Shown one piece after another: positions 1 to 39,633 of a stretch of 39,633 bases of DNA. Both the position numbers and the translations under genes were made by a program. Under the pieces are notes generated by a model. That model did no database searches. It was not told the DNA's origin and saw nothing but the letters and a program-made list of their open reading frames with translations. This DNA is from Reclinomonas americana ATCC 50394 (taxonomy: Eukaryota): contig PS015713.1 in assembly GCA_048213135.1 (NCBI GenBank), forward strand, positions 12,334-51,966, given 5' to 3'. Position 1 is the first letter of the stretch, and each line of letters begins with the position of its first letter.

Positions 1-339
1 TTTTCTCCTTGATCTCACAGGCGCCTTGCTGCATTCGGCACTCACGCCTCTCTTTGTTGACAAGGAGAAGATGAACGTCGAGCATGATACAAGAGGACAC
101 TCATTGTTTACAAAGAGAGAGTGAGAGAGAGAGAGAGCAATGGTTCTTGCTCTTCTCACTCGACGAGTGTTCCTCTCAGTGTCGACGAGTGCGAGGTTGT
201 TTGCCTCGTCGAGAGCTGCTGTGCAGAGAGTGGTGAGTGTGTGTGAGAGAGAAGAGAGAGAGAGAGACGCATGTATTGAGTGAGAGAGTGACAGAGAAGA
301 GAGAGAGAGAGAGAGAGAGAGTGAGCGTGTGTGTGATTG

Positions 340-900
340 TGTCGCATGCATTGAGAGAGATTACTGAGGAAGTGTGAGGTGTGTGAGAGAGACAGGCTGA
401 GGCTCATTCTCTCTCTCACTCTCTCGTTCTCATTGCACACTCAGAGATAGTCTCCTCTACTCCCTCTCTCTCATTCTCACAGCACTCACTCTCTCCTCTG
501 AGAGAGACAGAGTGCGATGCACTTGCACACAAGTTCAGTGAGAGATGAGAGAGCGAGAGGTTACTGAGGAAGTGTGAGCTGTGAGCTCTCTCTCTCACTC
601 TTTCTCACTCTGATTGCACCTTCTCCGCAGTCTTCTCTGCGTCCTCTCGTTCTCACTGCACTCGTCTCTCCTCTGAGAGAGTCCTCTCTCCTGTGAGATA
701 GACAGAGAGCGATGCACTTACACACACATTCGTCGAGAGATGAGGTTACTGAGGAAGTGTGAGCTGTGTGTGAGAGAGAGACAGGTTGAGGCTCATTCTC
801 TCTCTCTCTCTCTCTCTCTGTCACTTTCTCATTGCACCCTCAGAGACGTCTCATCTCTCCTCTGAGAGAGACAGAGAGCGATGCACACACGCGCACTTAC
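340..900. repeat. Degenerate tandem repeat, about 3 units of ~190-200 bp, mixed with CT/GA microsatellites
   Basis: Anchor ttactgaggaagtgtgag at 361, 561 and 747, each followed by similar tctcattgcac/ctctgagagag/gcgatgcac segments. Confidence 0.8.
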
Positions 901-1370
901 ACACACGTAGAGAGAGGGAGGGAGGGAGAGAGAGAGAGAGAGAGATTCAAAGTCCAGAGGCGCCCGATGCTCCCCTTGCCTCCTTCCCCTCTCTTCCACT
1001 GATCTCTCTCTGTTGCACAGACTCCGCTCGACGATGAGGTCGATGGTGAAGTCGACGATGGCGACGCATCTTCTTCATCGTCTTCTACTTCGCCTTCGGC
1101 GTCGACGACTGGATCGTTGTCGTCCAATGCCACTGCAGTTACGCTCTTCTCCTGTTGCTTTTGTTCAGCTTGCGTTGTCGCCTCTTGTTCCGAGTCTCTC
1201 TGCCTCGTTCTAATCGTGTGTCGCTGTGTTTTCGCTTCTTGTCTCTTCTCACTTGACATTGTGCCCTTCTTCTTCGTTGGTGGTCACGCAGTTTTCTCAG
1301 CTTGCACTCTCCTGCTGTCTTGCACAGTCTCTGTCTCTCTGTTCTCTCTGTTCATTCTGCTTCCCTCTAT

Positions 1371-1443
<73 letters not shown>

Positions 1444-1453
1444 GACTCTCACG

Positions 1454-1743
1454 NNNNNNNNNNNNNNNNNNNNNNNNNNNNNNNNNNNNNNNNNNNNNNN
1501 NNNNNNNNNNNNNNNNNNNNNNNNNNNNNNNNNNNNNNNNNNNNNNNNNNNNNNNNNNNNNNNNNNNNNNNNNNNNNNNNNNNNNNNNNNNNNNNNNNNN
1601 NNNNNNNNNNNNNNNNNNNNNNNNNNNNNNNNNNNNNNNNNNNNNNNNNNNNNNNNNNNNNNNNNNNNNNNNNNNNNNNNNNNNNNNNNNNNNNNNNNNN
1701 NNNNNNNNNNNNNNNNNNNNNNNNNNNNNNNNNNNNNNNNNNN
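1454..1743. other. Assembly gap (N run) flanked by (CT)n
   Basis: N characters in the sequence. Confidence 1.
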
Positions 1744-1818
1744 GTACCGACGTTTACGTTTCTTACGTACGTTCGTCGTCTACTCCTCGTCGTCGTCGTT
1801 CGTCGTCTACGTACTCTC

Positions 1819-1910
<92 letters not shown>

Positions 1911-2303
1911 GTTCTCTCTCTCTCCCTCTCTCTCTCTGCGACTTGTTTTCCTCGCATTCCCACTCTCTTTAGCACTCTCTCCATCTCTCCCTCTTTGTTT
2001 TATTTGCAACCCGCTCTCCTTGTTCTACTCGTAGGTTGCGTCGTCGTCGCGCGCCTCGAGTCATTCTGTTTCTCTACGTCTGCTCGCTGCTGTGAAACTT
2101 GCTCATTGTGCTTCCCTCTTGACTCTCTGTCTCTTTTTTAGTCTCTCACCCTCACACCACGATGCCTGTCTGCATGAGTGTCTTTCTTGTCTGTCGAGGC
2201 ATTCGTTTTACTCATCCTTCTTCCGTGTTAAATTCACGCATCCCTGTCTCTCACCCCCTTCCCCTTCATTCCTTCCCCTCTTCTCCCTTCCCCCCGTCCG
2301 CAG

Positions 2304-5085
2304 AACGAAGAACGCATTCGCGCCTGGATGATGTCGCAAGGCCTCACCCCCGACGAGGCCGACACGGCCATGCGCCGCGGCCGCCTCTTCCTCCGCAACG
2401 CGCTGCCGGAGCACCTGCAGCCAAAAGTCGACTACCTGCGCTCCATTGGCGTGCAAAACATTCGCAACGTGCTCTTCAAACGGCCGACCACGGTGGGCAT
2501 GCGGCTGGAGTCGCTCAAGGCCAAGGTCGACTTTCTCAAGTCGCAGTACGAGCTCACCGAGCCGGAGATTGCGCGGATTGTGACGAGTGCGCCGGCGTTT
2601 TTGTCGTTGAAGGTGCGTGGGAGGGAAGAGGGGAAGGGAGGAAGGAGGAAGGAGGAAGGGGAAGGGGGGGAAGGGATGGGAGAAGTCTTGCAAACGCGAG
2701 AGCACATACTCTCAACACACACGCCTCAGCTGCGTTTTGAGGACATCATCTTCCAGTCGCCCGACAGATGCACCGTGTTGCGTACAAGCATGACAAAGGT
2801 GTTGACGTCGACCAGACGCATCTGCGGGCGCATATAGAACGAGTGTCGAGCCGCATACATCCCTTCCTCTTTCTTCTCAAAATGTTGTCTGTCTTGCGTC
2901 CTGTACTCGCTCTCTTGCGCTCTCGTCGCTTCGACTCTTGTTCTCACGCTCACTGTCTCGTCTTCTTCCGCCTCCTGTCTTTCGACATGTATTTATTGTC
3001 TTCTCGATATCTGGTGCCTTCTGTGTGATCTCCTCTCTCTCTCTCTCTCCTTCTTTCTCTCTCTGCTCTCGTCTCTCCTTCTTTGCTCTCTTTCTCTCTC
3101 CGTCCCCTTCTCTCTGTACTCCGTGCTCTCTTTGTCTGTCTGCTCTGTACTATCTTGTTTTCTCTTTCCCTTCTTTTCCCTCTCCACAGTCTGCTCTCCT
3201 GCTGTTCTTTCTCTGCTCTCTTTTCCCCTTTTATTCTTTCTTTCTTCTCTCTTCTCCTTCCTTTCTCTCTGCTTCCTTCTCTTTCTTTCTCTCTTCTCCT
3301 TCTCTCTTCCTGTCCTCTCTCCGTGCTCTCCTCTCTTCTTTTCTGTTTCAGCTCCCCTTCTTCTCTCTCTGCTCTCGTCTCTCTATTTCTCTCCTTTCAC
3401 CCTCTTTTCTCTCTGCTCTATGCCCTCCTTCTCTCTTTCTGCTCTCTCTGCTCTGTGCTGTCCTTTTTCTCTCTGATCTCTCCTCTCCGAGTCTGCTCTC
3501 TCTGCCCTCTTCGTTCGTTTGTTCTCTCGTTCTCTTCTCGTTCTCTTCTCTTGTTTTCTTTCTATCTCTCAGCTCTCCTTATCTCTCTTTTTTGCTCTTC
3601 TCTTCTTCTTTTCTGCCTCTTCTCTCTACTCCCCTTCTTCTCTCTCTGCTCTCTCTTTTTTCTCCCTCCTTTCTCCTCCTTTTCTCTCTGCTCTGTGGTC
3701 TCCTTCCCCGTTTCTACTCACTCTGCCCTCTTTCTCCTTCTCTCTTTCCCGGACCCTTACTCTCTCTGAGCTCTCTCCTCTCCTTCTTTCTTTCTCTCTC
3801 TCTCTCTCACACTCCTTTCTCTTCCCTTTCCCCTGTTCTCCCTTTCCCTTCTCCTCATCCTCCCTTCCCCTGCACCCCGTCTTGCAGACGGAGAACCTCT
3901 TCCAACGCCTCAACCAATTCCTCGGCGAGCTGGGCGTCCCGGAGAGCAAACAACGCGAAACCCTCCGACGCGTCGTCCTGCGCTCCCCCGAAACCGTCGT
4001 ACGCAACCCGGACGGATTCCACGAGGTTCTTCCTCTCCCACTCTCCCTCTTCCTTCTTCCGTCTTTCTCACCTCTTCCCTTCCCCCCACAAGGTGATCTC
4101 TGTTCTGCGACGACAAGGCATCGACAGCAACGGCGTGCTAAAGATCTTCCTGCGACGACCGGCCCTGCTGGCGCTGTCGCCCGAGACGGTGGAGCGGCGC
4201 TTTGCCGTGCTGCACGCGTCGGGCTTTACGCAGCCGCAAGTGGCGGCCATGGTGTGCAAGCATCCGCACCTGTTGGAGAATGCACGGCTGCGCGAGCGCA
4301 TCGACAAGCGCATCGCCATGCTCGGCGAGTACGGCCTGTCACCCGAGGACACGCGGGCCATTGCCGTGCGGCAGCCGGACATGCTGAGCCGGCTCGACTC
4401 GAATCTCCGACCGAAGATCGTGTATCTGCGCGAGGTGTTTCACATGCAGACGCCGGCGGAGCTGGCGGCGCGTCTCGTGCGCAACGCCACCTACCTGTCG
4501 TGCAGTCTGGAGCACCGCATCGTGCCGCGCTTTGAGTTTCTGCGCCAGCAGGTGCCGGCCGAACGGCTGGTCACCCTCTCCATCACCTCGGCGCTGATCT
4601 ACACCGACGAGCTGTTTGCGAAATTCGCCGGCGCCACGCTGCAAGAGTACTTGGAGTTTCGACGCAAGCACATTCGCTCGTCGGCAACGTCGCCGGGTGG
4701 GAGTGGGGGAAGTGGTGGTGGTGGTGGTGGTGGTGGTGGTGGAGGAAGTGGTGGCGATGAGTTGGACGACATTGCGATGGAGTTGGATGTGATGCTCGAA
4801 TCGGAAGAGGCGGCGGAGAGGGTGGAGGTGGATGCGATGGATCCGGATGAGGCCAAGGCGCGGATTGCCAGTCGACGGCGGCAGCAGGAGCGGGAGATGA
4901 TGGCGTTGCAGGAGGGTGGGGAGTCGGCGGCGGCGGTGGAGGGGGAGGGGGGGAAGAAGACAAGGAGGAGGAGGACGGCGGTGAAGAAGGAAGTGGAGGA
5001 GGAGGGGGAGGAGAAGACTGTGAAGAGGAGGAGAAAGAGAAAGGGTGTGGTGGGGGAGGAGGAGGCGGAGGTGAAGAGTGGGTGA
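2304..5085 (+). CDS. mTERF-family (mitochondrial transcription termination factor-like) protein; spliced, 5' end uncertain
   Basis: Phase-0 exons 2304-2612, 3888-4025 and 4093-5085 with polypyrimidine/AG acceptors and GT donors. The spliced protein has mTERF-like repeats (LQPKVDYLRSIG, LKAKVDFL, PAFLSLK|TENL, LRPKIVYL, YLSCSLEHRIVPRFEFL, TDELFAKF) and a Gly-rich/acidic/basic tail. Confidence 0.88.
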
Positions 5086-5493
5086 GGGGGAGAAATAGGG
5101 AAAGAGAGGCTTAGTTGCGATGATATAATGAAGACTATGCTGTTAAGGAGAGGGTGGAAGATGAGGAAGGAGGGGGAAGTTGAGGGAGATGCAAAGAAGA
5201 GTTCTAGAAGAGGGAGGTGCTAGTATGGACTGCGGAGAGACGAATTCGCCTGCACCTGCTGACGATCACTGAAGCACACATGCTGTGGCGAACTTGGCAT
5301 CGCAGGGCAAGAGATATAGGCTACGGCCGGCAAGTGGCCACTGGGTGGTACATAATACTGCAACTACGTATGGGCGGATCTGAGATTTCGATACATCAGC
5401 GATATCGATGTCCCGCGCGTGTCACACAATACCAACGACGGAGTGCGCGCGCGCACACACACGCACACGCACTCACTCATTCAGAGAGGAATC

Positions 5494-8400
5494 ATGAGGT
5501 GTGTGTGTGTGTGCTGTCATGCGCATCCCTTCTCTTCCCTTCTTTCTCTCTCATGTATATTGTGCAGTCGCCAAGAGAGGAAGAAAGCATGGGAGATGGC
5601 AGAGGAGGGCAATGTGAAGGCACTGCGCGCGTTGGTGGCACGTGAGGGCGCACAAACTCTGCTCAAGAAAGAGGAGATGGCGGGCGATCGATCAGCATTT
5701 TACTATGCCACTGCCGGTGGCCATCTCTCAGTGTTGGAGTATCTGTGGGAGGAGAGTGGCGTGGGGCCACAACTTGCACGACTGGTCGATGTCAATGGCT
5801 GGACACCACTGATCGCCGCTGTCTTGCGAGGGCATCTGCAAGTGGTGGAGTGGTTACTGACCGATGAGCGACGATGTCCGCCGGAGACCGTACAGGCGGT
5901 GAGCAAGCCGAACCAGTGGACGGCACTGCATTTTGCTGCCTGTAATGGACACGAGGCCATTGCGCGCCTCCTTGCCACTCGCTTCCCCGACCTCATTCCC
6001 ATGGTCGACGACATGGGCAAGACGGCGGGTGAGTGGGCTTGCGACAATGGCAAGCAGCACGTGGCCGAGTTGCTCGGCAGCCCGTCCACGCCGCCATCGC
6101 AGCCACGCCAGGAATCTCCTCCCCCACCACCACTACCAGCAGCGCCAGCAGGTGTGTTCTCATTGTCGTCTTGAGCTGGTGGCTGATTCGTGTCCTTTTT
6201 CTCACTCACACTCTTTCTTTGTGTATTTCGTTTGCCTCTCGCCTGTGCAGAGCACGCAGTGCCGCCACGCCAGGTGAGAGACTGCGCTCTACTATCTTGC
6301 TTGCCTTTGTCTGTTTCTCATCTCGCACTGCTGTTGCGCAGGCGATTGAAGACTCGGCCTTTGTGGCACGCCAGTTTGCCGAAAAGGACGCACTCATCGC
6401 CCAACTCCAGCGCGATCTTGCCGCAGCACAGCAGGAGCGACAACAAGAGCGGCGTGAACACAAAGACATTGTGGCTCAAATGCAACACGCCAGCGCCGAG
6501 GATTATCGAATGATCGCCCAGTTGCAAGCCAACCTTGCCGCTGAACGGCAAAAAGTGCGTGCGATGGAGGGCCAGCTGCGCTCACTCTTCCACATGGACT
6601 TTCTCAGGTTTCTTTGGGACTTACTCTCTGCCTGTGTTCTTGCTAGAAGTCGCCTCACTCCTTTTGTTGAATGCACAGCGACCGCCGTCCCATCTTGATG
6701 CTTACAGAGGTCGTGCACGAAATCGTTCCACTGGCACTCGGCTCACTCCTGCAACAACTCGTCGCTGATTTCTTCCCTGCCGAATTCGACATTGAGCAAC
6801 TGTGCCTTCCGACTCCACCGCCAAGGTTCTGTCAAAGAGACTGCCTTGACTGTGCTGCGTCTCACGCACTCATTGTGCCTCACAGATACTGCCGAATGAC
6901 TCTGGACAAGCGTGGCAATATTCGCCTGCGCTCTGTCGAGTTATTCCCGTCCAACTACGAGTCCATTCGCGAATTCAAGCAGAGTGGAGTGACAACGGAC
7001 ATGGATGTGTCGCTGCTGTGCACGCTGCTGTTGTACTCAACTTTCGTTCCCGTTGCTGCTTGCCGTGATGAAGATCTGCTGGAGAGCGTCGTCCGTCTCG
7101 ATCCTGACACGAACGAAGACCGTGTTACTGTGCGACTTCTCGCTGACCACGCCAAGGTTTGCTCTCCGTTTGTGTCATCGTCGTCGGCAAGTGTTCTCAT
7201 TGTTCTCACTGGTCAATCCTCGTTGCAGATCCGAGCCGTGGAGAACTTGCGGGATGTTCGCCATCGTGTGTCTCACCTGGCACGTCTATCTGCACTCGAC
7301 GACGCAGAGTACGTGAGCGTCATGCGGCTGGTACGCGACTCACTCCGCACTCTGTTCCCCGACGGAGAGCACGAAAGTATCCGTCTCTTGTTCCAAGCAT
7401 ACGAGAGTTATGACTGCGCTTGCCACATACTGTCTTCATTCTCATCTCACTCTCCCGGAGCACAGATGTGTGTCGCATCAATGTGACTGCCGAGCTGGTG
7501 ACGGAGAGAGCAGCCAGATTTGCCATTCGCGCACCCGTTGTGCCGTTCTCTGACTTGACGCCTTCGAGACAGCTTGCCGTTGGTGTGATCATCTGCATCT
7601 CTGCATGAATGAGAAGAGAGGCTCATCGTGTCTGTGTTCCATTGCAGGTCAAAATGCTGTCTTCCATGCCACTCTCCGTCTCGGCGGTGTGTCGCAGACC
7701 GTGGCATACAAGCGATACCTGGTCAGGAGGCAAGCTCGAGATGTGCAATCGGCGGACTGGAAACGCATTCACGAGAGCTTTGAGAACGAACACTCCCTGC
7801 TGATGCAACTCGAGTGCGTTCATTGTTGCACTTGAATGCTTACCGTCTTTGCTCATGTGCCTTGCACGCACAGTCACCCACACATTGTGAAACTGATGGC
7901 CGTGTGCAACGACGACCCGAGTGGCCTCGGTCTTGTTCTTGAATATGTCGGCGACGAGGACGAAGAGGAGGGCTTTGCCGAGACGATGCACGACTTGGTG
8001 AAGGATGAACGGACGACGACTCCACACCTGCTCAGTCTGCTCGTGCAAGTGGCGTCGGCGGTGGTGCACATGCACTCGCGACGAGTGGTGCATCGTGATC
8101 TCAAGCCACACAGTTGCGTCTTGGGGAGACAACAAGAGAAGAGGATTATGAGCTGGTCATACAGCAAAGTGAGTTAACGAGAGGAAGAGGAAGAGGGAGA
8201 GCAAAGCAGGCGAGTGAGGTCAGTGTGCTCGTGCAAGTGGCATCGGCGCTGGTGCTCATCGGGATCTCAAAGCCGCAGAGTTTCGTATTCGAGAGGGTAA
8301 GTGAGAGAGGGCAATGAGATGCTGATGCAAAGTGAGTTAACGAGAGAAGCGCGTTGGTGCACATGCACTCGCGGTGAGTGGTGCGTCGTGATCTCAAGCA

Positions 8401-9459
8401 ATATTTTGGAGTGGGTTATGGGAGAGAGCGTGACTGCAAGAGAAGAGGATCATGTGATGCTGATGCACGAGAGTGGATGAGAGCGACAACAGTTGAAACA
8501 ACTTCGAAGTCATCGCTATACTTCCATTCTGATTGCTGACCCTGTTTCCTCTCTCATATTCACAGACATTCTCATCAGCGAGGACCGACAGGTGGCGAAG
8601 GTCTGCGACTTTGGGGAGGCCAAGATTCACGGCACCCTCGGCAAGATGCAGTCCATCCACGGCACAGCGGCGTATGCTGCACCCGAGCCCATGTTGGAGC
8701 TGGAGGTGTGGATGATATTCTATTCTCCTGTTGTGCGCAATGAGAGTGGTGATTCTTCCTTCACCACCCGCAGTACGATGAAAGGGCGGATGTGTATGGA
8801 TTGGGCTCGCTGCTTTGGTTCATCGCCACTCGTCAAGAACCGTTTACCGGGGTGGCACTTGCGGTGATCATGCGCCACATGCACGACGGCATTCCGCCGG
8901 CCGACCTTGACGATGCTGGTGTGCGGGCAAGGGTGCCGGAGGAGATTCGCAATCTGATTCGGCAGTGCTGGGTTGCGTGTTGGTGAAGAAGCTGGTGTGG
9001 CTGGGAGAGGTGGCTGCTCATTGCGCTCGCGTGTTATGCAGAGGCCGCAAGCAACACGCGTGTCGGCATCGTATGTGCTGGACGAATTGAGGCGCTTGAG
9101 CGAGGCGGCAGCACTGGCTGTGGGAGGATTTGGACCGACGGGCCGTTCACTGTGAGCGGGAGAGTGATGGGGCTGCTGCAAGCGAAGTCGGCGGTGCGCA
9201 TGGCTGCATCTTACACACTCGCTCATCTTCCTCGCTCACACGCTGTTGTTGATCATACAGGTGCGTGGATCAGCGAGACGCTCGTCGCCCCGCCGCCGAG
9301 CAGCTGGCAAGCGAGGCGCGCCACTTGGCGGCACTGTCGGCAGCGTCGAGCATGCGTGGTGTGCGCGTCACATGCCTCGTGTGGCCACCTAATGTTTCGC
9401 TTGTGTGCGCAAGAGGTGGTTCGGGCAGTGCCTGGTGTGTCGTGTGCTGGTCGACCTAG
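5494..9459 (+). CDS. Ankyrin - coiled coil - putative HEPN (DZIP3-like) - protein kinase, paralogue A
   Basis: Phase-consistent exons 5494-5498 (ATGAG), 5568-6151 (ankyrin), 6251-6273, 6342-6607 (coiled coil), 6679-6825, 6886-7156, 7229-7406, 7466-7582, 7648-7813, 7874-8112, 8566-8705, 8774-8971, then 9042 to either the stop at 9155 or a splice to 9261-9459. Motifs TPLIAA/TALHFAA, DMDVSLL, RHRVSH, VAYK, HRDLKPHN, DFG, GTAAYAAPE, DVYGLG. Confidence 0.88.
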
Positions 9460-9819
9460 TCGATTGGTGAACTGCTGGATGTCACTCGTACCTGGCGCCG
9501 CAGTGACTGGAAGGAGAAGGTGGAGGAGGAGTGTGAATGGAAGATGCTTGTGTGACGATCGCGACGACTTGTGACTTGAATGATAACCGTGAACTGCATT
9601 CGGAAGCAGACAGATAGTGGCAGCACCGACGAATACGGACGGAAAGAGAAGGAGACTGCGGTGGAGTGGAAGAGAATGAGAGTGAGCAGAAAGCAAAGAA
9701 GAGAGCATATTAGTACCGCATTAAGTTGACAGTGACTTTGCATCACAGAATGCATCACGCTCTTCCTCTCACTCTCTCTCAATGTGTGCATGTGTTTATG
9801 TGTGTAAGAGAGTGATGCA

Positions 9820-9891
9820 GTATATAAGTTGTCTCTGCCGAAAAAAGTCTTGCTTATCATGCATCTCTCCATTCTCGTCGTTGCAAACTGT

Positions 9892-9900
<9 letters not shown>
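9820..9900 (-). repeat. Dispersed intergenic element (cagtttgc(a/g)acg...aatggagagatgcat core) next to a (CA)n tract
   Basis: The reverse complement matches segments at about 28910, 33110 and 33320. Confidence 0.7.
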
Positions 9901-9968
<68 letters not shown>

Positions 9969-10115
9969 TCACAGACAGAGACACACACTCTCTCAGAGAC
10001 ACACACTCTCTCACGCGCACGCGTCTCTCCTCTACATCGGATTGACTGATGAATGTCCTGTGTCATGAAGGCACACTCTCACGCAGAGAGAGGGAAGAAG
10101 AAGAAGTAGGAGACC

Positions 10116-13100
10116 ATGAGGCGAGTGTGTCTTTGTTATGTGCTTCTCTTCTCTTCCCTTCACTCTGACGATTGTTTCTTGCCTGCAGTCAACCACAGAG
10201 GAAGAAAGCATGGGAGATGGGAAAGGAAGGCGACGTGGATGCACTGCGCGAGTTGGTGACTCGTGAGGGCTCACAGCCTCTATTGACAGAGATGTATGCC
10301 TTTGGTGGTTCGGCATTCTACTATGCCGCTCGTTATGGGCAGATCTCAGTGTTGAGGTACTTGTGGGAGGAGAGTGGTGTCGGACCACCACTCGCACATG
10401 TTGTCGACAGAGATGGCTGGACGCCACTGATGGCGGCTGCTGAGAGTGGACATGAGCATGTAGTGGAGTGGCTGCTGGCCGATGAGCGACGGTGTCCGTG
10501 GCTGATGCGGGCAGTCGACAAGGTCTCACGGACGGCACTGCATTGGGCTGCCGTGAATGGCAACATGGACGTTGTGCGACTCCTCGCCACTCGCTATCCC
10601 GACCTCATTCCGCTGGTCGACAGCGAGGGCAAGACGGCGGCTCAGATGGCGCGCGATTTGGATCACCAGCAAGTGGTCGAGTTGCTCGACCGCTTCGCCA
10701 GCGGGGAAGAGCGACAGCAACAGCAAGCGGTGGCAGGTGTAGTTCATTGGCGTCTTGTGCAGATGGTTCTTCTCCACTCACAGCCCGTGTCCGTACCAAA
10801 CCCACAGTGTCTGCGCATCAGGTGAGAAACCTTGTCTCCTCGCATGGTGACTCCCGCTCTCAAGTGTTTACTTCCGCACAGGCGATTGACGACGCGCGCG
10901 AGCTCGCCGACCAGAAAGTAATTAACGCCCAGCTCCAGCACGATCTTGCCGCAGCGCAGCAGGAGCGACAGCAGCAGCAGCGAGAGTGGGATCTTCAGCG
11001 ACGAGAGCACGAAGACCTTGTTGCTCAACTGCAGCGAACCATCGCTGAGTGCAGTCACACTCTGGTGGAGCAGCAAGCGGAAGTGCAGCGTGCTCATGCT
11101 GCGGAGCAGCAGAGGACTGATCTCTTGCTAGAAGAACTCGCTGCTGAACGGCGAAGAGTGGTTGAGATGGAGGGCCAGCTGCGCGCACTCTTCCACATGG
11201 ACTTTCTCAGGTTTCTTTGGGACTTACTCTCTGCCTGTGTTCTTGCTAGAAGTCGCCTCACTCCTTTTGTTGAATGCACAGCGACCGCCGTCCCATCTAT
11301 ATGCTCACCGAAGTCGTGCACGAAATCATTCCCCTGGCACTCGGCTCCCTCCTGCAACATCTCATTGCTGATTTCTTCCCTGCCGAATTTGACATTGAGC
11401 AACTTTGTCTCCCAGCTCCACCGCCGAGGTGCTGAAATGGCGACTGCCTCTGATGTGCTGCGTCTCACGCGCTCATTCTGCCTCACAGATACTGTCGGAT
11501 GACCCTGGACAAGCGTGGCAATATTCGCATGCGCTCCGTCGAGCTTTTCCCGTCATGCTTCGAGGCGATCCGCGACTTCAAGCGGAGTGGCATGGCCACG
11601 GGCATGGACGTGTCGCTGCTGAGCACGCTGCTGTTGTACACAACTTTCGTTCCTGTCGCCGAGTGCCGAGATGAGGACCTGCTTGAGAGCGTCGTCCGTC
11701 TCGATCCTGTCACGAGCAAAGACCATGTTGCTGTGCGACTTCTCGCTGACCCCGCCAAGGTATGCTCTCCGCTTGTGCTATCATGGTCGACAGGGTGTTC
11801 TCATTGTTCTTCAATTTTCGTTGCAGATCCGAGCCGTGGAGAACCTACGAGATGTGCGCCATCGCGTGTCTCACCTGGCACGTCTATCTGCTCTCGACGA
11901 CGCGGAGTATGTGGGCGTCATGCGGCTGGTTCGTGACTCGCTCCACACTCTGTACCCCGACGGACGGCACGAGAGTATTCGTCTCTTGTTTGAAGCATAC
12001 GACAGTTGTGCCAGCACTTGCCCACTTGATGTCTTGTTTCCTTCTCATTGTCCTTAAGCACAGACGTGTGTCGCATCAATGTGACGGCCGAGCTGGTGAC
12101 GGAGAGAGCAGCCGGATTTGCCATTCGCGCCCCAATTGTGTCGTTCTCTGACTTGAAGACCTCGAGACAGCTTGCCGTCGGTATGGTCATCTGCGTATGC
12201 CTGCACCACTGCATGGATGTGAAGAGGCTCATCGCATCTACCTTTTGTCGCAGGTCAAAATGCTGTCTTCCATGCCACTCTCTGTCTCGGTGGCGAATCG
12301 CAGACCGTGGCGTACAAGCGATACTTTGTCAGTCCGCAGGCTCGCGATGCGCGAACGGGGGACTGGAATCGCGTTCACGCGTGCTTTGAAAACGAGCACT
12401 CTCTGTTGATGCAACTTGAGTTGCGAGCTTTCTTGCACTTGAATGCTGCCTCCTGTCACTTATGCGCCTCCCCTCCACAGTCACCCGCACATTGTAAAAC
12501 TGATGGCAGTGAGCAATGACGACCCGAGTGGTCTCGGTCTCGTTCTTGAATACGTCGGTGGCGAGGATGGAAGAGGGATTGCCGAGACACTGTACGACCT
12601 GGTGAAGGATGAGCGGACGACGACTCCACACCTGCTCCGCCTGCTCGTGCAAGTGGCGTCGGCGGTGGTGCACATGCACTCGCGACGAGTGGTGCATCGT
12701 GATCTCAAGCCTCAGAGTTGCGTCTTGGGGAGACAACAAGAGAAGAGGATTATGAGATGCTGATACAGCAAAGTGAGTTAATGAGAGGAAGAGGGAGAGT
12801 CAAGCAGGCGAGTGCGATCAGTGCTCGTACAAGTGGTATCTGCGGTTGTGCACAAGCACTCGCGTCAAATGCATCAACAGGATCTCCAGCCAAGATTGTT
12901 GCTTTGGAGAGAGTGATGGGAGACAGCAAGAGAAGATGTTGATACAAAGTTAGTTAATGAGAGAAAGAGGGAGAGACAACCAGACGAGTGCGAACAGTGC
13001 TCGTACAAGTTGTATCGGTGGTTGTGCACATGCACTCGCACGTCGAATGCGACAACGGGATCTCCAGCTATAGAGTTTTGTTTTCGAGAGAGTGATGGGA

Positions 13101-14240
13101 GAGAACGAGACTGCAACAGAAGAGGATTACGAGATGCCTATGCACAAGAGCGGATGAGAGACACAACAGTGGAAAAAAACTTCAAAGTCAATCACTGTTC
13201 TCTCACACTGCTGACCCTCTTCCCTCTGCACGGTCACAGACATTCTCATCAGCGAAGACCGACTCGTGGCCAAGGTGTGCGACTTTGGTGAGGCCAAGAT
13301 TCACGGCACTCTCGGCAAGATGCAGTCGAACCACGGTACGGCGGCATACGCTGCGCCGGAGGCCATGTTGGATCAGGAGGTGCACTGATGACATTCTCCT
13401 TTCTTGCTATGCGGAATGAGAATGGCGTTCTCTCATGTTCTTTCCTTCGCCACTCGCAGTACGATGAAAGGGCAGATGTGTATGGACTTGGCTCGCTGCT
13501 CTGGTTCATCGCCACTCGCCAGGAACCGTTCAGTGGAGTGACACTACAGGCGATTCTGCAATCTATGCGGGCCGGTGTTCTCCCCGCCAATCTTGACGAT
13601 GAGGCTGTGCGGGCAGGAGTGCCGGAGGATATTCGCAATCTGATTCGGCAGTGCTGGGTTGCGTGTTGGTGAAGTAGCTGGTGTGGCTGGGAGAGGTGGC
13701 TGCTCATTGCGCTCGCGTGTGATGCAGAGGCCGCAAGCCACTCGCGTGTCGGCATCGTATGTGCTGGACGAATTGAGGCGCTTGAGCGAGGCGGCAGCAC
13801 TGGCTGTGGGAGGAGTTGGACCGGCGGGGCCATCACAGTGAGTTGGAGAGTGACGGGCTGCTGCAAGCGAAGTCGGCGGTGCGCATGACTGCATGATAAA
13901 GAATCGCTCATTTTCCTCGCTCACACGCTGTTGTTGATCATACAGGTGCGTGGATCAGCGAGACGCTCGTCGGCCCACCGCCGAGCAGCTGGCAAATGGG
14001 GCGCGCCACTTGGCGGCACTGTCGGCAGCGTCGAGCATGCATGGTGTGCGCGTCAGATGCCTCGTGCGGCCACCTCATGTTTCGCTTGCGTGCGCAAGAG
14101 GTGGTTCGGGCAGTGCCTGGTGTGTCGTGTACTGGTCGACCTGGTCATTGGTGAACTTCTGGATATCACTCGTACCTGGCGCTGCAGTGTGTGGAAGGGT
14201 GTATGAGGAGGAGGAGTGTCAAAGGAGGATGCTTCTGTGA
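10116..14240 (+). CDS. Ankyrin - coiled coil - putative HEPN - protein kinase, paralogue B
   Basis: Same exon/phase structure as paralogue A: 10116-10120 (GC donor), 10189-10736, 10784-10821, 10882-11210, 11282-11428, 11489-11759, 11827-12004, 12064-12180, 12254-12419, 12481-12716, 13240-13379, 13460-13657, then 13728 to either the stop at 13841 or a splice to 13946 onward. Motifs RHRVSH, VAYK, HRDLKPQN, DFG, GTAAYAAPE. Confidence 0.88.
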
Positions 14241-14563
14241 TGATCGCGACGACTTGTGACTTGAATAATAACGAACAACAACAGCAACAATTCATTCACC
14301 AACAGCTGTCCTGATGACCAAGTCCAACCGTATCCAAAATATCAACACAAACACCGATCACGAGGCAGCAGCAACTTCCTTGTGTGTGTGTGTGTTCGTT
14401 CGGAGCTTTGAACAAGTCGATAACTGCGATCTTCACCGCATAAGCGTGGTTCGAACTATAATCAGAGTACAAGGGTGCTGTGCAGCATGGCAGGTTCCCC
14501 TCACCACGCCATTCTTCAGACTTCAGCAAGCGAGTTTTCCTGTTTCATGCAAACTGTCCAAAA

Positions 14564-15419
14564 ATGCAAGCCGACGGAGACGACCTCTCCTCCTACTCTG
14601 CTGCACAAGTGAGCACGTACACCCCCCACTCACCTCACCACTCTCTCTCTCTCTCCACACTCATTCATACTCTCTCTTCTTCTCTCAAGGAAACTCGCGC
14701 AGAGTGCGCGCGAGTGGCGCAATCAGTGCTCTCGTCTGTGAGTCCGCTCTTTGGACCTGGAGGGCGCAAGGTGTTGTGGCAGTCGAGTGTGCAAAGGTGC
14801 GGGTGAGAGAGAGAGAAGGGGGAGGGTGAGGGAGAGAGAGGGAGAGAGGGAAGGAGAGAGAGAGGGAAAGGAGATGGGAGGAATGAGAGCGAGAGAGAGA
14901 GAGGAGGGGTGAGAGAGGAGAGTGAGCGTGGTGTACGACAGTCCGCGTTGGCCGTACGAGACGAGAGAAGAGGTATTAGAGAGAGTGCGTGATACGAGAC
15001 AAGTGAGTTATGAGAGGAAGGAGGGAGAGNNNNNNNNNNNNNNNNNNNNNNNNNNNNNNNNNNNNNNNNNNNNNNNNNNNNNNNNNNNNNNNNNNNNNNN
15101 NNNNNNNNNNNNNNNNNNNNNNNNNNNNNNNNNNNNNNNNNNNNNNNNNNNNNNNNNNNNNNNNNNNNNNNNNNNNNNNNNNNNNNNNNNNNNNNNNNNN
15201 NNNNNNNNNNNNNNNNNNNNNNNNNNNNNNNNNNNNNNNNNNNNNNNNNNNNNNNNNNNNNNNNNNNNNNNNNNNNNNNNNNNNNNNNNNNNNNNNNNNN
15301 NNNNNNNNNNNNNNNNNNNNNNNNNNNNNNNNNNNNNNNNNNNNNNNNNNNNNNNNNNNNNNNNNNNNNNNNNNNNNNNNNNNNNNNNNNNNNNNNNNNN
15401 NNNNGTACGACGTACGTGA

Positions 15420-15467
<48 letters not shown>

Positions 15468-16548
15468 GAAGGGAGGCTCGGCTTCCTCTCATTCTCTGTT
15501 GTGCGAGTCTCCTCCGTTTCCCTCTGGGCAACTGTCAGCAGGGTGTCCTTGGATCACAGTATCTCCTTTCTCTCTCCCTCTCCCTCTCTCTCGTTCCTCC
15601 CTGCTCCCTTCCTATTCCTCCCTTCTCTCCTCCTCTTACCCCTTCTCCCCTTCATTGACCGCCCCCCCTTTCAGCACCCCCACCTCCCCCGGCGTCAGCA
15701 AACTGTGCGACTCGGCCTTCTCACTCCTCTCCGTTGCGTCCCCTCCACTCTCCCTCTTTCACTCACCCTCCTCACCACCTTCTGCTCTCCCCGCAGGTCG
15801 CTCCTGCACGCCACCCCTTTGCTGCCGTCTTCCGTCGCCTGGCGCAGACACAGTTCACCACAGACGGCGATGGTTGGCAACCCCCTTTTTTCACGAAGAG
15901 ATCCTCGCTCATTCCATGGCTGCAGGGACGACCTTTGCTGTTCTGCTTGCCACCGCCCTCGTGGACGCCGGACTGGCGCTGTGTGACAGTGCGCACCTGC
16001 ATCCGTGCGTGGTTACGCGACTGCTTGCTTCGTGTCGAGTGGACGCTGTGCGCGTGTGGGAGGCTGCTGCCGTTCCGCTGGATGCGGCGAATGTGGAGCA
16101 CCTGTGTCGCAGTCAGTTGATGAGCAAGTTGTCGCCGGAGGTGGCGCAAGTTGCGTGGCCATGGATCTATTATGTCGTGTCTCAATTGTCTTCTCTCAAC
16201 GCGGACGCGCCAGGAGGCTGCCGTGGCGTGCGCTACGATGGTAGCGTGGCATGGTTTATCGTCGGCATCGTCGGCGGCACCCGTTGGTGTCGCCATGCGT
16301 GTGCGACACCGCACGCACTGTCACTCGTTTGCCGGGGTCGCGTTTGCGCAGGCTGTTGCGTGGAATTCTCTGCAAACCCGAAGTAGCTGCTATCTTTTCT
16401 CCTCTCCCCTGTCACCTCAGGTTTCCCATCACTTGGTATTCTCTCTGTCTCTCTGTCTCTCTCTCTCTCTCTCCCCTCTCTCCTCTCGAAGTGATCTCTC
16501 GCTTTGTTTCGGCGGTCCGCTCTGTTTCCTCTCTCTCTCACTTGGCAT

Positions 16549-16585
<37 letters not shown>

Positions 16586-16601
16586 GTCTTCGTTCGTCGT
16601 C

Positions 16602-16657
<56 letters not shown>

Positions 16658-17110
16658 TTGCCTGGCCACCTTCCNNNNNNNNNNNNNNNNNNNNNNNNNN
16701 NNNNNNNNNNNNNNNNNNNNNNNNNNNNNNNNNNNNNNNNNNNNNNNNNNNNNNNNNNNNNNNNNNNNNNNNNNNNNNNNNNNNNNNNNNNNNNNNNNNN
16801 NNNNNNNNNNNNNNNNNNNNNNNNNNNNNNNNNNNNNNNNNNNNNNNNNNNNNNNNNNNNNNNNNNNNNNNNNNNNNNNNNNNNNNNNNNNNNNNNNNNN
16901 NNNNNNNNNNNNNNNNNNNNNNNNNNNNNNNNNNNNNNNNNNNNNNNNNNNNNNNNNNNNNNNNNNNNNNNNNNNNNNNNGTTCTCTCTCTCTCTCGTCG
17001 TCTCTCTCTCTCTCTCTCTCTCTCCTCTTCTCTCTCTCGTCTTCGTTCGTCGGTCGTCTCTGTTTCTCTCTCTCTCTCTCTCACGTGGCATTCTCTCTCT
17101 CTCTCGCTTG

Positions 17111-17154
<44 letters not shown>

Positions 17155-19738
17155 CCCTCCTTGCATCGTCGGTAGTTGACCTTTGTCTCCTCGACGTTCG
17201 CTTCTTGGTTCTTTCCCTCATGTGGTTGGCGCACTCCCTGACTCTCTTTCTCCTCTTTCTCATTCGTGCACAACTCGTGCTGCTCTGGCCTCCACCGACT
17301 TCCTTTTTTGTAGCTCCATGCTGTCACTCTTCTGTTATGCCTGCTGGGTTCTCTTTTATGTCTCCCTGTCTCCTCACACCCTCCCCCCTCTTTCCACAGC
17401 CCGCCGACATCACCGAGGACGACACATCCCCTCCCCGCCTCAATCAACGCATCCTCCTGCTGGCCGACCCACAAGCGCTCCGTCTCGAGGAGCAAGGCCG
17501 CGTCAAATTCCGCACGGCGGCCGAGCGAGTGGCTGTCGTCAACCAGGAGCGCGATGCGCTGCAAAGGCATGTGCTTGCTGAAGTTATCCAAGGAGTAGTC
17601 TCTTCTCTCATACGCGGCTGTAGGCAAGTGGACGCTGTTGTGCGCACCGGCGCCGACGTGGTGCTGGCGGTCGGCACGCCGGCTCCGTCAGTGGTGCGCG
17701 ACCTCGCTCACCGCGGCGTGCTGGTTCTCAGCGGCCTCTGTGTCGACGATGTGCGTCGCGCCGAGGCTGCGCTCGGCGGCCGCCTCGTGCACTCGCTGTC
17801 TGTAAGCGGGGACGTGGTGTGTGGTGTGGCCGGCAGAGTGCACTGCGAGGTGGCGGGCGAGTCGGATCGGTGGACGGTGCTGGAGGCTGCCGAGGGACGT
17901 GCGCAGGCCGGGCAGCTGATTGTCGAGGCGCCGACGTTGGAGGAGGCCGTGCATTTGGCGCAGTTGCGGGGGAGGGGGAAGGAAGGGGAAGGGAGAAGGG
18001 AGAAGGGGAAAGGGGAAAGGGAGATGAGGGAAGGAGATAATGTATTGTTTGTCGACCTGCTGCGCGAGTGATATCGCTGAAACTTCCGGTCTCGTTCTCT
18101 CTCTCATTCGTTCTGTCTTTCTGTCTGTTTCGTATCTAGTCGCTCTCTCTCCCTCTTGTGTGTTTGCGTCTCTCTGCATGTCTGATTCCTGTTTGCCTCT
18201 CTGCCGGATCGTTTGCCTATCTGTCTCTCGCTCTCCTTCTCTCTTCTCACCTCTCTTTCTCTCTCTCTTCTCTCTTCTCTCTTCTCTCTTCTCTCTCTCT
18301 CTCTTCCCTTCCCTTCCCTTCTCTCCTCCCCCTCACAGATGCATCCAGCGCTGCGTTCGCAGCACCACCCGCTGCCTGCAGCGCTCTTCCTCCATCCTAC
18401 CCGGCGGCCTTGCTGCAGAAGCCCTGCTGGTGACCCGCCTGAAATCGTTCGCCAGTCTCCCACCCATGCTCGCCATCTCCTCTCCTGTCTCACACTCTTC
18501 ATCACAGCAATCACGAACAGCACGGAGGCCACGCGAGAGTCCTCGACATGTTCATTCGTTGCATCGAAAAGTGCGCACGATGCCTGCTACACAATGGCGG
18601 ACACAGCCAGCACCCCAGCAGCGATGTGTGGGAGCAGCTGGTCGCTGCGTGGCGGTCTGCAGATGCGCCGGCGAGCGAGTGGTGTGTGGTGGACTCATTT
18701 GGCGGCAAGTCACTGGCCGTCGGCGAGGCCGGCAGTCTCACGTGCGATTCGTTGGAGTGTCGAGTGGCTGGTGAGTCGAAACAGCGATTCTGTCGCCAGC
18801 AGTGATATCTTGTCTCCTCGCTGGATCCTTCTCCCTCAGTTCCTCCTCCTCGGCCTTCTTCTTCCTCCCACGCCTAGCTGTGCCATTATTCATCCTCGTC
18901 TTCTGTCATCCAGTTGTACTCTTCCACGTGCGCCCCTCTCATCCGAATTGCAGTCATCTGAATCGCCAGTTTTGCTGCTCTCCAATGTTTTCTCACTCAC
19001 TCTCTCCCCGCCCACTCCATCTTTCTTGCACGCGACCTCATCGCCAATCGACTGCTCTGTTTGTTGGTCAGTTGACTCTCGTCCCCCGACGCCTTCGGTC
19101 TCTCTCTTGTGTGTGTCGTTCTTGTTACCGCTTTCTTCACCATGCTGGTCTCCTACCTCTTCCTCTCTCGTCTTTCCCTGTCCTTCTCTCTCCACCTTCC
19201 ACATCCCATCTTTCTTGTCCTCCCGTCTCGTCGACTGCTCTCTTTGATGCACCTCGTCTTCTGTCATTACGTCCCTCTCACACCTCCCCCTTCCCCCTCC
19301 CTTCCCCCCTCTCGCAGCCCTGTCCTCCGCCATCGACACCGCCTCCCTCCTCCTCCGCACCGACTTTCTCGTCCGCTCCGTCGACCTCCGCGGCACCACC
19401 ACCATTGCCTCTATGCCACCCCCTCAAGCCACCGACCCAGCCCCGCAAGAGGAGGACGAGGAGGACGCGCTGGCGGCAGGAACCTACCGACGCGCCTCCT
19501 CCTCCTCCTCCTCGTCTACCTTCAAGTCGCCCTTCTCTTCGAGTGCATGGAGCGAGCGCGAAAAACAAAAACACGAGCGCAAGGAGCGCAAGTTCTACTC
19601 ACAGGTGTGTGCATCACCAAGTCTCTCACTATCTCTGTCTCCCCGCCTCTCATCATTGCGCAGCCGGAACGCGAACGCCGCGCGCGCTTCGAATCTCGAC
19701 TGGAGGTCGATCCGCGACGCCGCGCCGGGGACGACTGA
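14564..19738 (+). CDS. Divergent group II chaperonin-like protein (CCT/TCP-1 family; possibly BBS6/10/12-like)
   Basis: Spliced exons (14564-14608, 14690-14796, from 15675, 15797-15872, from 15926, about 17400-17962, from 18339, 18508-18770, 19318-19604, 19664-19738) give the chaperonin motifs in order: SPLFGPGGRK, HPFAAVF..AQTQ, DGD|GTT, LPGGLAAE, LLHNGG, DSLECRVA|ALSSAIDTASLLLRTD. Two assembly gaps lie inside it. Confidence 0.82.
15030..15403. other. Assembly gap (N run)
   Basis: N characters in the sequence. Confidence 1.
16675..16980. other. Assembly gap (N run)
   Basis: N characters; similar CT-rich sequence on both sides. Confidence 1.
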
Positions 19739-19762
19739 AAAAGAGCCCTTCTCCCCCACGTT

Positions 19763-20579
19763 TCAATCAAACAGATGAAAGGCGAACAGGCGCTGCCGGT
19801 CGGCGAGGAACACGCGGTCGTACTGCGGCTCGTACACCATCGACTGCGGCGTGCGCGGCATGCGCTGCGTCTTGACGACCTCGCCCGTGGCCGTCGAATA
19901 CACGGTGACATTCGACGAGTCCTCGCCCGTAGTCACAATGCCGGCCCCGGCCGCGCAAAACGTGGGATGGTGAATGGCGTGGCCGCACACAAATTGCGCC
20001 CCCGAGTGTTTTTTCAGGGCGAAACTGCGGCGAGCAATGAGTACACACCCTAAATAATGAAGAGAAGGGTGGGGCACGCAACAGCATGCGATTGGGAAAG
20101 CGAATGTCAAAGAGGTGGATTTCGCGATCGAACGAGGAGGAGGCGAGGAGGGTCGATCGCGGCTCCGGTGCCCAGCACACCGAGTTGACGACGCGGTCGT
20201 GCGCGTCGGGAATGGAGACGATGGGTGGCGAGGAGGTGGCGAGGCGCGTGTCGACCACTTGGATCACGCGGTCGTTGCCGGTGGAGGCGAAAATGTGCGG
20301 AGTGGAGAATTTGACGGCTGGGGGAGGGGAGGGGGGAAGGGGAGGGGGAAGGGGAGGGGAAGGGGAAGGGGAAGGGGAGGAGAGGGGAGGGAAGGGGTGA
20401 GGGCGTGAAGGGATCGGAAGAGGGAGAGAAGGAGTGGAACGCACATTTCACAACCCCCGAGTGGAGATCTGTATAATGCTGCAGTTTCACAATGCCGGAG
20501 GGGGTGAGGCACGACAAGTGCACCTGAGCGGAACAAGTCAGTCCACGGGCAGACTCTCCATTCCGTTACCCTGTGCGCA

Positions 20580-20611
<32 letters not shown>

Positions 20612-22506
20612 CCCACTCTCTTCTATCACAGGTCAATCAACATGCAGCCTCCTCGTACCTCTTCCCCGGCAACATCACTCGCTCTTCCTTTCCCCCGCTC
20701 TCTTCTACCACAGGTCAGTCAATATGCAGACTGTTCGCTCCGTTACCCAGTCCCACCACTCAACAGGCAGCATCTACGTTCCGTTTCCCCGCAACATCAC
20801 TCGCTCTCCGCTCCTCCCCGCTAAATAAGAAGCCTCTTCGTCCACATCACCCGCTCTCCCTTCCCCAACAACAGGAAACCTTTTCGTTCAACTTCCCCGT
20901 CCACATCACTCTCCCGTTCTCCGCCCTCATCAAACACAAGTCACTCAACAGTCAACTTCGTCGTTCAGTTACTCATCCACATCACTCGCTCTTCTTATCA
21001 CACTCTCTTCTTGCAGGAAGGCTCTCCGTTCTGTTACCCTGCCCACTTGCTCTCTTCCCCCGCTCTATCACTCTCTGTCTTCCATTACCCCGTCCACATC
21101 ACTCGCTGCATCACCTTTTCTTTCCCTTGTTTTCCTCTTCTCCATTCCCCCTCCTTCCCCTTCTTCGCCGCTTCTCTCTTTTCTCCTTTTCCCACCCTCC
21201 CCCTCCCTTTCCCTGCTTTCACACACCGTCTCATCCTTGCTGCCGGTGACAATTGTGCCGTCCAACTCATCCATGGTGTAGATACCGGCGTCGTGCAGCG
21301 TCGTGGTGGTGAATTCGGGTCGCACGTCGCCGTCTGCTGTCATGTCCACGCCGGGGAGGGGTGTACGGAAGAGGCTGACGGAGCCGTCGTCGGAGGAAGT
21401 GAGGAAGGAGTAGGCGGTGGTCGAGAGGAAGACGACCTGAGGAAGGGGGGAGGGGGGAGGGGGGAAGGGGAAAGAAGGAAAGGGAACAGAGTAAGAGAAA
21501 ACCATCATATGTGAAAGAGATAGAGCAATGGCAACAATAATATAACAAACCTGCGATATCCAGCGAGTGTGCGGCTACAATCACCGACATGATGTGAGCC
21601 ACAGATTCGCCACCTTCTCCCACTTTCCCCGACGAACCTTGAAGGAAAAGTACGACACATTCGTGCCCTCCTCACTCGCGCGCCCAATCGGAGCCGAATA
21701 GAACTTGATGTACCCCTGCGCCAGCGTCAGCACGCTGCATTCCTTCCCAAAGCCCTAACGTCCTCACCTTTTCACCTCCGGCGGCCACCAGCTCACACTC
21801 GGTGCGGTCGGTGGCCATGGTGTAGGCCTTGAAGCGGACGGTGAGATCCGAATCGACCCACTCGCCGCACGCTTTGAAATAGGCTGTGGGTGATGGTGAG
21901 AGGACACTTCAGAAAAGCACATCGAGTGAGTCGCGCAACTCTTGTTCTTCACCACCCACGCCGACATGTCGGCGACTGGTGGTCTGATGATCTTTCGCAG
22001 TGCACGATCCCGATCGCGCAGCACGTGAATAAGATGGCGCTGAGTTGCGGATGGCGCAGGCCTCTCGTCTGCTTCCTCCTTGTCGCATTCTTCCTCCTCC
22101 ACAGCCGCAGAAGGCATGGCTTCTTCCGCGACCTCCTCCTTGCGCTGCAACAGAGCAGCGACAGTTCGTGCGCGTCGGGTGCGCACACTCGGCGCCGGTT
22201 GCCATTCCTCTTCCACTTCCACCTCCTTCTTCTGCTCCTCACTTTCGCCCTCTGATGAGCTGGCCAACCGTGTGCCCTTCTCCGACACTGCGCCCGTGCG
22301 CCGGCGCTTGATGGCGCGCTGACGGCGAGTGGATATGCGCGGCACGTAAACGTAGTAGTCGTCGTCGTCGTCGTCGTCGTCGCTGCCGTTGGGGGCGGGG
22401 GTGGGAGTGGTGGTGGTGGTGGTTGCGGGAAGGTGGGTGGAGGCAGGAGATACGACAAAAGTCGTCAGGCGGGATTGGGTGGCGGAAGGGGTGGGGGGAG
22501 GGCGGG
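19763..22506 (-). CDS. WD40-repeat protein with a low-complexity acidic/basic N-terminal region; 5' end not resolved
   Basis: Minus-strand exons give FLTSSDDGSVSLF, HDAGIYTMD..IVTGSKD, HSGVVKC|VKF..FASTGNDRVIQVVDTR, AHDRVVNSVCW..LLASSSFDREIHLFDIR, IVTTGEDSSNVTVY; stop at 19763. The exon starting at 22506 follows a ctgcag acceptor, so further exons lie upstream. Confidence 0.82.
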
Positions 22507-22599
22507 CTGCAGGGTGGAGGGGAAGGGGTGAGATGGGAGGGAAAGGGATGGGGGGAGGAGGAGGTGGGAGAAGGAGGTGGGAGAAGGAGGAGGGGGAGG

Positions 22600-22622
22600 A
22601 GGGGAAGAAGAAGAACAACAGC

Positions 22623-22657
<35 letters not shown>

Positions 22658-22830
22658 GTAAAAGAAGAAGAAGAATAAACAAGAAGAAGAGAAGAAACAA
22701 GAAGAAGAAGAAGGAGAAGAAAAAGAAGAAGAAGAAGAAGAAGAAGAAGAAGAAGAAGGAAAGAAGAACAAGAACAAGAACAAAAACAAGAACAAGAACA
22801 AGAACAAGAACAAGAAGAAGAAGAAGAATG
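22600..22830. repeat. Compound (AAC)n/(AAG)n/(AAGAAC)n microsatellite
   Basis: Directly visible; it accounts for the poly-K/F/L/N ORFs in the track. Confidence 0.95.
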
Positions 22831-23169
22831 CAGAACAGGGAGAAGAAGCACATGGAGAGAGAAGAAGAGAAGAAGGAAAAGGAGAGGAGAAGAAGGACTG
22901 GAAGGCAAACAATTCGAGGACGAGCAAGCAGAGTTGGAGGGGCAAGCAGACATGGACGGAAGGGAGAAGGACGCCTGTGGAGGAGAACAACAAGGAAACA
23001 TCTTGACCGACGAGGAGGATGGAGGAGCAGGAGGAAGAGGGTGAGCAACAAGCAGAGAGGAAGGGAGCAAAAACAAAGGAGAACACAAGCATGAATCATG
23101 CAGAACTTGTCTCAAACAAGCGAGTGCCTGCTTCTCTCTGTGTGCATGAGTGCGTCTCTCTTGCTTCTC

Positions 23170-23448
23170 TCTTCCTCCATATCTCCCTTCGCAATCGCTG
23201 CGACCGAGGGGCTTCTCTTCACGACGAGTCTTTGCCTTCTTCCACCTCCGCCCTCTTCCTCCTCTTCCTCCTCCCCATCAACCACACACGGTAATTGTCT
23301 CTGCACTGCTCGCTTCTGCTGACGCAGAGGAACAGAAGGAGCAGAAGGAGAACGAGAAAAGAACAAAGAAGGCAACACGAAGAGGAAGACAGCAATGCAG
23401 CTTCTGCAAGCGCTTTGCCTCTGACTCCTTCTCCTGTGGGTCTCCTTC

Positions 23449-23491
<43 letters not shown>

Positions 23492-23615
23492 CCTCTCCAT
23501 CCAGCATCTCGCGCAAGCTGTGGCACAAAAAGGGGAAAAGGGGATGTACAATGCAGTTGCTCACTGTCTCCTTGCTCTGTCTCTCACTCTCTCGCGCTCT
23601 CTCTCTCTCTCTTGC

Positions 23616-23647
<32 letters not shown>

Positions 23648-23877
23648 GCTCCGCCGCGCGTCGAACGAAACGAACGAACGAACGAAACGAACGAACGTAA
23701 CGACGACGTACGACGTACGTACGTACGTACGTACGTACTACNNNNNNNNNNNNNNNNNNNNTAAGGAAGAAGAACGTACGTCGTCGTTACGGTACCGAAC
23801 GGAAAGGGAAGGTAGTACGTACTACGTACGACGTAGTCGTCTCTACTCTCCTTCTCTCTCTCTCTCTCTCTCTCTCG

Positions 23878-23924
<47 letters not shown>

Positions 23925-24245
23925 CAAGCATCCCGCGCAGGCTGTGGCACAAAAAGGGAAAAAAGAAGAAGAAAAGCAGCTGCTCAGTCTCCTTGCTCTG
24001 TCTCTCTCTCTCTCTCTCTCTCACACTCACTCACTCACTCACTCACTCACTCACGCCCTCTATATCACATCTCCCGCGCAATCTCCACCCAAGGGGTTTC
24101 CCATGATTGTCACGCAACTTCTCTTCACCGCCTTCTTCTTCTTCTTCTTCATCTCCTGCTTCCCGCCTTCTTCCTCCTCTTGCTCATCCTCCTCCCCATC
24201 AACCACACACGGCAATTGTCTCTGCACTGCTCGCTTCTGCTGTTG
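23170..24245. repeat. Local duplicated segments on both sides of a 20-N gap (23742-23761)
   Basis: ctccccatcaaccacacacgg(t/c)aattgtctctgcactgctcgcttctgct at ~23271 and ~24192; agcatc(t/c)cgcgca..ctgtggcacaaaaaggg at ~23503 and ~23927. Confidence 0.8.
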
Positions 24246-24416
24246 CGGAGGAGGCAGTGAACAAGTCACATTGTCGTCTTTGTCGTCGTCATCACTGACA
24301 ATCGTTGGTGTGTGTGCGTTGGTGGAGGAGGATGGTTGAGGGCGGAGGAAGAAGGAGGATAGTCGGGATTGGCGACGGTGAGCGCTCATGTGGTGCAGTT
24401 CTTTTGTGGTTGTTTG

Positions 24417-24860
24417 GCACACCTCGTGCACCGCCTACACCCTCCTGTGCTGTCGGTCGACTGCAAACGTACATGACAACGCACTGATCTAACCACCAAG
24501 CCCATGCCGTCTCGACGTTCTTCTCTTCTGTGGCGTTGTATGGCAAGCCATTGCAACTGTGAATGCTCGCACACCTCGTGCACCGCCTGCATATCTACCA
24601 ATTGCAAGCCCATGCATATGGCCATGCCGAAGCGCCCAACGCGGTTGGCAACCCGAAGTTCTTCGTTATTCTGTGGCGTTGTGTGTCAAACCATCGAACA
24701 CTGCTCGCACACCTCGTGCACCGCCTGCACTCCTGTGCTGTCGGTCGATAGCAAACATGCGATGACAATGCACAGACGTAACTACCAAGCCCATGCCGTC
24801 TCGACGTTCATCGTTCTGTTGGTGAACTGCTCGCACCCCCGGTGCACCCTCCTGTGCCCA
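24417..24860 (+). repeat. Degenerate tandem repeat, 3 units plus a partial one (126-152 bp)
   Basis: Anchor gcacacctcgtgcaccgcct at 24417, 24569 and 24707, degenerate at 24833; units 1 and 3 share accaagcccatgccgtctcgacgttc. Confidence 0.85.
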
Positions 24861-24942
24861 TTGCGTCACAATGTCTGCATGCGACCGCAAACATGGCTTC
24901 ACTAGCCAAGCAACTCAGACACCAATCTTTCTCCTCCCCTCT

Positions 24943-27900
24943 TCACTGCAACTCCATTGTGAATCCACCCAGCTTCTCTCGCAAATCACCCATCACCGCT
25001 CGAGCAGTCGCCGCCGTCGGTCGTCCGTCTTCATCGTACAGCGACATGCATCTGCTGCAGAGATGAGACGCAATCCGCAATATCACAGACTCCGTTTGCT
25101 ACTCTCACACGCAACTGCACTCCCAGTCGCAGCATTCCGCGTGCCACATCTGCTGGCCACTCACCCGCCGTGGCATCGCTCTTCTTCACCGCATCCACGG
25201 CATCGAGCGCGCGCTCCCACCGCGGCGCACGATCCACCAGCACATGCGCATCGCACCCCGTCAGCAGTTGCAGCAGAATCAACCCCACGGCGTGCATGTC
25301 CATCGACTTGCGGATATTGCCGGAGCGCAAGAAGAGCGGATCAATGTAATGTGGGGTGCCAGCATGAGAAGATGTGCGTCGGTGGGTCTGTAGCACAAGA
25401 AGGCAAGAGAGACGACGGTGAGACGCAATAATCTCGTGAGAAGCAGTAAGCGTTTCTCCCGCATTGCCGCTCACCTCCCCGGCATCAAAGATGCGCGCAA
25501 TACCGAAATCCGCGAGACGCGGCTCGCATCGATGGTCGAGGAGAATGTTGGAGGGTTTGAGATCGCGGTGAATAATGTCGTTCTAAAATCAAGCAGCAGG
25601 AGGTGAGAAGGGATGACGAATGTGAATGAATGATGGCTATCTCAATGAAGAGAAGCAAGAGCAGGAGAGAAAGACGAGAACGATTGGCAAGGAACGAAGA
25701 GTTCAACAGAATGTCATGCTCGGTGGGAGGATGCGCAAGCAACCCACTGGCGAGAATGCAACAGTGATGCGAGAATGGTCATGAAGTGAATCGCACCCCG
25801 CACAACTCGAGAATGGGAGTGATAAGTCCAGGGTGATCAAAACAATTCAGAGGAGAAAGAATAGCCTCCCAAGAAGACAGGACGGAAGAAGAGCCACGAT
25901 GCGGTGATCAAACCAATCAACAACACCACAGAGGAGACAGATAGTCTCCGAAGAAGACACAACAGAAAAGAAGTGCCACGCTCACCTGATGCAAAAAGCA
26001 CACGCCCTCGACAATGCCGAGGCCAATCTGCACACGTTCAAGCACCGTCAACGGCAACATGCCGTCTGCGCGCTTCAGCAATCGCACTTCCAGATCGTGA
26101 CCACTGTGACAGGAGAGCACAGAGAGACGAATGAGAGTCAGAGTGACCTGATCAGACAAGCGTTGTCATTCTATGATGCTCATTCTCACTTCTTGCGTCC
26201 TCTCATCAAATGCACCGCTAGCCCACTCCACACGCAAGTCTCACCCTCGTCAACACCGACCTGCTCGTTTCCCTTCCTCCGATCGCCTTCCTTTCTTTCC
26301 GCTAAGCCTGTCACTCTCTCTCTCCCACACACACACAATCGCACTTCCAATCAGCTCGTTTCCGATCGCCTACTTCACTTTCCGCTCAGCCTGTCACTCT
26401 CTCTCTCTCTCTCCCACACACACAATCCGCACTTCTAATCAATCCGTTTCCCCCTCCTCTGATCGCCTTCTTCTCTTTCCGCTCAGCCTGCCTCTCTCCT
26501 TCTCTCTCTCTCTCTCTCAGGCAAATCTCCAGCCACACAGTCTTCCATTCGGGCTTTGCCCTCCCGAGTCCTCACAAGCACCATCGCCTCGCCTTCACGG
26601 TTTTTCGTGCACTTCTCTCACACCTCACGATCTTCCATTTCAGTCTCAGTCTCACTCTTTCCCTCGTTAACATCCACTCACCGCATGGCTCGATACACCA
26701 GGCAACGCTCCCACACGATATTGTCATCGTCCACAAGCGTTGAGTATCCGAGCAGTGGAACAAGTCGACGGTGGCGTAGTTGACCAATGGTGTTCAACTG
26801 GGAGCGTGTGAGAACCGAGAGAGACTCTTGCTTTTCTCCCTTCTCCATCATCCCTCACCTCCGCATCATACGACTCCACCGCCCACGGTGCACTGCTGTC
26901 CAGTCGTTTGATCGCCACATCTTCGTCGATGAGATAGCAGAGATACACCTCACCCTGACCACCCTCGCCGGCCTTCAGTCTCGACGAGAAGTACTCGGTG
27001 GCGGTCACCACGTCGCTCCAGGCGTACTCACGAAGGCGATTGGGCATGGAGGCTGCATTCATGTCGGTAAAATGAGTGTGCGATAGAACGTGTGTGCAGG
27101 GGAAATGGTCGTGGATCGCGCTCACCATGGCGAGATTCGAGCTCACGAGCGAGAACGGCAGATCGCTGACGCTCGGCGGCAAGTAACTGCTCCAACTCCT
27201 CACGTGCACGGGCGTGTTGCTCCAGATCGCACTGCAGCTGTGCGACTCGATGCTGCGCTTCCGCATGAGCTCCTTGCCATTGTGAAACGACCAGTTGCAG
27301 CTGGGCATTAACTTGCTGCCACTCCGCATTGTCCTGCTGCAGCACAGCATTCTTCTGCTGTCCCTCAGCATTGTCGTGCTGCAGCTCCAAGTTCGCTCGT
27401 CGTAGTTGTGCGATCTCTTGCTGAGTCTCAGCAGTGACTCGCTGCAGTAAGCCATCCTTCTGTTGCTCTTCGATCTTGCGTTGTTCCACGTCCGTGACAG
27501 CACGGTGCAGTTGAGCCACAATGTCTTCGTGCTCACGTCGCTGTCGGTCCCACTTCCGCTGCTGCTGCTCTCGCTCCTGCTGCGCTGCGGCGAGATCGCA
27601 CTGCAGTTGGGCAATTTGAGTGTCCTTGCCGACGAGCTGCAGCTGGCGTGCCCCAGCGCCGAGTTCGTCAATTGTCTACACAGATGCAGAACACGCGTGT
27701 GGGAGTCATTGGTTGCACGCATGTAGAGATGCAAGAATACCACAATCGATATGACACTGCTTCTCACCTGTACCTGGGATACTGTCACTGCATGGTTTCA
27801 AGGCGACAAACAAAGGATACACACATGGGAATGTGTGTGGGGAGAACACAATCAACAGACAACAATGAGTTCAAACCTTGTGCTGATCGGCGGGGAGAAC

Positions 27901-28556
27901 GAATTCGAAGTAGTTGAATTCGGCGTGCTTCTGCTTCTTGATCCAACGCCAGGCCGTCGAGCAAATCGGCCACTTCGTCCTTCTTGTTTTCGCGTGCCAA
28001 CAGAGCCGCCGTCTTTCTCTTCTTCGCTTCCATTGGAATGAGTTCTGGGAAGCGAGTGGCAAGAAGATGGACTATAGCTTTGTGGCCTTTCTCGGCAGCC
28101 AAATGCAGCGCAGATGACCGGTCATCATTGGTGACACACACCATCTCCGGCGGACACCGTCGCTCATCGGCCAGCAACCACTCCACCACTCGCAGGTGCC
28201 CATTGAAGGCCGCCGTCATGAGTGGCGTCCAGCGAGTCTTGGTGCTAATCTGTGCGAGCTGCGGCCCAACGCCACTCTCCTCCCACAAGAACTCCAACAC
28301 AGAGAGATGGCGATTCGCAGCAGCGTTGTAAAACGCCGAACAGCCAAACTCATCCATCTCCCCCTCCTGCAGCAGGGTCTCTGCACCCTCGCGTGCCACC
28401 AAAGCACGCAGTGCCTCCACGTCGCCGAGTTGCGCCAGCTCCCATGCTTTCTTCCGCAGCTGCTGACTGCCACTCCGAGCACAATTGTGAGGGAGCAAGT
28501 GAGGAGAAGAGACGAGAAAGTGAGACAACACACACATACACACACACACACCTCAT
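24943..28556 (-). CDS. Ankyrin - coiled coil - IRAK/Pelle/RLK-like protein kinase, paralogue C
   Basis: Exons 28556-28552 (ATGAG), 28466-27877, 27787-27768, 27675-27126, 27052-26859, 26797-26682, 26103-25986, 25582-25475, 25387-25116, ~25051-24943, all phase-compatible. Motifs [84 protein letters not shown]. Confidence 0.9.
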
Positions 28557-28849
28557 GATCGCCGCAACGGCCTCTCTCCTTGTGTGTGCTTGTGTATCTG
28601 TGGGAACACGGCAGACTCGCAATTCAACGCGGGCGCAACAACTTCAGCAAAATCGAACACAACTGCAGGACATCGACGCTCGCTGGCGAAGAAGAGAGAC
28701 GCGCACGCAAACTCCCGACAATCATCTCGCCTGTGTGTGTGAATGCATATATGTGTGTGTTCCAATCACAACTCCGTCGACAGTCATGACAACTCTCAAC
28801 TCAATCTGTCGCAGCTGAGTGAGAGAGGCTCACGAACACGTGTGCGAGT

Positions 28850-29095
28850 GCATGTGTGTCTTTGTCTGTGCGCTCTCTCTCTCTCTCTCTCTCTCTCCCT
28901 CCCTCCATGTACTGTTTGCGACGTCGGAAAAATGGAGAGATGCATCTTGATCAACAGCAAGACAACATGCAGAAGAAAGAACATGTGGATATAGGATTCT
29001 ATGTCACTCTCTCGCACACACACGCAGACACAGTGTGTGAGAGAAAGAGAGACTAAGAGAAAACTCGCATGCTTTCTGTGATCAACAGCAGACAC
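28850..29095 (+). repeat. Dispersed intergenic element; left direct repeat flanking the NTPase gene
   Basis: gtttgcgacgtcggaaaa(a)tggagag.tgcatc.tgatcaaca...cacacaca.gcagaca...ctcgcatg.tttctgtgatcaa, shared with 33075-33290. Confidence 0.8.
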
Positions 29096-29596
29096 TGTCA
29101 TGCTTCTCTCTCTCTCTCTCTCTCTCCCTTTGCTTCAGTCATACTCTCCGCATTGATGATGACGATGATAGAAAAGACTGATTCAAACAAGAAAAAAAGG
29201 TGAGTGACTATGGCACTTGAAGTCAACAGACGAGCATTCAGAGAAAAGGAAGAGGTGGAGGAAGAAAGAATGTTTGGGAGAATGGGGGAATAAGTGCATC
29301 TCTTCTCTCTCCACGCAACTGTTGCGCACTCGGAAGCATTCACTATCTACCGCCTGCATGTCCGCCCAGGTCGGGCATGTGGGCGTTCCCATCTCGCCTC
29401 CCTGAGAACTTTGTCCTCTCCGGTCCCACCAGTCTACACACTATACACCTTGCGCCAATGATGGTCGGTGGTTGGTGTGCTCTTGTGCGTCACCGCCACC
29501 TCTCTCTTTCTCTTGTGAAGAAGAGCCATTTCTCCACATCAGCAGGAGGTGTGAAGCAGAAGTCATGCCCCGCTTGTCTTTGTTTGCTACTTTTCA

Positions 29597-29639
<43 letters not shown>

Positions 29640-29648
29640 ACGTCGTAG

Positions 29649-32600
29649 CGCCTCCGGAGCAACAGTTGCACCGTAAATTCTCTGGTGAGTGTGTATGGTG
29701 ACACTGGAGAACACTCGCTCACACACCCCCCATACACGGAGAGGTGTTAGATGAGGCAGTGATAGCATGAGGAGAGAGGTGACGCATAAGGAGGCTGTTG
29801 TTCACACGATGACCTCTCTCTCTCTCTGCTCCTCCCGCTCATTCTGCGTCTCTTCATGGCCATCCTCCTCCTTCTTCTCCTCTCTCTGTTCACTTGCTCG
29901 CTCGCTCTCTCGGTCGATCGCAATCCCTTTCTCCTCTTATTTGTAACTCAACACAACTCCAGGTCTCTCGCGCACTCTCTGTCTTCGTCTTTTGCCCTCG
30001 CTCACAATCTCTCGCCTCTGGCTGCCCGCCCCTCGCTCTCACTTCGTAATCTCTCTCTCTCTCTCTCTCCCTCCCCCTCGTTGTGCGCACACAGAATGGC
30101 TGACGCAGTATCGCGCGGAGCACAAGACTGCCGCACTCGCGCTTGACGCCGTCGCTGCCAATGTGCTTGTGTGGGCGGGCCGAGGAGGCAGTGTGCCCAT
30201 TGCCGAGCTGGCCGCCGGAGCGCCAATGGCCAGCAAGAGTATCGAGATGGCTCAGGGCAGTGCTGTCACTCTCACACTGCCCACTGTCGTGTCGGACCCG
30301 ACGCTGCTCGACTTTCGTCTGTTTGCTGGCGATCGCGGCGACCCGCTTGCTACATCGCCTGCCGCGACAGCGGTGCTTGAGAACGCACGTGATGGGCGAA
30401 TGGCTGCGCTCATCTCTGTGAGCGGTGCCGGCAAAACCAAGTGTATATTTGACGTGCTGCGCCGCCGCTACGGTGTGTTTCTGGACATGAGCGGTGGGCG
30501 GCTGGGCAAGGCGGATGGCGGCGTTCAGGTGACTCTCGCGGCGATGCGTAAACTGGGCGGCAAGATTGCCGACAGTGATCGTCTGGGAGATGCATGGATG
30601 GACGAGTTCGCGCTCCTTCTTTCGGCTCGTCTGGCCACGATGCTGGTGCTACATGGCGCCGGTCTGCTGAAGTCACCCGAGCACTGGCTCCTGCTGCAGT
30701 TGCATGGTACCGTGGTGGACGAAGGCTTCACGGGCGAGTTGGTTTTCGCACTGCGCTCGCTTGATGGACTTGTACCGTCTGCCCTATGCACGGGATTGTG
30801 CCGATTGACACGTGCAACGTTGACTGCCGACGAGTATCCCATTGTGGCTGTTGATGAGGCTGGTGTCCTTCTCCGTGTGCTGGAGAATCGCTTCTTGGAA
30901 AAGAATGTTTTGTTTCTATTATCCTCTTCATTCTTCGCTTGCTCCCTTCACTCGCTCACCGTTCTCCCTCAACGCACAGCGCGGAAGCAACCACAGTGCG
31001 CTTAGCGTCGTGGCGCGCTACCTGTTCAGCCTCAACGACGCCGGCAGCGTTGTGGGTGGCACATCCTTGTCGCTGCGCGATGCCGCTCTGCTCGAATCGG
31101 CCACGGCGGGCAAACCGGAACGCCTACATCGACTCGGCCATTTGCTGCGCCCATGGCTCACTGATGACATCAAGGCGGTGCTGCAACGGTGCGGCATCAC
31201 CGACTGCACCGGTGCTGATGCCGCGTCGATGCAAGGTGAGCAAGGGATTGTGCGATTTTCTCTCATTGTTGTTGTGTTCTTTCTCCCCCTCTGACATTCT
31301 CGCAGGCCGCGCGCGCCTCACGATGCGCTACCTGCAACTCCGGTGGGATGGCAAGTCGTCTGCGGGTGCAGTTCAGGAGGTCCTCACGGAGGATGCCAAG
31401 ACCGGGAGCCCGGGCAGCCTGGCGCACCAGCTTGTGTCTGCGTCACGCTTGCCTGAGCGTACATTGCTGTTGGAGGTAATGCGTTCTTCTCGTCCCCACG
31501 TCCGCGGCTGGTTCCGCATCGTTCGTCTTCTTTTGTCTCATACTCGTGATTTCTGGTGCACAGCTCGCTCGTGAACTCTATGTGGCCGAGTACTTCGATT
31601 TTGGTGCCGTTCTCGACGATTGCCCTATGCCGTTGTCCTTCATTGATGCCTTGGAGCGTGGTCTCTGCTTTGTGCTATCACCCGAGGGTACCAGGCTGGT
31701 GTCGGTGGCCAACACGCGGTCGGCATATCCGAACAGCGAGTGGAATGGCAGCGTGTTGTACTCCTGCGAGGTGCGGCAGAATTCATGGGCATTGTATCTG
31801 TCGTTTTCGACTTCTGATGCGCTTCTCTTTGCCTGACTTCTCAGCCATTCGTGTTGGACGTCGTCCGTTGTGAGCTGCGAGACGCTGCCGCCACGGTGGT
31901 GGCCAGTCTCCGGCAGCCTATACAACCGCAGATTGATTTCGCGCTAGTGTCGTTTGTAGCCGTGTGTCTGTGTGAGGGTGACAAGCATCCAGATACATGC
32001 GGCGTCACAGCTGCTCTCGCGCGCAACTTCTTGCAGCCGTTGCGTGAAGTGTTTAACATTTGTATTTCTCTCTCTCGGAGAAGCAGAGAGCCTCATTTGT
32101 CTTTCCTCCCTACGCCGTTAGGTCTGCTGACGATGCCACTTGCGACAACGAGGAGTCATCATCGCCGACGCAGATGATGCACAGCATCCTGTCGAGTCCG
32201 ATGATGAAGTTGCGTCGACCTGTAATCTGGGATTTGCGCGAGTCGAGAACACTCGCCTATCGAGTGGCGGTGGCGCATGCAGTGCTGGACGACGTGTATG
32301 GCGTGGGCCGTGGCGACCGGGATGCCATTCCGCCGGCCACTGGCGCCACTCCCATTGCCTTTGTACACCGCTGCTTGGAATTGGCGCGAGCGCAGGAGAA
32401 GGACGGAGGTGAGACATCGGAGCGCGTATGGCAGCGCAAGCCGTTTGCTGCTCTCCTCCCGACTGGAGGGCGCAGGAGTGGCCCCAACATTGTCGCCTGT
32501 GTGCCGCTGGCCTCCGATCCCACCAAGTTTGTGCTGCTGCTCGTGGCCTTCAAGACCAAGGGCGGCGGTGAATCAGTGAGCAAGAAGAAGGCTGTTGCGT

Positions 32601-32976
32601 GCGTGCAGGCCACGGATCCGCGACTCAACCGCGTAGCAAAGCAACTCGTCGAGGCTTTGAAGTCGGAGGGTGCACTTGCGGCGCTGGTGCGGGTGCATTT
32701 TGCGTTACCAGAGGTGAAGGTGGCCGTGGGCAAGAAGACGGCGGTGAGGCGGACGGGAAGAGGAGGGTGGAGGAGTAAGCGCTTCGTATTCACTCCACTA
32801 TCATTACACAGGTAACGACCAATGTGGCTCCTGGCGCATGGCCGGTGCGATGGGTGGAGGAGGAGGACACAGTGGAGGGCACAGTGCCCGAACTCGTCGT
32901 CAACGTGGATGGCAGCAACGTGGACAAGCTGGGTGTATTTACGTCGGATGCGCTGTACATGCTGCGCACAATGTAG
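29649..32976 (+). CDS. Crinkler/RHS-type P-loop NTPase with a C-terminal restriction-endonuclease-like domain; 5' exons uncertain (may extend to ~29155)
   Basis: Exons 29649-29684, 30095-30906, 30980-31235, 31306-31475, 31564-31770, 31845-~32038, ~32122-32743, 32812-32976. Walker A VSGAGKT (30418-30438), Walker B IVAVDEA, GTSLSL, G|RARLT, E|PFVL, then GPNIV...LLLVAFK and LVVNVDGSN. The family call rests on remembered motif order. Confidence 0.7.
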
Positions 32977-33074
32977 GAGAGGAAGAGTGACAGCCGGTGA
33001 CGGATCACACAGCGGCAGTGTATATCCGATCAGTTGCCGAACATCCTTGAGTCGCAGAGTGAGAGAGGCGCACT

Positions 33075-33400
33075 GCTTGTGCGTCTCTGTCTGTGCCCTC
33101 TCTCTCTGCGCACAGTTTGCGACGTCGGAAAATGGAGAGTTGCATCATGATCAACACGCAGAAGAGGGAACAAGTCGATGAAGGGCACTGTGCCACACTA
33201 TTTCACACACACATGCAGACAGACTGAGAGAGTGACAAAGAGATTAAGGGACAACTCGCAGGTTTTCTCGCATGTTTTCTGTGATCAATAATTCTCTCTC
33301 TCTCTCTCTCTCTCTCTGTGTCACTGTCTGCAACGACGAGATATGGATTTGTCAAGAGCAAGATCTTTCTCGGAAGATGGAACTCATGCATATGCGCAAG
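33075..33400 (+). repeat. Dispersed intergenic element; right direct repeat (33075-33290) plus a second partial copy (~33320-33400)
   Basis: Matches 28850-29095; the second copy resembles the reverse complement of 9820-9900. Confidence 0.75.
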
Positions 33401-33588
33401 GTACTGTGTTGCACACAAGCAATCACACACAGCGTGTGTGCGACACCTCTTTCGCCTTCGATTAGTGGCCATCCGTCACGCCTCCTGTGCCATCGGCCGC
33501 GCATTCCGAAGGCAACCAACGATTCAGCGATGCGCTGTGTCGATCCCTTTCCAACAACGACACATAAACGCTCTTTCTCCTCCCCTCT

Positions 33589-39633: not shown

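Follow-up and report, generated by a model that had tools for sequence, protein, structure and literature searches.

Whether ankyrin repeats, a protein kinase and a HEPN-type RNase domain have been joined on one chain outside the RNase L family is the question raised by two neighbouring genes of Reclinomonas americana ATCC 50394. They were analysed within a stretch of 39,633 nucleotides (contig PS015713.1, positions 12,334 to 51,966), hereafter the window. The original prediction, made from the letters of the DNA, had proposed the order ankyrin, coiled coil, HEPN-like domain and kinase in tandem copies, and an architecture of ankyrin, coiled coil, middle domain and kinase was indeed found in both of our 12-exon gene models.

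Two tandem genes of twelve exons

The two tandemly duplicated genes are intact, with 12 exons each. The spliced exons of copy 1 form a single open frame, in which the only stop is terminal, and all 11 introns are of the GT..AG type, with lengths of 59-99 nt and one exception of 453 nt. Copy 2 follows the exon plan of copy 1, again with an open frame and GT..AG introns, the start of its micro-exon (10808-10821) being uncertain. Blastn comparison of the two copies gave a DNA identity of 74-86%. The features are as follows.

5596..9155, plus strand: copy 1 gene, 12 exons, 804 aa, both ends uncertain
5596-6151, 6251-6273, 6342-6607, 6679-6825, 6886-7156, 7229-7406, 7466-7582, 7648-7813, 7874-8112, 8566-8705, 8774-8971, 9042-9155, plus strand: copy 1 exons
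5596..6151, plus strand: ankyrin-repeat exon, copy 1 (Pfam Ank_2 E = 2.9e-22, Ank 7.7e-17)
6342..6607, plus strand: coiled-coil exon, copy 1 (Q/E/R/A/L-rich, heptad-like)
6679..7406 (6679-6825, 6886-7156, 7229-7406), plus strand: middle HEPN-like domain, copy 1, three exons, 198 aa spliced
7466..9155, plus strand: linker and Ser/Thr kinase domain, copy 1 (Pkinase, PK_Tyr_Ser-Thr on three exons)
10217..13841, plus strand: copy 2 gene, 12 exons, 809 aa
10217-10736, 10808-10821, 10882-11210, 11282-11428, 11489-11759, 11827-12004, 12064-12180, 12254-12419, 12481-12716, 13240-13379, 13460-13657, 13728-13841, plus strand: copy 2 exons
10217-10736, plus strand: ankyrin-repeat exon, copy 2, counterpart of the copy 1 exon 5596-6151
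10882-11210, plus strand: coiled-coil exon, copy 2
11282..12004 (11282-11428, 11489-11759, 11827-12004), plus strand: middle HEPN-like domain, copy 2
12064-13841, plus strand: linker and Ser/Thr kinase domain, copy 2

The predicted span of 5494..14240 had implied firmer gene ends than we find; the two models end at 9155 and 13841, the second of them short of 14240. The start of copy 1 was placed at ATG 5596, a 5' end that is uncertain because a further ATG in the same frame, at 5494, and the conserved leader QRKKAWE offer an alternative; for the 3' gene end no certain model was obtained. A RING finger considered at the 3' end was rejected, its Cys/His pattern being divided between two frames and lacking Pfam support. 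No Rfam families were found in the window. The scaffold contains 991 N and many microsatellites, and the locus itself displays tracts of gene conversion and one long intron filled with repeats.

Ankyrin and coiled-coil heads and their paralogues

The ankyrin part is the fast-evolving one, with a dN/dS of 0.61 between the copies and 98/185 identical residues in its exon. In copy 1 it is nearer to the ankyrin units of minus-strand paralogues in the window (60-68%) than to copy 2 (56%), and the ankyrin part is a mosaic with other members of the local family. A protein search with the ankyrin exon brought up nothing beyond 48 ankyrin proteins of a generic kind, whose identity did not exceed 42% and none of which carried PF18738. 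The Pfam matches of the coiled-coil exon were weak, and each was to a family of coiled coils (NYD-SP28 E = 0.0087, Nucleoprot-TPR 0.028 and TMF_DNA_bd 0.09), and we infer a coiled coil from these matches and the heptad-like sequence rather than from a dedicated predictor.

Two paralogues lie on the opposite strand of the window.

25034..28552, minus strand: paralogue with ankyrin, coiled coil and a different kinase, without middle domain
33680..38288, minus strand: paralogue with three ankyrin units, coiled coil and the second kinase type as at 25034..28552, without middle domain

The paralogue at 25034..28552 was identified by tblastn of the ankyrin and coiled-coil exons and matches Pfam Ank_2 (1.4e-17) and Pkinase (1.3e-16); in its translations the kinase, IRAK/Pelle-like by eye, follows directly after the coiled coil. 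Like the tandem copies, both paralogues have a coiled coil and an ankyrin unit that carries the QRKKAWE leader; they are devoid of the middle domain and possess another kinase, for which no tblastn match to the copy 1 kinase exons was observed at E<=1e-3. The locus shows a local family swapping modules, with common ankyrin/coiled-coil heads and two effector cassettes within 39 kb. Such module shuffling is typical of conflict genes.

The kinase domain

The three kinase exons of copy 1 matched Pkinase with E values of 1.4e-12, 6.5e-6 and 8.8e-4. The motifs VAYK, HRDLKPxN, DFG and APE are legible, and the glycine loop is degenerate (VGGQNAV). The profile match together with the catalytic K, E, HRD, DFG and APE places the domain in the eukaryotic protein kinase superfamily (PF00069 / PF07714), and the kinase looks active as judged from its residues. 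Among solved structures, the best relatives of kinase exon 9 are Nek7 (9e-6), PKR and AMPK; its match to IRE1 (1e-4) covers residues 52-78 around HRD only. In the copy 1 model the chain continues for about 37 residues after the kinase, and no Pfam match to a KEN domain (Ribonuc_2-5A) was detected after the kinase in the 3' frames tested.

A constrained middle domain with HEPN-like motifs

In copy 1 the middle domain sits between the coiled-coil exon (6342-6607) and exon 7466-7582, where the kinase starts (PFSDL...). Two short introns of the GT-AG type split the domain at equivalent sites, namely 6826-6885 and 7157-7228 of copy 1 and 11429-11488 and 11760-11826 of copy 2. The copy 2 introns must be spliced, because reading through them would meet a stop in frame and shift the frame by 67 nt. 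The two middle domains are identical in 170/199 residues, and with a dN/dS of 0.21 over 199 codons, compared to 0.22 for the kinase (dS 0.38-0.41), the domain is held by purifying selection to the same degree as the kinase.

The motif strings quoted in the original prediction were present in both copies where it had placed them.

7004..7030, plus strand: DVSLLCTLL, copy 1, match to D[IV][TS]LL..LL
11607-11633, plus strand: DVSLLSTLL, copy 2, match to D[IV][TS]LL..LL
7259..7276 (copy 1) and 11857-11874 (copy 2), plus strand: R-H-R-V-S-H (R-x4-H)

D[IV][TS]LL..LL, which we take to be a mark of DZIP3-type HEPN domains, has just these two matches in the six frames of the whole window. The stretch IRAVENLRDVRHRVSHLARLSALDDAEY begins at 7229 in copy 1 and at 11827 in copy 2, and a single E-x3-R (ESVVR) is located 35 residues upstream of R-x4-H in both; HEPN domains typically have an acidic residue ahead of the motif, as E-x3-[KR] in helix 2. 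Across 200,000 shuffles of the middle domain, D[IV][TS]LL..LL arose by chance in 0.0155% (~1.6e-4 per shuffled domain), R-x4-6-H in 81% and E-x3-[KR] in 86%. Since R-x4-6-H is this frequent, only D[IV][TS]LL..LL exceeds chance and R-x4-H alone is weightless; its retention in both copies is likewise uninformative, as the copies are 90% identical in that exon.

In both copies R-H-R-V-S-H has the R-x4-6-H spacing of the HEPN superfamily, and its R is followed by one of the polar residues found there (N, D or H). The His at this position had been regarded as less usual than Asn; it poses no problem, given that the HEPN survey, in its available sections, describes the residue after the motif R as mostly N, D or H. 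The same sections locate the motif where helix 3 ends (PMC3710099). For the pearl oyster, the accessible part of a second study reports 131 DZIP3-like HEPN proteins, with R-x4-6-H in 194/202 and R-x4-H as the commonest spacing (PMC9646362).

Evidence on the HEPN assignment

The proposed DZIP3-type HEPN gained one independent lead, from language-model neighbours, and none from profiles. A feature search of the ESM Atlas with the middle domain reached a top score of 0.94, with 192/256 features in common, and its neighbours were mollusc clusters with HEPN_DZIP3, DUF4559 and HEPN_Swt1. The PF18738 (HEPN_DZIP3) set was the largest (13/30 hits), followed by the DUF4559 set with 5 and a set carrying both with 1; the HEPN_Swt1 cluster scored 0.89, and 8 of the 10 best family-bearing hits belonged to a common family or clan. 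The family obtained in this way is the rare one that had been named beforehand from motifs alone. The recognition value was 2124, the mark of 2300 being attained by 91 in 100 known-family proteins, and exon A of the middle domain, searched alone, scored 0.79 and returned no family. The PF18738 profile appears to miss many relatives, because only 11-38% of the members of the Atlas clusters carry the family.

Pfam gave no match to HEPN_DZIP3 at E<=10, either for each exon or for exon A, intron and exon B together, so that this check, suggested with the original prediction, did not confirm it; the exons and unspliced frames stayed below the curated PF18738 cut-off of 27 bits, and the unspliced frames of the middle domain matched no Pfam family at E<=1. 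None of the PADLOC and NCBIfam profiles match it. No relative of the middle domain was found by phmmer among 1.84 billion representative proteins, or by word-indexed searches of longer proteins and, at E<=10, of proteins of similar length. The sole phmmer match, a repeat protein aligned to a read-through intron tail, was discarded as spurious. Searching the PDB by sequence and by profile gave weak unrelated matches and nothing HEPN, and of the 88 and 316 pattern matches from two metagenome scans tblastn confirmed 0. Further family members for R/H conservation were found in neither the protein nor the metagenome searches, and PF18738 was not found in E. coli K-12 or 14 control genomes.

AlphaFold2 models of the unspliced copy 1 frame, with introns read through and the copy 2 exons added as extra rows, were unusable (pLDDT 45.2 and 43.2); in both of these low-confidence models R-x4-H closes a long helix at its C-terminus, with a loop and another helix after it, which is the kind of placement described for HEPN domains, whose core consists of four helices running up and down. 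Complex prediction with two copies of the middle domain scored 0.01. Taken from sequence-derived data, the HEPN reading of the middle domain is only partly supported. According to Table 1 of the survey, DZIP3-type HEPN domains occur in fusion with ankyrin and have undergone expansion into lineage-specific arrays, the protist Capsaspora being among the examples (PMC3710099).

Interpretation of the middle domain

We tentatively favour a local ankyrin/coiled-coil signalling family in which the helical domain of ~200 aa before the kinase is a divergent HEPN that belongs to the DZIP3/CXorf38/Swt1 group and retains R-x4-H, a reading that we consider possible rather than probable. The domain may instead be no HEPN but a lineage-specific helical domain, for example a regulatory bundle or one of the executioner type, such as precedes the pseudokinase of MLKL, and R-x4-H would then be a product of chance. 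HMM, sequence and fold evidence for HEPN was not obtained from Pfam, PADLOC, NCBIfam, phmmer or the PDB, R-x4-6-H is common in shuffled domains, and Atlas recognition fell below the mark, with exon A alone devoid of a family. However, the Atlas neighbours are mainly HEPN families, with the family predicted in advance, the DxxLL..LL motif is improbable by chance, and a Pfam match to an MLKL-type or other helical domain is equally absent. We judge this alternative somewhat unlikely.

A HEPN-derived domain may also have no nuclease function, acting as a dimerisation, RNA- or protein-binding module that tunes the kinase, which would be the only catalytic output. The competent appearance of the kinase is in line with such a role, as are the sister genes in the window, which appear to work with a kinase alone, and several inactive or binding-only HEPN lineages are listed in the sections of the survey at hand (PMC3710099). 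On the other hand, R-x4-H with its polar residue after R is intact in both copies, in an exon with a dN/dS of 0.14, and the same sections argue that motif-keeping HEPN domains are RNases (PMC3710099); a purely non-nuclease domain is in our estimate unlikely. Finally, the sequence gaps and microsatellites, the conversion tracts and repeat-filled intron, and the 3' end without a certain model might suggest functionless genes, either decaying duplicates or assembly artefacts. Two full open frames over 12 exons each, conserved splice sites and the low dN/dS of middle domain and kinase (0.21-0.22) make this explanation extremely improbable.

If the middle domain is the divergent HEPN that we favour, the fast-evolving ankyrin repeats would recognise a partner, and the coiled coil would hold or bring together two chains. 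Pairing may put two HEPN-like domains side by side, whose R-x4-H motifs would form a putative RNase site, and may allow the kinases to phosphorylate each other, by which a single recognition event could be converted into both RNA cleavage and phosphorylation. By analogy, the proteins would work like RNase L/Ire1, with another HEPN family, another kinase and the reversed order. For both proteins the cutting of RNA, the activation by a ligand and the part in defence are putative; we know of no RNase activity for any DZIP3-type HEPN. The full proposal is that a little-sampled, non-animal eukaryote independently built a two-output immune-type receptor, convergent with RNase L/Ire1. In it a rapidly diversifying ankyrin head and the coiled coil would make two chains pair, each bearing an active kinase and, ahead of it, an RNase of the DZIP3-type HEPN family. 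This proposal we regard as quite unlikely.

An active HEPN RNase in this position would represent a second, independent union of ankyrin, kinase and HEPN nuclease in eukaryotes. It would couple a DZIP3-type HEPN to a kinase, a fusion unreported in the available sections of the 2013 HEPN survey and in the literature searched, and it could be asked whether RNase firing driven by pairing needs the kinase-then-RNase order of Ire1/RNase L. Should the middle domain prove to be something other than HEPN, we would be left with ankyrin kinases restricted to one lineage and carrying an orphan domain, a result of modest interest.

Comparison with known systems

By protein-language-model features, the nearest proteins are the DZIP3/hRUL138-like HEPN proteins (PF18738; animals, Capsaspora), which resemble the middle domain in the spacing of R-x4-H and in the polar nature of the residue next to R; ankyrin fusions and tandem immune-type arrays are known in that family, according to the accessible parts of both sources (PMC3710099, PMC9646362). 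It differs from them in that the Pfam profile is unmatched and His follows the Arg here, usually Asn there.

RNase L and Ire1 consist of a kinase or pseudokinase followed by a KEN-type HEPN RNase, and RNase L carries N-terminal ankyrin repeats in addition. Provided that the middle domain is HEPN, the proteins described here would contain the same three kinds of part as RNase L, namely ankyrin, a kinase fold and a HEPN-superfamily module, and activation by pairing of two chains is plausible there and here. Of the suggested RNase L-like inventory, however, KEN is absent, and the type of kinase is not specifically Ire1/RNase L-like. Here a coiled coil is present and the catalytic motifs of the kinase are kept, and whereas in RNase L and Ire1 the kinase comes before the RNase, the HEPN-like domain here comes before the kinase, which reverses the order. 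The likeness to RNase L is one of analogy, not of membership.

Gene organisation of the two tandem copies

The eukaryotic window has a G+C content of about 55%, with numerous (CT)n and (CA)n tracts, short GT-AG introns and four gaps amounting to 991 N in all, and an Rfam scan of the window returned zero RNA families. Two tandem paralogues, copy 1 and copy 2, with an ankyrin, coiled-coil, middle domain and Ser/Thr kinase plan, lie among the following features.

Features of the window (coordinates, strand, description)
1454-1743, 15030-15404, 16675-16980 and 23742-23761: N gaps
2232-5082, +: mTERF-family gene (2.3e-21), an ordinary neighbour
5596-9155, +: copy 1 gene, 12 exons, 804 aa, both ends uncertain
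10217-13841, +: copy 2 gene, 12 exons matching the copy 1 plan, 809 aa, ends uncertain
19770-20447, -: WD40 gene fragment, an ordinary neighbour
28552 to 25034, -: paralogue with ankyrin and coiled-coil head
29947-33144, +: large gene of several exons between the ankyrin-kinase genes, encoding a GAGKT motif that resembles a P-loop; none of its open frames matched a Pfam family at E<=0.01
38288 to 33680, -: paralogue with three ankyrin units in a row and a coiled coil

The exon models were assembled manually, using changes of frame, splice signals and a comparison between the copies, which are 74-86% identical by blastn, much of the introns included. All introns in both copies are GT..AG; ten per gene span 59-99 nt and the single long one 453 or 523 nt. 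This long intron lies within the kinase (8113-8565; 12717-13239) and consists of degenerate repeats derived from the last part of the exon before it, with a repeat period of 176 nt (1.9 copies) in copy 2 and blastn echoes of the HRDLK-coding stretch in copy 1. An in-frame ATG at 5494 and a conserved QRKKAWE leader were found upstream of the modelled copy 1 start. Such a leader, QRKKAWE(M/L), precedes every ankyrin unit directly 3' of a CAG acceptor-like site (5560-5600, 10180-10220 and other unit starts), and the 5' exon or start codon modelled for each gene is therefore provisional.

Identity between the copies is still 89-97% 3' of the modelled stop. A RING-like Cys/His pattern was observed in this region (9335-9467 and 14020-14203), split over two frames, with C-x2-C-x5-C-x-H in one and C-x2-C-x8-C-x2-C in the next, one base out of frame; a stop lies just upstream of the second half in copy 1, and the frame is open in copy 2. 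Synonymous differences are most numerous in the frame from 9261 (5 of 11 changed codons). Pfam gave no support for the RING-like region, and the pattern may represent either a RING in decay or a last exon that the models do not resolve.

Domain architecture and constraint

The first exon encodes ankyrin repeats (Pfam Ank_2, 2.9e-22) and three exons further 3' gave Pfam protein kinase matches, the kinase translations showing VAYK, HRDLKPxN, DFG and APE with a degenerate glycine loop. The exon at 6342-6607 is heptad-like and Q/E/R/A/L-rich; because its Pfam matches are only weak hits to coiled-coil families, we refer to it as a putative coiled coil. The three exons between coiled coil and kinase give a spliced middle domain of 198 aa, and neither of its two introns breaks the reading frame or carries a stop in copy 1; their copy 2 counterparts do, the 60-nt intron containing a stop and the 67-nt intron shifting the frame, so that both must be removed. 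The low dN/dS of this region between the copies shows that the middle domain is real and functional.

Identical residues and dN/dS, copy 1 versus copy 2
Ankyrin: 98/185; dN/dS 0.61 (ankyrin exon)
Linker and coiled coil: 56/96; dN/dS 0.45 (coiled coil)
Middle domain: 170/199; dN/dS 0.21, dS 0.38 (199 codons)
Kinase: 271/324; dN/dS 0.22

Probable relationship of the middle domain to HEPN

The original prediction of a DZIP3-type HEPN RNase was made from motifs, and the strings and coordinates that it quoted are correct in both copies. In 200,000 shuffles of the middle domain, used as a chance test, D[IV][TS]LL..LL was present in 0.0155% of shuffled domains, R-x4-6-H in 81% and E-x3-[KR] in 86%, so the first is the only motif of the three above chance. 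Published accounts are compatible with the HEPN reading: the HEPN motif is described as lying at the end of helix 3, with N, D or H mostly next after R (PMC3710099), and R-x4-6-H is reported in 194 of 202 pearl oyster DZIP3-like HEPN proteins, R-x4-H being commonest (131; PMC9646362).

The query for an ESM Atlas feature search was a 173-aa translation running from exon A through the unspliced intron into exon B. The top hit, a mollusc cluster with PF18738 HEPN_DZIP3 in 11% of its members, had a score of 0.94 and matched the query in 192 of 256 features, a first hit which the Atlas's own calibration treats as a lead, not proof. By set, the hits comprised HEPN_DZIP3 (13/30), DUF4559 (5/30) and both (1/30), together with a bacterial HEPN_Swt1 cluster (0.89), and among the ten best hits with an assigned family, eight had a family or clan in common. 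DUF4559 is, we take it, the CXorf38 family. The HEPN survey assigns the CXorf38 family to its Swt1 group (PMC3710099). The weight of the Atlas result is its agreement with the family named beforehand from motifs alone.

On the other side, the Atlas recognition value was 2124, below the 2300 mark, and exon A of copy 2 alone reached 0.79 with no family. The proposed Pfam HEPN_DZIP3 check left the middle domain unmatched at E<=10, as did the Pfam, PADLOC and NCBIfam profile libraries as a whole. No relatives were found by phmmer among 1.84 billion representatives, by word-indexed protein searches or by PDB searches; the single phmmer hit, a repeat protein aligned to the tail of the read-through intron, was rejected. 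The HEPN interpretation thus has partial support, from the HEPN_DZIP3, DUF4559 and HEPN_Swt1 neighbours in the Atlas, with no profile match or sequence relative found. We regard the middle domain as a fairly probable HEPN relative, and its activity as a putative RNase as possible but somewhat doubtful.

Local family and exchange of modules

At least two more genes in the window share the ankyrin and coiled-coil head, both on the minus strand, and in both the coiled coil leads directly into a different kinase without the middle domain. This second kinase type is IRAK/Pelle-like by eye. The minus-strand heads resemble the copy 1 ankyrin exon more closely (60-68%) than copy 2 does (56%), and dS is higher in the ankyrin part (0.58) than in the middle domain (0.38); the histories of heads and effector cassettes are therefore in part distinct. 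The stretch 6563-6662 is 99% identical to copy 2, the intron after the coiled-coil exon (6608-6678 versus 11211-11281) is identical at 71 of 71 bases, and the 3' ends (8954-9453 versus 13640-14140) are 93-97% identical, with dS of about 0.4 in the exons between. These near-identical stretches point to gene-conversion tracts. Conserved effectors, fast heads, shuffling and tandem copies are typical of conflict-related families, which does not itself prove a defence role.

Comparison with known systems

DZIP3-type HEPN domains are reported to be fused to partners including ankyrin, RING and NACHT, with expansions of the family in Nematostella, oyster and Capsaspora (PMC3710099; PMC8260672). Kinase is not listed among these fusions in the 2013 survey (PMC3710099), and our literature searches found no description of a DZIP3-type HEPN-kinase fusion. 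The closest solved relatives of the kinase are Nek7, PKR and AMPK, followed by PknB, TAK1 and RIPK1, and IRE1 aligned only around HRD. Unlike RNase L and Ire1, which carry KEN after the kinase, the gene pair showed no KEN domain 3' of the kinase in the gene model or by Pfam on the 3' frames. The likeness to RNase L and Ire1 lies in the kinds of parts and in a plausible logic and is not due to descent.
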